A stretch of 64,000 nucleotides of DNA from NCBI GenBank assembly GCA_965204745.1, contig OZ242010.1, positions 4,032,001-4,096,000 of the forward strand, given 5' to 3'. The notes under the pieces are model-generated. The model was given only the letters and a program-made list of their open reading frames with translations. It ran no database searches and had not been told where the DNA came from. Position numbers and translations under genes: made by a program. This document shows positions 1 to 64,000 of this stretch, piece after piece (within the stretch, counting starts at the first letter, position 1; the number at the start of each line of letters is the position of its first letter). Source of the DNA: Candidatus Latescibacterota bacterium (GTDB lineage: Bacteria > Latescibacterota > UBA2968).

Positions 1-76
1 GGTCATGCTCCAATTCACCGGCGGCTTGTTCGCCGACGAAATCTCGCCGAACTAAAACGCATCGTCACAAAAGACA

Positions 77-109
77 AAAGAACCCGTGAGTTTTGCTCGC
101 GGGTTCTTT
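77..109. terminator. Hairpin, likely intrinsic terminator
   Basis: aaagaacccgtgag-ttttg-ctcgcgggttcttt inverted repeat after a probable upstream partial CDS ending near 55. Confidence 0.5.
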
Positions 110-129
110 GCGTACAAAAGGAGTCTTAC

Positions 130-1104
130 ATGAGCGACATTCGCATCGGCATCATCGGCTCTGGCGGCATGGCCCGTCACCACGCCCATGGCTTTTCCCA
201 AACAGAGGGCTGTGAACTCGTCGCCATCGCCGCGCGAAATCCCGAGACCGGCCCCGCACTCGCCCACGCACACGGCGTGGATTTTTTCCCGACTTATCGG
301 GAGATGCTCAACCGCGACGACATTGACGCCATCGCGATTTGCACGCACAATAACACGCATGGCGAAATCGCCATCGCCGCGCTCAATGCCGACAAACACG
401 TCTTGACCGAATACCCCGCGACGCGCACTATCGCCCACGCCCGGCAATTGCTCGCCCAAATCCACGCCTCGTCCCGCGTGTTTCGCGTTGCCCACAACGA
501 AGTGCTCTCGCCTGCTCACCGCGCGCTCAAGCGACAAATCGCGCAAACCGGGCATCTCGTAATCGCGCTGTTCACCCGCCTCACCCCGAGCCGCGGCAAG
601 CGTCCCGAAATCCTATTCAACCTCCGCATCTCGGGGCCGCCCGCGCTCTTTTTCGTGTATCACCTCTACCCCATCGTCGATTGCTTTGGCCCTGCCGCTT
701 GGGTCGAAGCCGCGGCCCACTACGAAAATCTGCGCGACAACGGCGCGTACGACAGCTTTGCAAATGCCGTCACGGTCGGTTTTGAAAACGGCGGCATTGG
801 GCAATGGAACTGGGCCGGCGGTGTCGAAATTGCCCATGCCGAAGAACATCGCCGCATCGCCATGACGCGGGGCACGCTCATCTATAATGGCACTAGCTGG
901 CGTTTATCGACAAAATCAGGGGAAAGCGATCTCTTATCAGCCAAACCATCAGACCGCACGATCCACACCCAATTCCGAGACGACATCCGCAATGGCAACC
1001 ACCAATCCGACGCGCGCACGGCCATCAACGCCGCGCTGATCGGCCTCGCCGCAGAGCGATCCACAAAAGAAAACCGCCGCATCGCGCTCTCGGAACTTTT
1101 GTGA
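130..1104 (+). CDS. Gfo/Idh/MocA family oxidoreductase
   Basis: N-terminal Rossmann RIGIIGSGGMA, DIDAIAICT, KHVLTEYP. Confidence 0.85.
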   Translation: MSDIRIGIIGSGGMARHHAHGFSQTEGCELVAIAARNPETGPALAHAHGVDFFPTYREMLNRDDIDAIAICTHNNTHGEIAIAALNADKHVLTEYPATRTIAHARQLLAQIHASSRVFRVAHNEVLSPAHRALKRQIAQTGHLVIALFTRLTPSRGKRPEILFNLRISGPPALFFVYHLYPIVDCFGPAAWVEAAAHYENLRDNGAYDSFANAVTVGFENGGIGQWNWAGGVEIAHAEEHRRIAMTRGTLIYNGTSWRLSTKSGESDLLSAKPSDRTIHTQFRDDIRNGNHQSDARTAINAALIGLAAERSTKENRRIALSELL

Positions 1105-1116
1105 ATCCAACGACAA

Positions 1117-1145
1117 TTGACAGGTTGAATTGCTTCGGGTATTAT
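1117..1145 (+). promoter_or_regulatory. sigma70-like promoter of MNT-HEPN pair
   Basis: TTGACA-17 nt-TATTAT. Confidence 0.6.
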
Positions 1146-1183
1146 TGAGGTCAAAGTATCGCCATCATCAAAGCGGAGGCCGC

Positions 1184-1486
1184 ATGACAATGACACTCGA
1201 AAAAATCAAACTGATCGCCCATCCTGCTTGTCGGGAATTTGGGGTGAAGAGATTGGATCTTTTTGGTTCTTTGAGCCGAGGCACAGCAACCGCCGATAGC
1301 GATGTGGATTTAATCGTGGAATTTGAAAACCCGGATATCCATCCTTCAAAAAGATTTTTCGGGCTTCTTCATCGCCTTGAAGATGAATTGCAATGCAAAG
1401 TCGATCTCCTGACGATCCCCGGACTCAAGAACCCATACTTTCGCCGCAGCATCCTCAAAGAAAGGATCAACATCTATGGAAAATAA
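1184..1486 (+). CDS. Minimal nucleotidyltransferase (MNT) antitoxin
   Basis: LFGSLSRGTATADSDVDL motif; GGAGG RBS before ATG 1184; overlaps the HEPN gene. Confidence 0.85.
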   Translation: MTMTLEKIKLIAHPACREFGVKRLDLFGSLSRGTATADSDVDLIVEFENPDIHPSKRFFGLLHRLEDELQCKVDLLTIPGLKNPYFRRSILKERINIYGK

Positions 1487-1727
1487 AATACTCAAATACC
1501 TGTCCGATATCAGAGATGCGGTCTCTGCAATTCTCAAATTTGTCGAAGGCAAAACCTATGAGGACTACCGAGAAGACGACCTGCTGATAAGCGGCGTCGA
1601 GCGGAAATTTGAAATTATCGGCGAGGCTTTGAACAGAATCAAGCGAAGTAGCCCTCAAGTACTGGATAAAATACACGATCACCGCAGTATCATCTCATTC
1701 AGAAATATCAATGAGCGAAGCGAATAA
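1476..1727 (+). pseudogene. DUF86/HepT-like HEPN toxin, C-terminally truncated
   Basis: YLSDI...VERKFEIIGEA...IISFRNI, then stop after 83 aa; the His of the Rx4-6H motif is missing. Confidence 0.75.
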
Positions 1728-1754
1728 CGGGGGCCGGGGGGATAGGGCTATGGC

Positions 1755-1808
1755 GGCGGGGCGGTGAGGGGACTGACTACTGACTACTGACTACTGACTA
1801 CTGACTAC
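1755..1808 (+). repeat. GC-rich head plus (ACTGACT)n heptamer tandem repeat
   Basis: ggcggggcggtgagggg followed by ~5 copies of actgact. Confidence 0.8.
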
Positions 1809-4241
1809 TTAAACCACGATGTTGATCAACCGATTGGGAACGACGATGACCTTCTTCGGCGCATTCCCGCTTGTATGAGCGCGAACATTGGGTTGATCCA
1901 ACGCCAGCCGCTCGATATCCTCCTGTGCAACATCGACCTCGACAGCGATGCGAGCGCGAACTTTGCCATTGACCTGAATCGGCATCTCAATCGTCGCCGG
2001 GCGTGCGGTTGCCTCATCCCATTGCGGCCATGCCTGGTCGTGAACGCTGTAGTCGCCTCCGATGCGCGCCCACAGTTCTTCGGACAGGTGCGGCGTAATC
2101 GGGGCCAAGAGCAAGACCAGGGCCTCAATCGCTTCTCGCCACGCATCCGTATGCCCAACCGGCGTGTTCTTGGCCGCGGACAACCCATTGCCAAACGTCA
2201 TCAGCGCGGCCAGCGCGGTATTAAACGCAAAGGACTCGAAATCTTCGGACACCTTGCGGATGGTCTGATGCGTCAACCGGCGCAACTCAGCCTCGGCCTT
2301 CTGCGAGGATTTGCCCCTTGCCGGGGGGGCATCGTCAACGACGATGCGCCACACCCGGTTCAAAAACCGCGGCATGCCCTCCATGCCGGACGAACTCCAC
2401 GGCCCGCCTTGCTCCCACCGGCTCAAAAACATCATATACGCCCGGATGCAATCCGTTCCATACTTTTCGATCAAATCGTCGGGATTGATGACATTCCCGC
2501 GCGACTTGCTCATTTTTTCGTGGTCTTCACTCAGCACAACGCCCTGATTGAACAAGCGCGTCATTGGCTCGTCGTCACTGACGAGATCCATATCGCGCAG
2601 GGCTTTGGTGAAAAAGCGCGTGTAGAGCAAATGCATGGTCGCGTGTTCGATCCCGCCCGTGTATTGATCCACGGGCAACCAATAGTCTGCCTCGTGCGGG
2701 GCAAAGGGCCCGGCGTCGTACTGCGGGCTTAAATAGCGATATTGATACCATGACGAACACATAAACGTATCCATCGTATCCGTTTCGCGTTGCGCCTGTG
2801 AACCACATCTCGGGCAGGTCGCGTGCAAAAAACCCTCGTGGTGCTTGAGAGGGGATTCGCCCGTGGGCAAAAACTCCGCGTCATCGGGCAACAGCACGGG
2901 CAAATCGCGCAGGGGCACGGGCACAGTGCCGCAGGCATCGCAATAAATAATCGGAATCGGACAACCCCAATACCGCTGTCGGGAAATCAACCAATCGTGC
3001 AGGCGATAATTGACCGTGCGCTCGCCAATCCCCCGCGCTTCCAAATCATCGGCCACACGCGCCATGCCCTCGGACGAAGACGATCCCGTAAAACCCCCGG
3101 AGTTCACCATGCGCCCGGCACCGGTGTACGGCAGGTCATAGACATCCCTATCGCCTGGCGCGATCACGACCGGAACCGGCAACGCGTACTTTTTCGCAAA
3201 ATCAAAATCCCGATCATCGTGCGCGGGCACGCCCATAATGGCACCCGTGCCGTATTGCGGCAACACGTAATCCGCGACGTAAATCGGCACTTCCGCGCCG
3301 TTCATCGGGTTGATCGCATAAGCCCCGGTGAAAACCCCGTCCCTATCCCGGTCCAAAGAGAGCCGATCTTTTTCCGTCTGCCGATCCGCCGCGGCGCAAT
3401 ACGCTTTCACAACTGCGCGCTGATCGGGCGACGTGATCGCATCGACCAACCGGTGTTCCGGGGCCAAAACCGCGAAGGACACCCCGAAAATCGTATCGGC
3501 GCGGGTGGTGAACACGCGGAATGACGCCGATGAATTTTTGACGCGCATTTCAAATTCAACGCCCTCGCTGCGGCCAATCCAATTCTCTTGCATGGCATGC
3601 ACCCGGTCGGGCCAGGCGACTTTAGAAAAATCGAGCAATTCCTCGGCGTATTGGGTAATTCGAAACAGCCACTGGTCGAGGTTCTTCTTGATCACGGGCG
3701 TATTGCACCGCTCGCAATGCCTGTCCTCTCCCCAAACCTGTTCGCGGGCCAGGGTCGTATTGCACTTTGGGCACCAGTCCACCGGGGATTTTTTTCGATA
3801 CGCCAGCCCATTGGCGTAAAATTTGAGGAACAACCACTGCGTCCACTTGTAGTAGTCGGGCAAACAAGTGATGATCTCGCGTTCCCAGTCGAACATCGCG
3901 CCCATCGTCTTCAGTTGCCCGCGCATGTGTTCCACGTTGTCCATCGTCCATTTGGCCGGGTGAATCCCGCGTTGGATGGCGGCGTTTTCAGCGGGCAGGC
4001 CAAACGCATCAAACCCGATGGGAAACAACACGTTGTACCCCTTCATCCGCATGTACCGCGCGCGCACATCCGGCGGCACCAGGGCGTACCAATGCCCAAT
4101 GTGCAGATCGCCCGAGGTGTAGGGCAACATCGCCAGCGCGTAGTGCTTGGGCCGTTTGGGGTCAATTTCGCAGCGGTACAGCGCGGAATCCTTCCAGCGT
4201 TGCCGCCATTTTTTTTCAATTTCAGCAAACTCGTAAGCCAT
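1809..4241 (-). CDS. leuS: Leucine--tRNA ligase
   Basis: MLPYTSGDLHIGH, GTGAIMGVPAHD, KMSKS; GAGGAG RBS before ATG 4241. Confidence 0.97.
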   Translation of the reverse strand: MAYEFAEIEKKWRQRWKDSALYRCEIDPKRPKHYALAMLPYTSGDLHIGHWYALVPPDVRARYMRMKGYNVLFPIGFDAFGLPAENAAIQRGIHPAKWTMDNVEHMRGQLKTMGAMFDWEREIITCLPDYYKWTQWLFLKFYANGLAYRKKSPVDWCPKCNTTLAREQVWGEDRHCERCNTPVIKKNLDQWLFRITQYAEELLDFSKVAWPDRVHAMQENWIGRSEGVEFEMRVKNSSASFRVFTTRADTIFGVSFAVLAPEHRLVDAITSPDQRAVVKAYCAAADRQTEKDRLSLDRDRDGVFTGAYAINPMNGAEVPIYVADYVLPQYGTGAIMGVPAHDDRDFDFAKKYALPVPVVIAPGDRDVYDLPYTGAGRMVNSGGFTGSSSSEGMARVADDLEARGIGERTVNYRLHDWLISRQRYWGCPIPIIYCDACGTVPVPLRDLPVLLPDDAEFLPTGESPLKHHEGFLHATCPRCGSQAQRETDTMDTFMCSSWYQYRYLSPQYDAGPFAPHEADYWLPVDQYTGGIEHATMHLLYTRFFTKALRDMDLVSDDEPMTRLFNQGVVLSEDHEKMSKSRGNVINPDDLIEKYGTDCIRAYMMFLSRWEQGGPWSSSGMEGMPRFLNRVWRIVVDDAPPARGKSSQKAEAELRRLTHQTIRKVSEDFESFAFNTALAALMTFGNGLSAAKNTPVGHTDAWREAIEALVLLLAPITPHLSEELWARIGGDYSVHDQAWPQWDEATARPATIEMPIQVNGKVRARIAVEVDVAQEDIERLALDQPNVRAHTSGNAPKKVIVVPNRLINIVV

Positions 4242-4254
4242 TAAAAACAACTCC

Positions 4255-5550
4255 TCAAGGATATAATCGTTGCAACAGTCGGGGAAATGGAATGGTCTCG
4301 CGGACGTGGGGCAACCCACAAACCCACGCGACCGTGCGCTCAATACCCAATCCAAAGCCAGCGTGCGGCACCGACCCGTAGCGTCTCAAATCGAGATACC
4401 ACTGAAGCGGCGCCTCGTCGAGACCGTGTTGGGCGATCTTCCGCCGCAAGACCTCCAAATCGTCCTCGCGCTGCCCTCCGCCGACGATTTCGCCATATCC
4501 TTCTGGGGCCAACACATCCATGCACAATGCCAGATCGGGATTTTCCGCATCTCCCTTCATGTAAAACGCCTTACAAGCCGCTGGATACCGATGCACGATC
4601 ACGGGCCTATCGTGGGCATTGCCCAGCACGGTTTCGTCCTCCGCGCCAAAATCATCGCCCCAGGTGTGATCGCACCCCGCGGTTTTCAGCATGGCATGGG
4701 CATCCGAATACGAGATTCTCGGAAACGGCTTTTGCACCCGCTCTAAGGCCGCGGTGTCGCGTTGCAAATACTCAAGTGCGGATCGACACGTTTCGAGCAC
4801 CTGTTGCACCACGTAGCAAATAAAATCCTCGGCCAAATCCATATCGCCCGCCAAGTCCATATAGGCCACTTCTGGCTCGACCATCCAAAACTCGGTCAGA
4901 TGCCGCCGGGTCTTGGATTTTTCCGCCCGAAACGTCGGTCCAAAACAGTACACCTTGCCAAATGCCATAGCCGCGGCTTCCATGTACAACTGCCCGCTCT
5001 GCGTCAAATACGCCTGCTCGTCAAAATACGCGGTCTCGAACAACGTGCTGCTGCCCTCGCAAGACGACGGCGTAAAAATGGGCGCGTCAATCAGCACAAA
5101 GCCATTGTTGTCGTAATACGCGCGGCAGGCTTTGACGATCTCGGAACGCACGCGCAAAATCGCGTGTTGCCGCGACGAGCGTAGCCACAAATGCCGGTGG
5201 TCCATCAAAAATGCCGTGCCGTGCGCTTTGGGGGTGATGGGATAATCCACTGTCCGATGCACGACTTCGAGGTCGCGCACCCCAATTTCAAACCCAATCG
5301 GGGACCGCGCATCGGCCCGAACCTCGCCCACCACGCGCAACGCGGATTCCTGTCCGATGTCCGCGGCCCGTTCAAACACCTCGGCCGACACATCGCCCAT
5401 GAAGACCACGCATTGCACTGTGCTGGCCCCGTCTCTGACTTGCAGAAAGTGCAATTTCCCACTGGAACGCTTGTTGTACAGCCAGCCCTCTATCGCGACT
5501 TCCCGACCTTCATAAGCGCGGATGTCGTTTATTCTGATGGTGTCTGGCAT
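4255..5550 (-). CDS. asnS: Asparagine--tRNA ligase
   Basis: OB-fold N-terminus, [36 protein letters not shown]. Confidence 0.95.
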
Positions 5551-6706
5551 CGTTCCTCCTAGCTACAAATGCGGAAAAGTCCCGTGCAACGCGGATGTGC
5601 TGTGGCGTCAAAGTCGGAAAATCGACCAAAAGCTCGGCCTCTGTCATTCCCCCATCTAAGTACTCCAATACGTCATAGACGGTTATTCGGGTGCCTTTGA
5701 AGCAGATCTTGCCGCCGCGAACACCAGGTCGGGGATCGAGGTAGTCTTCAAAGCGCATTTTGTTGCGATACCTCGCGGCCTTCTCCTTTGAATGCTTTTG
5801 GTCTCCCATCCGTGCGATATCCCGGTGTCCATACTCGCGTATCCTCCGGGCAAAACCCGCGGCTTCCGCAAGGTCGATCCACTTCTTTTCATGGGTGACT
5901 ACGACGTGGTCATCATCGGTTGAGTAGAGAAAGAAATCTATGTCCCCACTGTCGTTCTTATCGGGCAATAGGCCCTCTGTCATGAGGCGGAGCAAGTAGT
6001 GCTTGTACATCTGGGTGAAGCACGCCACCTTGGGAATAGCGGCGGCGAGTTCCTTCGCCCTCTGCTTGGAGACTGCGCGGAGATCGTCTTTGTCCGCTTT
6101 GGCGAAGGCACGCATTTGGCAAGCGGATATAACTCGGGTAGATAACTCTTCCGACTTCATCCCGTTGAGAAATTTCGCCTTCTCATCGCCTCGCAACTTA
6201 GGCACAGATGAAGACCGTTTTTTTGGATCCTTGGCATACCATTTTTGAAACCCGGGAATGATCTCTTTCATCAGCGAGATGAGATCATCCACCCATTTTT
6301 GCTCGACCTTCTCGCGCCCTGTCATCGCACGCGATACATTCAAGTTCCGCCAAACGCGATGTTCGTAGTCCGGTACGCCGCTTTGAGCCTCCTCGAGATT
6401 CTCGGCTTTCGCCAAGGCGCGAACAGCGTCAGCAAAAGAGGGCGCAGGCTCTGCCAATTTGTAGCCAAATACCATCGTCAGATGCGATTCGGGGTCTGGA
6501 AGCTCCTCTATCCCGTGCTCGAGAATGGCATTAGCCGCGGCCTTGCGGTCTTCAAACGACCTCTCATTGAGTTTGGATACCAACTCGAGGACCGAGATGG
6601 GCGAGTAAAAAAGCCGCTCTCCGGGTTGCCGGATGTCCTCAATGCTGACGTGATTCAATCCTATGTCGTAGAGCACATGCGTCTCGAGGATTACTTTTTT
6701 CGCCAT
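5510..6706 (-). CDS. PIN-like domain protein fused in frame to C-terminal DUF433
   Basis: VILETHVL / SPISVLEL / NDSGD...VVTHEK resemble PIN motifs; [21 protein letters not shown]...DFPTLT is DUF433-like; overlaps asnS start by 41 bp. Confidence 0.6.
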
Positions 6707-6776
6707 GTCATGCTCCTATTTGTTCAATGCCTTGGAGAGAGAACGCGGTAATTTGCAATGATCGCGGGGGCATGGC

Positions 6777-7334
6777 TTATGGGTTCTCCAGTGCCGCCAT
6801 AAACTCTGCGCCGCTGGTGCATTGGCCTTTGGTGCGCGGAGCGAGTAGCCCGTCGTTGACCATGATGAGCCAGCGCAACTCTTGGAACGACGCGATGAGT
6901 ACTTCAAACAACTCGTCCAAGCGTTTCAAGGCGACGAAGACCTCGGCCCCGTGTGCCTGATCCCCTCCGGTCCGTTGCAAGGCGTTTCGGATCTCGCGCA
7001 ATTCTGCCCGTTCCCCGCGGAAGTATGCCTCGCCTTTCTCCAACGCAGGCACCGCGCTATCGTTTGGATCTATTTCTCGACCCGGCTGAAAATCCTCGAC
7101 CTCTTTCTGGAGATCCTGAAAGTTAGAACTGACCGCGACTATCGCGTCATGCCGTTTGCAAAAGCTGTCGGTCAATTCCCTTATGGCCTGTTTCGTGGGA
7201 TTCACACGCGGCTTTGCGGACCAGTCCCGGTTCAGCACTTCCGGCTGTTCCGTAGGTCGTGCCCGCCGGATTAAGGCCCCAGCGACATTGCGGACTGTTT
7301 CGCCGCTAAATTCAGCCATCGGTTGCGCGATCAT
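6777..7334 (-). CDS. Hypothetical helical protein
   Basis: Open frame filling the gap between Uma2 and PIN genes; AAGGGG upstream of ATG 7334. Confidence 0.55.
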   Translation of the reverse strand: MIAQPMAEFSGETVRNVAGALIRRARPTEQPEVLNRDWSAKPRVNPTKQAIRELTDSFCKRHDAIVAVSSNFQDLQKEVEDFQPGREIDPNDSAVPALEKGEAYFRGERAELREIRNALQRTGGDQAHGAEVFVALKRLDELFEVLIASFQELRWLIMVNDGLLAPRTKGQCTSGAEFMAALENP

Positions 7335-7383
7335 GTCAAGCCCCTTTCGGCGGTTGGGCGCGTCGATTTCAACTCGCGGTGAT

Positions 7384-7989
7384 CTATTGCCAGAGTTTTT
7401 CCACCCGACATTCAAATTTGGGCAATAGGGGATCGCCCGAAATGGTTTTGGGATCGGACAGACAAATGACCGCTTCATCTGGACGAGAAATATAAACATT
7501 TCTCTCTTTGGGATCGATGAGCCAGCCGAGTTGTGTACCATTGGCGATGTATTCCCGCATCTTGTTTTGTACGGTCTCAAGGCGATCCGTTCGGGAAAGC
7601 AATTCGACGACAAAATCGGGACAAATGGGGGCGAACTCCTCCTGTTCTTCTGCTGAGAGCGCGTCCCATCGCTCTTTGCGAATCCAAGCCAAATCAGGTG
7701 CGCGCACCGCGCCATTTGGAAGGGTGAATCCCGCAGATGAATCAAAGCCCAAACCCGTTTCATCAGATTGTAGCCAAGCATAAAATTGTCCGATGAGCGT
7801 AAAGTTGCGATGTCCAGATTTGCTCCCCGTTGGCGGCATAATGATCAGATCTCCTTCGCTGGTGAGTTCCATTCTCAAATCGGGATTGGCTCGGCAGAAT
7901 TGAAAAAACTCATGTCTGTTCATGCGTAATGCCGCCCCAAAATGAAGCGTCAGAGCATTCTGTCTCGGTTGCAATGCAACGGCGGTCAT
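7384..7989 (-). CDS. Uma2 (DUF820) family endonuclease
   Basis: MELTSEGDLIIMPP, FDSSAGFTLPNGAVRAPD, PDFVVELLS, LGWLIDP; GGAGG RBS. Confidence 0.92.
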   Translation of the reverse strand: MTAVALQPRQNALTLHFGAALRMNRHEFFQFCRANPDLRMELTSEGDLIIMPPTGSKSGHRNFTLIGQFYAWLQSDETGLGFDSSAGFTLPNGAVRAPDLAWIRKERWDALSAEEQEEFAPICPDFVVELLSRTDRLETVQNKMREYIANGTQLGWLIDPKERNVYISRPDEAVICLSDPKTISGDPLLPKFECRVEKLWQ

Positions 7990-8008
7990 GGAAAACCCTC
8001 CGATTGAT

Positions 8009-8335
8009 TTACGCAGGAATAGCTTCGCAATGGCTGATAAATTCGTCAATTTTGGGAATCAGATAGTCAAATTCCGTCGATTGAAACGCGACGCGCTCCT
8101 TCACCTTCTCGGCACCTACAATTCGCGCCAAGCCCCCAAATGCCTCCTCGAGGAACGAAGAAGGATATCCTTCCGCGCCATCCAGGTCAATGAGGACTTT
8201 GCCATTATCAGATCCATCTTCAAACAATGGCATGAGCATATCCTCTCTAAATTTTTCACCAGAAAAAGGGCCATCCGAGCAAAACCTCGCCCCCGGCGTA
8301 TCGGAAAAATCAGTTGCAATTTTGATGGTCGTCAT
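8009..8335 (-). CDS. STAS-like domain protein (DUF4325-like)
   Basis: DFSDTPGAR...SGEKFR, IDLDG..GYPSSFLEEAFGGL; GGAGG RBS. Confidence 0.75.
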   Translation of the reverse strand: MTTIKIATDFSDTPGARFCSDGPFSGEKFREDMLMPLFEDGSDNGKVLIDLDGAEGYPSSFLEEAFGGLARIVGAEKVKERVAFQSTEFDYLIPKIDEFISHCEAIPA

Positions 8336-8378
8336 GGTCGCCTCCGAGGCAAATGATAGGTGTTCGCCCTTTCTCAAA

Positions 8379-11069
8379 TCATGGGTAGTACCGGTAACGC
8401 TTGCCCGTTACCATCGGCTCTTGCGCGAGCAGGTGACGCGCTGTTTCACAGGTGGTCTTGTCAAATCCCAAGTGCTGACACACCGCATTGTCAATTTCCA
8501 GTTGCACCGGGCATTGGTGTGCTTGGGGAAGCGACAGCCTCTCTTGTTCGCAGAGCATGTCGTAGGCGGTAGCCAAGTCGATAATTTGCGCCGGGTCAAG
8601 TTCCGACAGCCGAGGCATGGGGATACGCTCCAGTCCGTCTTTGGAAAACTGCGGGTAAGAAGGTAATTTGTTTGACCTAACCAACAGCATACCCAACTTG
8701 CCGGGCGTGCTGTTCAATATCATTACTATCGCTTTTTCAACAGACGTGCTATCCACGCCGGCGACGGGCATAGCCGTCACGTTGGCCCAGGCCGAACCAA
8801 CCGCCGGGACGGTAGTACGGCATGCCATGTTTTTGACCGTAGTCAACCGCACCCGTTCCGCCAATTTAAGGTGGTTGGCTTTCCGCAAGGTGTTGATAAG
8901 TTTCGGCTGTGATGCTTTGGGTTGGACAAAACAGTCCGGCACAACTTCCATCTTGTTGCAATGCTCAACGTCATGGCGATACAACGCCGGGGTGGCATAG
9001 AGGGCAGTGGCATCGCATTTCTGCGTGTTTCGGATGGGACGGCCCATCGGGTCAATGATAATCTGATTCCGAAGTTCGTTTTTCCAGAGATTTTTGGAGG
9101 CGATGTGGTAGAGTTCGCTACTGACAAATTGCACCGCATCCCAGTTTCCCCAGGCGATGGTCGCGGCATCAATGTAATCGACAACCGCCCATTCGTGTCG
9201 CTCGGCCTGTCCGTCTAAAATGCTACGGGCACAAGCGGTTGCCGCACTTGCCTTGTCGGGGTTAGCGGTCAACTTTACCACTGCGGTAGGCGGTTGCTTT
9301 CCAGGACGCTTGCGCTCCATCACTACGAGCATTTCGCCTATGCTGGTGTTGCCGGAATAGTAAATCCGTTGTGGGTCGTATGACACGACCAAGTACTTGA
9401 TATGGAACTTTTCCGCCAAGAACTGGCGGGTCAGAAGGGCGGATGGATTGGTGGCTGTTGCAGTTGGCACCACAAAGGCGAGCCGCCCACTGTTATCAAG
9501 GTACTTTTCTGCCAAAACAAAGAACCCGTTAGCATTGCTGGACTGGTCCATGGGCAACCCGGTATAAAGATAGTTTTCTCGGTCCCGCAACTGCCTTTCG
9601 GTGGCCTTGTCCAAGTGCTTGTGACGGATGTCGCCCCTGGTGAACGGCGGATTCATTATCGCCACAGTGAACGTCTCGGTTTCAATGGGTGCTGGTTCAG
9701 AGTCAATGCGCGTGCCAGTAACCGGACGAGGGTTGAAACTGCATTGACCTATGCCTTCCAGCATCTCCAACGCGCCCAACTTCGGCCGGTCGTCCTGCGG
9801 GTCAATGCCCAAAGTAAGGCTGTACAGGTGCATTTTGTGGAATGCCACACTGGGGGCGATCATCCCGATGCCCGTAGCTGTTTGGAAAATGGCGCGGTTG
9901 TTGACGTCGAACCCGTAGAGCATCTGCTCCAACAGGCACTTGGCAACTTCTTCCCGCCGACCGGTCCGTTCGTAGGCCAGTATGTAGTTGGCGGCGGCAA
10001 TCAGTAGCGTACCCGTGCCACAGGCAAAGTCAACGATGCGAAGGCCGGTAACTTGGTCGAAGTCACTCCAGTCGATAGCCAAGTCGTGGAACAGCAGAGA
10101 CGCCAACATGGTGGCGGCTGGAATGGTGGTGTACATAGACCCGTCGTTTTTGGCTGTTTCTACCGACTGGCAGAAGGTGATGCCGATGAGATCGTGGTGT
10201 TGGTTGCCGCTGGCACTTTGTATTTCTATGGCGGCTTCGGCGATGATTCTAACTGCCATGTTGCTGTTGGGGCTTTTGGGCAACGCATACAGGATGGCGC
10301 AACTCCATTCCAAGATGTGCTTGTAATCTATGGCTAGCCAAGTGTTGTGCGCGGTGTGGAAGTTTTTGACGACTCGATTCTCTTGCAAACATTCTTCCAC
10401 GCTCTGCGGCGGCCAAGCATCACTGAAAACGGATTGACTGTTCTGCCGTGCGTCCCACTGCGGTGCTTTCTGATAACGGATTGTATCCAGCTTGGTATGA
10501 AACATGATGGCTGTCAACAGGTCCGTCATCAATCCTTTGACATTGGTGTTCTCGGCGGCATCTCCAATCTCGTTCATGATTGAGGTTTGTTGTGCTTTAG
10601 TGAAGCGGGCAGTCGCTTTATCGACAGCTTCATCTGCGATTTTGGCTAAAACTTCCGGAGAACCAAGTTCGTTGGGAGCTTGCCGGATGAAGTCCGCCAT
10701 AGCTGTGCCCTTTACCGCAGTCCACTTGGTAAATCTGGGTTCGGGCTGGTAGTTGGGTGTCCGCACATTGACCAACAACTCGCTATTGAGCAGGTCGTCG
10801 CGTGTGTTGCACTCGGACGGATAAACCACCGCAACAGCCACATCGCAGACTTGGCGGTCAAGTTTGTTATCAGCATCCTCAATAGCCGATCTTTTTTTAG
10901 TGGCAGTGGTGCCATGTTCAGCTTCCACCGCCACGATGTAATCGCCAACAGTGCAACGAATGTCGGTTTTGCTCTTGTCAGCGTTGCGTTCCTCAGCCTG
11001 CGATTCAAGGATACCGTTTTCTTTTAGAATGTCCCAAAGCAAAGCGTTTAGAACGACTTCATTTGCCAT
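8379..11069 (-). CDS. Fused restriction-modification enzyme (type IIG-like N6-adenine methyltransferase)
   Basis: GSMYT, DFACGTG (motif I), MNPPF (motif IV); N-terminal nuclease-like region; C-terminal putative TRD. Confidence 0.8.
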   Translation of the reverse strand: MANEVVLNALLWDILKENGILESQAEERNADKSKTDIRCTVGDYIVAVEAEHGTTATKKRSAIEDADNKLDRQVCDVAVAVVYPSECNTRDDLLNSELLVNVRTPNYQPEPRFTKWTAVKGTAMADFIRQAPNELGSPEVLAKIADEAVDKATARFTKAQQTSIMNEIGDAAENTNVKGLMTDLLTAIMFHTKLDTIRYQKAPQWDARQNSQSVFSDAWPPQSVEECLQENRVVKNFHTAHNTWLAIDYKHILEWSCAILYALPKSPNSNMAVRIIAEAAIEIQSASGNQHHDLIGITFCQSVETAKNDGSMYTTIPAATMLASLLFHDLAIDWSDFDQVTGLRIVDFACGTGTLLIAAANYILAYERTGRREEVAKCLLEQMLYGFDVNNRAIFQTATGIGMIAPSVAFHKMHLYSLTLGIDPQDDRPKLGALEMLEGIGQCSFNPRPVTGTRIDSEPAPIETETFTVAIMNPPFTRGDIRHKHLDKATERQLRDRENYLYTGLPMDQSSNANGFFVLAEKYLDNSGRLAFVVPTATATNPSALLTRQFLAEKFHIKYLVVSYDPQRIYYSGNTSIGEMLVVMERKRPGKQPPTAVVKLTANPDKASAATACARSILDGQAERHEWAVVDYIDAATIAWGNWDAVQFVSSELYHIASKNLWKNELRNQIIIDPMGRPIRNTQKCDATALYATPALYRHDVEHCNKMEVVPDCFVQPKASQPKLINTLRKANHLKLAERVRLTTVKNMACRTTVPAVGSAWANVTAMPVAGVDSTSVEKAIVMILNSTPGKLGMLLVRSNKLPSYPQFSKDGLERIPMPRLSELDPAQIIDLATAYDMLCEQERLSLPQAHQCPVQLEIDNAVCQHLGFDKTTCETARHLLAQEPMVTGKRYRYYP

Positions 11070-11186
11070 AGTATTACTCCTTCCACCCAGGCTGTTAGTC
11101 AGTATGCTTAATCAAGGGGGGACAGGCCCACTCATAAGACATTGCAGGCCCGTGCCTGTCCGTGCATTCCGCGGCGGCACGATTCC

Positions 11187-11312
11187 CTAATCCTCGTCTG
11201 ACTCGCAACGGCCCAAGTGGATCAGCGCGCCGCTGAGCGAGTTGAGTGCGGGGTGGTTTTCCATGTTCTCGCGCGTGCCGACGAACAGAATCCACACGTC
11301 GCCGGTTGCGGT
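11187..11312 (-). repeat. 126-bp diverged copy of the 3' end of the gene at 14940..15164
   Basis: Aligns to 14940..15065 with 5 mismatches. Confidence 0.9.
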
Positions 11313-11440
11313 GGGGCACCTTCTCCAAGCTCTGGCCGATGGTCCCCAAGTCGGCTAGCCGTTGAAAGTGATTTCTTTTCTCGGCAGTCTCCAAACCAAG
11401 TTGCCGGAAAACCTCGTAGATCGAGCTTTGCCTCTCGCAT

Positions 11441-14400
11441 TTATCGCTCATTGCATGTCCTCCTTGTATCGTATCGCAAATTCTTCTCCACCTCCAAGTA
11501 CAGACCATCCATCTGTTTCTGAAGCGTCAGCGTCAGTCCGATAGCCGTCACCATCCGGCAGTAGGTGCGGATGTCGTCGAGGGTGAGGCGGCGATCTTTG
11601 CGATCTTTCAGCCATTTGTCGCAGACTTGGTACCCGCCGATGCGGTAGGCGTAAACCTCCGAGGGCACGGGCCCGAAGTACTGAGTCTTGTTGACGTACA
11701 TGCATTGCTCATCGGCGTCATAGCGAAAGCCCGTGGCCTTTGTGCGTGCGACGACCGCAGTGCCTTCGCCTTCAAACCGGCAGGTCGGCGGGTCGAGTTC
11801 GGGCGACTTGAGCAGGTGCAGACCGACCAATCGCACGCCGAGGGCGGCGAGTTTGTCGAACAAGACGCGGTCAGTTGTGAACGGAATGCGCGGGAAATCG
11901 ATCCGCAGGAACTCGGCGTATTGCTCGCGGTACGCAGGCGCGTGCAAGATCGCATACGTGTAGTGGAAAATATCCTCGGGCGATGGCTCTCGGGCATGCG
12001 TCTCCGCGAGTGTCTCAACCAGTTTGGGATTCAGATTCGGCTGACGCTCGGACGTCTCGTGTTGCGCGAAAAGGTCGTCGCGGTCAGCGGTGAGATAGAG
12101 GTAGAGGGGAAAATTCACGTTTCCGCCGCGATAGAACAAGTTAAGATCCCCTATGTTCTGCGAGCAATAGATCAAATTCCATTCGCCAGTACCAACAACC
12201 TGACCTTGGCGTCCAACACACAACGCCAGATTCTTTCCGGCCAGCATGTGGCGCATCACTTCAGGGCGGGGCCTACAGATGAACCCCCGCGAGTGGCCGG
12301 TGTAATAGGTATAACGCACGTCAAAAGGACGATAAAGAATCGGCACCACCTTCTCGCGTGTTGGGCCGGAATCCCGTAAGTCCTTCTGGGCCAACATCAC
12401 TTTCCAGTCTTGCGTATCCTTGCCAAGTTTATATCCCTGCCGAGCCAGTTCCGGGTCCATCTCTGAAAAAGTCCGTACCGTATCCCACGCCTCTTGCTCG
12501 GACCAATGGATTATCAATCTGTCGCGGGCGGTTACAATGCCGACGCTGTTGATCGGAAATACTTCGGAGACAGAAAATACCTCGGGGATAGAGAGGAACC
12601 GCCGATACTCAGCTTCGAGCGCGTCGTCGCGGGGCACGAACAGATAGAACGGCGATGCTGGATTTATTTGTTGCCACTTGGTACTGTCGAGGCTATGAGC
12701 GTCCAGCCATTCATACTTGCGCTCCCGCGTCCCATAGCAATCGGCGTGGTGGATGGTGGCGTCTGCCTGTTGGTCGCCGCGCTTGACGAAAAAGGCAATG
12801 GTCACACCTAGCCGAATATCAAAGACGTTTTGGTCGGGGCTACCGTCTGGACTGGTTTCCTTTTTCAGTGAATTGCCGTGCAAGTCGAGAATGTAGATGT
12901 CGTCAAAGGTCTGCATCAGACTGCGGCGCATTCCGCGAAAGGTCGGGTTGTCGAGATAGCCGTGATTGGTGATCATCCCGATAACCCCGCGCCCGGCCTG
13001 CTCAATTTTCCATTGCGCGAAACGCAAAAACTTGACGTAATCATCCTGAAGACCTTTCGGATTTCTCTCGCCCAATGGCTTGCCATCCACCTGCTTGTAA
13101 TCGTCGATCAAGCCCCGTATCCAATCGCCCTTGTTGCTGGAATCGTAGGAATAGGGCGGATTGCCGAGGATGAGCAAAATCGGCGTCTGCTTTTTGACCG
13201 CGCCAGCCAGACGGGATTCCTCGGCCAGTGCGGACAGGCCGGGCAACTGGCTCTGTTCCAATTCCGCCATGTCGAGCGTATTTGTGAGATAAAAAGGCAC
13301 CCGCTCATCGTCGGCGAGGCGGTGGCCGAGTTCTTCCAAGAAGAAGCTCATCTTGAGATGACCAACCGCGTAAGGGGCCATCATCAACTCCAGCGCGTAG
13401 AAATTCTCGAGGATATGCCGACGGATGAAGTCCGCACGTCCGCCACTGCCGTATTTCGCCTCGAACTCGGCAACGGCCTGTTGCGCCGCACGAGCGACAA
13501 AGGTCATCGTCCCAGCCGCCGGATCGAGCAGGGTCACGCCATCCGAAGCGAGGCCATCGCGTTTGTCAAATTCCGTTTTGAGAAGGCCATTTAGGGAACG
13601 CACGATGTACCCAACGACCGGTTCGGGCGTGTAATAGACGCCGCGCCGCTCGCGCTCGCCGGGATCGTACTGCGCCAAAAAGGTCTCGTAAAAATGCACG
13701 ATGGGGTCGCCGCCCTTGCCCTCTCGGTAGTAGCTGTCCAGAATGCCGGGCGCGTCGGCCACAGCGAGCACCTCGGCGAGGTCGTCCACGCACCACGCCA
13801 GCGGAGCGGGCAAGTCGTCGAGCGAAATGTAGCGGAACAGATCGCGTAAGACGCCGATAGTATGCGGGATATTGTCGAACGCAACGCGCCGATTGAACCC
13901 ATCCCCAGCGCGCGTGCGAGCGGCAAACAGGCGGTAGGCTATCGTCTGCGCGAACAGATCGGCGAAATCGTCCGCTGTCAGCGACCCGATGAGATAAGTC
14001 TGAAACGCCTCGAAGAAACCGGAGAGCATCCCGGGCGCGTTGCGTTCCTGCTCAAACTGATCGCGGATCACATCGCGGAGCAGGCGCGTGCGCTTTGCCA
14101 ATTCAACGGCGAGGGATTCGGCGGTGAACGTCGGGGGCAACGCGAAATCGAGAAAGCGGTCGAGAAGCGCGGCGAGGTCGGCTTGATTTTCCAGCGGCGG
14201 CGTTGTGCCCAGCGCGTTGAGCACCAAGGGCCGCCCCGCCATGACTGTCTGAACGCGCTCGCCGTTTCGGTACAAGCGAAACTCGAGAAAATTGGTGAGG
14301 ATGAGATTGGGAAACGTCGAGCGATAACGCTGGAGTTGTTCGGAGTTCTCGACAAGGTCCAACCGCTCCTTGGTCGGTTTCTTGGCCTCGACATAGCCGA

Positions 14401-14620
14401 CGATTCTATCCGTCCCATTCCACACGCGAAAATCCGGGTTGCCGCCCTCGGTCGGCTTGGGCAATGTGGTGACGTGTACAGGCGTCCGCTCGATGACGCG
14501 AGCCGTTTCCCCGAGCATATCCGCCAGTGCCGGATAAAAACTCTCCTCCCGCGCATCGCCTTGACGGGCGACGGCGGTCAGATCGCTCAGATATGTTGAG
14601 AAGATGGATTTTTGGGTCAC
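11441..14620 (-). CDS. Restriction-methyltransferase fusion with type ISP-like C-terminal specificity domain (no helicase)
   Basis: NPDF...YVEAK nuclease motif, RGVYYTPEPVV, LDPAAGT, GNPPY, IGGYQVCDKWLKDRK; start inferred at GTG 14620, although the frame is open to 14923. Confidence 0.85.
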   Translation of the reverse strand: MTQKSIFSTYLSDLTAVARQGDAREESFYPALADMLGETARVIERTPVHVTTLPKPTEGGNPDFRVWNGTDRIVGYVEAKKPTKERLDLVENSEQLQRYRSTFPNLILTNFLEFRLYRNGERVQTVMAGRPLVLNALGTTPPLENQADLAALLDRFLDFALPPTFTAESLAVELAKRTRLLRDVIRDQFEQERNAPGMLSGFFEAFQTYLIGSLTADDFADLFAQTIAYRLFAARTRAGDGFNRRVAFDNIPHTIGVLRDLFRYISLDDLPAPLAWCVDDLAEVLAVADAPGILDSYYREGKGGDPIVHFYETFLAQYDPGERERRGVYYTPEPVVGYIVRSLNGLLKTEFDKRDGLASDGVTLLDPAAGTMTFVARAAQQAVAEFEAKYGSGGRADFIRRHILENFYALELMMAPYAVGHLKMSFFLEELGHRLADDERVPFYLTNTLDMAELEQSQLPGLSALAEESRLAGAVKKQTPILLILGNPPYSYDSSNKGDWIRGLIDDYKQVDGKPLGERNPKGLQDDYVKFLRFAQWKIEQAGRGVIGMITNHGYLDNPTFRGMRRSLMQTFDDIYILDLHGNSLKKETSPDGSPDQNVFDIRLGVTIAFFVKRGDQQADATIHHADCYGTRERKYEWLDAHSLDSTKWQQINPASPFYLFVPRDDALEAEYRRFLSIPEVFSVSEVFPINSVGIVTARDRLIIHWSEQEAWDTVRTFSEMDPELARQGYKLGKDTQDWKVMLAQKDLRDSGPTREKVVPILYRPFDVRYTYYTGHSRGFICRPRPEVMRHMLAGKNLALCVGRQGQVVGTGEWNLIYCSQNIGDLNLFYRGGNVNFPLYLYLTADRDDLFAQHETSERQPNLNPKLVETLAETHAREPSPEDIFHYTYAILHAPAYREQYAEFLRIDFPRIPFTTDRVLFDKLAALGVRLVGLHLLKSPELDPPTCRFEGEGTAVVARTKATGFRYDADEQCMYVNKTQYFGPVPSEVYAYRIGGYQVCDKWLKDRKDRRLTLDDIRTYCRMVTAIGLTLTLQKQMDGLYLEVEKNLRYDTRRTCNER

Positions 14621-14797
14621 AAAATTACCTTCCGTAGCTGTTGCGACAGGTCGCGGTGGCAAAGAAACGATCTCGTGACAGCTTCTCTTTTGCTGCTCGC
14701 GGGCGGCGCGGCAAATCGCTTTGATGTCATAGCGAAATCGCTCGGCATACACCTGGCGATTGCGGCGAACTTCTTCAACGATGGTATCGCGCCACAT
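14621..14797 (-). CDS. Small hypothetical protein (MWRDTIVEEVRR...), reading in frame into the R-M gene without a stop
   Basis: Own RBS (GGAGGG) and ATG at 14797; resembles small antitoxin-like hypotheticals. Confidence 0.5.
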
Positions 14798-14808
14798 GGG
14801 TGTTATCC

Positions 14809-14868
14809 CTCCCGCGCATCGCCTTGACGGGCGACAGCGGTCAGGTCCTTCAGATACGTTGAGAAGAT
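14809..14868 (-). repeat. 60-bp diverged copy of the R-M gene N-terminus
   Basis: IFSTYLKDLTAVARQGDARE vs IFSTYLSDLTAVARQGDARE at 14546..14605; 55/60 nt identical. Confidence 0.9.
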
Positions 14869-14939
14869 CGCGCAACGCAACGGTCACCTGTCCAATCATC
14901 GCGACGCGCTCTTGATTTCTCAACTCGGGGGCCGATTTG

Positions 14940-15164
14940 CTAATCCTCGTCTGACTCGCATCGCCCCAGGTGGATCAGCGCGCCGCTGAGCGAGTTGAGC
15001 GCGGGGTGGTTTTCCATGTTCTCGCGCGTGCCGACGAACAGGATCCACACGTCGCCGGTTGCGGTATCGAGGATGTACGTATCGCCGGATTTTGCACAAC
15101 ACTCGATCTGGTAGCGTCCAATCGCCCCGCCTTGCGTCATCATGGGGGGTTTGTGATTCGTCAT
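14940..15164 (-). CDS. Small hypothetical protein (74 aa)
   Basis: AAGGGAG RBS; only synonymous differences against its partial duplicate, which supports this reading frame. Confidence 0.65.
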   Translation of the reverse strand: MTNHKPPMMTQGGAIGRYQIECCAKSGDTYILDTATGDVWILFVGTRENMENHPALNSLSGALIHLGRCESDED

Positions 15165-15265
15165 GGTGTCTCCCTTTTTGACCAGCTTGCCAAAAGACGA
15201 AAGACGACCGGGTATCACCTCTGACAAACCGATCGCCTTATTGTTTTACCTGCGTGTGCGTTGTC

Positions 15266-17413
15266 TCACGATCTGCGCGGGCCTCGTTGTCTGCTTCTCG
15301 AGGACGGGTTCGGGTTCGATCTGCTCCTCGCGGGCGAACTCGGGTTCGGGTCGTCGAGGAGCACCTTGCGGCTGAGGCGGATTTTGCCCTGCGAGTCGAT
15401 GTCGGTCACCTTGACTTGCACCTTCTCGCCTTCTTGGAGCACGTCTTCCACCCGGCGCACCCGATGGTGTTCGAGCTCGGAAATGTGGCACAGGCCGTCT
15501 TTGCCCGGCAAAATTTCGATAAACGCGCCAAAATCCGTGATTCGTTGCACCGTGCCTTCGTACACCCGCCCGATTTCCGGGTCTTCCACGAGGGATTCGA
15601 CCATGCCCAGGGCGGCTTCAGCGGCTTGGGAGTCCAACGAGGTCACTGTGACGAGGCCATCGTCTTCGACTGCGACCGTCACCCCGATCTCTTCGATGCT
15701 GCGAATGGTTTTGCCGCCCTGACCGATCACCGCGCCGATTTTTGACGGGTCGATGCGGATGGACAAAATGCGCGGCGCGTACTGGGACAACTGCGCCCTG
15801 GGCGCGGGAATGGCCTCTTCCATCAGGCCGAGGATGTGATCGAGCGCGTCTCGAGCGCGGGCAAATGCCTCCTCGAGAATGTCAAAACTCACGCCGCCGA
15901 TCTTGATGTCCATCTGAATCGCGGTCAACCCTTCTCGCGTGCCCGCAATTTTGAGGTCCATATCGCCGAGATGGTCTTCCTCGCCCAAAATATCCGTGAG
16001 CACGGCCCATTGGTCGCCGTCCATCACCAAGCCCACGCCCGCGCCAGCGACGTGGCTCTTGATGGGCACGCCCGCGTCCATCAACGCGAGAGACCCGCCG
16101 CACACGGTCGCCATAGAAGACGAACTGTTGGACTCCAAAATCTCGGAAACCAAGCGGATCGTATAGGGAAAATGCTCTTCGCTGGGCACGACCGGCTCGA
16201 GTGCTTTTTCCGCCAACGCGCCGTGCCCGATCTCGCGCCTGCCGGGCGCGCCGATGCGGCCGGTTTCGCCCACGCTGTAATTGGGAAAATTGTAATCGAG
16301 CATAAAGCTCTTGAACGATTTGCCCTCGAGGTCGTCGACCATGCGCGTGTCCAACTTGCTGCCCAGGGTCGCCACGCACAAAGCCTGCGTTTGCCCGCGC
16401 GTGAAAATGGCGGACCCGTGTGCGCGCGGCAACGCGGTCAAGTCGATGTCGATGGGCCGAACTTTATCCAAGCCGCGCCCGTCAATGCGCTGGTTTTCCG
16501 ACAGGATCATCCCGCGCATGTCCGCTTTGATCGAGCGGTCGATCTCATCGCCGATTTCATCCGCTTCAAAATCCTCTGCCAGGGCTTCGCGCACGTCATT
16601 GCGGATGGCGGCCAGGGCGTCTGCGCGCGCCATTTTGTCCGGCATGCGATTGGCTTCTTGAATGCGCGTGGCTGCGCGTTCTGCAACCGCTGCGGCCAGG
16701 GCCTGGTTTTCCTCTGTCGCGTCACAAGCCCGCTTGACTTTGCCCACTTTGGCGATGAGCGCGTCTTGCAATTCGATCAGTTGCACAATGCCTTTTTGCG
16801 CCACGCGCAACGCCTCGACGACATCGCCATCGGCGACCTCGTGAAAATCGCCTTCCACGGAAATGATCGACTCGCGGTTGCCCGACACCATCAGATGCAC
16901 ATCGCTTTTCTCGAGTTCGGAAAGCGTGGGATTGAGCTTGTACTCGCCATTCACCCGGCCCACGCACACCGCGCCGATGGGGCCGGCAAACGGGATATCG
17001 GAAATGCTCAACGCAGCAGACGCCCCGGTCATCGACAGCACCGCAGGGTCGTTTTCCCCGTCGAAGGACAACACCGTGACGTACACCTGCGTCTCGAATT
17101 GATACGCTTTGGGAAACAGGGGCCTGATCTGGTGATCGATCAACCGCGCGTGCAACTTCTCAGTCGTCGAAGGCGCGCCTTCTCGCTTAAAAAAATTGCC
17201 GGGGATGCGCCCGCCGGCATACGTTTTTTCGCGGTAATCGACTTGAAGCGGAAAAAAATCAAAATCCGAAGGTCGCGTATCGGAAACCGCGGCCACCAAC
17301 ACGATGGTCTCGCCGTACTGCATCCACACGGCCCCGTGCGACTGTTTTGCCACGCGGCCCGTTTCAATGGACAGTGGACGCCCGGCGTATTCCAGTTCAA
17401 CTTTCTCTTTCAT
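15266..17413 (-). CDS. pnp: Polyribonucleotide nucleotidyltransferase
   Basis: RREIGHGALAE, DHLGDMD, KH and S1 domains. Confidence 0.97.
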   Translation of the reverse strand: MKEKVELEYAGRPLSIETGRVAKQSHGAVWMQYGETIVLVAAVSDTRPSDFDFFPLQVDYREKTYAGGRIPGNFFKREGAPSTTEKLHARLIDHQIRPLFPKAYQFETQVYVTVLSFDGENDPAVLSMTGASAALSISDIPFAGPIGAVCVGRVNGEYKLNPTLSELEKSDVHLMVSGNRESIISVEGDFHEVADGDVVEALRVAQKGIVQLIELQDALIAKVGKVKRACDATEENQALAAAVAERAATRIQEANRMPDKMARADALAAIRNDVREALAEDFEADEIGDEIDRSIKADMRGMILSENQRIDGRGLDKVRPIDIDLTALPRAHGSAIFTRGQTQALCVATLGSKLDTRMVDDLEGKSFKSFMLDYNFPNYSVGETGRIGAPGRREIGHGALAEKALEPVVPSEEHFPYTIRLVSEILESNSSSSMATVCGGSLALMDAGVPIKSHVAGAGVGLVMDGDQWAVLTDILGEEDHLGDMDLKIAGTREGLTAIQMDIKIGGVSFDILEEAFARARDALDHILGLMEEAIPAPRAQLSQYAPRILSIRIDPSKIGAVIGQGGKTIRSIEEIGVTVAVEDDGLVTVTSLDSQAAEAALGMVESLVEDPEIGRVYEGTVQRITDFGAFIEILPGKDGLCHISELEHHRVRRVEDVLQEGEKVQVKVTDIDSQGKIRLSRKVLLDDPNPSSPARSRSNPNPSSRSRQRGPRRS

Positions 17414-17503
17414 TCTCTCTCCTAAATGATTGCCTAAAAACGCGCTGTTCCAGTGCTCTGGCAACGGGCCAGAGATACGGCCAACCGCTGGAACAGAAAA
17501 AAC

Positions 17504-17773
17504 TCAACCGCGAATGCCCAGCGTTGCGATCAACTTGCGATACCCCTCGAGGTCAACGCGCTGCAAATACCGCAACAAGCGACGCCGCTGACCGACCAAT
17601 TTGAGCAACCCGCGCCGCGAGTGATGGTCTTTCCCGTGGGTTTGAAAGTGTTCGGTCAGTTGGGCGATGCGCGCGGTCAACTGTGCGATCTGCACTTCGG
17701 GGGACCCGGTATCGCCTTCTGCGCGCCCGTACTGGGCGATCAACTCGGCCTTTTCTGCTTTCGTCAATGCCAA
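17504..17773 (-). CDS. rpsO: 30S ribosomal protein S15
   Basis: [30 protein letters not shown]. Confidence 0.97.
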
Positions 17774-17775
17774 AG

Positions 17776-18717
17776 CTACCTCCGTGAGATGATGTGCCGC
17801 GAAAGCAGGCGCTCCGCGGTCCGAATATCTGCATTGATCTGATCGATCAACGCCTCTTTGCTGCCAAATTCGCGTTCTCCGCGAATGCGATGATGAAGCT
17901 CGAGGGGCAAAACCGTTCCGTAGAGATCGCGGGAAAAATCGAGCAGATGGACTTCACAGCGCGCCTCGTGCCCCCCGAATGTCGGGCGGTTGCCGTAATT
18001 GACAACCGCGATATGGGACCGGTCGAGATGGGCGACACCCGCGTAAACCCCCGGCGGCGGCAAGAGTTTGCCCGGGGTATCCACCCTGAGATTTGCAGTG
18101 GGAAAGCCCAATGCGCGGCCCCGCTTTTCACCTGCTACCACGCGCCCCCACAAGGGGTAAGGATGCCCCATCAGTTGCATGACCGCGTGCAGATCTCCAT
18201 CTAAAAGCGCGTTGCGAATCCGCGTGCTGCTCACGGGTTTTTCCGCGATCTGCACGGCCGGCGGCGAAAGCACAGAGAAGCCAAATCGTTTTCCCAAGCA
18301 TTGCATCGTCTCGACATCGCCTTGCCGATCCCGGCCAAACCCGTGGTCGTAGCCGATGATCACGGCCCTCGCGCTGAGTTTATCCACGAGAAAGCGTTTG
18401 ACAAAGACCTCGGCGGACAAGTGCCGAATCGCGTCGTCAAATGCCACAACAGCCAAAACATCCACGCCCAAAGCCGAGAGGTGGTGCTGTTTTTCCGCGA
18501 GCGACATCAACACCCCGGGCGCGGCTGCACCGTCGATAAACTGCCGGGGATGCGGGTCAAAGGTGACGACAACCGATGTGCCCTCGCGTGCTCGCGCTGT
18601 GCGAATCGCGGTTTTAATCACCGCGACATGCCCGACGTGGAGGCCGTCAAAGGTGCCGACAGTGACCACGGGATGGGCGAGCGCGACCGGGGCTTCGAGC
18701 GTTACGGTGTGCATCAT
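17776..18717 (-). CDS. ribF: Riboflavin kinase/FAD synthetase
   Basis: [26 protein letters not shown]. Confidence 0.95.
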
Positions 18718-19592
18718 CGGTTTTGGAGTACGCGAATGGGCTTCAAAACGCCCTCGTCGAGTTGACCGAGGCCGAGCAAGGTGCCGCGAGAATTTTGCAC
18801 GGTTACCAGGCCCCGCAGATCTGTTTCAACGCCGACCACGGGGTTGCCGTGTGAAAATCGCACCTGTTGCGCCGCGCTCAAACAGACCGAGGACAAATCG
18901 GACAAAACGACATGCGGATCGAGCAACACATCGGACAACCGCACGGTGCGGTCGAGATCGCAAAGCGAGGCGCATTGCCCGAGCGCGACATCGCCCACCG
19001 CGGTTCGACAAAGCTCGGACAAGTGCGCGCCGCAACCCAAGCGGTTGCCAATATCGTCTGCGAGTGACCGAATGTACGTGCCCTTTGAGCAATGGACATC
19101 GAGGTGCAAGAACGGTGGATGAAATGCCGCGATGTCGAGTTTGTGAACGTGTACAAGACGCGCTTCCCGCTCGACCTCGACCCCCTTGCGGGCGAGTTCG
19201 TAAAGCCTGCGCCCGCGCATGCGGATGGCCGAATACATCGGCGGCACTTGGGCGATTTTTCCCCTAAATGTTGCGACAGCGGCCTCGACTTTCGCCCTAT
19301 TGGTCGGAATATCCTCGGCTTGGCCGACGACCGCGCCATCCGCGTCGAGCGAATCGGTCGTAATGCCCAAGTGAACCACTGCGCGATACTGCTTGTCGCG
19401 GCCCGTTACGTGCGAACTGAAACGCGTATAGGCCCCCAAGCAGAGGATCAAAACGCCCGTGGCCATGGGATCGAGCGTGCCCGTGTGCCCGACTTTCTCG
19501 ATCCCAAAGCGTTTGCGAACCCACGCCACCACATCTTGCGACGTGTGGTCGGCGGGTTTGTCTATGCCCAAAAAGCCGTTGATGGCGACCAC
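18714..19592 (-). CDS. truB: tRNA pseudouridine(55) synthase
   Basis: KVGHTGTLDPMATG, QVPPMYSA, SKGTYIRSL. Confidence 0.96.
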   Translation of the reverse strand: MVAINGFLGIDKPADHTSQDVVAWVRKRFGIEKVGHTGTLDPMATGVLILCLGAYTRFSSHVTGRDKQYRAVVHLGITTDSLDADGAVVGQAEDIPTNRAKVEAAVATFRGKIAQVPPMYSAIRMRGRRLYELARKGVEVEREARLVHVHKLDIAAFHPPFLHLDVHCSKGTYIRSLADDIGNRLGCGAHLSELCRTAVGDVALGQCASLCDLDRTVRLSDVLLDPHVVLSDLSSVCLSAAQQVRFSHGNPVVGVETDLRGLVTVQNSRGTLLGLGQLDEGVLKPIRVLQNR

Positions 19593-19925
19593 CTATGCGT
19601 TGAGACTGTCGAGCAACTGATCGATTCGCGCCCCGTGCGCTAGGGACTCATCCCGTGCAAATACCAACTCTGGGACGTGGCGCAACTGCACGCGCTGTGC
19701 CAATGCGCGGCGCAAAAAAGCCATCGCGCCCCTTAAGCGGTCGAACACGCGATCCTCTGCACCGGGCATCGCGCTGACGTACACCTTGGCCGTGCGGAGG
19801 TCTCGAGACATTTTGACGGACGTAATCGTGACATCGGCGAGGCCCGGGTCCCGGGTCTCTGTACGCAGGATTTCACTTAGGGCGACCCGAATGGCTTTTC
19901 CCACACTTTCGGCGCGATAGGGCAT
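19593..19925 (-). CDS. rbfA: Ribosome-binding factor A
   Basis: TITSVKMSRDLRTAKVYVS, LRHVPELVF; synteny. Confidence 0.92.
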   Translation of the reverse strand: MPYRAESVGKAIRVALSEILRTETRDPGLADVTITSVKMSRDLRTAKVYVSAMPGAEDRVFDRLRGAMAFLRRALAQRVQLRHVPELVFARDESLAHGARIDQLLDSLNA

Positions 19926-20206
19926 CAGAGAAACTCCAGTGAATAGTCCATCAAAATCAGGTGGTCTTCGCGCTCTATGGCATTGACCACCTGCGACAAC
20001 ACCCGATTGGCATAGCGGGATTCGTTTGTAAGCGTCACCACGCCTAGGCGCGCCCTTTGCCAGCGGTCGTGATCGTCTAATTCGGCAACCGCCACATTGA
20101 ACTTGTTGCGCGTGCGCGCAATCACGCCCTTGAGCACCCCGCGCTTCTGCTTCAGGGAAGCGCATTCGGGCAAATACAGGTCGATGCGACAAAAACCAAT
20201 GGTCAT
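19925..20206 (-). CDS. DUF503 family protein
   Basis: SLKQKR...KFNVAVAE; usual position between infB and rbfA. Confidence 0.9.
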   Translation of the reverse strand: MTIGFCRIDLYLPECASLKQKRGVLKGVIARTRNKFNVAVAELDDHDRWQRARLGVVTLTNESRYANRVLSQVVNAIEREDHLILMDYSLEFL

Positions 20207-22650
20207 CAGATCGTGCGAGAAGTTTCGACGAGTTCGTAAGTTTCAATGACATCGCCGACTTTGACATCGTTGAAGTTTTCGATCCCAATGCCGCACTCAA
20301 AGCCGTTTTGCACTTCGCGGACATCGTCCTTAAAACGCCGCAGGGATCCAATGCGGCCCTCGTAAATAACGACCCCGTCGCGCAACACGCGCGCGCTGGT
20401 CGTGCGGAGGATAAGCCCTTGCGAGACCAAACACCCGGCTATCGTGCCGACCCGCGGCACCTGAAAGAGCTCGCGCACCTGCGCTTCGCCCTGCACGCTT
20501 TCCTCGATCTTGGGCGCGAGCAACCCGGAAAGGGCCGCGTGAATGTCTTCTACAACTTCGTAAATCACGCGGTACAAGCGAATATCCACCTGCTCGCGCG
20601 CGGCGACATCGCGGGCATTGGCGTCTGGGCGCACATTAAACCCGATGATGATGGCATCGGACGCGGATGCGAGCAAAATATCGGATTCGGAGATCGCGCC
20701 CACAGCGCGGTGAATCACCGAGAGACGCACTTCCTCGTGTTCGATTTGCAAGAGCGCGTCTTGCAGGGCCTCGACAGAACCATCGACATCGCCTTTGATA
20801 ATCAGGCGCAGTTCTTCGATATTGCCCATTTCGATCTGCTTGTGAATATCGGTCAATGACACGCGCCGCACCCGGTGAAATTCCTGCTCGCGCCGCAGTT
20901 GCTGCCGCTTCTGGCTGATCTCTCTGGCTTCGCGCTCGTTTTCGACGACGTGAAACGCGTCGCCGGCCTGGGGCAACCCGGCCAAGCCGAGCACCTGAAC
21001 CGGACGCGAGGGCCCGGCAACGGCCACGCCCATCCCGCGCTCGTCGAGCATGGCGCGCACGCGCCCGTTGAACAGGCCCGTAATAAACGGATCGCCCACT
21101 TTGAGTTTGCCCTCTTGCACGAGCACGGTTGCGATATTCCCGCGCCCGCGGTCGAGTTTTGATTCTACGATGGTGCCCTTGGCACGCCTGTCCGGGTCCG
21201 CTTTGAGCTCGAGCATTTCGGTTTCGAGGGCGAGCAATTCGAGCAACGCATCGACATTTTGCCCGGTCTTCGCGGAAATTTCGCAAACCTGAACCGTGCC
21301 CCCGTAATCCTCGACAATGACATTGTGCTCGGTCAGTTCGCGTTTGATTTTGTCCGGGTTCGCGGTTGGCAAGTCGATTTTGTTGATCGCGACCACGAGC
21401 GGCACATTGCCCGCTTTGGCGTGGTCGATGGCTTCCACGGTTTGCGGCATCACGCTGTCGTCTGCGGCCACCACCAAAACCACCACATCGGTCACTTTGG
21501 CGCCGCGGGCGCGCATCGCGGTAAATGCCTCGTGCCCGGGCGTGTCGAGAAAGCAGATTTCGCGCCCATTCCCGAGTTCTACGTGATACGCCCCGATATG
21601 TTGCGTAATGCCGCCAGCCTCGCCTTCCATCACATTGGTCTCGCGGATATAATCCAAAAGCGAGGTTTTGCCGTGATCCACATGCCCCATAATGGTGACG
21701 ACCGGGGGCCGGGGTCTGAGATCGACTTCAGCCGCTTCTGCCGCCGCTTCTTCCAAGATCTCTTCGCCGTATTCCTCGAGTTGCTCAACGCCAAACCCAA
21801 ATTCATCGGCGACGAGCGTGATGGCGTCCATGTCCAAGCGTTGGTTGATCGTCACCATCAGGCCGAGTTTGAGGCACTGCGTGATGACCTCTGTGGCCCG
21901 CACATCCATCTGCGCCGCGAGTTCGCCCACGGTGGTGAACTCGTTGACCTTGAGCACTTGCGCGACTTCGCTAGCGATCACCTCATCGGGCTTTTCGATG
22001 TCCTGACGGCGTCGCCTACGCGACCGCGCAGGCGTTGTGCCACTCGACATTTGCGCCAAGGTCCGCCGGACATTTGCCGACACTTCGCGCTCATCCACCA
22101 CCGGGCGTTTGCGGCGGCGCCTGCGTTTGCGCGGGGGCCGCTTGCGGGTTTTTTTGGCCTCGGCCTGCTTCGGCGGCTGTTTGGCTTCGGGCTTGGCCTT
22201 GTCCGCGGTCGGCGCGGGTTTTTCTCGTTTCGGTTTTGTCGCGCTGACTTCTTCAACGACGACCTTTGTCGGATAGCGGGTTCGGCGGCGACGACGCCTG
22301 CTAGGCCGTTGTCGGGGCGCGCTGGTCGAGGTGGATGGGGTCGCAGATCGAAGCGTGCGGCGCCGGCGGCTCGTCGTGCGGGGTTGTCGCGCTTGGGGCT
22401 CGCGCTCTTTTTGCCCGTCATCCCTGCGTCTGAGCTTGCGCCGAGTCGCTTGGCGTTCCGAATCGAATTTCTTCTGGATCGCCTGAATCATCGCAGGGGT
22501 GCAGACCGCCATGTGGTTTTTGACCTCAAAATCCAGGCTCTTGAGTTGCCCAACCATGGCCGCGCTCGACAAATTGTATTCGCGGGCGACCTCGTAAATC
22601 CGCTTTGTTTTGGCTGGTGTTTTGACTTTTCGCTTCGCCAACAGGCTCAC
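20206..22650 (-). CDS. infB: Translation initiation factor IF-2
   Basis: [36 protein letters not shown]. Confidence 0.97.
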
Positions 22651-22656
22651 CTCCGC

Positions 22657-23994
22657 TCATGCGTCGGGTTGAGAAGTGTCTGGGGTGGATTCGGCGTTCT
22701 CCTCGGCGCGCAATCGCGCCTGTTCTTCGCGGTACTCCGCCAATCTCGCATCTACGATTTCCCGCGCGGACGTTCGCAATTTTTCAGCCGTGGCTTCGCC
22801 AACGCCGGGCACGTCGAGCAGTGCCGTCAAAGAAACGCGCACCAAGTCGTTGGCAGACAAAATGCCCGCGGCCTCCAAGCGATCTCGCGTCGCCGGCCCG
22901 GCGCCGGGCACGGCATCCAAGGGCACGGTCGTGGCCTGCCGCTCGGCTTGGATTTCCTCGTAACGGGCTTCCGTCATGGTATCCACGTTCCAGCCGGTCA
23001 ACTGCGCTGCCAACCGTGCGTTTTGCCCGGCCTTGCCTATCGCCAGCGAGAGTTGATCCTCATCGACAATGGCCGACATGCGCTTGTCGCGCCGGTCGAT
23101 CACCACGCGACGCACTGTGGCGGGACTCAAGGCGCGCGACAAAAAGATCGCTTCGTCTTCGCTCCAGGGCACGATGTCGATGCGCTCATTGCTCAATTCG
23201 CGCACCACCGCTTGCACGCGCGAGCCTTTCATCCCCACGCACGCCCCCACCGGGTCGATGCGCGCATCATTGGAATGCACCGCGATTTTTGCCCGCTCCC
23301 CCGGTTCGCGGGACACGGCCTTGATTTCGATGACGCCCTCGTAAATTTCCGGGACTTCGAGTTGAAAAAGACGCTCGAGAAACCCGGGATGCGTGCGGCT
23401 CAACACCACTTGCGGGCCGCGCGCCACGCGCAACACGTCGAGCACGTACGCGCGAATGGGATCGCCCTGCCGATAGCGTTCTTTTCGGATTTGCTCCTTG
23501 AGGGGAATGACCGCTTCTGTGCGCCCCAAGTTGATGAGGATATCCCCACGGCTGATTTGTTGCACGGTTCCCGAAATGATTTCGCCCACGCGCCCCTGAT
23601 AATCCTCGTAGATTTTTTCGCGCTCGGCCTCTCTGACGCGCTGGACGAGCACTTGCTTCGCCGTTTGAATGGCATTGCGTCCAAAATCGGCAAAATTGAG
23701 GCGCGATCTCAGCTCTCCGCCGACTTTGGCATCGTCGTCTGTTTTGCGCGCTTGGGTCAGGCCGACTTGCAGGCCCTCATCTTCGACCTCGCCATCCGCG
23801 ACGATTTCCCAGACCGCTTCCACGGCGATCTCGCCCGAGTCGTGGTCGATGTTGACCTCCACGTTATCCCCGGTGCCAAACCGCCTTTTTGCCGCAGAGA
23901 TCAACCCCATTTCCAGGGTTTCGATCACCAAGTCGCGGTTGACGTTTTTTTCTTGGGCAATTTGTCTTAACGCTTCGAGAACTTCGTAATTCAA
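22657..23994 (-). CDS. nusA: Transcription termination factor NusA
   Basis: FGRNAIQTAKQV, DPVGACVG, SLAIGKAGQNARLA. Confidence 0.96.
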   Translation of the reverse strand: MNYEVLEALRQIAQEKNVNRDLVIETLEMGLISAAKRRFGTGDNVEVNIDHDSGEIAVEAVWEIVADGEVEDEGLQVGLTQARKTDDDAKVGGELRSRLNFADFGRNAIQTAKQVLVQRVREAEREKIYEDYQGRVGEIISGTVQQISRGDILINLGRTEAVIPLKEQIRKERYRQGDPIRAYVLDVLRVARGPQVVLSRTHPGFLERLFQLEVPEIYEGVIEIKAVSREPGERAKIAVHSNDARIDPVGACVGMKGSRVQAVVRELSNERIDIVPWSEDEAIFLSRALSPATVRRVVIDRRDKRMSAIVDEDQLSLAIGKAGQNARLAAQLTGWNVDTMTEARYEEIQAERQATTVPLDAVPGAGPATRDRLEAAGILSANDLVRVSLTALLDVPGVGEATAEKLRTSAREIVDARLAEYREEQARLRAEENAESTPDTSQPDA

Positions 23995-24003
23995 GTGAGC
24001 CTC

Positions 24004-24444
24004 CTACAACTCAAAATGCAACGTGGCTTTCTGGATTTTGGCGCGTTCGATGCGCGCGCGTTTGTCGGCCAATGCCACGTCGAGATGATCGGGACCGACC
24101 TGCAAGAGCGTGCCCACTGCAACGCCCAAGCCATCTACCACCAAGCGCAGGGCCTTGCCGACCACGCGCTCAAAATCCCGGTCCGTCTTCAAGGGCCGCG
24201 TCAAGCCGGGGGATGACACTTCGAGCACGTAAGCCTCCGCTATCGGATCGCGCGTGTCAAAAACATCGGCGATCTCCCGGCTAATGGCCGCGCATTCGTC
24301 AACTGCAATCCCGTCCGGGCGATCCACAAAAACGCGCACGAGTTGCCGCCTGCCAAGGCCCGAAACAGCCAACTCGACCAACGCCACGCCCCTGCGCTGG
24401 AGGAGCGGAACGACGAGATCGATGAGGGTATCTTTGATGAGCAT
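24004..24444 (-). CDS. rimP: Ribosome maturation factor RimP
   Basis: YVLEVSSPGLTRPL; precedes nusA; start uncertain. Confidence 0.92.
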   Translation of the reverse strand: MLIKDTLIDLVVPLLQRRGVALVELAVSGLGRRQLVRVFVDRPDGIAVDECAAISREIADVFDTRDPIAEAYVLEVSSPGLTRPLKTDRDFERVVGKALRLVVDGLGVAVGTLLQVGPDHLDVALADKRARIERAKIQKATLHFEL

Positions 24445-24477
24445 GGCATAACTTTCGTCGCGGGCGTCCCATATACT

Positions 24478-24505
24478 CAAAAGAGTGGGCTGTTGCCCAC
24501 TCTTT
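24478..24505 (-). promoter_or_regulatory. rimP leader hairpin (attenuator/terminator-like)
   Basis: aaagagtgggc-aaca-gcccactctttt on the minus strand just upstream of rimP. Confidence 0.65.
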
Positions 24506-24596
24506 CATCGAGAGGCCAAAATATAGAGAAAGACGGAATATGGCGCAAGTTTTTATTTTTTTCGTCGGAATGGCGATGGGGCATGGGTTCGCCTGT

Positions 24597-24956
24597 TCAT
24601 CTCTTCGCCTCCCCTTCAATCAACCGCTTGAGATCGAGCAACAGGTCCCGCAATTCCGCGAGTGAATTTTCCTTCGCAGGTGCGTCGATGTTCTGATTTT
24701 CCCACAAACCGGGGTCTTGTCTCAGCCGTTCAACCGCCCCGCGAATCGTGTATTTCTGCACGTAGAGCAAATCCTTGATCGCCAGAATGACCTTGAGATT
24801 TCGCTCGGTGTACGTGCGATTGCCCGACCGACCGCGCCGGGGCCGCAGTTGGGAAAATTCCTTTTCCCAGAATCGCAACACATGCGGCTCTACGCCTGTG
24901 CGCTCCGAGACTTCGCGGATGGAATAGTAGAGTTTTTTGATTTTTTTTGACCGCAT
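24597..24956 (-). CDS. MerR family HTH regulator
   Basis: YYSIREVS...HVLRFWEKEF...GNRTY. Confidence 0.88.
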   Translation of the reverse strand: MRSKKIKKLYYSIREVSERTGVEPHVLRFWEKEFSQLRPRRGRSGNRTYTERNLKVILAIKDLLYVQKYTIRGAVERLRQDPGLWENQNIDAPAKENSLAELRDLLLDLKRLIEGEAKR

Positions 24957-24960
24957 AGCA

Positions 24961-26265
24961 TCACTTCTGTTTGAATAAAATGCGGATGGGCGTGCCAAAA
25001 AAGTCAAACGCCTGCCTGAGCCTGCGCTCTAAAAACCGGCGGTAGTGAACCGGCACGTCCTTGGGCCGCCGCGTGAAAAAGATGAGGGTCGGCGGCGCGG
25101 CGTGTGGCATCACGCAAAAAGACATGCGAAAGACCCTGCCATTTTTGGTCGGCGGCGCGGTCGTGGCATTCAGGGCCGTCAAAAAGGCGTTCAAGTCCCC
25201 GGTGGAAACGCGTTGCCTGCGTTTTTGGGCGATGTCCAATGCGAGGTCGATCACGCGCCAGGCGCGTTGCCCGGTCAGCGCCGATAGAAAAACAAGGGGG
25301 TAGTTTTCCAAATGTACAAAGCGCGTGCGGATTTGGGCCGCTGTGTGGTCCGCGGTGCGGTCGTCCTTTTCCACCAAATCCCATTTGTTGATGCCCACGA
25401 TGACCCCTTTGCCCAAGGCCGCGGCGCGTTCTGCAATTTTGATGTCTTGCACGGTGCATCCTTCCACCGCATCGACCAGCACAATCGCCACGTCGCAACG
25501 CTCGAGATTTTCCACGGTCCGCAGGGAACTGTAAAACTCGACCTGCTCTTTGATGCGCGTTCGCCGGCGCAAGCCCGCGGTGTCGATCAAGACAAATGCC
25601 CGGTCGGCGCGCTGCATGGGCAGGTCGATGGCGTCTCGCGTCGTGCCGGGGATTTCGCTGACGACGACCCGCTCATGGCCCAACAAGCGGTTCACAAACG
25701 TGGATTTGCCCATGTTCGGGCGGCCCAACACCGCGATTCGCGGCGGCCTTTCTCCTTTTGGATCGTCTGCATCTTCGGGCAAACACGCGAGGATTTCGTC
25801 GAGCAAGTCGCCGGACAATCGCCCGTTGATCGCGGAAACGAGCAGGGGGTCCCCGAGCGCGAGGCCGTAAAACGCCGCGCCATCGGCTTCGTCTTCCACC
25901 CTATCGACCTTGTTGACGATCAGTCGATGCGGCACGCCTAGGTCTCGGATCATCCGCGCCATCGTCGCGTCGTAATCCGTGGGCCCGGTTTGGGCATCGA
26001 CCACCAAGAGCAGCAAATCCGCTTCGTCCAACGCGAGTTCCACCTGCCGAGCCACCGAGTCTGAAATACTTTCCGCGGCATTGGGTACGTACCCGCCCGT
26101 ATCCATCAGCGTAAACGTGCGGCCATTCCACGTACATTGCGCGTAGTTGCGGTCGCGCGTGACCCCGGGAAAATCATCGACCACCGCCTTGCGCTCGCCG
26201 ATCAACCGATTGAAAAGCGTGGATTTGCCGACATTCGGCCTGCCCACAATGGCTACGACGCCCAT
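24961..26265 (-). CDS. der: Ribosome biogenesis GTPase Der
   Basis: Two G domains: GRPNVGKST and GRPNMGKST, DTAG. Confidence 0.96.
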   Translation of the reverse strand: MGVVAIVGRPNVGKSTLFNRLIGERKAVVDDFPGVTRDRNYAQCTWNGRTFTLMDTGGYVPNAAESISDSVARQVELALDEADLLLLVVDAQTGPTDYDATMARMIRDLGVPHRLIVNKVDRVEDEADGAAFYGLALGDPLLVSAINGRLSGDLLDEILACLPEDADDPKGERPPRIAVLGRPNMGKSTFVNRLLGHERVVVSEIPGTTRDAIDLPMQRADRAFVLIDTAGLRRRTRIKEQVEFYSSLRTVENLERCDVAIVLVDAVEGCTVQDIKIAERAAALGKGVIVGINKWDLVEKDDRTADHTAAQIRTRFVHLENYPLVFLSALTGQRAWRVIDLALDIAQKRRQRVSTGDLNAFLTALNATTAPPTKNGRVFRMSFCVMPHAAPPTLIFFTRRPKDVPVHYRRFLERRLRQAFDFFGTPIRILFKQK

Positions 26266-26280
26266 CGTCTGTCTCCAGAA

Positions 26281-26320
26281 ATCAGTTGTCAGTTGTCAGT
26301 TGTCAGTCCGCCCCGCCACC
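26281..26320 (-). repeat. GGCGGGG head plus (ACTGACA)n heptamer repeat
   Basis: Reverse complement reads ggtggcggggcgg-actgaca-actgaca-actgaca-actgat. Confidence 0.75.
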
Positions 26321-26371
26321 CGTGCGATCCCTTCTCCGCCCATCCCTGCCGTGTGCGTTTTGCCGATTCGT

Positions 26372-27790
26372 CTAATCCGCTAGCTGATGCGGCGAAATGT
26401 ACGGATGCGCCACATCCTCATTGTGCGGATGCAGAGAAGTTGACGCGCCGCCGACCGCCTTGTGAATCGTCTCCACGAGATCGTACGTCCCCACGACGAC
26501 CGGGCAACGCACGCGCTGCACCAAGTCGTCCAGCGTGAGATCGTCCAAAAATAACCCATTGTGATTCAGACAATTGGGCGGCAAGAGAACGGTCTCATCG
26601 CGCTCGACCTCTGCCAGTGCGCGGATGATATCGCCCCCGGAAAGCAGCCCGGAAACCGTGATGCCCTCGCCCAAAAAGCGATTGACCACGGGCACGACTC
26701 GGGCAGAAATCCAAGAAATGCGATTCAGGCGTTCGACTATCGCGTCCAAAAACCGCACGCCCAACACGCCGGTCACGAGGGCAAAACGATGCGGGGGCAA
26801 CGCCAATGCCTCGAGTTCCTCGATCCGTTGCTCAAAGCCATCGACAAATCGGCGCACCATGCCGATGCCATTTTCCACGAGCGGAAACCCCTCGTACTCG
26901 GGTTTTGGCGGCACGGGTTGGCCGGTCATCAAATACATCTCATCGCCCAAATACACAAAGCGCGTGCCCAAGCGCGGCTTCAACACCGCTTGCCACGCGG
27001 TTATCTGGCGGATGGCCCTGGCTGCGTCTGCGCTCGTCACCGGGTTCAACGCCGGAAGATTTTTGCGGAACTTGGTCAGGCCCAAGGGCACGACGCCCAC
27101 GGATGCCACATGGGGATGGCGTGCGGCGAGGTCGAAAATCGTCTGCTTGAGCGCGTGCCCATCGTTGATCCCCGGGCACAAGACCACTTGCGCGTGCATC
27201 TCTATTTTGTGCGCGCCCAAGGTGTCTATCCGATCTAGCACCGGGGTCGCCCGCCTGCGCCCGAGCAACTCGGCGCGCAACATGGGATCCGTGGCGTGAA
27301 CCGAGATGTACATGGGACTCAATTTTTGGTCGATAATGCGCTGAAACTCGTCTTTTGACAAATTGGTGAGCGTGACATAAGCCCCGTGCAAAAAGGACAA
27401 GCGGTAGTCGTCATCTTGGTAATACAGGGTTTTCCGCAGGCCCTTGGGCATCTGGTGCAAGAAGCAAAAAACGCACTTATTGTCGCATTTGAGAATGGGC
27501 ATGTCCTCAAAATCCACGCCCAAATCGTCTTCGATCTCTTTTTCAATCTCGAACAAAAACCGCTCGTCTCCGCGCCGCACTGCGGTCAACACGTCTTCGT
27601 CACCCATGTAAAATCGGTAATCGATGGGATCGCGCACCGGTTGCCCGTTGATGCTTTCCAACACATCCCCGGGACGCAATCCCATCGCATCCCCAATGCC
27701 ATCGGGATGCACGAAGCGGATTTGCAACCCGGCCTCAACGCGCTCAATCCCGCGCCGTCCCTCGACTCTCGCCCCTTTTATGACGTCCAT
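26372..27790 (-). CDS. DUF512 / PDZ radical-SAM-like protein
   Basis: CDNKCVFCF, DDDYRLSFLHGAYVTLTN, ENGIGM; upstream of der. Confidence 0.88.
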   Translation of the reverse strand: MDVIKGARVEGRRGIERVEAGLQIRFVHPDGIGDAMGLRPGDVLESINGQPVRDPIDYRFYMGDEDVLTAVRRGDERFLFEIEKEIEDDLGVDFEDMPILKCDNKCVFCFLHQMPKGLRKTLYYQDDDYRLSFLHGAYVTLTNLSKDEFQRIIDQKLSPMYISVHATDPMLRAELLGRRRATPVLDRIDTLGAHKIEMHAQVVLCPGINDGHALKQTIFDLAARHPHVASVGVVPLGLTKFRKNLPALNPVTSADAARAIRQITAWQAVLKPRLGTRFVYLGDEMYLMTGQPVPPKPEYEGFPLVENGIGMVRRFVDGFEQRIEELEALALPPHRFALVTGVLGVRFLDAIVERLNRISWISARVVPVVNRFLGEGITVSGLLSGGDIIRALAEVERDETVLLPPNCLNHNGLFLDDLTLDDLVQRVRCPVVVGTYDLVETIHKAVGGASTSLHPHNEDVAHPYISPHQLAD

Positions 27791-27860
27791 TTCAATTCCA
27801 GTAATTGATTGTCAGACAACACACTATTCCAATGACTTACCAACATCTCTAAATCGTCAA

Positions 27861-27889
27861 AACTTACGACAAACCCCAAGCAAGGTCAA
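27861..27889 (-). promoter_or_regulatory. sigma70-like promoter heading the long minus-strand run
   Basis: TTGACC-17 nt-TAAGTT. Confidence 0.55.
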
Positions 27890-27907
27890 GCAAAAACCCG
27901 AACGGCA

Positions 27908-28055
27908 AATCGGCGAATCGGCGAATCGGCGAATCGACAAATCCAATCCCCGTGCTCGCCCAAAGCGGTAAAAGGTGAGACGGGAGACGGGAGACGGAAG
28001 ACAACCCCGCCCAGCCGCCCTTCGGTAAGACGTAAGACGCAAGAGGGAAGACAAC
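27908..28055. repeat. Cluster of short tandem repeats
   Basis: (atcggcga)n, (gggagac)n and (gtaagac)n runs in an intergenic spacer. Confidence 0.7.
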
Positions 28056-28200
28056 TATATTCTGATGGAGGCACACAGCACCGATGTTGTCAAGACGTAA
28101 GAAGGGAGAGGGGAGAAGGCCGCCCAGCCGCCAAAACATAAGCCCCGGCGATTTTTGTATCGTCGGGGCTTATTATTCATCCGCCGGGACATGCCCGTGT

Positions 28201-29463
28201 TTAGCTGTGGTTGCTTTCCGCACGCGATCTCACCGGGGCGTTTCGCGCTGTGTTGTACAAGCGGTCAAATGTCTCCGTGCCGTCGTCTTCGATTATGTCG
28301 AGGGATGAGCCGGGTTCTGAAATGGGTTGTGCGTCTTGGGGATAGACGTGGTGCAAGTCCTGTTTTGTGCAGGCGTAGTAAGTCACTTCTCCGCTTTGGC
28401 GGCGGTACGCATAGAGGTGGCGCGGGGGATCGACCCAGGTATAATCCACAGCGTATTGTCGGATGGCATCCGGGTCAATCTCAACGCCGAGGCCCGGGGT
28501 TTCGGTGACGCGGTAAAAGCCGCCCCGAACTTCGATCTCGGGTTTGACGAGTTGCGATTCCCATATATTCATGCAGGTAATGGCCGGCCATTTGGCCTGC
28601 GGAAGTACCGCGCCTAGATGCGCGGCCCAGGCGGTTGTGATGCCCGAGCCGACGAGTTGCAGCCAAAAGGGCTTGTTCCACTGCTCGCAGACAGCGGCTT
28701 GTTTGAGAAGGTGCGCGGCGCCGATACAAATGACAAAGCCATCCGCAACATCTTCTCTGAGGGTCGTTTCAATGGGTGGGTTGTTGTAGTGCATGGCAAT
28801 GGGCCGGGCGATCAGATTTCGGATTTGCTTGTTGCCCGCCACGTCGTTCTGCGGGATCGGGGTTTCGATCATCGCCACTTCCGGATACGCTTCCAGTTCG
28901 CGCAGGTGCGGGATGGCATTGGCCGAATTGCCCAACGTGCCGTTGTAGTCGAGGTCGAGGTGAAACCCGGGCGGGACCGCGTCTTGCACGGCTTGGATAG
29001 CCGCGTGCAGGTCAAACCACGGGCGCGCCTTGAGTTTCGCGCTGGTATAGCCGGCCCGCACGGCTTGCCGGCATTCCTCTGCCCATCCCATCGGCGGCAT
29101 GTCCATGTGCCACCAAGAAATGGGGCACCAGTCGCGCACTTTGTTGCCGAGCAACCGGTAGATGGGCACGCCTTGCGCCCTTGCAACCGCGTCGAACAGG
29201 GCCATTTGCACGCCCGCGCCCAAGCTGTCGTCCCACATCACTTCCGCGGCTGGGCGACCAATAATTCTGTCTTCGATATCGGGCGGCACTTTTGCCCAAG
29301 TGTAGTTGGGAATGGTTTCGCCCCATCCCTCAACGCCATTTTCGAGCGCGATGTGGCAAAGCTCGTGAATGCGCCAATGGGGTAGCCAATAGCCGAGGTG
29401 CTTCTCGCTGTGTTCGGTAAAGGGCACGTCGAGATGGATGCGTTCAACGGTTTTGATCTTCAT
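28201..29463 (-). CDS. Enolase superfamily (mandelate racemase/muconate lactonizing-like) enzyme
   Basis: GWGE, MALFDAVARAQGVPIYRLLG, KLK, LDYN, ETP, PGLGVEID. Confidence 0.85.
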   Translation of the reverse strand: MKIKTVERIHLDVPFTEHSEKHLGYWLPHWRIHELCHIALENGVEGWGETIPNYTWAKVPPDIEDRIIGRPAAEVMWDDSLGAGVQMALFDAVARAQGVPIYRLLGNKVRDWCPISWWHMDMPPMGWAEECRQAVRAGYTSAKLKARPWFDLHAAIQAVQDAVPPGFHLDLDYNGTLGNSANAIPHLRELEAYPEVAMIETPIPQNDVAGNKQIRNLIARPIAMHYNNPPIETTLREDVADGFVICIGAAHLLKQAAVCEQWNKPFWLQLVGSGITTAWAAHLGAVLPQAKWPAITCMNIWESQLVKPEIEVRGGFYRVTETPGLGVEIDPDAIRQYAVDYTWVDPPRHLYAYRRQSGEVTYYACTKQDLHHVYPQDAQPISEPGSSLDIIEDDGTETFDRLYNTARNAPVRSRAESNHS

Positions 29464-29497
29464 CTTGGCCTCCGAGAAAAGTGGGATCGGCTAGCGC

Positions 29498-29526
29498 ACG
29501 ATAGGGCACGCGCCGCGATCTGTCAA
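29498..29526 (-). promoter_or_regulatory. sigma70-like promoter of enolase-family gene
   Basis: TTGACA-17 nt-TATCGT. Confidence 0.55.
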
Positions 29527-29615
29527 GCACAACAGGTAAAAGAAAACATGGGCAAATCAAAAAGTTGGGTTATATTTGGCGCGATCATCTCGTCCCTCAG
29601 CCCGTAGGAGGTTTT

Positions 29616-30989
29616 ATGACACCCCCCGCACCGGCCGGTATGTTGCCCCTTGAACAACTCCGCGAACAAGTCGCGGCTGGGCACATCGACACGGTCCTCG
29701 CTGTCTTTCCCGATCTGTATGGCCGCCTGATAGGCAAGCGTATCAACGCCGAGTTTTTCCTCGAACAGACCGCATCCCAAGGCATGCACGCCTGCGACTA
29801 TTTGCTCACAGTCGATATGGAAATGGACGTGGTTGAGGGCTACGACTTTGCCAACTGGGAAAAGGGCTATGGCGATTTCCACTGCGTCCCCGATCTAAAC
29901 ACCCTCCGCCGCATCACTTGGCTCGACCGGTCGGCCCTCATTTTTTGCGATCTCGCCCATGAAGAAACCCACCAGCCCGTGGCCCAAGCGCCGCGTTCCA
30001 TGCTCAAAACCCAAATCCACCGCCTCGCGGACTTGGGCTTGAGTGCCATGGGCGGCTCTGAACTCGAATACTATTTGTTCAAGGATTCCTACGAGCAAGC
30101 CCACGCCAAACACTACGAAGACCTCGAGACTTTTGGGTGGTACATCGAGGATTATCACATCCTTCAAGGCACTCGCGAAGAGGGCATCAACGGGGCCGTG
30201 CGGCGGCACATGCACGCCAGCGGCATTCCCGTGGAATTTAGCAAGGGCGAATGGGGGCCGGGCCAGCACGAACTCAACCTGCGCTACGCCGAGGTCTTAG
30301 AAATGACCGACCGCCACGCCCTGTACAAGCACGGCTTCAAAGAGATCGCCCAGAGCCAGGGATTATCCGTCTCCTTCATGGCGAAGTGGCACGCGGACTT
30401 GGCCGGTTCCAGCATGCACTTGCACCTGAGTTTGTGGAATGGGGAAGGCCGCAATGCCTTTGTCGGCGAGCCCGAGCACTCCGATACCTTCCGCCATTTC
30501 TTGGGCGGCTGGATGGCCCACGCCCGCGCTATCGCCCCCTTTTACGCCCCCTATCCCAACTCGTACAAGCGTTACGCAGACCAGTCGTGGGCGCCCACCC
30601 GAATCGCTTGGAGCTATGATAACCGCACCGCTGGCTTCCGCATTGTGGGCCGCGGCCCTTCGCTGCGGATCGAATGCCGCCTGCCCGGCGCAGACGCCAA
30701 CCCGTACTTGGCCTATGCCGCGGCCCTGGCCGCTGGCCTCGACGGATTAAAAAATAAAATCGAGCCTCCGGCGCCCTTTAGCGGCGATGTGTACCAAGCC
30801 GACGAATTGCCCCGCGTACCGGCCAATCTGCGCGAGGCCACAGACGAATTGGAAGCCAGCGCCATGTTGCGCCGCGCCTTTGGCGACGAGGTGATCGACC
30901 ACTACGTCCACTTCTTCCGCACAGAACAGCGCAAATTCGACGAGGCTGTCACCACTTGGGAACGGGCGCGCTATTTTGAACGCGGGTAG
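29616..30989 (+). CDS. Glutamine synthetase family protein (gamma-glutamylating type)
   Basis: ELEYY, GEWGPGQHE, GSSMHLHLS, DNRTAGFR, IECRLPGADANPY; AGGAGG RBS. Confidence 0.9.
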   Translation: MTPPAPAGMLPLEQLREQVAAGHIDTVLAVFPDLYGRLIGKRINAEFFLEQTASQGMHACDYLLTVDMEMDVVEGYDFANWEKGYGDFHCVPDLNTLRRITWLDRSALIFCDLAHEETHQPVAQAPRSMLKTQIHRLADLGLSAMGGSELEYYLFKDSYEQAHAKHYEDLETFGWYIEDYHILQGTREEGINGAVRRHMHASGIPVEFSKGEWGPGQHELNLRYAEVLEMTDRHALYKHGFKEIAQSQGLSVSFMAKWHADLAGSSMHLHLSLWNGEGRNAFVGEPEHSDTFRHFLGGWMAHARAIAPFYAPYPNSYKRYADQSWAPTRIAWSYDNRTAGFRIVGRGPSLRIECRLPGADANPYLAYAAALAAGLDGLKNKIEPPAPFSGDVYQADELPRVPANLREATDELEASAMLRRAFGDEVIDHYVHFFRTEQRKFDEAVTTWERARYFERG

Positions 30990-31187
30990 AAAAATCTACG
31001 AATCGGCGGAATGAGGTACAACTGACCGATTCTCAGGTCAGTTCATCAGCGGTTAGCAATCAGCAATCCGTACAGGCATCGCCTTGGGGCGAATGGGCGG
31101 GGTGGACTTCTCCCCTCTCCCCTCTTGCTTCTTACTGAGCGGGGCGGTCAGGCGGGGACTGACCACTGATTTTATAGTTGGATGCGC

Positions 31188-31213
31188 GGACAGGCACGGG
31201 GGCCTGTCCCTAC
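31188..31213 (-). repeat. GTAG-type REP-like palindrome
   Basis: gtagggacaggcccccgtgcctgtcc; second copy at 38556..38581. Confidence 0.75.
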
Positions 31214-31329
31214 GGCGGGATGGATGGAGGGTGGGATTTGCGAATGAATTTGAGCAGTGGTTTGGTGGCCTGTCTGCGGATGGCGGGGTTGTCTCCCCTC
31301 TTGCCTCTTGCCTCTCCCCTCTCACGCCT

Positions 31330-31812
31330 CTAAGGCATCGCGACTTGCAAGAGTTCGTCGGCTTTGTGTGCGAGGTGCGTTTCGAGTTGGTGGCCGTCGC
31401 CCATCAGGTCTTGCAGGGTAATGCGGTCGAGCATCTGATCGACCACAACTTGGATGGCGTTCCAGAGGGTGCGAATGGAGCAGTTGACAGAATGTGTGCA
31501 ACACGCTTCATAGCCCGTGTGTTCGTCGCAAAAGTCGTCGTTGAAGAACGGGCCGCCGAGCGCGTCGAGCACGTCCGCGATCAGGATGTCGCGGGCAGGG
31601 CGCGCCAATTTGTACCCGCCGGCTTGACCGCGCACGCTTTTGACGAGGTTGCCAATTCGCAACAGGCGCACGAGTTTGCCCACATGCGCGGTGGACAAGC
31701 CTTCGGCGCGGCTGATTTCAGAGATCGCAATGCTCGTCCCGGTTTCGGATTCGCGTTGCGCGACTTGCAGGAGGCAACGCAGGCCGTATTCTTCTTGCGC
31801 GCTCAATTTCAT
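31330..31812 (-). CDS. Rrf2 family transcriptional regulator (suf-associated)
   Basis: EYGLRCLL, SVRGQAGGYKLAR, Cys-rich C-terminal half. Confidence 0.9.
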   Translation of the reverse strand: MKLSAQEEYGLRCLLQVAQRESETGTSIAISEISRAEGLSTAHVGKLVRLLRIGNLVKSVRGQAGGYKLARPARDILIADVLDALGGPFFNDDFCDEHTGYEACCTHSVNCSIRTLWNAIQVVVDQMLDRITLQDLMGDGHQLETHLAHKADELLQVAMP

Positions 31813-31836
31813 AAAAAACACCTTTCTAGTTTCGCG

Positions 31837-32466
31837 TCATTGCGCGATGGCCCGCCGAGACAACTCCAATGCCGCAGAAGCGCGTGCCGCCGCGAGCGCG
31901 AACCCAGGCCGAGATGGCTCCATGAAAGTGATGGCATCGTAAAAGTCGTCCAACGCGACAAACACCCCATTCTCCATTGCCCATCGGCGCATCCGCTGGT
32001 TGCAAGCATGTGCCCACGATAGGATTTCCACGCGCCAACCGCGTTTGTGCATGCGCTCTAAGGTGCTGTGAAAACCCGCGCCTTCCAAGTAGCCCGCGCC
32101 ATCGCCGGTTAGCAACACCACAATGCCGGGGTCGCCGTTGTAATCCAGCGCGTCTTCCAACATTCGCAACTGCAACACGCGGTCGGGCATTTCCTGTTCG
32201 CCGCGGTCTGGGCCACCTCGGTCAAACAACTGAACTTCCACGCCTCGGCTTTCCATCCGATTCCACAACTGGCGCATTTCAGGCGGCACAGAACCGGCGG
32301 CGAGTGCCTTTGCCAGTGGCCGGTCCGCACGCGCCAAGCGCAATAGGTTGTCGAAGTTCATCCGCACGCGATAACGGGCATCAGTGCCTCCATTGCGTTC
32401 TTCAGCGAGACGTTGCGCCTCGTGAAAAATGTTGGAATTATCCCAGTAGATGAAAACGCGGTCCAT
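31837..32466 (-). CDS. NYN domain protein (PIN-fold nuclease)
   Basis: IYWDNSNI, AGSVPP, LLTGDG, GWRVEILSW. Confidence 0.8.
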   Translation of the reverse strand: MDRVFIYWDNSNIFHEAQRLAEERNGGTDARYRVRMNFDNLLRLARADRPLAKALAAGSVPPEMRQLWNRMESRGVEVQLFDRGGPDRGEQEMPDRVLQLRMLEDALDYNGDPGIVVLLTGDGAGYLEGAGFHSTLERMHKRGWRVEILSWAHACNQRMRRWAMENGVFVALDDFYDAITFMEPSRPGFALAAARASAALELSRRAIAQ

Positions 32467-32493
32467 ATCGCATACCGTCCATTTATGCTTTCA

Positions 32494-33477
32494 ATGCGAA
32501 TTAAGAGTTGAATCCATCGCGTACTTGTCTTTTCTTGAGGGCTCAGTCATTTCACCCTTAAAGGAAGGAGCACGCGATGGATTGGCAAGATAAACTCATT
32601 CACTTGTATGTCTATATTTGTCAGCAGTATGACCAAAAGCATCTGTGGTTTTATACGGAACGCATGAGTAATAACGACACGCCGACCTTCACAGATGAAG
32701 AAGTGCTGACGATCTATTTGTTTGGGATCATGCAACAACACACGCAGATCAAGGCGATTTATACCTATACCAAGGATCATTTGTTCGACTGGTTTCCCCA
32801 TCTGCCCACTTATGCAGGCTATATCCAGCGGTTGAACCGCTTGTGTGTGGTCTTCGCCCCATTGATTGAACAGATCCAAAAGGACAGTCCCGCAACCGAT
32901 GTCTCTGAACACACCTACTTGGTGGATTCCATGCCGATTGTCATGGCACAATCGGCACGTAGCGGTCAGGCATGTGTGGCTGAAGAACAACTGGCCAACA
33001 AAGGCCGCTGCGCTTCCAAAAAGATGTGGTATTACGGCACTAAACTGCACATTGTCGCACAAGACCGAGCGAATGGCCTGCCCAAAGCAGAGTACATCGG
33101 CTTGACAGGCGCAGCAGAGCATGACCTGACCGCTTTGCGACAAGTCTTACCCGTTTTGCGGGATGGACACCTCTACGGCGATAAAATCTACGCCGATCAG
33201 CCCTTAAAAGACACGCTTAGCAAACAGCAGAACCTGATCTTCGAGACGCCGGTGAAGCGAAAAAAGGGGCAAGAAAGCCTGACCGAGGCCGAAAAAGACT
33301 TTTCTCGGGCGGTTTCGAGCATGCGACAGCCTATAGAGGCCTTGTTCAGTTGGATTGAACGAAAGACGAACATCTCGATGGCGTCTCGGGTACGATCCTA
33401 TGAGGGCTTACTCGTTCATGTCTTTGGGCGATTGACCGCGGCTTGCTTCTTACTCGCTTTCTACTCTTAATTCGCAT
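32494..33477 (+). mobile_element. IS982-like insertion sequence
   Basis: IRs atgcgaattaagagttgaa / ttctactcttaattcgcat (18/19); TTTCA duplicated at 32489-32493 and 33478-33482. Confidence 0.9.
32577..33470 (+). CDS. IS982 family DDE transposase
   Basis: LVDSMPI, YYGTKLH, GDKIY, RQPIEALFS. Confidence 0.88.
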   Translation: MDWQDKLIHLYVYICQQYDQKHLWFYTERMSNNDTPTFTDEEVLTIYLFGIMQQHTQIKAIYTYTKDHLFDWFPHLPTYAGYIQRLNRLCVVFAPLIEQIQKDSPATDVSEHTYLVDSMPIVMAQSARSGQACVAEEQLANKGRCASKKMWYYGTKLHIVAQDRANGLPKAEYIGLTGAAEHDLTALRQVLPVLRDGHLYGDKIYADQPLKDTLSKQQNLIFETPVKRKKGQESLTEAEKDFSRAVSSMRQPIEALFSWIERKTNISMASRVRSYEGLLVHVFGRLTAACFLLAFYS

Positions 33478-35043
33478 TTTCAGATGAAATATCGTTTCGG
33501 AATACGCCGAACCCCTGTTTTTCTCCGTGCGATTTAGGACGGGGCGTTTGTGCTGGTTGACGATTTGCATCCCCGCTTTTTCCGCGATGGTCGGGTACAT
33601 GTCGAACTTGTCATTTGCCACGAGAAACACATCGTAATTTTCTGCCAAAAACCGCTTGCAATTCTTTAAGACCTCCGACACGCCTCGAATGTACGATGCT
33701 CTGGCCTCTTTCCCCTTTCCCTTGAACAGAGGGCCGATCTCCCATTCATCTCGTCTGTCAAAATCGAACAAGTCGTAGGCATAGGCGTGTTGTTCGTGGT
33801 AGTTGATCAAACCGACATAAGGCGGACTTGAAAAGATGCCCTTAACCCGTTGTCTTTCTGCGCGTTCCGCGAGGCGCGGGTCGGCCTGTCTGATGGCCGC
33901 AAAAATGTCGATGGTGCGAGAATCCCCGGTCAAGCAGTGCTGAAACGTGTCCGTTTTTACCCGTCTAAACGCATCCCATCGCTGTACGCTATCCTCGCAG
34001 TATCGCTCCCACCAACCCAAAATGGAAAACAGCGGTTTGCAGATTTTCCCGTGTTTTCGGCAATAATAGGTCGTCGTCATCGGTTTTTTTAAGGTGCCCA
34101 AATCCGCATGGGTTGTGGCCCGGCACGAGCGGATGGTGCGGCTCAAAATCAGCATCAGCGCCTTTTGGATCGCCTCATCTGCGACTTGCCGAATCATGGT
34201 GTGGACAAAAACGATCTCCGCCCGAACGCACGGCAGATACCAATGTCGCATGAAGCAGGACGAGTCCGCAGACATCCGCAAATCGATTCGGTGCTCCGCA
34301 ACGAGTTGGCGATACGTTTTCAGAAAGGCGGCTTCCTTCTCACTACCGTAGCTCTTCTGATCGATCTGCTCGGTTTTGACCCTGTGTTTGAAAGCGACAG
34401 AAAAATACGCTACGTTGAAGGCCGCGAGTTGTTCCGCGAGTTTGGATTCAAAGGTCGTGATGCCTGAGCGGGATACAAAATTTTTTAGGGCGGTTGTAAT
34501 CTTCCAGCTTTCGGCGTATAACGCGCCCAAATTGTAATCCGCGACTTTGGCATTGCCGATCAAAGCGTTGAAAGCCGAAATATCAATGCCAATCGCGTGT
34601 ATGCCCAACTCGTTGGCTTGAACCAGTGTGGTCCCACTCCCACAAAAGGGGTCGAGAACGATATCCCGCGGCTCAAAATAGGTGTCCCGCTTAAAGTCAT
34701 CCGTGTGATCGTCCAAGAAGTATTCGACCAGTTGGGGGATGAATTTGCCTTTGTACGGGTGCAACCGGTGTACGTGCTTTGTGGTTTCCGCTTCTTTGAC
34801 CTCTTCAAAGGAAAGATGCCAATTCAAGTCGCTACCGAGTTGTTCTTTCCACCGGGCCTCTCTGCGCTTTTGGTGCGCGGCATAGTACGCGATCAAACTG
34901 TCTTTGGGAATGAACTTGACGCCGTTATTGACGACGCATTTGATCCGCGCGTACTGAATCAAATACGAAATATTGGAAGGCGTCACGTTTTTATTTGCGT
35001 ATTCCGACGCCCATTCGCTCGCCTGTTTCAGCGTCAAGAGCAT
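33346..35043 (-). CDS. Site-specific DNA methyltransferase (probably N4-cytosine); C-terminal tail derived from the IS
   Basis: HPYKGKF, VLDPFCGSGTT, SSPPY; N-terminal HTH-like segment. Confidence 0.85.
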   Translation of the reverse strand: MLLTLKQASEWASEYANKNVTPSNISYLIQYARIKCVVNNGVKFIPKDSLIAYYAAHQKRREARWKEQLGSDLNWHLSFEEVKEAETTKHVHRLHPYKGKFIPQLVEYFLDDHTDDFKRDTYFEPRDIVLDPFCGSGTTLVQANELGIHAIGIDISAFNALIGNAKVADYNLGALYAESWKITTALKNFVSRSGITTFESKLAEQLAAFNVAYFSVAFKHRVKTEQIDQKSYGSEKEAAFLKTYRQLVAEHRIDLRMSADSSCFMRHWYLPCVRAEIVFVHTMIRQVADEAIQKALMLILSRTIRSCRATTHADLGTLKKPMTTTYYCRKHGKICKPLFSILGWWERYCEDSVQRWDAFRRVKTDTFQHCLTGDSRTIDIFAAIRQADPRLAERAERQRVKGIFSSPPYVGLINYHEQHAYAYDLFDFDRRDEWEIGPLFKGKGKEARASYIRGVSEVLKNCKRFLAENYDVFLVANDKFDMYPTIAEKAGMQIVNQHKRPVLNRTEKNRGSAYSETIFHLKMRIKSRKRVRSKPRSIAQRHERVSPHRIVPETPSRCSSFVQSN

Positions 35044-35088
35044 TGTTTTCCCTTTCGAGATGAAACACGGATGCCGCGAATGCCACAC

Positions 35089-35502
35089 TCAAAACATCCC
35101 CAACTCGAGTTTGGCCGCCTCCGACATGCGCTCTGGCGTCCAAGGGGGGTCAAAGACGAGATCGAGTTTGACATCGTACACCCCTTTGACTGATCTGGCC
35201 GCGGATTCGACTTGCCCGGGCAAAATGCCCGCGGCCGGGCAGTTGGGCGCGGTCAGGGTCATGAGAACGGCTGTATTGCCGTCTTCTTCCACTTTGATGT
35301 CGTAGATGAGGCCGAGTTCGTAAATATCCACCGGGATTTCTGGATCGTACACGGTTTTGAGGGCCTTCACGATGTCTTCCTTAACCGCATCCGTGTCGAT
35401 AGGGCCTTGGGGCGTGGGCTTTGGCGGGGCTTCGATATTGTGAATTTCCCCTGCGGGCGTTTCGGAGGCATCGTCTTTGCGAAAAATGTTCAGAAAACTC
35501 AT
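35089..35502 (-). CDS. sufT: SUF system DUF59 protein (SufT-like)
   Basis: YDPEIPVDIYELGL, MTLTAPNCP, PPW. Confidence 0.85.
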   Translation of the reverse strand: MSFLNIFRKDDASETPAGEIHNIEAPPKPTPQGPIDTDAVKEDIVKALKTVYDPEIPVDIYELGLIYDIKVEEDGNTAVLMTLTAPNCPAAGILPGQVESAARSVKGVYDVKLDLVFDPPWTPERMSEAAKLELGMF

Positions 35503-35948
35503 GGGCATCTCTCTGTGGTTACGGGTGTGTGGGCATTTTCAATGGCGGCGCGGAGCGCGTGCCACGATAGGGTCGCGCACTTGACGCGGGTGGGATAGGC
35601 GCGCAAACTCGCAAAAACCGATAATTTGCCGAGGTCTGGCGCGCTGGTCGGATCCGTGAGCATCGCCTGAAAGCCCTTGAAATAGGCTGCGGATTCGCCG
35701 AGGGTTTTGCCTTGAACGGCTTCGGTCATCAACGAAGCAGACGCTTTGGAAATCGCGCATCCGGACCCCTGAAAGCCAATCGCTGCAATGCGGTCATCCT
35801 CAAGTTGGAGATAGATCTGCACCCTATCGCCGCACAGGGGGTTGTGGCCCTCGGCATAGCGATCCGCGGGATCGAGGGCGCGAAAATTTCTGGGATTTTT
35901 GTTGTGATCCAGAATGAGTTGCTGGTAGAGTTCGCGCAAATCGGCCAT
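35499..35948 (-). CDS. sufU: SUF system NifU-like protein
   Basis: LYQQLILDH, NPLCGD, GCAISKASAS, RVKCATL. Confidence 0.93.
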   Translation of the reverse strand: MADLRELYQQLILDHNKNPRNFRALDPADRYAEGHNPLCGDRVQIYLQLEDDRIAAIGFQGSGCAISKASASLMTEAVQGKTLGESAAYFKGFQAMLTDPTSAPDLGKLSVFASLRAYPTRVKCATLSWHALRAAIENAHTPVTTERCP

Positions 35949-37228
35949 CAGCCAAACACCTCTCGCACTTTGTAAAGCCCGGCCACGAGCGCGTCAATGT
36001 CTTCGCGCGTGTTGTAAAACGCCAGCGAAGCGCGCGTGGTCGCGGGGATGTCGTAGTGCTTCATAATGGGTTGGGCGCAGTGGTGCCCGGCGCGCACGGC
36101 AACGCCGGCAAGATCGAGAATCGTGCCCACGTCGTGGGGGTGAATGTCGGACAGGACAAACGAGAGCACGCCCACCTTGCGTTCTGCGGCGCCGATCAGT
36201 TTGAGGCCCGGCACTTCGCGCAGGGCCGCGTGGGCGTACTCCAAGAGCTGGGTTTCGTATCGCGCCGCGCCGTCAAAGTCGATGCTGTTGAGGTAGTCGA
36301 TAGCCGCGCCCAAGCCAATGCTACCCGCGATATTGGGCGTGCCGGCTTCAAACTTGTTGGGCAAGTCCGCGTACGTGATCTCGTCAAAATCCACCTGCTG
36401 GATCATGCTGCCCCCGCCGTGGTAGGGCGGCATGGCGTCGAGGAGCGTTTCCCTGCCGTAGAGCACGCCAATGCCGGTGGGGGCGAACATTTTGTGCCCG
36501 GAAAACGTGTAGAAATCGCAGCCGATGGCCTGCACATCCACGCGCTGATGGGGCACGGCTTGCGCCCCGTCGATGTGTACGGGCACGCCATGTTCATGCG
36601 CGATGCGCGCGATTTCTGTCGCGGGATTGACCGTGCCGAGCACGTTGGAAATGTGGACGAAGGACACGAGTTTTGTGCGCGGCGAGAACAGGGTTTGATA
36701 CGCATCCAAACGGAGTTCGCCCCGGTCGTTCATGGGAATGACGCGCAATGTCGCGCCCTTTTCCCGGCAGAGCATCCACCACGGCACGATGTTGGAATGG
36801 TGCTCCATCTCGCTGACGATGATTTCATCGCCCGCGCCAATTTGCACGCGCCCAAAGGTTTGCGCGATGAGATTGATGCCCTCGGTGGTGCCACGCACAA
36901 AAACGATCTCCCGATCTGAGGCCGCGTTGATGAAGGTTGCGACTTTTCTCCTTGCGGCTTCGTACGCGTCGGTCGCAACCTGCGAGAGGTGGTGGACGCC
37001 GCGATGCACATTGGCATTTTGCGTTGCGTAATACTGCGAGAGCGCGTCGATGACCGCACGGGGTTTTTGCGCGGTGGCGCCGTTGTCCAAGTACACGAGC
37101 GGCCGGCCCTGCACGCGTTCGCCCAAAATGGGAAAATCTGCGCGAATGCGGCGCACGTCAAAGGGAAGGGGCGTGCGTGCGACAGGCTCGGGCGGTTGCA
37201 GGGTGAGGATGTCGAAGGGCGCGTTCAT
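35948..37228 (-). CDS. sufS: Cysteine desulfurase
   Basis: YLDNGAT, SGHKMFAPTG, FEAGTPN, RAGHHCAQP. Confidence 0.95.
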   Translation of the reverse strand: MNAPFDILTLQPPEPVARTPLPFDVRRIRADFPILGERVQGRPLVYLDNGATAQKPRAVIDALSQYYATQNANVHRGVHHLSQVATDAYEAARRKVATFINAASDREIVFVRGTTEGINLIAQTFGRVQIGAGDEIIVSEMEHHSNIVPWWMLCREKGATLRVIPMNDRGELRLDAYQTLFSPRTKLVSFVHISNVLGTVNPATEIARIAHEHGVPVHIDGAQAVPHQRVDVQAIGCDFYTFSGHKMFAPTGIGVLYGRETLLDAMPPYHGGGSMIQQVDFDEITYADLPNKFEAGTPNIAGSIGLGAAIDYLNSIDFDGAARYETQLLEYAHAALREVPGLKLIGAAERKVGVLSFVLSDIHPHDVGTILDLAGVAVRAGHHCAQPIMKHYDIPATTRASLAFYNTREDIDALVAGLYKVREVFG

Positions 37229-38520
37229 GCCATGTCCTCTGCGTAGATGTGGGCGAGGCGCGCGTCGATCAACGCGTTTAGATGGGCGCGCACGGGCTCG
37301 AGGGCCACGCGCCCGACGACCTCATCGGCAAATGCGCGCAATAAAATGCGCCGCGCCTCGGCTTTGGGGATGCCCCGCGCTTGGAGGTAAAAGAGGGCGT
37401 TTTCGTCGAGTTGCCCGATCGTCGCGCCGTGCGAACACTTGACCTCGTCCGCGTAGATTTCGAGTTGCGGTTTGGCATTGACCCGCGCATTGTCCGAGAG
37501 CAAGATATTTTCGTTTTGTTGGTAAGCGTCCGTGTGTTGCGCCTTTTGGTGGACGTGGATTTTCCCCCGAAAAATGGCGCGCGCGGACCCGCCCAAAATC
37601 CCCTTGTACAACTCGTGGCTGGGGCAATGGGGCGCGGCGTGTTCGAGCAGGGTGTAATTATCGACGTGTTGCGACCCGTTGAGCACGTAACAACCGTTGA
37701 CCGTGGCCTCGCCGCCTTCGCCGCGCAAGTACGCGCTGATGTCGTGGCGCACAAATGCCCCGCCCAAGGTAAAATCGTGTAAGGTCAACCGACTGTTGCG
37801 CCCGAGTTCGGCCTGATAATTGGCGATGTGCAATGCGTCTTCGCCTTGCGAGCCGAGGCGGATGTGATCCACTATGGCATTGTCGCGGGCGATGATTTCC
37901 GTCACCGCATTGGCAAAATAGACGCCGGCATCGATTCCGGCATGCGTTTCGACGAGTGAGAGTTGGCTGTTCTCTTCCGCGATGATCAAGGCGCGCGGAT
38001 GCGACAGGGTGGGCACTCCTGAAGCCGTTGTGAGAAAGAGGAGGTGGATGGGTGTTTCAACCGCGACATTGCGGGCGATGTGGATAAACGCGCCGTCGCG
38101 CATGAAGGCCGTGTTGAGGGCGGTAAATGGCAGAGCCGCGCTTTGTGCGAGCGTGCCCAACCGCGCATTGACGAGCGCGTGGTCATAGACATCGGGCAGA
38201 TTGGCGACAGTCACGCCCTCGGGCAACGCGGATGCAACCCCCGGCGCGTAGTGCCCGTTGACAAAGACGACTCGGATGCCCGGCATGTCCGGATAGATGA
38301 ACGGGGCCATGTCCGCATCGGACACGGAAACGGGAGCACCCGGCTGAAAATCGTGCGCGGTGATCGCGGCCAGGTTCACGCTTTTCCACGCTTCGTCCGC
38401 GGTGGTGGGATAGCCCAACCGCGCAAAATCGACCATTGCCCGCTCGCGCAAGGCCCGAGGGGATCGCCCGTTGCGCGCGGTTTCAAATTTCCGAATCCAA
38501 GATGTGTGATCAGTTGCCAT
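37225..38520 (-). CDS. sufD: Fe-S assembly protein SufD
   Basis: KPQLEIYADEVKCSHGATIG, FYLQARGI. Confidence 0.94.
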   Translation of the reverse strand: MATDHTSWIRKFETARNGRSPRALRERAMVDFARLGYPTTADEAWKSVNLAAITAHDFQPGAPVSVSDADMAPFIYPDMPGIRVVFVNGHYAPGVASALPEGVTVANLPDVYDHALVNARLGTLAQSAALPFTALNTAFMRDGAFIHIARNVAVETPIHLLFLTTASGVPTLSHPRALIIAEENSQLSLVETHAGIDAGVYFANAVTEIIARDNAIVDHIRLGSQGEDALHIANYQAELGRNSRLTLHDFTLGGAFVRHDISAYLRGEGGEATVNGCYVLNGSQHVDNYTLLEHAAPHCPSHELYKGILGGSARAIFRGKIHVHQKAQHTDAYQQNENILLSDNARVNAKPQLEIYADEVKCSHGATIGQLDENALFYLQARGIPKAEARRILLRAFADEVVGRVALEPVRAHLNALIDARLAHIYAEDMA

Positions 38521-38555
38521 GGGTCGCATTTCCTTAAAGAAGCTATCGGATGTGA

Positions 38556-38581
38556 GGACAGGCACAGGGGCCTGTCCCTAC
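38556..38581 (-). repeat. GTAG-type REP-like palindrome
   Basis: gtagggacaggcccctgtgcctgtcc; 25/26 identical to 31188..31213. Confidence 0.75.
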
Positions 38582-39056
38582 GGGGTTGGACGGACTGCCG
38601 ACCACTTAGGGGCGGCTTTGGGGTCGCCTTCTCCCTTCTTATACCAAATTGAATTGCTGTTGTCCTAATGCGATGCGATATGCTATCAGCCAGTGCTCCT
38701 CTTGACACTCCGCAGTCATTCAGAGAAGCCATTGCAAAAATGCCCTCGCAAAAGCCCATCCGCTAAAGCCATCACGCACAGCGCGCAAGTCCATTGGCAA
38801 CCCACATTTATGTTGCAACCCACCTTGCAGGCTGGCGCATATCGTACTGCTACAAAAGCGATTTGCGCTGTGCAAGCCCCTCGGCGTTTGAGAGCGGCAT
38901 TTTTTGCTTACTTTTTTTTGCTGTTGAAAAAAAGTAAGTCGCCGAAGGCATCGAAGGCAACAAACAATGCTTTAGGGCCAAACGCTTGAGGCAAGATCTG
39001 AGCGGTTTTGGGGTCGCCTTCTCACCTCTCCCTTCTTACGTCTCACGCCTTCCTTC

Positions 39057-39842
39057 TCACCTCTCCCATCTCATCTCTCCCGCCTTTCGTCTTGCCTCTC
39101 CCGCCTCTTTGATCCAGTCATATCCCTTTTCTTCCAATTCCAAGGCCAGGGTTTTGTCGCCGGATTGCACAATGCGCCCGTCGAGCATCACATGCACCAC
39201 GTCGGGCACGATGTCGTTGAGCAACCGCTGGTAGTGCGTCACCACAATGGTCGCTTTGTCCGCGCCGTGCAGGGTGTTGACCCCGTTGGCAACCACGCGC
39301 AGTGCGTCGATGTCGAGGCCGGAGTCGGTCTCGTCGAGAATGGCGAGCCGGGGTTCCAAGACCGCCAGTTGCAAAATTTCATGGCGTTTTTTTTCCCCGC
39401 CGGAAAAGCCTTCGTTGACCGGGCGATTGAGAAATTTTTCGTCCATCTCGACCAGTTTGAGTTTGTCCCGAATCAGGGCGAGAAAGTCAAACGCATCGAT
39501 CTCGTCTTCTGCTCTCGCTTTGCGAATGGCGTTGAGGGCCGTCCGCAGAAAGTACGCGCTGTTCACGCCGGGGATTTCCACCGGATATTGAAACGCGAGA
39601 AACACGCCCTGCGCCGCGCGTTCATCCGGGGCCATGTCGAGCAGGTCTTCGCCCTGATAGATGACGTCGCCCGCCGTGACGCAATACGCTTCGTGACCCG
39701 CGAGCACCTGCGCCAACGTGCTCTTGCCCGATCCGTTGGGCCCCATAATGGCGTGGGTTTCGCCCGCATTGACCGCGAGATCGATGCCGTGCAAAATCTC
39801 TGCCCCCTCCACACCTGCATGCAAATTCCGAATTTCCAACAT
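39057..39842 (-). CDS. sufC: Fe-S assembly ATPase SufC
   Basis: MGPNGSGKST, GFSGGEKK, LDETDSGLDID, THYQRLL. Confidence 0.96.
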   Translation of the reverse strand: MLEIRNLHAGVEGAEILHGIDLAVNAGETHAIMGPNGSGKSTLAQVLAGHEAYCVTAGDVIYQGEDLLDMAPDERAAQGVFLAFQYPVEIPGVNSAYFLRTALNAIRKARAEDEIDAFDFLALIRDKLKLVEMDEKFLNRPVNEGFSGGEKKRHEILQLAVLEPRLAILDETDSGLDIDALRVVANGVNTLHGADKATIVVTHYQRLLNDIVPDVVHVMLDGRIVQSGDKTLALELEEKGYDWIKEAGEARRKAGEMRWER

Positions 39843-39868
39843 GTATTCATTCCCCATTGTTTTGCGAT

Positions 39869-40486
39869 TTAAGTGACGACCACATGAATGGCCTCGCAAA
39901 CATCTTGAATAAAATCTACGGCGTCCGTCGACTCAGAAGGCGAAATGGGCCAACGGCTTTCGGTTCCGGGATAGTCCGGATCCAAGTCGGCTTCATGGGC
40001 GATTTTATTCCGGCGATCAACGATAAGGCGAAGCCGATTTTTCACATCTGGCACTGTCAATCCCAGGTGCGAAGCAACGGAGGGCCATAACTCGCTCGAG
40101 GAGAAAAGCCGAACCGCATCGGCTATCTTGTCTGGGTGCTGAAAAGCCAAATGTCCGTGGCTCTCGCGGATTGCCGTCTCAAGCCAAGCGTTCCCACTCG
40201 ATCCGGCAATCCCTGTCATGGCGGCATCTATCGTCACTTGAAAGCGCGAGAAAGCATTGGTCGGAGGGCGTTTTCCATCGTACACCTCTAACATCCCAAT
40301 CCGGGTGATCGAATGGATGTAATGGTCGAGCGCGCTCACGACCATCACGATTTGTGTGCGTAAAAGATCGGTCACATCTACGATAGGCGTCGTCAATTGC
40401 CCCAATGCCTCATACAACCCGCCGATGGCACGCACCCGTTCCATATTCGCACGAAATTGTTGAATGGCACTAGGTCGTGTTGACAT
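39869..40486 (-). CDS. HEPN domain protein (RiboL-PSP-HEPN-like); current start codon supplied by an IS end
   Basis: VMVVSALDHYIH, FQHPDKI, RRNKIAHE (Rx4H). Confidence 0.8.
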   Translation of the reverse strand: MSTRPSAIQQFRANMERVRAIGGLYEALGQLTTPIVDVTDLLRTQIVMVVSALDHYIHSITRIGMLEVYDGKRPPTNAFSRFQVTIDAAMTGIAGSSGNAWLETAIRESHGHLAFQHPDKIADAVRLFSSSELWPSVASHLGLTVPDVKNRLRLIVDRRNKIAHEADLDPDYPGTESRWPISPSESTDAVDFIQDVCEAIHVVVT

Positions 40487-41333
40487 TTTATTTTTTTAGC
40501 GTTATGGACTGATTAGGTTCTGTTGACATTTGGGATATTTTGAGTTACTCTGTGTGTATGTCAAACCTTATTCTTTCTGCGAACCAGTGGCCTAAAATTC
40601 TCGCATTCATCCGCGAATGCCCTCGCGTCTATGTCGGCGAGGAAGCCGGTTGCAAACGCTTCATTGAAGCGGTTCTGTGGGTGATGCGCTCGGGTGGTCA
40701 GTGGCGTCAGTTGCCCGCACAGTACGGGAAGTGGAACACAGTCTATAAACGCTTTGCTCGCTGGTGCCGGTATGGCGTGTGGGAACGCATGCACCAGCAT
40801 TTTACGTCTGATCCAGACTTGGCATGTCTGATCATTGACAGCACTGTCGTGCGTGCTCATGCCTGTGCAGCGGGTGCCTCAAAAAAAAAGGGGGGCAAGC
40901 CGCGCAAGCCCTCGGCAAGAGCCGAGGCGGGTTCAGCACCAAAATCCATCTCTGCACAGATGCGCGTGGCCTCCCGCTCCGGTTTCGACTCACACCGGGA
41001 CAAACCCACGATATCACGCAAGCCGAAGCGTTAATCGCTGGGTATGAGAGCCGATCTGTCATCGCGGATAAGGGCTATGATTCACAAGCGTTTCTGGACG
41101 TCCTTTCTCACCATGGACAGGTTGCCGTGATTCCGCCCCGGTCTTATCGCAAGACCCCGCGTGATTATGATCGCCATCGGTATAAGCAACGCAATTTGAT
41201 TGAGCGGTTGATTGGAAAAATGAAGCAGTATCGCAGGATATTTGCTCGCTTTGAGAAACTCAGCACGAGTTATCGAGGCTTTCTCGCTTTTGCGGCCACG
41301 CTCATCGCTCTAAAACAAAATGTCAACAGAACC
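40473..41333 (+). mobile_element. IS5-family element (core 40516..41333) with an extra captured end at 40473
   Basis: IRs ggtcgtgttgacatt (40473), ggttctgttgacatt (40516), aatgtcaacagaacc (to 41333); TA flanks each end. Confidence 0.88.
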
Positions 41334-41336
41334 TAA
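40558..41336 (+). CDS. IS5-family transposase, two ORFs joined by -1 frameshift
   Basis: WRQLP..YGKWNTVY, IDST; A9G6 slippery site at 40881-40895; -1 frame SRGGFSTKIH, ADKGYD, RNLIER. Confidence 0.88.
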
Positions 41337-42379
41337 GCATGTTCAATGAGCTTTATGATTCGGTCCGCACCCTTGTCGTATAAATCCCGAAATCGCAGCA
41401 TGGATTCCCTGGTGATTTCGAGTACGCTTCCGCGTCGTTCAAGTTGTTCATCGGTCAAATCGAAAATAGGAGCTTTGTGCTTTTGCGAAAGGGCGATCAG
41501 GCTGTTGAAGTCTGCCATCTGAAGAAGTGGTTGGTCTATCTGAAAACCAATTTTTTTGTACACCTTCTCGGGAAGCAACATATCGCGTTCTCTTAACACG
41601 GGTATGAGCTTTTCCTCAACTCCCTTTTTAATTTGATCAATCCAATTTTGGAATGCAGCAGCGGGGATTTTGCCCCTTCCCGGCCTAAATTTCTGAAGGA
41701 TCATTCCGAGAAACTTGGGCGTCTTATCGGGAAAAGGATAAACCGCCTCTCTGAGCACTCTTATTTTTTTTGCTTCCCCTGCCCAAGCCGACCATTTGGG
41801 CAAAACAGCGGCAAGGCTGTCCGTCGCCATTGCTGAAAAGTAATCCGGCATCATGGGAACGATGAAATAATCACTCGTCATCAGCAGGTTTTGGTTGATT
41901 GGCCCCAGGCTGGGGCTCATATCCACGAGAATAAAATCGGCGTCGTACTTCTCGGCAGTTTTAGAAAAGAGATCATGGAGAGAACCTGGCAAATTTTGGA
42001 GTGTCACCAACGAGCCTGACAACTCTTGGGCAATGCCCAAGGTGACTTCGTATTCGGCGAGGCCAATGTGACCGGGCAAGAGATGCATGTTCGGTTGTCC
42101 CTTGATTGCCTCACAAATCACGGGTTTAATCAGTGCGGGTTGAGATTCAAAAGCGGGCGCGAGACCGTCGCGGATATTCCTCACATCTTTTGATTTCATC
42201 GATGCAAAATCCCAAGCATCCTTGAATCCGAGAACCATGCCCGTGAGATTGCACTGCGGGTCGCAGTCGGCGAGGATCACCTTTTTCCCTTTGTTCGCCA
42301 ACATCCAACCGAGGTTGAAGGCAGTCGTTGTCTTGCTCACGCCGCCCTTGTGATTGAAGAGTGCAATTTGTTTTGCCAT
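41333..42379 (-). CDS. ParA/Soj-like ATPase (extended, ~350 aa)
   Basis: FNHKGGVSKTT, DCDPQCNLT, VDMSPSLG; GGAGG RBS; no parB adjacent. Confidence 0.85.
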   Translation of the reverse strand: MAKQIALFNHKGGVSKTTTAFNLGWMLANKGKKVILADCDPQCNLTGMVLGFKDAWDFASMKSKDVRNIRDGLAPAFESQPALIKPVICEAIKGQPNMHLLPGHIGLAEYEVTLGIAQELSGSLVTLQNLPGSLHDLFSKTAEKYDADFILVDMSPSLGPINQNLLMTSDYFIVPMMPDYFSAMATDSLAAVLPKWSAWAGEAKKIRVLREAVYPFPDKTPKFLGMILQKFRPGRGKIPAAAFQNWIDQIKKGVEEKLIPVLRERDMLLPEKVYKKIGFQIDQPLLQMADFNSLIALSQKHKAPIFDLTDEQLERRGSVLEITRESMLRFRDLYDKGADRIIKLIEHA

Positions 42380-42433
42380 GTGATGCCCTCCGTTGTGCTT
42401 TCGGGTTATCTGCATTCATTGAAGGATTTATTC

Positions 42434-43903
42434 CTACCCCACACTGCCTTCGAGGCTGATGCCGAGGAGTTTTTGGGCTTCGACTGCAAATTCCATGGGC
42501 AGTTCTGCCAAAACTTCCTTGCAGAACCCATTGACGATCAGGGAAACCGCGTCTTCTGTGGAGATGCCGCGTTGGTTGCAGTAGAAAATTTGATCCTCGC
42601 CAATTTTGGACGTGGTGGCCTCGTGCTCGACCTGCGCGGAGGGGTTGCGGACGTCGATATAGGGAAAGGTGTGCGCGCCGCACTGATCGCCGATGAGCAT
42701 GGAATCGCACTGGGTAAAATTTCTGGCGTCATACGCGCCCTTGAGCACTTGCACGGCACCGCGATAGGTGTTTTGCCCGCGCAGGGCGGAGATGCCTTTG
42801 GAGATGATGGTACTGCGCGTGTTTTTGCCGATGTGGATCATTTTGGTGCCGGTGTCGGCCTGCTGCTTGAGGGAGGTGACGGCGACCGAGTAAAATTCGC
42901 CCACCGAGTTGTCGCCTTGCAAAATGCAACTCGGATATTTCCACGTAATGGCCGAGCCGGTCTCTACTTGCGTCCACGAGATTTTGGCATTGACGCCCCG
43001 ACACGCACCGCGTTTGGTGACGAAGTTGTAGATGCCGCCCTTGCCGTTGATGTCGCCGGGATACCAGTTTTGCACGGTGGAGTACTTGATCTGTGCATCG
43101 TCCAATGCGACGAGCTCGACCACCGCGGCGTGAAGCTGATTCTCGTCCCGCATCGGTGCTGTGCAACCTTCCAAATACGACACATAAGCCCCCTCATCGG
43201 CGATGACGAGGGTGCGTTCAAACTGGCCTGTGTTGGCCGCGTTGATGCGGAAATACGTGGATAACTCCATCGGGCAGCGCACGCCCTTGGGAATATAGCA
43301 GAACGACCCATCGCTGAAGACCGCCGAGTTGAGGGCAGCAAAATAATTGTCGGTATGCGGCACGACCGAACCGAGATACTTTCTCACCAGATCGGGATGC
43401 TCTTGCACGGCTTCGGAAAACGAGCAGAAGATCACCCCCGCCTCGGCCAGGGTTTCCTTGAAGGTCGTCGCCACGGAAACGCTGTCAAAAACCGCATCGA
43501 CAGCCACGCCGGCCAACATTTTTTGTTCTTCGAGGGGAATGCCGAGTTTTTCGTAGGTCGCCAAAAGTTCGGGATCGACCTCGTCCAAACTCTCCGGGCC
43601 ATCGCCCGCATTCTTGGGCGCAGCGTAGTACACGATGCGCTGATAGTCGATATCCGGATACGTCACCATCGCCCACTGCTCGGTCTTTTTGCGCTTGAGC
43701 GGGTCGGTCATGGTCAGCCAGTGGCGATAGGCTTTCAAGCGCCATGCGAGCAACCAATCGGGCTCGTTCTTTTTCGCGGAGATAAATTGAATGATGTCTT
43801 CATTCAGGCCTGGGGGAGCGGATTCCTGCTCGATATCCGTCACCCAGCCAAATTTGTAATCGCTCGTCGCCAGCGTTTCGAGCTCTTGGGTTTGGGAACT
43901 CAT
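42434..43903 (-). CDS. sufB: Fe-S assembly protein SufB
   Basis: [29 protein letters not shown]. Confidence 0.97.
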
Positions 43904-43939
43904 GGAAAAACTCCTTTTGAGAGGGTCAACACCACCGCA

Positions 43940-43968
43940 AACTTACCTTAAGCATACAAAAATGTCAA
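43940..43968 (-). promoter_or_regulatory. suf operon promoter
   Basis: TTGACA-17 nt-TAAGTT, followed by AAGGAG RBS of sufB. Confidence 0.65.
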
Positions 43969-44265
43969 GATTAAATCCAAAAAAATAGGGAGACAATCGG
44001 CTAATACATCTTCTCCGCAATAGCGACACTTAATCGCTTCTGCTTTTATCAGTTCAGCACAGTACGGGCACTTTTTCATCTCGCCGCGTTTAAGGGCTTC
44101 TTTCTCGACTACGGCCTGATTTTTAGGAACGACCAACGCCAGAATAAAACCAAATGGACCGAGCAAAGTTCCAAGTGCAAACCAACCACAACCGCTTCGT
44201 CCTTTTGTCGTGGCAACCACCGCGCTGACAACACCAAACAGAAACCAAATAAAAAGAAATTCCAT
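43948..44265 (-). CDS. Membrane protein with C-terminal zinc ribbon
   Basis: Two hydrophobic helices, [13 protein letters not shown]...CRYC. Confidence 0.75.
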
Positions 44266-44293
44266 TGATGTTCCCTTCGTCGGATAGACAAAT

Positions 44294-44992
44294 TCAGTTC
44301 GCCCCAAGCATTTTGATTCCGAGGGCAAACAGACCGACCATGAGGCCGCCCAAGCTGAGCATGAGGCCGAATATCCATTTCAGCAGATCGGATTTGATGG
44401 CCTCAATTTTGGCTTCGGTGGACAAGCGCAGAGCCTCGATGTCGGCCTTGGTCTCCAACTGTTGGGCCTCAATTTTGGACTCGGTGGACAAACGCAGAGC
44501 CTCAATGTCGGCCTTAGTCTCCAACTGCTGTGCCTCGATTTTGGCTTCGGTGGACAAGCGCAGAGCCTCGATATCGGCTTTGATAGCCTCGATGTCGGCC
44601 TTGGTCTCCAACTGCTGGGTCTCGATTTTGGCTTCGGTGGACAAGCGCAGAGCCTCAATTTTGGCCTCGGTGGACAAACGCAGGGCCTCGATGTCGGCCT
44701 TGACAGCCTCGATGTCGGTTTTGGTTGACAAACGCAGGGCCTCGATGTCGGCCTTGACAGCCTCGATGTCGGTTTTGGTTGACAAACGCAGGGCCTCGAT
44801 GTCGGCCTTGGTCGCCAAGTACATGCCCTCGATATCGGCCTTGACAGCCTCGATGTCGGCTTTGGTCGCCAAGTTGCTGTTGAGCAAATTGACCTGCTCG
44901 TTGGCCAGGGCCTCCGCCTGTTGTTCGGTAAAGCCGTTTGCCGTCAGGTGCTTGACGAATTGATGCGTGTCAAAGGCGATGGCTTCGCTCAT
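44294..44992 (-). CDS. DUF1640/CCDC90-like membrane-anchored coiled-coil protein, copy 1 (232 aa)
   Basis: [20 protein letters not shown] head, LATKAD neck, repeat stalk, LLKWIFG TM anchor; GAGGAG RBS. Confidence 0.85.
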
Positions 44993-45105
44993 GCTGTTCT
45001 CCTCGTCTGAAGTCCGCGTTGGCGGCTGTGCCTGTGCATCTACGCAGTTGTGCCCCATCCGTCTATTTGCACTTTTTGTCGTGTATTTTGATAGGGCAGA
45101 CAAAT

Positions 45106-45726
45106 TCAGTTCGCCCCGAGCATTTTGATTCCGAGGGCAAACAGACCGACCATGAGGCCGCCCAAGCTGAGCACGAGGCCGAATATCCATTTCAACAGAT
45201 CGGATTTGATGGCCTCGATTTTGGCTTCAGTGGACAAGCGCAGAGCCTCGATGTCGGCCTTGGTCTCCAACTGTTGGGCCTCGATTTTGGCTTCGGTGGA
45301 CAAGCGCAGAGCCTCGATATCGGCTTTGATAGCCTCAATTTTGGACTCGGTTTCCAACTGCTGGGTCTCAAGATCAGCTTTAGTCGCCAAACGCAGGGCC
45401 TCAATTTTGGACTCGGTGGACAAGCGCAGAGCCTCGATGTCGGCTTTAACAGTCTCGATGTCGGCCTTGGTGGACAATTGCAGAGCCTCAATTTTGGCTT
45501 CAGTGGACAAGCGCAGGGCCTCGATATCGGCCTTGACAGCCGCGATGTCGGCCTTGACAGCCGCGATGTCGGCCTTGATAGCCGCGATGTCGGTTTTGGT
45601 CGCCAAGTTGCTGTTGAGCAAATTGACCTGCTCGTTGGCCAGGGCCTCGGCCTGTTGTTCGGTAAAGCCGTTTGCCGTCAGGTGCTTGACGAATTGATGC
45701 GTGTCAAAGGCGATGGCTTCGCTCAT
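45106..45726 (-). CDS. DUF1640/CCDC90-like protein, copy 2 (206 aa)
   Basis: Near-identical head and anchor to copy 1; different stalk. Confidence 0.85.
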   Translation of the reverse strand: MSEAIAFDTHQFVKHLTANGFTEQQAEALANEQVNLLNSNLATKTDIAAIKADIAAVKADIAAVKADIEALRLSTEAKIEALQLSTKADIETVKADIEALRLSTESKIEALRLATKADLETQQLETESKIEAIKADIEALRLSTEAKIEAQQLETKADIEALRLSTEAKIEAIKSDLLKWIFGLVLSLGGLMVGLFALGIKMLGAN

Positions 45727-45777
45727 GCTGTTCTCCTCGTCTGAAGTTCGCGTCGCAGTCTATACTCCCCGTGCAAC

Positions 45778-46200
45778 TCATCCCCATGCCTTGCCGCTCG
45801 CACGCCTGCGTCGCTTGCTGCCGGGCAGGTCCTTTTTGGCAACGGCAAACCCGAGCAATCCCTTTTGCCCGAGCTTTTTGAGATAGGCGAGCAACGAGAT
45901 TTCGGCTTCTTTCAGATTGAGTTGGTGGGTTTTGCTCAGGCGTTTGATGATGGCTTCGACAGTTGTTCGCCCGTCGCACATGTCCCAGACCTGCGCGCCA
46001 ATTTCGTCGAGCACCAGGGTTTTGGTTTTGGGAATCCAGAAAATTTTGGACAGGGTCCGCACCTTCCACGAATCCCCGCGCGTGAGGGTGACGTGGATTT
46101 CGCCATCGTCATTTTTCTCCCACTCGACCTGATCGTTGCGAACGGGCTTGGATTTGAACATGGCCTCGCGGCCAATTTTGGGTTGTTTCTTTAAGAACAT
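45778..46200 (-). CDS. PqqD/RRE-like domain protein
   Basis: LDEIGAQVWDMCDGRTTVEAII...YLKKLGQKGLL. Confidence 0.75.
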   Translation of the reverse strand: MFLKKQPKIGREAMFKSKPVRNDQVEWEKNDDGEIHVTLTRGDSWKVRTLSKIFWIPKTKTLVLDEIGAQVWDMCDGRTTVEAIIKRLSKTHQLNLKEAEISLLAYLKKLGQKGLLGFAVAKKDLPGSKRRRRASGKAWG

Positions 46201-46219
46201 ATCAGAGCTCCACAGTTTT

Positions 46220-47170
46220 TTACGTCCCGTCGGAAATCGCCACGACATCTTCGCAACAGGCGTCCAAATCGGGCGCGTCTTCGGGATTTTTCCAAAACGT
46301 CTGCACAGCGAAAATTTTATTCGCCTCCAAATCCGTCCAAACCCGGCCGGATAAATTTTGCCGGGCGCGTGCGTTCCAAAAGGGCAAGGGCTGAAGCAGG
46401 CCCTGCCAGCGGCTTTTGGGACGACCATCGACCGAGAGCACGGCGTCGGGGCCGCGGGTTTGGAGGTCGGTTTCAAGGTGGAGGTTGCGGAGGCTTTTGG
46501 TAAAGAACGCCACGTACCACTCATCGAGATTTTTGTCGTTGAGAATCGTGCGCGCCAAGCTGAGGCGGTCGATGTTGAGCAGGGTGTTTTCCCTTTCAAA
46601 TTTTAGGCAGATATGCCCGGATTTGAGTTCAAAATTTTCGAGTTCGTACCCGGGCGGAGATTGGCAGATCAAGTCGTAGAGTGCCCAGGTATGGGGTTCG
46701 TCGGGCGCGGTGTCTCGCAGGGAGTTGAGCACGCGGGGCAGAACAGGGGCGAGGTTTTCATCCGTGCGTCCCATGATGCGAATAAAAATGAGGCGGTCCG
46801 AAATGGGGCTGTACGTCGCCAGGGTGTGGACGGTATAACGCGATTCCCACAAAAAATACTGCGTGTTTTGCATGCCGGGAAGGTCGAGGTCTATCGCTTT
46901 GGGGCTTCGTTCAACGCGCAGGCGGCTCTTTTGTTTTTTGGCATTCTTTGCCAACCCTTCGATGTAGCGGTCCACAATTCGCGCCACGCGGTCATCCCCC
47001 CGCGCTTCTTTCCACTCGAGTTCGAGGCGCGCAATTTGCGAATCGTCCAAACGCACTTCGCCCGCGTTGGCCTCGCCCGATATTTTGCCCGGATTCCATT
47101 CCGAGGGAATCGCCAAGCCAATGCCCTGCCAGGCAAAGGGTACGTACGTGTCAAACGCGAGATTTTTCAT
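46220..47170 (-). CDS. Hypothetical protein upstream of PqqD-like gene
   Basis: 316-aa ORF; TTGACA promoter-like element at 47244-47249. Confidence 0.7.
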   Translation of the reverse strand: MKNLAFDTYVPFAWQGIGLAIPSEWNPGKISGEANAGEVRLDDSQIARLELEWKEARGDDRVARIVDRYIEGLAKNAKKQKSRLRVERSPKAIDLDLPGMQNTQYFLWESRYTVHTLATYSPISDRLIFIRIMGRTDENLAPVLPRVLNSLRDTAPDEPHTWALYDLICQSPPGYELENFELKSGHICLKFERENTLLNIDRLSLARTILNDKNLDEWYVAFFTKSLRNLHLETDLQTRGPDAVLSVDGRPKSRWQGLLQPLPFWNARARQNLSGRVWTDLEANKIFAVQTFWKNPEDAPDLDACCEDVVAISDGT

Positions 47171-47336
47171 GGTGATCTTCCGAATTGGGCGGGATCGTCT
47201 AGTCGCTTGCTCACGACCATAAAATACAGGGGGGGATTTGCGGTGTCAAGCAGAGGATAGGGCAGTGTTGGCAGGGACAAAACAAGGGCAATGTCCCCAA
47301 TTTGGGTGGGAACGGAAAATCTTTTGAGATAAAACC

Positions 47337-47375
47337 TTGACGTATGCACTAATGTTCACTATATTCAAATGTGCA
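47337..47375 (+). promoter_or_regulatory. lexA promoter with candidate SOS box
   Basis: TTGACG-17 nt-TATATT; TGCAC-taat-GTTCA imperfect palindrome in the spacer. Confidence 0.6.
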
Positions 47376-47413
47376 AGAAAACAGGTCTTTCACCCGCAAC
47401 GAGGAGGTGTGTT

Positions 47414-48037
47414 ATGCGGAAACAACTCACTGCGCGCCAGCGAGAGATATACGATTTCATCGCGCAGGTGATCCGCAACAATGGCTACCCGCCCACGATC
47501 CGAGAAATCATGGTGGCATTTGGCATCGCATCGACCAATGGCGTGCGAACCACCCTGACCGCTTTGGAAAAAAAGGGGTATATTCGGCGGACCGCCATGT
47601 TGTCGCGCAGCATCGAATTGACCGATTACCAAGATGCGTCTCTTTCCGGCGACGTGCGCGACGTGCCCGTTATCGGTCGCGTGGCTGCTGGCGAACCCAT
47701 TCTCGCGACGGAAAACATCGAGCGCACGCTCGCGGTCGATTCCGGTTTTGTGCCGCGCGGCAATGTTTTTGCCCTCAAAGTCGAGGGCGATAGCATGCGC
47801 GACGCCGGGATTTTCGATGGCGATTTCGTGCTCGCACGGCAACAAGAATCCGCGCACCAAGGCGAGATCGTGGTGGCTGTGATCGGCGAAGAAGCCACGG
47901 TCAAACGCTACTATCGAGAAGGGGCACACGTCAAGTTGATGCCGGAAAATGACGCCTATCAGCCCATTGTGCTCGGCAAAAACCACGAGTCGTTCCGAAT
48001 CGCCGGCAAAATTGTGGGCCTGATGCGGTCATTTTAG
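47414..48037 (+). CDS. lexA: SOS repressor LexA
   Basis: LTARQ...GYPPTIREI, GRVAAG cleavage site, GDSM, ATVKR; GAGGAGG RBS. Confidence 0.96.
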   Translation: MRKQLTARQREIYDFIAQVIRNNGYPPTIREIMVAFGIASTNGVRTTLTALEKKGYIRRTAMLSRSIELTDYQDASLSGDVRDVPVIGRVAAGEPILATENIERTLAVDSGFVPRGNVFALKVEGDSMRDAGIFDGDFVLARQQESAHQGEIVVAVIGEEATVKRYYREGAHVKLMPENDAYQPIVLGKNHESFRIAGKIVGLMRSF

Positions 48038-48046
48038 CACCTATCC

Positions 48047-49126
48047 CTATCCGAATTTGCGCTTAAAAAGCATGCCCGGCAGTTGCTCGACATGACTTTG
48101 TATTTCGAGTTCCAACAGGATGTTGAGGGCTTCGCCAGAAGAGAATCCCGCGTCCCGTGCGAGCGCGTCAATATGCACTGGGGCGTCTGCGAGGGCGTCC
48201 CATACGCGCTGTTTTCGGTCCGAGAGAACGGGATCGGTTTGGCCGGTAGCTGGGGCATGGAGTTCGATCTCGGTCAAAATATCCTGCGCCATTTGCACGA
48301 GAATGGCGCCTTGGCGGAGCAGGCCATTTGTGCCCCGGCTTTTGCCCGAATAAATCGGCCCGGGGACCGCAAACACATCGCGGTTTTGGTCAAGGGCAAA
48401 TTGGGCGGTGATCAGCGCGCCGCTTTTGCTACCGGCCTCAACGACGACCGTGCCCAAGCTCAAGCCGCTGATGATGCGGTTGCGCCGGGGAAAGTTGTGC
48501 GGCTCTGGGGCCGTGCCCAGGGGAAATTCGGATAACGCGACGCCGCGTTCGCAAATCTGGTCAAACAGGCCGCGATTTTCTGGGGGATAGGGGCAATCCA
48601 AGCTGTTGCCGAGCACGGCTGCGGTCGCGCCGTGTTCGAGCGCGCCTCGGTGGGCATGGGCGTCGATGCCAACGGCCATGCCGCTGACGACTGTCACCCC
48701 TGCCTTGCCCAAATCACTGCCCAAGCGATGCGCGGTTTCTCGACCATAAGCCGTAAAAGAACGCGATCCCACGATGCTGATCGTGGGCTGTTGGCACGAC
48801 CGGAGGTCGCCTTTGACAAATAGCAGGGGCGGCGGTGCGTAGATTTGGGAGAGAATGGTGGGATAGAGTGGGTCGGAAAGCGTGCAAATTTGAATGTCCA
48901 AGTCCTGTGCCCGCGCAACTTGATCGCGCGCCCATGCCCAGTCCCGGTTGCAACATATAGACTGCGCCGTGCTCGGGCCAATGCCGGGCACACCGCACAG
49001 TGCTCGGGGCGATTGCGAGAGGATATTCTCGGGCGTTTCAAAGTGCTCGAGAAGGGTATAGTACGCAGCAGGCCCCAGGCCCGGCACCGCGTAGAGCACC
49101 AACCAAGATAGGGCATAATCGCACAT
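48047..49126 (-). CDS. dprA: DNA processing protein DprA
   Basis: IVGSR, VSGMAVGIDAHAH, FPRRNRIISGLS, SGALITA. Confidence 0.95.
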   Translation of the reverse strand: MCDYALSWLVLYAVPGLGPAAYYTLLEHFETPENILSQSPRALCGVPGIGPSTAQSICCNRDWAWARDQVARAQDLDIQICTLSDPLYPTILSQIYAPPPLLFVKGDLRSCQQPTISIVGSRSFTAYGRETAHRLGSDLGKAGVTVVSGMAVGIDAHAHRGALEHGATAAVLGNSLDCPYPPENRGLFDQICERGVALSEFPLGTAPEPHNFPRRNRIISGLSLGTVVVEAGSKSGALITAQFALDQNRDVFAVPGPIYSGKSRGTNGLLRQGAILVQMAQDILTEIELHAPATGQTDPVLSDRKQRVWDALADAPVHIDALARDAGFSSGEALNILLELEIQSHVEQLPGMLFKRKFG

Positions 49127-49179
49127 AATGCCTCGTTTGGAGTAGGCGTTTTTGAAGTCCACAATGCAAGGATTATGCC

Positions 49180-49212
49180 AAAAAAAAGAGCCTATATTTA
49201 TAGGCTCTTTTT
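49180..49212. terminator. Bidirectional intrinsic terminator-like hairpin
   Basis: A8-gagcctata-tt-tataggctc-T5. Confidence 0.65.
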
Positions 49213-49628
49213 GATTTTCAGGTGAATTTTTTGTTCAAATAGCTACCGATAGCGCGAAATATTTGACCGAGATTTAGACTTCGATGCGTTTTGGATGTGT
49301 TATGTCTCGCTTTTTTCCCATGCTTCCTCATCCACAGAAAACCATTCCTCAACCGTGTGGCGGTCTCGATCTGCGCGACGAATCGCCCCTTCTTTCAATC
49401 GCACGCGGAGATTGTTGCGTTGCTCGGGGCAAGGGACCTCAACATCTAGCATCCCGTTCCATTCCCCCTTCTGCCCGCGTTCAATCGTCCTCTTATCACA
49501 ATACCTGTGTTTACGCATCGTTCCAAACCTCGTTTTGTTTGCTGTCCCGTTTTCAAACTGCTCGCGGATCGTCGTTAGAATACGGCATTGGGAAAGCATT
49601 GGCAAGGTCAAAGTTGTTGCTCCGCCTC

Positions 49629-51110
49629 TCACGGAGTACTCGAATACCCCGGAATGTGGTAGTGGGGAATGGCCCAGCCCGCGTCTTGGATCAGCAGGTT
49701 CGCGTCCGCGCTTTGGGGTTCGGCAATGCGGTCGAAGGCTTTCCAGTTGTCGCCATCTAAGGGTTCGGCATAGCCCTCGTCCCGAAAGAAGGCGATCAGG
49801 TTTTCGCGCATGGTTTTCACCTCGGAAGCGTAGAGCACATTGTACGCACAGTTGCGCGTTTCCTCGGCATCCACGCGGTGATCGAGCAGGTATTCCTTTT
49901 GATCGCCCGCGGAGTAAATGTATTTCAACGCGCCGTTGTACGCCATGTACACGCCGCGTTGCCCGCGCTGAATCTGCCCGTAAATCATTCGGTCGTTCCG
50001 GTTGTGGACCAACTCGGCCAGATCCACACCGTCCAAAGCCACATCGCGGGGAGAAACGCCCGCAGCGGCCAAAAAGGTCGGCATCAGATCCATCAACCCG
50101 CAGGGCGTTTCTTCAACTACGCCACGCGGGAACCGGTCCGGATAACGCGCCACCATGGGCACGCGGGCCGCCGCGTCGAGAAAACTGCGCTTGCCAAAAC
50201 AGTTGTAATCCCCGAGCAACTCGCCGTGATCAGATGACCAGACGATCAAGGTCTGATCCAATTCCCCTTGCTGTTCGAGCGCGTGGATGATCCGCCCCAC
50301 GCTGTAGTCGATAAACGACACGCACGCCCAGTAATACCCGCGCATCACCTGCAACATGCGATCATCCAACCCCGCATCGCGGTACTTGTAGCGGTTCTGA
50401 TGCCGGTTGAGGTGCGTCCACAGGTCTTCCATGTCGTCCGGGCGTTTGGGCAAGGGCATCAGCGCGCCGCGGTAGAGTTTGTTCCAAGGCGTCGGCGGGG
50501 AAAACGGCGGGTGCGGGTGGATGAAACTCGACCACAGGAAAAACGGCTTGGACACATCGCGGGTTTGCAAAAAGTCGATGCTGCGGTCCGCCACCCAAGC
50601 GGTGGGATGCAGGCGTGCGGGCAGTTGGGAAATTTGCGGGATATAATACATTTCGCCGCGCGCGCCCATCACGTCGTGGACGTGCCCAAAGCCCTGCGCG
50701 TGGACGAATTGGAGATAATCGTCCGCATCGACCGACCCGCAGAGTTCCTCCTGCACGTCGCGCGTGTGAAACCCCCGCAATCCCCTGCGATCACCCGTAA
50801 AGTGCATCTTGCCCACGCCGTGACAGCAATACCCCGCCCGTGCGAGGCAGTCCATCAGAGAGGGCCGGTCCGTCGGTTGCGGAAATCCGTTGTCAAAACA
50901 GCCGTTGTTGTGCGGGTACTGCCCGGTGATGATCGCTGCGCGTGCAGACACGCAAACCGGCGACGGCGTGTATCCCCGTGAAAAATTCACGCCCTCGCGG
51001 CAAAGCCTGTCCATGACCGGCGTGCGAATGTGTGGATTATTAGCCGCGTGGATGGTGTCCCAACGTTGCTGGTCCGTCAACACGAACAAAATATTGGGTT
51101 GGTTCGGCAT
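49629..51110 (-). CDS. Sulfatase-like hydrolase
   Basis: PNILFVLTDQQR, SPVCVSARA, GKMH, HPHPP, SDHG. Confidence 0.9.
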   Translation of the reverse strand: MPNQPNILFVLTDQQRWDTIHAANNPHIRTPVMDRLCREGVNFSRGYTPSPVCVSARAAIITGQYPHNNGCFDNGFPQPTDRPSLMDCLARAGYCCHGVGKMHFTGDRRGLRGFHTRDVQEELCGSVDADDYLQFVHAQGFGHVHDVMGARGEMYYIPQISQLPARLHPTAWVADRSIDFLQTRDVSKPFFLWSSFIHPHPPFSPPTPWNKLYRGALMPLPKRPDDMEDLWTHLNRHQNRYKYRDAGLDDRMLQVMRGYYWACVSFIDYSVGRIIHALEQQGELDQTLIVWSSDHGELLGDYNCFGKRSFLDAAARVPMVARYPDRFPRGVVEETPCGLMDLMPTFLAAAGVSPRDVALDGVDLAELVHNRNDRMIYGQIQRGQRGVYMAYNGALKYIYSAGDQKEYLLDHRVDAEETRNCAYNVLYASEVKTMRENLIAFFRDEGYAEPLDGDNWKAFDRIAEPQSADANLLIQDAGWAIPHYHIPGYSSTP

Positions 51111-51136
51111 GGTTCACTCCTCAAAAAATTGCGATT

Positions 51137-52417
51137 TTAACGCCCCATCGCCTGCAAGTAAAAACACAGCCCCAGCCCTGCAAAGACCGTGAGGGCAGAC
51201 AGGGCAAACACGCCTTGCAGATGCACCGTATCCGCGAGCGCGCCGCCCAGGATGGGATAGAGCGAGCCGACGCCCATCACGGTATTGGTAATGCCCACGT
51301 AAGTCGGGCGTCTCTCTGCGGGCGCGATGTCCAAAAGATAGCTTTTGAACCCGATAAAAACGCCCGTTGTGCTGCCGCCTATCAGAAAGAAAATGGGCGC
51401 GAAACAGCCTGCGATCACCCACTCGGACATGCGTTGCAATACATGGGCATAAGCACTCAACCCCAATGCCAAACACGGGATTAACGCCACGCCCAACACG
51501 GCGACGAGCACCACGCGGTGGTTGCCGCGCCTGATGGACAACTGCCCCCAGATGATGTTAAAAACAGCCGCGCCAATGGTTTGCACGGCCAAGAAAAAGC
51601 CGACCGTACTTTCGGAAATGCGAAAGGTCTCGCGGGCGAGCACCACGTAAAACGGGAGCGAAAACCCTATCCCAGAAGACAGGACTTGCACCCACAGAAA
51701 ACGCTTGAAATTGCGGTCGCGGCGCAACAAGTTCGGAATGTCGCGCATCACTTGAAGGGCGTTTCTCGGCGCTGTGCTCACCTCGGCCTCTGGCTCTCGC
51801 ACCAAGCAAAAGCACCCGATGCCCAAACTCATCATTCCCGCGCCCAGTGCAAAAATCGCGCCGTAGTTCATCGGAAACGCGTACCCAGTTGCGGGATGCA
51901 GAAAATACTCGACCAATACGCCCGCTGCAATGCTCAGCACCCCGCCCAAAAACGAGCGCGACGCGTAGAACAATCCGGTGTGCGAGCGCGGGAGGGACTT
52001 GCCCACGATGTCCGTATAGGCATTGCCCGCAAGCCCGCCAAACAGAGATGCCACCCCGTACATGACGAGAAACCCGCTCAATACCAAACTCGGTCTCTCG
52101 CTTTTGCACCACGCGAGCAGGGGCACAATGGCCCAAATCAGGGACATTCGCACGGCATTCGCCCGCCGGTACACGGGCAACCGCCTCCTGCGCCGCTCCA
52201 AATATCCGGCCACGAGCAGTTGGGGCAAATGCCAACCCGCGCGGTGCAGGGAACTGCCCAAGCCGACCAGCGTATCCGAGGTGGTGAAATGCCGAATGAA
52301 AACGGGCAAGACCGTTGTGGGATCCAAAAACGCGATGCCAAATGCGAACACCCCGCCGTTGCACACGCCCACGATAAAATTGAATCGCGCATTGCCCTTG
52401 TTTGGTAGAAATCCCAT
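51137..52417 (-). CDS. MFS transporter
   Basis: About 12 hydrophobic segments, DPTTVLP, ERRPTYVG. Confidence 0.8.
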   Translation of the reverse strand: MGFLPNKGNARFNFIVGVCNGGVFAFGIAFLDPTTVLPVFIRHFTTSDTLVGLGSSLHRAGWHLPQLLVAGYLERRRRRLPVYRRANAVRMSLIWAIVPLLAWCKSERPSLVLSGFLVMYGVASLFGGLAGNAYTDIVGKSLPRSHTGLFYASRSFLGGVLSIAAGVLVEYFLHPATGYAFPMNYGAIFALGAGMMSLGIGCFCLVREPEAEVSTAPRNALQVMRDIPNLLRRDRNFKRFLWVQVLSSGIGFSLPFYVVLARETFRISESTVGFFLAVQTIGAAVFNIIWGQLSIRRGNHRVVLVAVLGVALIPCLALGLSAYAHVLQRMSEWVIAGCFAPIFFLIGGSTTGVFIGFKSYLLDIAPAERRPTYVGITNTVMGVGSLYPILGGALADTVHLQGVFALSALTVFAGLGLCFYLQAMGR

Positions 52418-52637
52418 GACGCGCTATTATATCTTTCGGATGCTGTGCGTGCAAGGTGAAAGTCAACGGAACGGGGTACAACAGGCCGTCTCTCAGGCTA
52501 GTTCATCGGCGTTTCGCGTTTAGATATCAGCCCTCGCCGATCCATCCCGCAGGGAGAATTTATGGGCTTGAAAATTTTGAAATAATTGAGTATGTTCTCC
52601 CTGACCCGCGAGTTGTGAATACCTCAAACCGAGAGAT

Positions 52638-53057
52638 TTGAACGCCATGTCCGCCACAGACTTGCCCGCGATAAACGCCTGTCTCAATGGGGGTTGCACC
52701 ATTTTTCTCGTGTTGGGATTTATCGCTATCAACCGCGGCGCCATCAAAACGCACCAGAAATGCATGATCGCCGCGTTGATTTTATCCGCCCTCTTTTTGA
52801 CCTGCTACCTGATTTACCACTTTCAGGTCGGCTCTGTGCCCTATCCGCATCGCGATTGGACGCGCCCGATCTACTTTGCCATTCTCATCCCGCACGTCGT
52901 TTTGGCTGCTGTGAATGCGCCCTTTATCATCGCGCTCGTCTGGCGTGCGTTTAAGGGCGACTTTGATCGCCACCGCCGGCTCGCCCGATGGGTTTGGCCG
53001 AGTTGGATTTTTGTGTCCATCACCGGCGTGATCATCTATTTGATGCTTTACGGATGA
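52638..53057 (+). CDS. DUF420 family membrane protein
   Basis: PAINACLN, SALFLTCYLIYH, HRRLARW, VSITGVIIY. Confidence 0.88.
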   Translation: MNAMSATDLPAINACLNGGCTIFLVLGFIAINRGAIKTHQKCMIAALILSALFLTCYLIYHFQVGSVPYPHRDWTRPIYFAILIPHVVLAAVNAPFIIALVWRAFKGDFDRHRRLARWVWPSWIFVSITGVIIYLMLYG

Positions 53058-53089
53058 TGAACTGCAATAATTGCAATTGGAGGCCATCT

Positions 53090-54997
53090 ATGAATAAGCT
53101 CACTGTTGCCGATCCCGAAACCCGCTCGGTCGACCTCGTTTCCGAGAACATCGCGCAACTGAAAACCCTATTTCCGGAGACATTCGCCGAAGGGAAAATT
53201 GACTTTGCGGTATTGCGACAACTGCTCGGCGACGCCATTGACGAAGGCACTGAAAAATACGGCCTTAACTGGCATGGCAAGTGGCATGCCCGCAGGCTCG
53301 CACTCATGCCCAGTGCAGGAACCCTGCGCCCCTGCCCAGATGAGAGCCTCAATTGGGACGCGACGCAAAATCTGATGATTGAAGGCGACAACCTCGAAGT
53401 GCTGAAGTTGCTACAAAAGAGCTACTACGGCAAAGTGAAATTGATTTACATCGACCCGCCTTACAACACCGGCAAGGATTTCATCTATCCCGACAACTAC
53501 AAGGATGGTATTCAGAATTATCTCAAAATCACCGGTCAACTTGACGACAACGACCAAAATCTGTCGTCCAACACCGATGCGTCAGGTCGCTTCCACACCA
53601 AATGGCTGAATATGATGTACCCGCGCTTAAAAATTGCCCGCAACATGCTGCGAAATGATGGAATCTTGGTTATCTCTATCTCTGATTCAGAAGTCCACAA
53701 TCTCCGGTCGTGCCTTGACGAGATCTTTGGCATAGACAATCTATTGGGTTGTGTGATGTGGAAGTCGACCAAATCGGTAACGAACACGGCACTGATTTCG
53801 GTCTCACATACTTACAATTTAATCTACGCCCGCAACCGCGATTATTTTGTCGAGAATCGCATGCACTTTCGCCTACTGGAAGAAGGCGAGGGATTTTCCA
53901 ACCCCGATAATGATCCGCGTGGCCCTTGGAAAGCCGATCCCTTTCAAGTAGGCGGTGAACGCCCTAACCAGAGGTATCCCATTACCAATCCCAAAACGGG
54001 CGCGATATATCGTCCTAATCCTGGAAATAGTTGGAAAAATGAACAGAAGGTTTTTGAGCAACTACGGGCTGATAATCGCATCGTTTTTGGCGTGAACGGC
54101 GATGCAGGGCCGCAACGCAAGCGTTTTTTGACCGAGGCTGAAGAACGAGGTCGGGTAGCCAAAACATGGTGGGATGATGTTGACACGACCACAAATGCGA
54201 CAAGAGCGACAAAAAAACTGATGGGAGAATCCGTGTTTGACAATCCAAAGCCGGTGTCCCTTATCCAAAGGTTCGTTCAACTTGGTACTCACGATCCGTC
54301 TGACGCTATCGTAATGGACTTTTTTGCTGGCTCTGGAACGACCGCCCAGGCAGTCCTCGAACAAAATTTGGCTGACCGTGGGGTTAGAAGGCATATCTCG
54401 GTACAGCTCCCCGTTCCCCTTGATCCAGAAAATAAAGAGCAAAAAATTGCTGCAACGTATTGCGATTCTATTGGCAAGCCGCGCAACCTTGCCGAGTTGA
54501 CAAAAGAGCGTCTTCGCCGCACAGCGACCAAGATCAAAGACGAAAATCCGTTGCTTGCAGGCGACCTCGGCTTCCGAGTTTTCAAGCTCGACAGTTCTAA
54601 TATTCGACCTTGGGACCTAAACCGCGAAAATTTCAAGCAAAGGCTACTCGACAATGTAGAACATATCGAGAAAGACCGCAGTGAGGAGGATCTCCTGTAC
54701 GAATTGTTGCTCGAGTTTGGGCTCGACCTGTGCCTCACACTAGAAAAACGCGACATTGCCGGGAAGCGGGTAAATGTCGTCGACCGGGGCGTGCTCATTA
54801 CCTGCCTTGCCAAACAAATTGACCAATCCGAAGTTGAGGAACTCGCGCTTGGCATTGCGGCGTTGTACCGGCAACTGGAGAATACAGACGATACAGGGGT
54901 CGTTTTTCGAGACAGTGCTTTTGCAGACGACGTTGCCAAAATCAACCTCACCGAAATTTTGCGGCAGTACGGCATCAAAGACGTACGCAGTTTATAG
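53090..54997 (+). CDS. mod: Type III R-M methyltransferase (Mod)
   Basis: IEGDNLEVLKLL, IYIDPPY, FDNPKP, DFFAGSGTT; GGAGG RBS. Confidence 0.93.
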   Translation: MNKLTVADPETRSVDLVSENIAQLKTLFPETFAEGKIDFAVLRQLLGDAIDEGTEKYGLNWHGKWHARRLALMPSAGTLRPCPDESLNWDATQNLMIEGDNLEVLKLLQKSYYGKVKLIYIDPPYNTGKDFIYPDNYKDGIQNYLKITGQLDDNDQNLSSNTDASGRFHTKWLNMMYPRLKIARNMLRNDGILVISISDSEVHNLRSCLDEIFGIDNLLGCVMWKSTKSVTNTALISVSHTYNLIYARNRDYFVENRMHFRLLEEGEGFSNPDNDPRGPWKADPFQVGGERPNQRYPITNPKTGAIYRPNPGNSWKNEQKVFEQLRADNRIVFGVNGDAGPQRKRFLTEAEERGRVAKTWWDDVDTTTNATRATKKLMGESVFDNPKPVSLIQRFVQLGTHDPSDAIVMDFFAGSGTTAQAVLEQNLADRGVRRHISVQLPVPLDPENKEQKIAATYCDSIGKPRNLAELTKERLRRTATKIKDENPLLAGDLGFRVFKLDSSNIRPWDLNRENFKQRLLDNVEHIEKDRSEEDLLYELLLEFGLDLCLTLEKRDIAGKRVNVVDRGVLITCLAKQIDQSEVEELALGIAALYRQLENTDDTGVVFRDSAFADDVAKINLTEILRQYGIKDVRSL

Positions 54998-55005
54998 GGC
55001 GCACA

Positions 55006-57984
55006 ATGAAATTCCAATTTGAACCCGATCTGGATTATCAACGAAAAGCCATTGACGCCGTCTGCGACCTGTTCCGCGGGCAAGAGGCTTGCCGCAGTGA
55101 ATTTACAGCCTCGCACGCCCTGACCGAGCAGAGGCAACTCGGCTTTGCGGAGAACGACTTGGGCGTCGGCAACCGGCTGGCTTTGTCAGAAGACGCACTT
55201 TTGGCGAACTTGCAAGACATCCAACTTCGGAACGGGTTGCGTCCCTCGTCCGGGCTGGATTCCCATGATTTCAGCGTGGAGATGGAGACCGGCACCGGCA
55301 AGACCTATGTCTATCTGCGGACGATATTTGAATTGAACAAGCGGTATGGCTTCACAAAGTTCGCCATTGTCGTGCCGTCAATCGCCATTAAAGAAGGCGT
55401 CGACAAATCGCTCGCTATGATGCGTGATCACTTTCGCGCACTCTATTCGGGCGCGCCTTTCGAGCATTTCATCTACGACTCGACCCAGTTGGGCCAAGTT
55501 CGCAACTTTGCCACCAGTCCGCAGATTCAGATCATGGTGATGACGGTCGGTGCCATCAACAAACGGAACATCAACAGCATTTACCATGAAAGCGAAAAGA
55601 CAGGTGGGGAGAAACCCATCGACTTGGTTCGCGCCACCCATCCGATACTGATCGTCGATGAACCGCAAAGCGTGGATGGTGGGTTGAAGGGGCGCGGCAA
55701 GGAAGCACTTGAGACGATGAATCCGCTTTGCACCTTGCGCTATTCAGCCACACACATCGACCTGCACCACCCGGTCTATCGGCTCAACGCGGTAGATGCT
55801 TACGAACGCAAACTGGTCAAGCAGATTGAAGTGTCAGCCGGCACTGTTATAGACGATTACAACAGGCCCTATGTGCGATTGGTTGCAACGCGGCGACAAC
55901 GCGGCGTCATCAGTGCCCAAGTTGAGTTAACCATAAAAACGCAGACCGGCTCGGTGAGGCGTGAAATAATGGTTGTTCAAGATGGCGATTCTCTCGAACG
56001 CAAAACGCGATACGCAATCTACCACAACCATCACATCGGGGAGATTCGGGTTGAACGAGGCAATGAATATTTGGAGTTGCGCGTGCCGGGCACTGAGCAT
56101 TGGCTACGCGAAGGAGAAGCCTACGGCGATGTCGAAAATAGGGTTATCCAGCGGGAAATGATTCGCAGAACCATCCATGAGCATTTGGAAAAAGAGAAGG
56201 GGCTTCATAGGGAAGGGATCAAAGTTCTGACCCTCTTTTTTCTCGATAAAGTGGCGCATTATCGGGACTATGATAAAGATGGCAACGCCATCAAGGGGGA
56301 GTACGCACGCATTTTCGAAGAAGAATACCGGCGCGCCGCCAACAACCCGAACTATCGCGCCCTTTTTGAGGGGGTGTCCGACTTAACCGAAGCGGTTGAG
56401 CAGGTCCATAATGGCTATTTCTCCATTGACAAGCGGGGCGGGTGGACCGACACCGCAGAGAACGACCAAACCAACCGGGACAATGCCGAACGCGCTTACA
56501 ATCTGATTATGCGAGACAAGGAAAAATTGCTCAGTTTCGCAGAGCCGCTCAAATTCATTTTTTCGCACTCTGCTTTGCGCGAGGGTTGGGACAATCCCAA
56601 TGTGTTCCAAATCTGCGCGCTTCGAGATATTCAAACCGAACGGGAACGCCGCCAGACTATCGGCCGCGGCCTACGCCTGTGCGTCAACCAAGCAGGCCAG
56701 CGACAACGCGGTTTTGAGGTCAACACCCTCACCGTCATCGCAAGGGAGAGCTACGAAGATTTCGCCGACAATCTCCAGCGCGAAATTGAAGAGGAAACCG
56801 GCACCCGCTTTGGCACTGTTGAACCCCATCAATTTGCGTCGATCCAAGTTCGTGGCGAAGACGACCAAACCGAGTATTTGGGCTTGGAACAGTCGCAGAT
56901 GCTGTGGGAACACTTCAAGGCGCGGGGTTATATCGATGCAGATCAAAAAATTGCGGATGCTTTGACCTTGGACGCAGGCAACTTCGCTTTACCCGCCCAC
57001 TTTGAACCCCTGCGCGAGGCCATAGCCGAAGTGTTGCGTAAAGCCAATGGTCGGATTGTGATCAAAGACCGCAATGAACGCCGCCGAGCGCATCCACGAG
57101 AAGCGGTACTGGATGGCGAAGAATTCAAAGCCCTTTGGGACCGCATCAAGTACAAGACGACTTACCGCGTCAAATTCGACAACGAGGAACTGATCAAAAA
57201 GTGTTCCGAGACACTCAGAGACGCGCCTCCAATACCGCGTACCAGACTCCAGTGGAACGCGGCGGATCTACGGATTGGGGAAGCCGGAGTACAAGCCAAA
57301 CTGCGAGAGCAAAGCGCGGCGATAAATTTGGTTGACGACCATATAGCCCTTCCCGATGTGTTCACCGAACTCCAAAACAGGACCCAACTGACCCGGCGGA
57401 GCATTCAACGCATCCTGTTGGCGAGCGGACGACTGGACGATTTTTGCGTCAATCCGCAAAAATTCATCGAAATAGCGGCCGAGGCCATCAATCGCCGCAA
57501 GCGTCTAGCGGTGGTCGATGGGATCAAATATCAGCGGTTAGGGGCCGACGCCTACTACGCCCAAGAACTGTTCATGAGCGAGGAAATGACCGGGTACTTA
57601 AAAAATATGCTCGTCTCGCAAAAGTCGGCCTACGACCATGTCGTCTATGACTCTGCCAACGAGGCGGCTTTTGCCGATCAACTCGAAAAAAATATCGCCA
57701 TCAAAGTGTACGCCAAGTTGCCGAGGTGGTTCCAAGTGCCTACCCCACTGGGAGGCTATACCCCGGATTGGGCCGTGCTCGTAGAAGATGGCGACGGGGA
57801 GCGGCTTTACTTTGTCGCAGAAACGAAAAGCACAGCATTCCTCGACGATCTCCGCAATATCGAACGGGCCAAAGTCGCGTGTGGGCGGGCCCACTTTTCA
57901 GCACTGAAAGTTGGGGAATCGCCGATAGAATACCGGGTTGTACACACGCTGGACGAATTGATGGCAGATGAGGAAAAAAAATGA
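55006..57984 (+). CDS. res: Type III R-M restriction subunit (Res)
   Basis: METGTGKT, DEPQ, LREGWDNPN, QTIGRGLR, PDW...ETK nuclease. Confidence 0.93.
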   Translation: MKFQFEPDLDYQRKAIDAVCDLFRGQEACRSEFTASHALTEQRQLGFAENDLGVGNRLALSEDALLANLQDIQLRNGLRPSSGLDSHDFSVEMETGTGKTYVYLRTIFELNKRYGFTKFAIVVPSIAIKEGVDKSLAMMRDHFRALYSGAPFEHFIYDSTQLGQVRNFATSPQIQIMVMTVGAINKRNINSIYHESEKTGGEKPIDLVRATHPILIVDEPQSVDGGLKGRGKEALETMNPLCTLRYSATHIDLHHPVYRLNAVDAYERKLVKQIEVSAGTVIDDYNRPYVRLVATRRQRGVISAQVELTIKTQTGSVRREIMVVQDGDSLERKTRYAIYHNHHIGEIRVERGNEYLELRVPGTEHWLREGEAYGDVENRVIQREMIRRTIHEHLEKEKGLHREGIKVLTLFFLDKVAHYRDYDKDGNAIKGEYARIFEEEYRRAANNPNYRALFEGVSDLTEAVEQVHNGYFSIDKRGGWTDTAENDQTNRDNAERAYNLIMRDKEKLLSFAEPLKFIFSHSALREGWDNPNVFQICALRDIQTERERRQTIGRGLRLCVNQAGQRQRGFEVNTLTVIARESYEDFADNLQREIEEETGTRFGTVEPHQFASIQVRGEDDQTEYLGLEQSQMLWEHFKARGYIDADQKIADALTLDAGNFALPAHFEPLREAIAEVLRKANGRIVIKDRNERRRAHPREAVLDGEEFKALWDRIKYKTTYRVKFDNEELIKKCSETLRDAPPIPRTRLQWNAADLRIGEAGVQAKLREQSAAINLVDDHIALPDVFTELQNRTQLTRRSIQRILLASGRLDDFCVNPQKFIEIAAEAINRRKRLAVVDGIKYQRLGADAYYAQELFMSEEMTGYLKNMLVSQKSAYDHVVYDSANEAAFADQLEKNIAIKVYAKLPRWFQVPTPLGGYTPDWAVLVEDGDGERLYFVAETKSTAFLDDLRNIERAKVACGRAHFSALKVGESPIEYRVVHTLDELMADEEKK

Positions 57985-58871
57985 ACATCTTAATATCTGG
58001 TGCCTCTGGCTTGATTGGGTCGGCAATGAAGACCGCGTTGCACGCGCGCGGGGATCGCGTTTTGTCCCTGACGCGGCGCGTTGCTCGCAGTGACAGCGAA
58101 ATCACTTGGGATCCGGTTGCAAATGTCCTCGATCCCTCGCGGCTCGTCGATATCGATGGGGTCATCCATCTGGCCGGCGAGAACATCGCGGCGGGACGTT
58201 GGACAGCCGCGCAAAAAGCGCGTATCCGGGACAGCCGGGTGCAGGGCACGGGCTTGCTCGCGCAGACCCTCGCGCAACTGCCTGCGCCGCCAAGCGCGTT
58301 CATCTCCGCGTCGGCCATCGGTTATTACGGCAACCGAGGAGACGAACTCCTCACCGAAGACAGCCCGCCCGGAGAGGGCTTTCTCCCCGAGGTCTCGGTC
58401 GCTTGGGAACGGGCCGCCCGTCCCGTAGCAGAAGCGGGCATCCGCACCGTGCATCCGCGCATTGGCATCGTCTTGTCGCGCAACGGGGGGGCACTCGCCA
58501 AAATGCGCTTGCCCTTCAAATTGGGATTGGGCGGCACCATCGGGTCGGGCGATCAATACATGAGTTGGATCGCCCTCGACGACTTGGTCGCGCTGTTCCT
58601 GTTCGCATTGGACGACGAATCCATCAGCGGCGCGGTCAATGCCGTGTCCCCAACGCCGGTGACCAACCGCGAATTTACCAAAACCCTGGCCCGCGTCCTG
58701 TCGCGCCCCGCGATTTTCCCGGTGCCCGCTTTTGCCGCCAAACTCGCACTCGGGGAAATGGCCGACGCCCTCTTGCTCGCCAGTACCCGCGTGATTTCCA
58801 CACGCCTCGAAAACACATCCTTTTCCTTTGCCCATTCGGACCTCGAGGCGGCATTGCGGCGGGAGATGTGA
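57981..58871 (+). CDS. TIGR01777 family epimerase/oxidoreductase
   Basis: ISGASGLIG, HLAGENI, SASAIGYYG. Confidence 0.9.
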   Translation: MNILISGASGLIGSAMKTALHARGDRVLSLTRRVARSDSEITWDPVANVLDPSRLVDIDGVIHLAGENIAAGRWTAAQKARIRDSRVQGTGLLAQTLAQLPAPPSAFISASAIGYYGNRGDELLTEDSPPGEGFLPEVSVAWERAARPVAEAGIRTVHPRIGIVLSRNGGALAKMRLPFKLGLGGTIGSGDQYMSWIALDDLVALFLFALDDESISGAVNAVSPTPVTNREFTKTLARVLSRPAIFPVPAFAAKLALGEMADALLLASTRVISTRLENTSFSFAHSDLEAALRREM

Positions 58872-58960
58872 CGGATTGCGCGGCTTGTAGGATCGCAGCT
58901 AGAGCGGTTCTCGAGCGAACTCGCACGTCTTTCCAAATCCAGTTCTCAGGAGGACTTCTT

Positions 58961-60373
58961 ATGGCTTTGCGCGAACACTCCTTCAAAGAAAGCGTTGACC
59001 TCATGTTTGAACGGGCCGCGGCAACCCTCGACTTGCCCCCCGGCTTGGCCGACCAGATCAAGACCAACAACAACATTTACATGGTGCGTTTTTTTGTCAA
59101 ATGCCATGGGCGCTACCAGATTTTCACGGGTTGGCGGTCGGTTCACAGCGAGCATCGCCTGCCGGTAAAAGGCGGCATTCGCTTTGCCCCCACAGTCAAT
59201 CAAGAGGACGTGGAAGCACTCGCGGCCCTCATGACGTACAAATGCGCCATCGTCGATGTGCCCTTTGGCGGATCCAAAGGTGGCTTGTGCATCGACCCGC
59301 GCGACTACGACGAGGAAGACCTCGAGCGCATCACCCGGCGGTTTGCACAGGAATTGATCAAAAAGGGATATATCAACCCGGCCCTCAATGTTCCCGCGCC
59401 CGACATGGGCACCAGCGACCGAGAAATGGCCTGGATCGCCGACACCTATCGCAGCATGCACCCCGAAGACATCGATGCCATCGCTTGTACGACGGGCAAA
59501 CCCTTCTCCCAAGGCGGGATTCAAGGGCGGCTCGAAGCGACCGGACGGGGGGTTTTTTACGGGCTGAAAGAATTTTTCAATTACCCGCAAGACGTCAAAG
59601 CCGCGGGGTTGGAGGGCGATTTGGAGGGCAAGCGCGTCATTGTGCAGGGCTTGGGCAATGTGGGCTTTCACGCGACAAAATTTTTGGAAGAAGAAAGTGG
59701 GGCGCGCATCGTCGGCATTATTGAACGCGACGGCGGCGTCTGGTGCGAGAAGGGATTCTCCGTTGAAGATGTCGCAGCGTACCGCGCAGAACGCGGTTCG
59801 GCGAAAGGCTTTCCGGGCGCCACTTATGTCGCAGATGGCAAACGCATGCTCGAAGCGGAATGCGATGTGCTGATCCCGGCTGCGGTCGAAGGTCAACTCA
59901 CGCTCGAAAATGCACGGCGTATCAAAGCCCCGGTGATTGCAGAAGCCGCCAATGGTCCGATCACATTTGAAGCAGACGACGTGTTGCGACGCGCCGGCAA
60001 GATCATCATCCCCGACACCTACCTCAATGCGGGCGGCGTCACGGTTTCGTATTTTGAGTGGATCAAGAACCTCTCCCACATCCGTTTTGGCCGGCTCGAC
60101 AGGCGGCTCGAGGCGCACCGCGGCGCGCAAATCATCGAAGCCATAGAAGAAATGGTCGGCAAACCCGTTCCCGACCATCTCAAATCCAAACTCTCTTACG
60201 GCGCGGACGAATTGGATTTGGTGCGTTCGGGACTCGAAGATACGATGAGCATTGCCTATCAAACCATGCGTGAAATTCGCAACTCGCGCGACAATGTGCC
60301 GGATTTACGCACGGCAGCCTTTGTGATCGCCATCGAAAAAATCGCACAGGCGTATATTGAGATGGGATTGTGA
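58961..60373 (+). CDS. gdhA: Glu/Leu/Phe/Val dehydrogenase (glutamate dehydrogenase)
   Basis: KGGIRF, PFGGSKGG, PAPDMGT, QGLGNVG, NAGGVTVSYFEW; AGGAGG RBS. Confidence 0.92.
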   Translation: MALREHSFKESVDLMFERAAATLDLPPGLADQIKTNNNIYMVRFFVKCHGRYQIFTGWRSVHSEHRLPVKGGIRFAPTVNQEDVEALAALMTYKCAIVDVPFGGSKGGLCIDPRDYDEEDLERITRRFAQELIKKGYINPALNVPAPDMGTSDREMAWIADTYRSMHPEDIDAIACTTGKPFSQGGIQGRLEATGRGVFYGLKEFFNYPQDVKAAGLEGDLEGKRVIVQGLGNVGFHATKFLEEESGARIVGIIERDGGVWCEKGFSVEDVAAYRAERGSAKGFPGATYVADGKRMLEAECDVLIPAAVEGQLTLENARRIKAPVIAEAANGPITFEADDVLRRAGKIIIPDTYLNAGGVTVSYFEWIKNLSHIRFGRLDRRLEAHRGAQIIEAIEEMVGKPVPDHLKSKLSYGADELDLVRSGLEDTMSIAYQTMREIRNSRDNVPDLRTAAFVIAIEKIAQAYIEMGL

Positions 60374-60458
60374 GGGTGAGATACAAGCCTCGTACATTTG
60401 CGAGAAACACGACCCGTTCATCGGGTTTTTCCATCACTTCAAAAGTTAGGAGTATCTC

Positions 60459-61226
60459 ATGGCGTCTATGACCATTTCGCTGTTGGGACATGCGTCTTTT
60501 CGGCTGCAACCCGATTCGGGCGAGGTGTTCTTTTTCGATCCGTGGTTGGACGAGAATCCCACTTGCGATCTGTCGGTGGCAGATGTGCAGCGCGCCGATG
60601 TGGTGATTGCCAGTCACGGGCACAGCGATCACATGGGGGATTCGCTGCGCCTGTGTCGGGAAACCGGGGCCACATTTGTCGGCAATTTTGAACTGTGTTT
60701 GGTGGCGGAGAAGCACGGCTTTGAGATCGGGCGCAATGCCATTCCGATCAACCCGGGCGGCACGGTGGAGGTGCCGGGCGCGCGCATTACGGCCACGCAG
60801 GCGTTTCACTCGCTTTCGATGTCGCCCGCGTTGGCGTTGGGAGACGCGCCCGCGGATCAGTATTTTCGCCCCGATGGCGCGGTGTGCGGGATGGTGATGG
60901 CGTTTGACAATGGCATCTCGGTTTACGACACGTCCGATACCACCGTGTTTAGCGACATGCAGTTGATCGGCCAGATGTATGGGCCTCAGATCGCGATTTT
61001 GCCCGTGGGCGGGAAATACACGATGGGCATTCGAGAAGCGGCGCGGGCGGCCAGTTTTATTCGCCCAGATGTCGTCATTCCATGTCATTATGGCGAAACC
61101 CTAGGCCAGCCCGCAGACATTGAGGCGTTTTCAAACGCGGTCTCATTTCTTTCGCCCAAGACGCAAGTGGTGGCCCTCGATCCGGGGGCGTCTGTTACGT
61201 ATTGTGCCAGTTCTGTCGAATTTTGA
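60459..61226 (+). CDS. MBL-fold metal-dependent hydrolase
   Basis: LGHASF, SHGHSDH, IPCHY. Confidence 0.88.
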   Translation: MASMTISLLGHASFRLQPDSGEVFFFDPWLDENPTCDLSVADVQRADVVIASHGHSDHMGDSLRLCRETGATFVGNFELCLVAEKHGFEIGRNAIPINPGGTVEVPGARITATQAFHSLSMSPALALGDAPADQYFRPDGAVCGMVMAFDNGISVYDTSDTTVFSDMQLIGQMYGPQIAILPVGGKYTMGIREAARAASFIRPDVVIPCHYGETLGQPADIEAFSNAVSFLSPKTQVVALDPGASVTYCASSVEF

Positions 61227-61238
61227 GAGGAGGGTGAT

Positions 61239-62057
61239 TTGCCGCGGGACGAACTCAATGCCGTTGTGACGCAGCGTCTCGAAGTGACCCCGGATTTGAT
61301 CATTCTGCGCGTGACCCCAGATGGATGGGATCTGCCGGCGTTTGAGGCCGGGCAATTTGCCGTGATCGGGTTGCCGCACGACGCGCCGCGAACCGAGTTT
61401 TCAGATCCGGCTGAGGATTTTATCGAGCCGCGCAAAGGGTTGATTCGGCGGGCGTATTCCATCGCTTCTTCTTCGGTGGCAACGGAATACCTCGAATTTT
61501 ATATCACGTTGGTGCGCTCTGGCGCGTTGACGCCCATGCTGTTCGCGCTGGAGATCGGTGACCGCCTGTGGTTGGGGCCGAAGATCACGGGGATGTTCAC
61601 GCTGCAAGACGTGCCGCCGAACAACCATGTCGTGATGGTGGCGACCGGCACGGGCTTGGCGCCGTATATGAGCATGTTGCGGACGTACTTGCGCGAGAAC
61701 GCGGAACGACGCTTTGTCGTGCTACACGGCGCGCGGCATTCGTGGGATTTGGGGTATCGAGCGGAATTGGAGACCATGCAGGATTTGTGCGCGAATTTTA
61801 CGTACATCCCGCAGATCAGCCGCCCGGCAAATGAGCATGTGGCGTGGAGCGGGCATACGGGCTATGTGCAAAATTTGTGGACAGATGGCCCACTCGACGA
61901 GGTTTGGGGCGGGCATCCAACGCCGGAAGATACGCATGTGTTCGTCTGCGGCAATCCCCACATGTGCGAAGACGTGACGAAGATTTTGGTTTCAGAGGGA
62001 TTTAAGGAGCACAAGCGCAGAGATCCCGGGCAAGTGCATGTGGAACGGTATTGGTGA
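61239..62057 (+). CDS. fpr: Ferredoxin--NADP+ reductase
   Basis: RAYSIAS, TGTGLAPY, CGNP, terminal ERYW. Confidence 0.9.
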   Translation: MPRDELNAVVTQRLEVTPDLIILRVTPDGWDLPAFEAGQFAVIGLPHDAPRTEFSDPAEDFIEPRKGLIRRAYSIASSSVATEYLEFYITLVRSGALTPMLFALEIGDRLWLGPKITGMFTLQDVPPNNHVVMVATGTGLAPYMSMLRTYLRENAERRFVVLHGARHSWDLGYRAELETMQDLCANFTYIPQISRPANEHVAWSGHTGYVQNLWTDGPLDEVWGGHPTPEDTHVFVCGNPHMCEDVTKILVSEGFKEHKRRDPGQVHVERYW

Positions 62058-62134
62058 AGAACCCCGCCCGGCCCGCCCAACCCCCTTCGGTGAGACGGGA
62101 GAGGTGAGACGGGAGAGTCAGTGGGCAGTGGTCG

Positions 62135-62230
62135 GGTCGTGTTGACATTTGCGAGCCATGCAACTGGCTTGAGCGGTTTATCGGGAAAATCAAGCCCTAT
62201 CGCAGAATATGCTCTCGGATTGAGAAACTG
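62135..62230 (+). mobile_element. Internally deleted IS5-family relic
   Basis: ggtcgtgttgacattt IR followed by NWLERFIGKIKPYRRICSRIEKL, similar to the transposase C-terminus at ~41190-41260. Confidence 0.75.
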
Positions 62231-62245
62231 GGACAGGTCGATACT

Positions 62246-62881
62246 ATGGAATTTCATTGGATATTTTCGGGCGTTCTCATCCTTTGCTTTATCTATCTGC
62301 TCAAAGTCCTGAAGAAAACGAGCAAAAGATGCTATGTCTGCCGCGAGCGCGTTTTGTCCTTCGATGCGCTTGAAAAGCGCAGGCGTGACACACTCATGGC
62401 CGTTCTTGAACGAGAGGGTATAAAATCACACCGATTGGAAATTTGTCCCAAATGCAACCGAATTTACGATGAAAAATGGCGATTAAACGATTGGGATATG
62501 ACCGACCAATATTGTGAATGTGGCGACATGCTCGAAACGCCCTGGGATATAGACCCGCCGATCCTGCAAAAAATTATGACGGGCTTGCCGCCTCAACTTG
62601 TCCAATCTCTAGTTGAAGAAACGAGCCGCGAGGAGGTCGCCGAGTTACTCGATGGCTATCGAGTTAGAAGCCGTTGGACTTCTTTCAAAAAAAGAAGCCG
62701 CAAGGAGGTTGTCAAGCTACTCGGTGGCTATCACGATCTGCTTTATCGACACTATAAACTTTCAGAAGGACACGCGCTACGCGTCTGTGGCCGGTGTTTC
62801 AGAGTTTATATGTGGGTGCAAAAAACGGATGTGCAGTTATTCAAATGTGTACACCGAAATGTTCAAAACGACGCGCAATAA
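62246..62881 (+). CDS. Hypothetical Cys-rich membrane-anchored protein
   Basis: N-terminal TM; CYVC, CPKC, CEC, CGRC. Confidence 0.6.
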   Translation: MEFHWIFSGVLILCFIYLLKVLKKTSKRCYVCRERVLSFDALEKRRRDTLMAVLEREGIKSHRLEICPKCNRIYDEKWRLNDWDMTDQYCECGDMLETPWDIDPPILQKIMTGLPPQLVQSLVEETSREEVAELLDGYRVRSRWTSFKKRSRKEVVKLLGGYHDLLYRHYKLSEGHALRVCGRCFRVYMWVQKTDVQLFKCVHRNVQNDAQ

Positions 62882-63047
62882 TCTCTCGTTTTTATCAGAA
62901 GGCCAAGTGGTCGGACCTGTAAGGGTTGAAAAGGGTTACGCGCTGTATTATGTTAAAAAAGTGTGCGGCAGTGCTAAAGTTGAATTGGGCTATATCAATA
63001 AACTGATTTGAAAGACCAATGATGGCCTATTGAATCTGCGAGGAATT

Positions 63048-63812
63048 ATGGACAGTGAAATTCGCATTCACTACGTCAGCCATTTTCTCAACTTGAGTTT
63101 GTGGTATGTGCGGGTGTTGATGGCGCGGGAGGGCATCGCGTTTGAAGATGCGATTGTCTCGCGGGTCAATGTGTATCGCAATACGGATTTTTTCGATGGC
63201 ACACACCATCCCGCTTGGGGGCATGAAGACCCGGATTGGAACGCCTATCTCAAAGGCTTAAAGGCGATTTTTGACCGCTGCGAAGGCGAGGCGTGGGAAG
63301 AAGAGGGGCTGGCCTATTTGTGGCCGCGCGTGACAAAGGAGGGGCGCAGGCCGTCGGCAAAAGGGCGTCCCTATCACTGCTGGACGTATGATGATGGCGA
63401 GGATTATATCGCGCTCCACATCGCCAATGTGTATCAGCCCAAATCCCCGCTGAGTGAGATGCGCGGCGCGTTTCGGGATACGTTGTTGCAACTGTTGCGC
63501 GACACGCGGGCGCGACGTCCGGAAGCGAAGATCGTCTGGTGCGGGAGTTGGCTCAATTCCGCGCCGCCATTTTTGGCGCTATTTCCCGAAAGCTGGCGCG
63601 AAAGTGCCAAAGTGAGCCGCAAGTCGGGCGTGGGCATGGGGCATTGGGGGCAGTTTATGGATCGCACTGGGCGATTTCATGTGCGAAATGGCGAACACCT
63701 GCGCGCAACAGGCGCGTTTCCCTACCCCAGCCGGATTTGCCACGCCCCACTTGACGAGATTATCGCGCACTTGGAAGCGATGAAAAATGATGCTCCGCAA
63801 CGGGAGCCATAA
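63048..63812 (+). CDS. Hypothetical protein
   Basis: 254-aa frame with GAGG RBS; Trp-rich, CGSWLNS. Confidence 0.65.
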   Translation: MDSEIRIHYVSHFLNLSLWYVRVLMAREGIAFEDAIVSRVNVYRNTDFFDGTHHPAWGHEDPDWNAYLKGLKAIFDRCEGEAWEEEGLAYLWPRVTKEGRRPSAKGRPYHCWTYDDGEDYIALHIANVYQPKSPLSEMRGAFRDTLLQLLRDTRARRPEAKIVWCGSWLNSAPPFLALFPESWRESAKVSRKSGVGMGHWGQFMDRTGRFHVRNGEHLRATGAFPYPSRICHAPLDEIIAHLEAMKNDAPQREP

Positions 63813-64000
63813 TCCCCTCTGCGAACCTACGAAGTGCGTCGGGTTTTGGCGTTGGCGGGGACTGACCACTGACCACTTGGTGGGCGGGTTGGGTGAGATT
63901 ACTCCGTGCGTCTATTCGTCTATTTTTTCAACGTTTCCGGCACGAGAAAGAGGAAGATGCCCGCTGCGGAGAGGCCGATGCAGGCGATAGCCAAGGTCGC

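Follow-up and report, generated by a model that had tools for sequence, protein, structure and literature searches.

The window analysed here, a stretch of 64,000 nucleotides from a Candidatus Latescibacterota bacterium, carries a small gene cassette inside its suf operon. Reading along the minus strand, sufB (42434..43903) is followed by the gene for an ATPase of the ParA family (348 aa), then by an IS5-family element, and then by a HEPN gene and sufC (39057..39842), after which come sufD, sufS, sufU and a SufT-like gene to 35089. The whole variable cassette occupies 39864..42433 on the minus strand, from the sufB stop to the sufC leader, with limits that are branch points in the assembly graph. 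A candidate promoter for the operon lies before sufB (43940..43968, minus strand; TTGACA-17-TAAGTT), picked out by eye and below the scan threshold. The promoter scan found no promoter-like site just upstream of parA, and the counts from the promoter and terminator scan of the region were at chance level. With no evident promoter of its own, the cassette is likely to be co-transcribed with the suf genes, riding on their transcript.

The upstream gene of the pair (41333..42379, minus strand; 348 aa, ending EHA*) encodes a ParA/Soj-family (SIMIBI) ATPase and is preceded by a Shine-Dalgarno-like GGAGG. The product matches Pfam AAA_31 (E 1.4e-31), and its predicted model (pLDDT 83) has the ParA/Soj fold, the closest structures being DIP2308 (Foldseek, 3PG5, E 9e-13) and Soj (2BEK, E 1e-12). 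The Walker A motif, NHKGGVSKT (42329..42355, minus strand), is deviant, with Ser where canonical ParA has Gly; among the best 80 of 351 related loci, 61 of the 74 intact homologues share the Ser form and 8 have the canonical Gly. Within this motif K11, K16 and T17 are invariant, although KGGVSKT departs from the KGGxGK[ST] defined by Li et al. (2026). The DxD after strand 2 (D38 and D40) is likewise invariant, Walker B is D148-FILV-D153, and the nucleotide motifs do not vary across a 48-sequence alignment drawn from the same best 80 loci. As Ser replaces the canonical Gly in Walker A, we treat ATPase activity as an assumption. The residues that mark the PriB1/ConB1 group, namely the Asn before Walker A (N9), the Val within it (V14) and the Gln two positions after the DxD (Q42), are all invariant here, but they cannot separate ConB1 from ordinary ParA because the housekeeping Soj of the host has the same residues. 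That canonical Soj is encoded elsewhere, near 2.27 Mb of the host genome, and is adjoined by a ParB-like ORF, named as such from its sequence. A tblastn search with this single host ParB-like protein as query gave no ParB match in the window or in 80 related loci. An ATPase of the ParA/Soj type without parB, as the earlier note had described it, is thus what the domain match, the Soj-like model and the ParB search all indicate, and identity as a ParABS partition system was ruled out by the same search, which found no adjacent parB.

The downstream gene (39869..40486, minus strand) encodes a HEPN protein of the RiboL-PSP-HEPN family (PF18735), 205 aa long from a start codon supplied by the IS and 202 aa in alleles free of it. 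It scores 44.5 bits against a PF18735 cut-off of 28.4, and the model is matched by all 52 HEPN family members examined. The Rx4H catalytic motif, RRNKIAHE, lies at 39992..40015 (minus strand); R152, R153, N154, H158 and E159 (P0002 numbering) are invariant in 52 aligned homologues, and the motif is present in 75 of 75 intact HEPNs from the best 80 of 351 loci. Structural evidence points the same way. The predicted model has a pLDDT of 93, and HEPN-domain structures fill most of the top ranks in a wide structural search, where the two best matches (Z 9.5 and 9.2, rmsd 2.9, ~117 residues aligned) have scores that are modest for helical bundles. The model also resembles 5YEP and 7AE2 (Z 8.7 and 8.0). 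A PDB sequence search with the HEPN profile gave no significant match and a Foldseek search with the model gave none at E<=0.001. An all-helical HEPN fold and an Rx4-6H motif are nevertheless both present in the predicted model and the alignment, and the intact RRNKIAHE noted previously holds good on motif, domain and fold.

The two genes are separated in the window by an 861-bp IS5-family element on the plus strand (40473..41333), which consists of an 818-bp core (40516-41333) and a 43-bp second left end, and is flanked by a TA duplication (40471-72 and 41334-35). Its two ORFs, on the plus strand and so antisense to the operon, are in offset frames at an A/G run, and the transposase is presumably made via a frameshift. 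The genome holds eight full 818-bp cores, of which three have the 43-bp extension; because core and extension recur together, we take the 861-bp unit to be one insertion event. A composition of two separate IS remnants was ruled out by the recurrence of the unit at two other sites. The native ATG of the HEPN gene (41338..41340, minus strand), which overlaps the ParA end by 8 nt, now lies across the IS from its gene. The ParA stop codon is formed by the TA duplication and the first IS base, and the other end of the element supplies a new in-frame HEPN ATG at 40486, which has no Shine-Dalgarno-like sequence; hence both reading frames stay open while the coupling between them is lost. The insertion is likely to uncouple and lower HEPN translation in the window allele, to judge from these start sites, and the window copy of the pair may be weakened by it. 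An outward sigma70-like match within the IS points toward HEPN (40537..40564, minus strand; TTGACA-16-CAAAAT), but such sites occur in this region at chance level (4 found versus 3.8 expected).

With the IS removed in silico, the end of ParA and a HEPN start reading MLSA again overlap by 8 nt. The same overlap is present in the two IS-free relatives L001 (genome G018) and L034 (genome G016), and a 97%-identical 202-aa HEPN starting MLSA occurs in a 16-member protein cluster. The IS-free joint (40469|41333) was found in 7 of 8 sequencing runs from 5 studies (4 if the possible source sample is set aside), and those runs that are labelled by habitat come from sponge or marine metagenomes. In run X1 the joint has a depth of 46.5 against 95-109 for the flanking genes, depth not being equal to the share of cells, which suggests that this sample holds both IS and IS-free alleles. 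In run X2 the IS-free cassette is a single 1,767-nt contig at depth 20, with flanks at 50-64. The overlap that the earlier note had deduced from the interrupted sequence is therefore a natural allele, and its proposal of translational coupling is supported as likely, with an overlap of 8 or 17 nt between ParA and HEPN in 61 of 78 loci (from the best 80 of 351).

A scan of GTDB genomes found at least 351 loci with a relative of the HEPN gene, of which the best 80 were fetched for comparison; they include Latescibacterota, Poribacteria, Chloroflexota, Acidobacteriota, Planctomycetota, Cyanobacteriota and Pseudomonadota. In all 77 of these loci with at least 1.2 kb of upstream sequence, HEPN is immediately preceded by ParA, so that the pair is conserved across many phyla, a count that the earlier note had asked for. 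Among the candidates scored, the HEPN profile matches at least 3,374 protein clusters. Across 71 pairs, the pairwise identities of ParA rise and fall with those of HEPN (Spearman 0.63, against 0.24 for the best of 999 permutations), but shared ancestry alone yields such co-variation. Among the three genomes that keep the pair at the suf site (dS ~0.3-0.5), dN/dS is 0.15-0.18 for ParA, 0.22-0.27 for HEPN and 0.04-0.08 for sufB/sufC; judged by these ratios, both genes of the pair are under purifying selection. HEPN is broken beside an intact ParA in three loci (L014, L020, L068), and ParA is damaged beside an intact HEPN frame in two loci from MAGs, L064 lacking the Walker A region and L080 being frameshifted. 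A search for longer forms found one ParA-HEPN fusion (P0137) on a single contig, which we left out of the evidence because it is possibly a frameshift artefact.

The suf location itself is less widely shared. HEPN occurs in 3 of 41 related genomes, and we inspected 30 of 40 sufC matches, 21 from the host genus and 9 from other genera. Of the 21 genomes from the genus, 3 have the ParA-HEPN pair at the sufB-sufC junction, 4 have a two-gene cassette that includes a ParE-like toxin (592 bp where sufB is present) and the remaining 14 have a spacer of 24-28 bp. The nine loci from other genera have sufB-sufC spacers of 20-144 bp, and suf genes flank the pair on both sides in 2 of 80 related loci (best 80 of 351). 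The branch points of the read graphs fall exactly at 39863 and 42434. In runs X1 and X3 the cassette is spanned by a joint (30-letter side, likeness 90, intervening letters unread), and on our reading of the record coordinates the X3 contig has ~1.5 kb of other sequence at this slot. A sufC-leader scan of metagenome contigs for alternative cargo gave 0 matches. As cassette content varies across the genus and read graphs branch at its borders, we regard the sufB-sufC junction as a variable slot, i.e., a core-operon junction used for toxin-like cassettes inside one genus. The pair does lie within the suf operon as the earlier note had placed it, but this position looks incidental, being confined to three related genomes while the slot in other members of the genus is empty or filled by another cassette. 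GC3 is 0.55-0.58 for the pair and 0.72-0.73 for suf. The nearest neighbours of the window ParA among the sampled tree rows are from Poribacteria and Caldilineaceae (L001 and L034 fall outside these rows) and, together with the sponge and marine habitats, are consistent with transfer among co-living symbionts. An R-M methyltransferase and an NYN gene are found at another junction of the suf operon, where some genomes have them and others do not.

Relatives of the pair are also carried by mobile elements. It is found in two Pseudomonas inovirus (Pf) records, with a ParA 39% identical to that in the window, at a position that we take to be an accessory site where toxin and defence genes are carried. 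Thirteen records of Burkholderia plasmids have a HEPN match, and ParA adjacency was checked in one of them. Versions of the pair exist in culturable bacteria as well as in inoviruses. On viral contigs we compared the best 80 of 146 ParA loci, of which 73 were informative: 24 had HEPN and 49 had no HEPN match. In the 28 of these 49 loci that were examined, no conserved partner gene was found beside the lone ParA; in phage SE1 it sits between the cI region and the antiterminator. Public records name such relatives 'ParA-like partition protein'. A quick tree of 83 rows took every fourth of the genomic ParAs, along with two host paralogues and those non-redundant viral ParAs that were 280 aa or longer. 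The HEPN-linked ParAs group together among standalone ones (46 of the 47 rows in the group, the other being one truncated lone copy; SH-aLRT 95), in a tree that came from a quick search, has long branches to the outgroup and is without a clade test. This grouping suggests that HEPN may have been gained once by this ParA clade. The nesting of the HEPN-linked group among standalone ParAs also suggests that the ATPase has a function of its own apart from the RNase, and the occurrence of close relatives alone in prophages favours a sensor or switch role over that of a pure antitoxin.

Evidence from the genomic neighbourhood is weaker. The pair lies directly after the type I R-M specificity gene hsdS in three loci (L048, L057, L074). 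Among 274 nearest neighbours, 17 (in 11 of 78 loci) are defence genes, compared with 3 of 129 genes in control regions (Fisher p 0.14), when hits of at least 100 bits are counted and generic hits (ABC ATPase, kinase, dGTPase, sigma54 activator, partial MzaA) are excluded by hand; gene calls were heuristic, and the control regions, 20 in number and 9 kb each, were drawn at random from 10 genomes of the order to which the host belongs. Without the hand exclusions the figures are 21 of 274 and 7 of 129 (p 0.53). The defence-island enrichment that the earlier note had proposed to check is therefore not significant. In PADLOC 2.0 the HEPN protein matches 0 families and ParA matches PDC-M28B over residues 2-47 only, the Walker A stretch, so that no named PADLOC system covers both components; NCBIfam has no system name for the pair.

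Similar gene pairs have been described in print. Anantharaman et al. (2013; PMC3710099) postulated, in the passages of that paper on this dyad, that a ParA/Soj ATPase and a HEPN of the MAE_18760 family act as antitoxin and toxin. Their dyad resembles the window pair in having two genes with the ATPase upstream of a HEPN with an intact Rx4-6H. It differs in HEPN family, as the proteins studied here score with PF18735 (52/52) whereas PF18737, the MAE_28990/MAE_18760 model, gives weak scores that are below cut-off in 11 of 52 and no match for the window HEPN. An adjacent ParA of the present clade was found in only 3 of 30 cyanobacterial PF18737 loci, all of them weak hits of the window HEPN's family, which hints that the 2013 dyad could fall within that family. 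More recently, Li, Burroughs and Aravind (bioRxiv 10.64898/2026.10.19.760177) listed ParA with HEPN as subtype (v) of their 'ParA-effector systems' within the ConB1 clade, described standalone prophage ParAs (the STP lineages) and ParAs inside type I R-M loci, and proposed DNA interception with effector release. The window pair shares with subtype (v) a ParB-less ParA coupled to a HEPN RNase (77/77 loci, no ParB match) and the PriB1/ConB1 motif features; in the sections of that preprint on the subtype it is a prediction only, and we judge membership by the features described there. Sections 10, 12, 13, 16, 17 and 41 of the preprint do not mention a suf slot, the Ser form of Walker A or uncoupling by an IS.

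Two other systems bear comparison. RemAIN of Salmonella Gifsy-1 (STM14_3218-3220), according to the relevant parts of PMC13043305 and PMC9879122, is a prophage-borne anticodon nuclease with tested anti-phage activity, in which a ParA-like ATPase without ParB works with a HEPN nuclease. It has three genes including a separate immunity protein, whereas ParA and HEPN here overlap or lie end to end and have no intervening gene, and its ATPase gene is 840 bp compared with 1,047 bp here, a comparison made by description. Li et al. place the RemAIN HEPN, in the section concerned, in another family, PHEPN1. The MNT-HEPN (HepT/MntA) toxin-antitoxin systems likewise have an enzyme gene upstream of HEPN and account for the fold matches 5YEP and 7AE2, but the enzyme is a nucleotidyltransferase and the partner here is a P-loop ATPase. 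PF18735 is given for PD-T4-2, PD-T4-5, PD-T7-3 and ApeA in the pertinent part of PMC10952713. The words 'ParA' and 'Soj' are absent from the main texts of the DefensePredictor paper (PMC13092281) and the P2/P4 hotspot paper (PMC13586616). Literature searches, with most subscription journals outside their scope, found neither an experimental study of the ParA-HEPN two-gene family nor a report of the suf slot. The novelty that the earlier note had considered for this pair does not stand, given the dyad and the antitoxin/toxin idea in the 2013 paper and the ParA-HEPN subtype in the preprint, as far as the passages cited go. The pair is real and well conserved, and is of a kind predicted in print since 2013 but apparently untested.

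Our results are best explained if this conserved, mobile ParA-HEPN unit is an abortive defence system, in which the ATPase would serve as sensor or switch and HEPN would be the RNase that it unleashes, a reading that we hold to be probable though by no means secure. Invasion by a phage or plasmid would be the trigger and would shift the nucleotide or oligomeric state of the ATPase, possibly on the DNA of the invader. HEPN, a predicted dimeric RNase with a back-up role, would then be unleashed by the ATPase and would cut RNA of the host; RemAIN and HepS, taken as analogues, point to tRNA or rRNA as the probable target, and this cleavage would lead to cell arrest. Control of the RNase by the ATPase, as sensor or antitoxin, had been suggested in the earlier note; the unit is indeed conserved, overlapping and mobile, but the antitoxin variant is weakened by the lone prophage ParAs of the same clade. 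That variant is nonetheless the strongest competitor, a possible if rather unlikely toxin-antitoxin addiction module in which HEPN is constitutively toxic, ParA is an antitoxin that acts by binding or modifying it, and any phage defence arises as a side effect when antitoxin is no longer supplied. It is exactly what the dyad passages of PMC3710099 postulate, and it agrees with the finding that HEPN was never seen without ParA in the 77 informative loci (best 80 of 351), with the antitoxin-first gene order and overlap, with the three loci in which HEPN is broken beside an intact ParA and with the ParE-like two-gene cassette that occupies the same sufB-sufC slot in 4 genomes of the genus. However, this ParA clade persists alone in many prophages, and a decoy would not need to be a 348-aa ATPase that conserves every nucleotide motif. 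The damaged ParAs beside intact HEPN frames in L064 and L080 also argue against it, although these loci are from MAGs and lost coupling could silence HEPN in them.

The suf setting raises the question of a tie to Fe-S biogenesis, whether through growth arrest under iron or oxidative stress via suf induction or through ParA as an Mrp/ApbC-like cluster carrier. The pair is co-oriented with the operon, the promoter scan found no site of its own just upstream of parA and three genomes at dS ~0.3-0.5 have kept it there, yet we consider this tie very unlikely: the suf flanks recur in so few related loci, of 21 genus genomes, 14 have nothing in the slot and 4 have a different cassette, and the R-M methyltransferase and NYN gene occupy a further junction of the same operon. 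The carrier variant was rejected, as Mrp/ApbC models match the first 40-50 residues only, far below cut-off. Least probable of all is that ParA serves a mobile element as an ordinary ATPase for partition or positioning and that HEPN is its passenger. The Soj/ParA fold and the partition label in public records would fit this, but no ParB match was found in the window or the 80 loci, the tree sets ParA far apart from the host Soj, the carriers are small integrating inoviruses and lambdoid phages, and the linkage to HEPN is strict inside its clade.

The abortive-defence reading can be extended, although the whole extension is a long shot. A standalone prophage defence ATPase of the NHKGGVSKT clade may have captured a HEPN RNase once and come to activate it instead of acting as its antitoxin, and the outcome would be a minimal two-gene RNase switched by an ATPase. 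In the sponge-symbiont lineage the sufB-sufC junction would then be a swap slot that places interchangeable toxin cassettes under iron-sulfur stress control, and the IS would be a population-level dimmer that uncouples the RNase with neither gene broken. As the pair is widespread, with culturable and inovirus versions, it offers a ready test of whether a conflict-type ParA is an antitoxin, a sensor or the effector itself. The presence of standalone and HEPN-linked ParA copies in one clade provides a natural comparison for the role of ParA.

At locus L195 (5026-5955), a ParA from the wider clade to which the ParA of the HEPN pair belongs overlaps with a 310-amino-acid gene which carries an RxxxxH motif and gives no match to our profile of the ParA-partnered HEPN family, an arrangement that is possibly an effector swap. 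Two cyanobacterial loci (L147 and L148) encode HEPN relatives of approximately 258 amino acids with an internal duplication of about 40 to 55 residues, and a shorter duplication is present at a similar position in P0043. Fusion of ParA to HEPN was observed in a single case, on one contig (P0137; 546 amino acids), and may be either genuine or a frameshift artefact.

The sufB-sufC junction holds another two-gene cassette in four genomes of the host's genus (L086, positions 930-1479; L087, L090 and L101), consisting of genes for a 100-amino-acid protein without a Pfam match and a ParE-like toxin (PF24732). The SufT-like gene is separated from the Rrf2 regulator by a block (window 31837-35043) with genes for a DNA methyltransferase of type II, a DDE transposase and an NYN-domain protein, which is missing from the related genomes G014 and G008. 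In G018 and G001, the methyltransferase is followed by an extra ORF, probably that of the restriction enzyme, which was not seen in the window. The sufC-sufD gap (window 38565-39057) is approximately 540 bp, where most members of the genus have 13-16 bp. Repeated sequence occurs within it, probably an inserted repeat element. Upstream of sufB (window 44294-45726) are two tandem coiled-coil repeat genes, the first matching PF07798 (CCDC90-like pair), and a gene for a small zinc-ribbon membrane protein; copy number of these genes differs between relatives.

Short elements with the end motif of the IS5-family element that splits the ParA-HEPN pair form a large family in the host genome. An exact-pattern search detected 66 left-type and 69 right-type matches, with 20 paired, mostly 380-600 bp; the family probably derives from this IS5 group and is MITE-like in nature. 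Elsewhere in this genome (G000:C1:486722-488943), a second extended ParA without ParB (336 amino acids), 26% identical to the ParA of the HEPN pair, is preceded by a 397-amino-acid ORF, which probably resembles Schlafen/AlbA proteins. This locus is a candidate for a further ParA conflict module.
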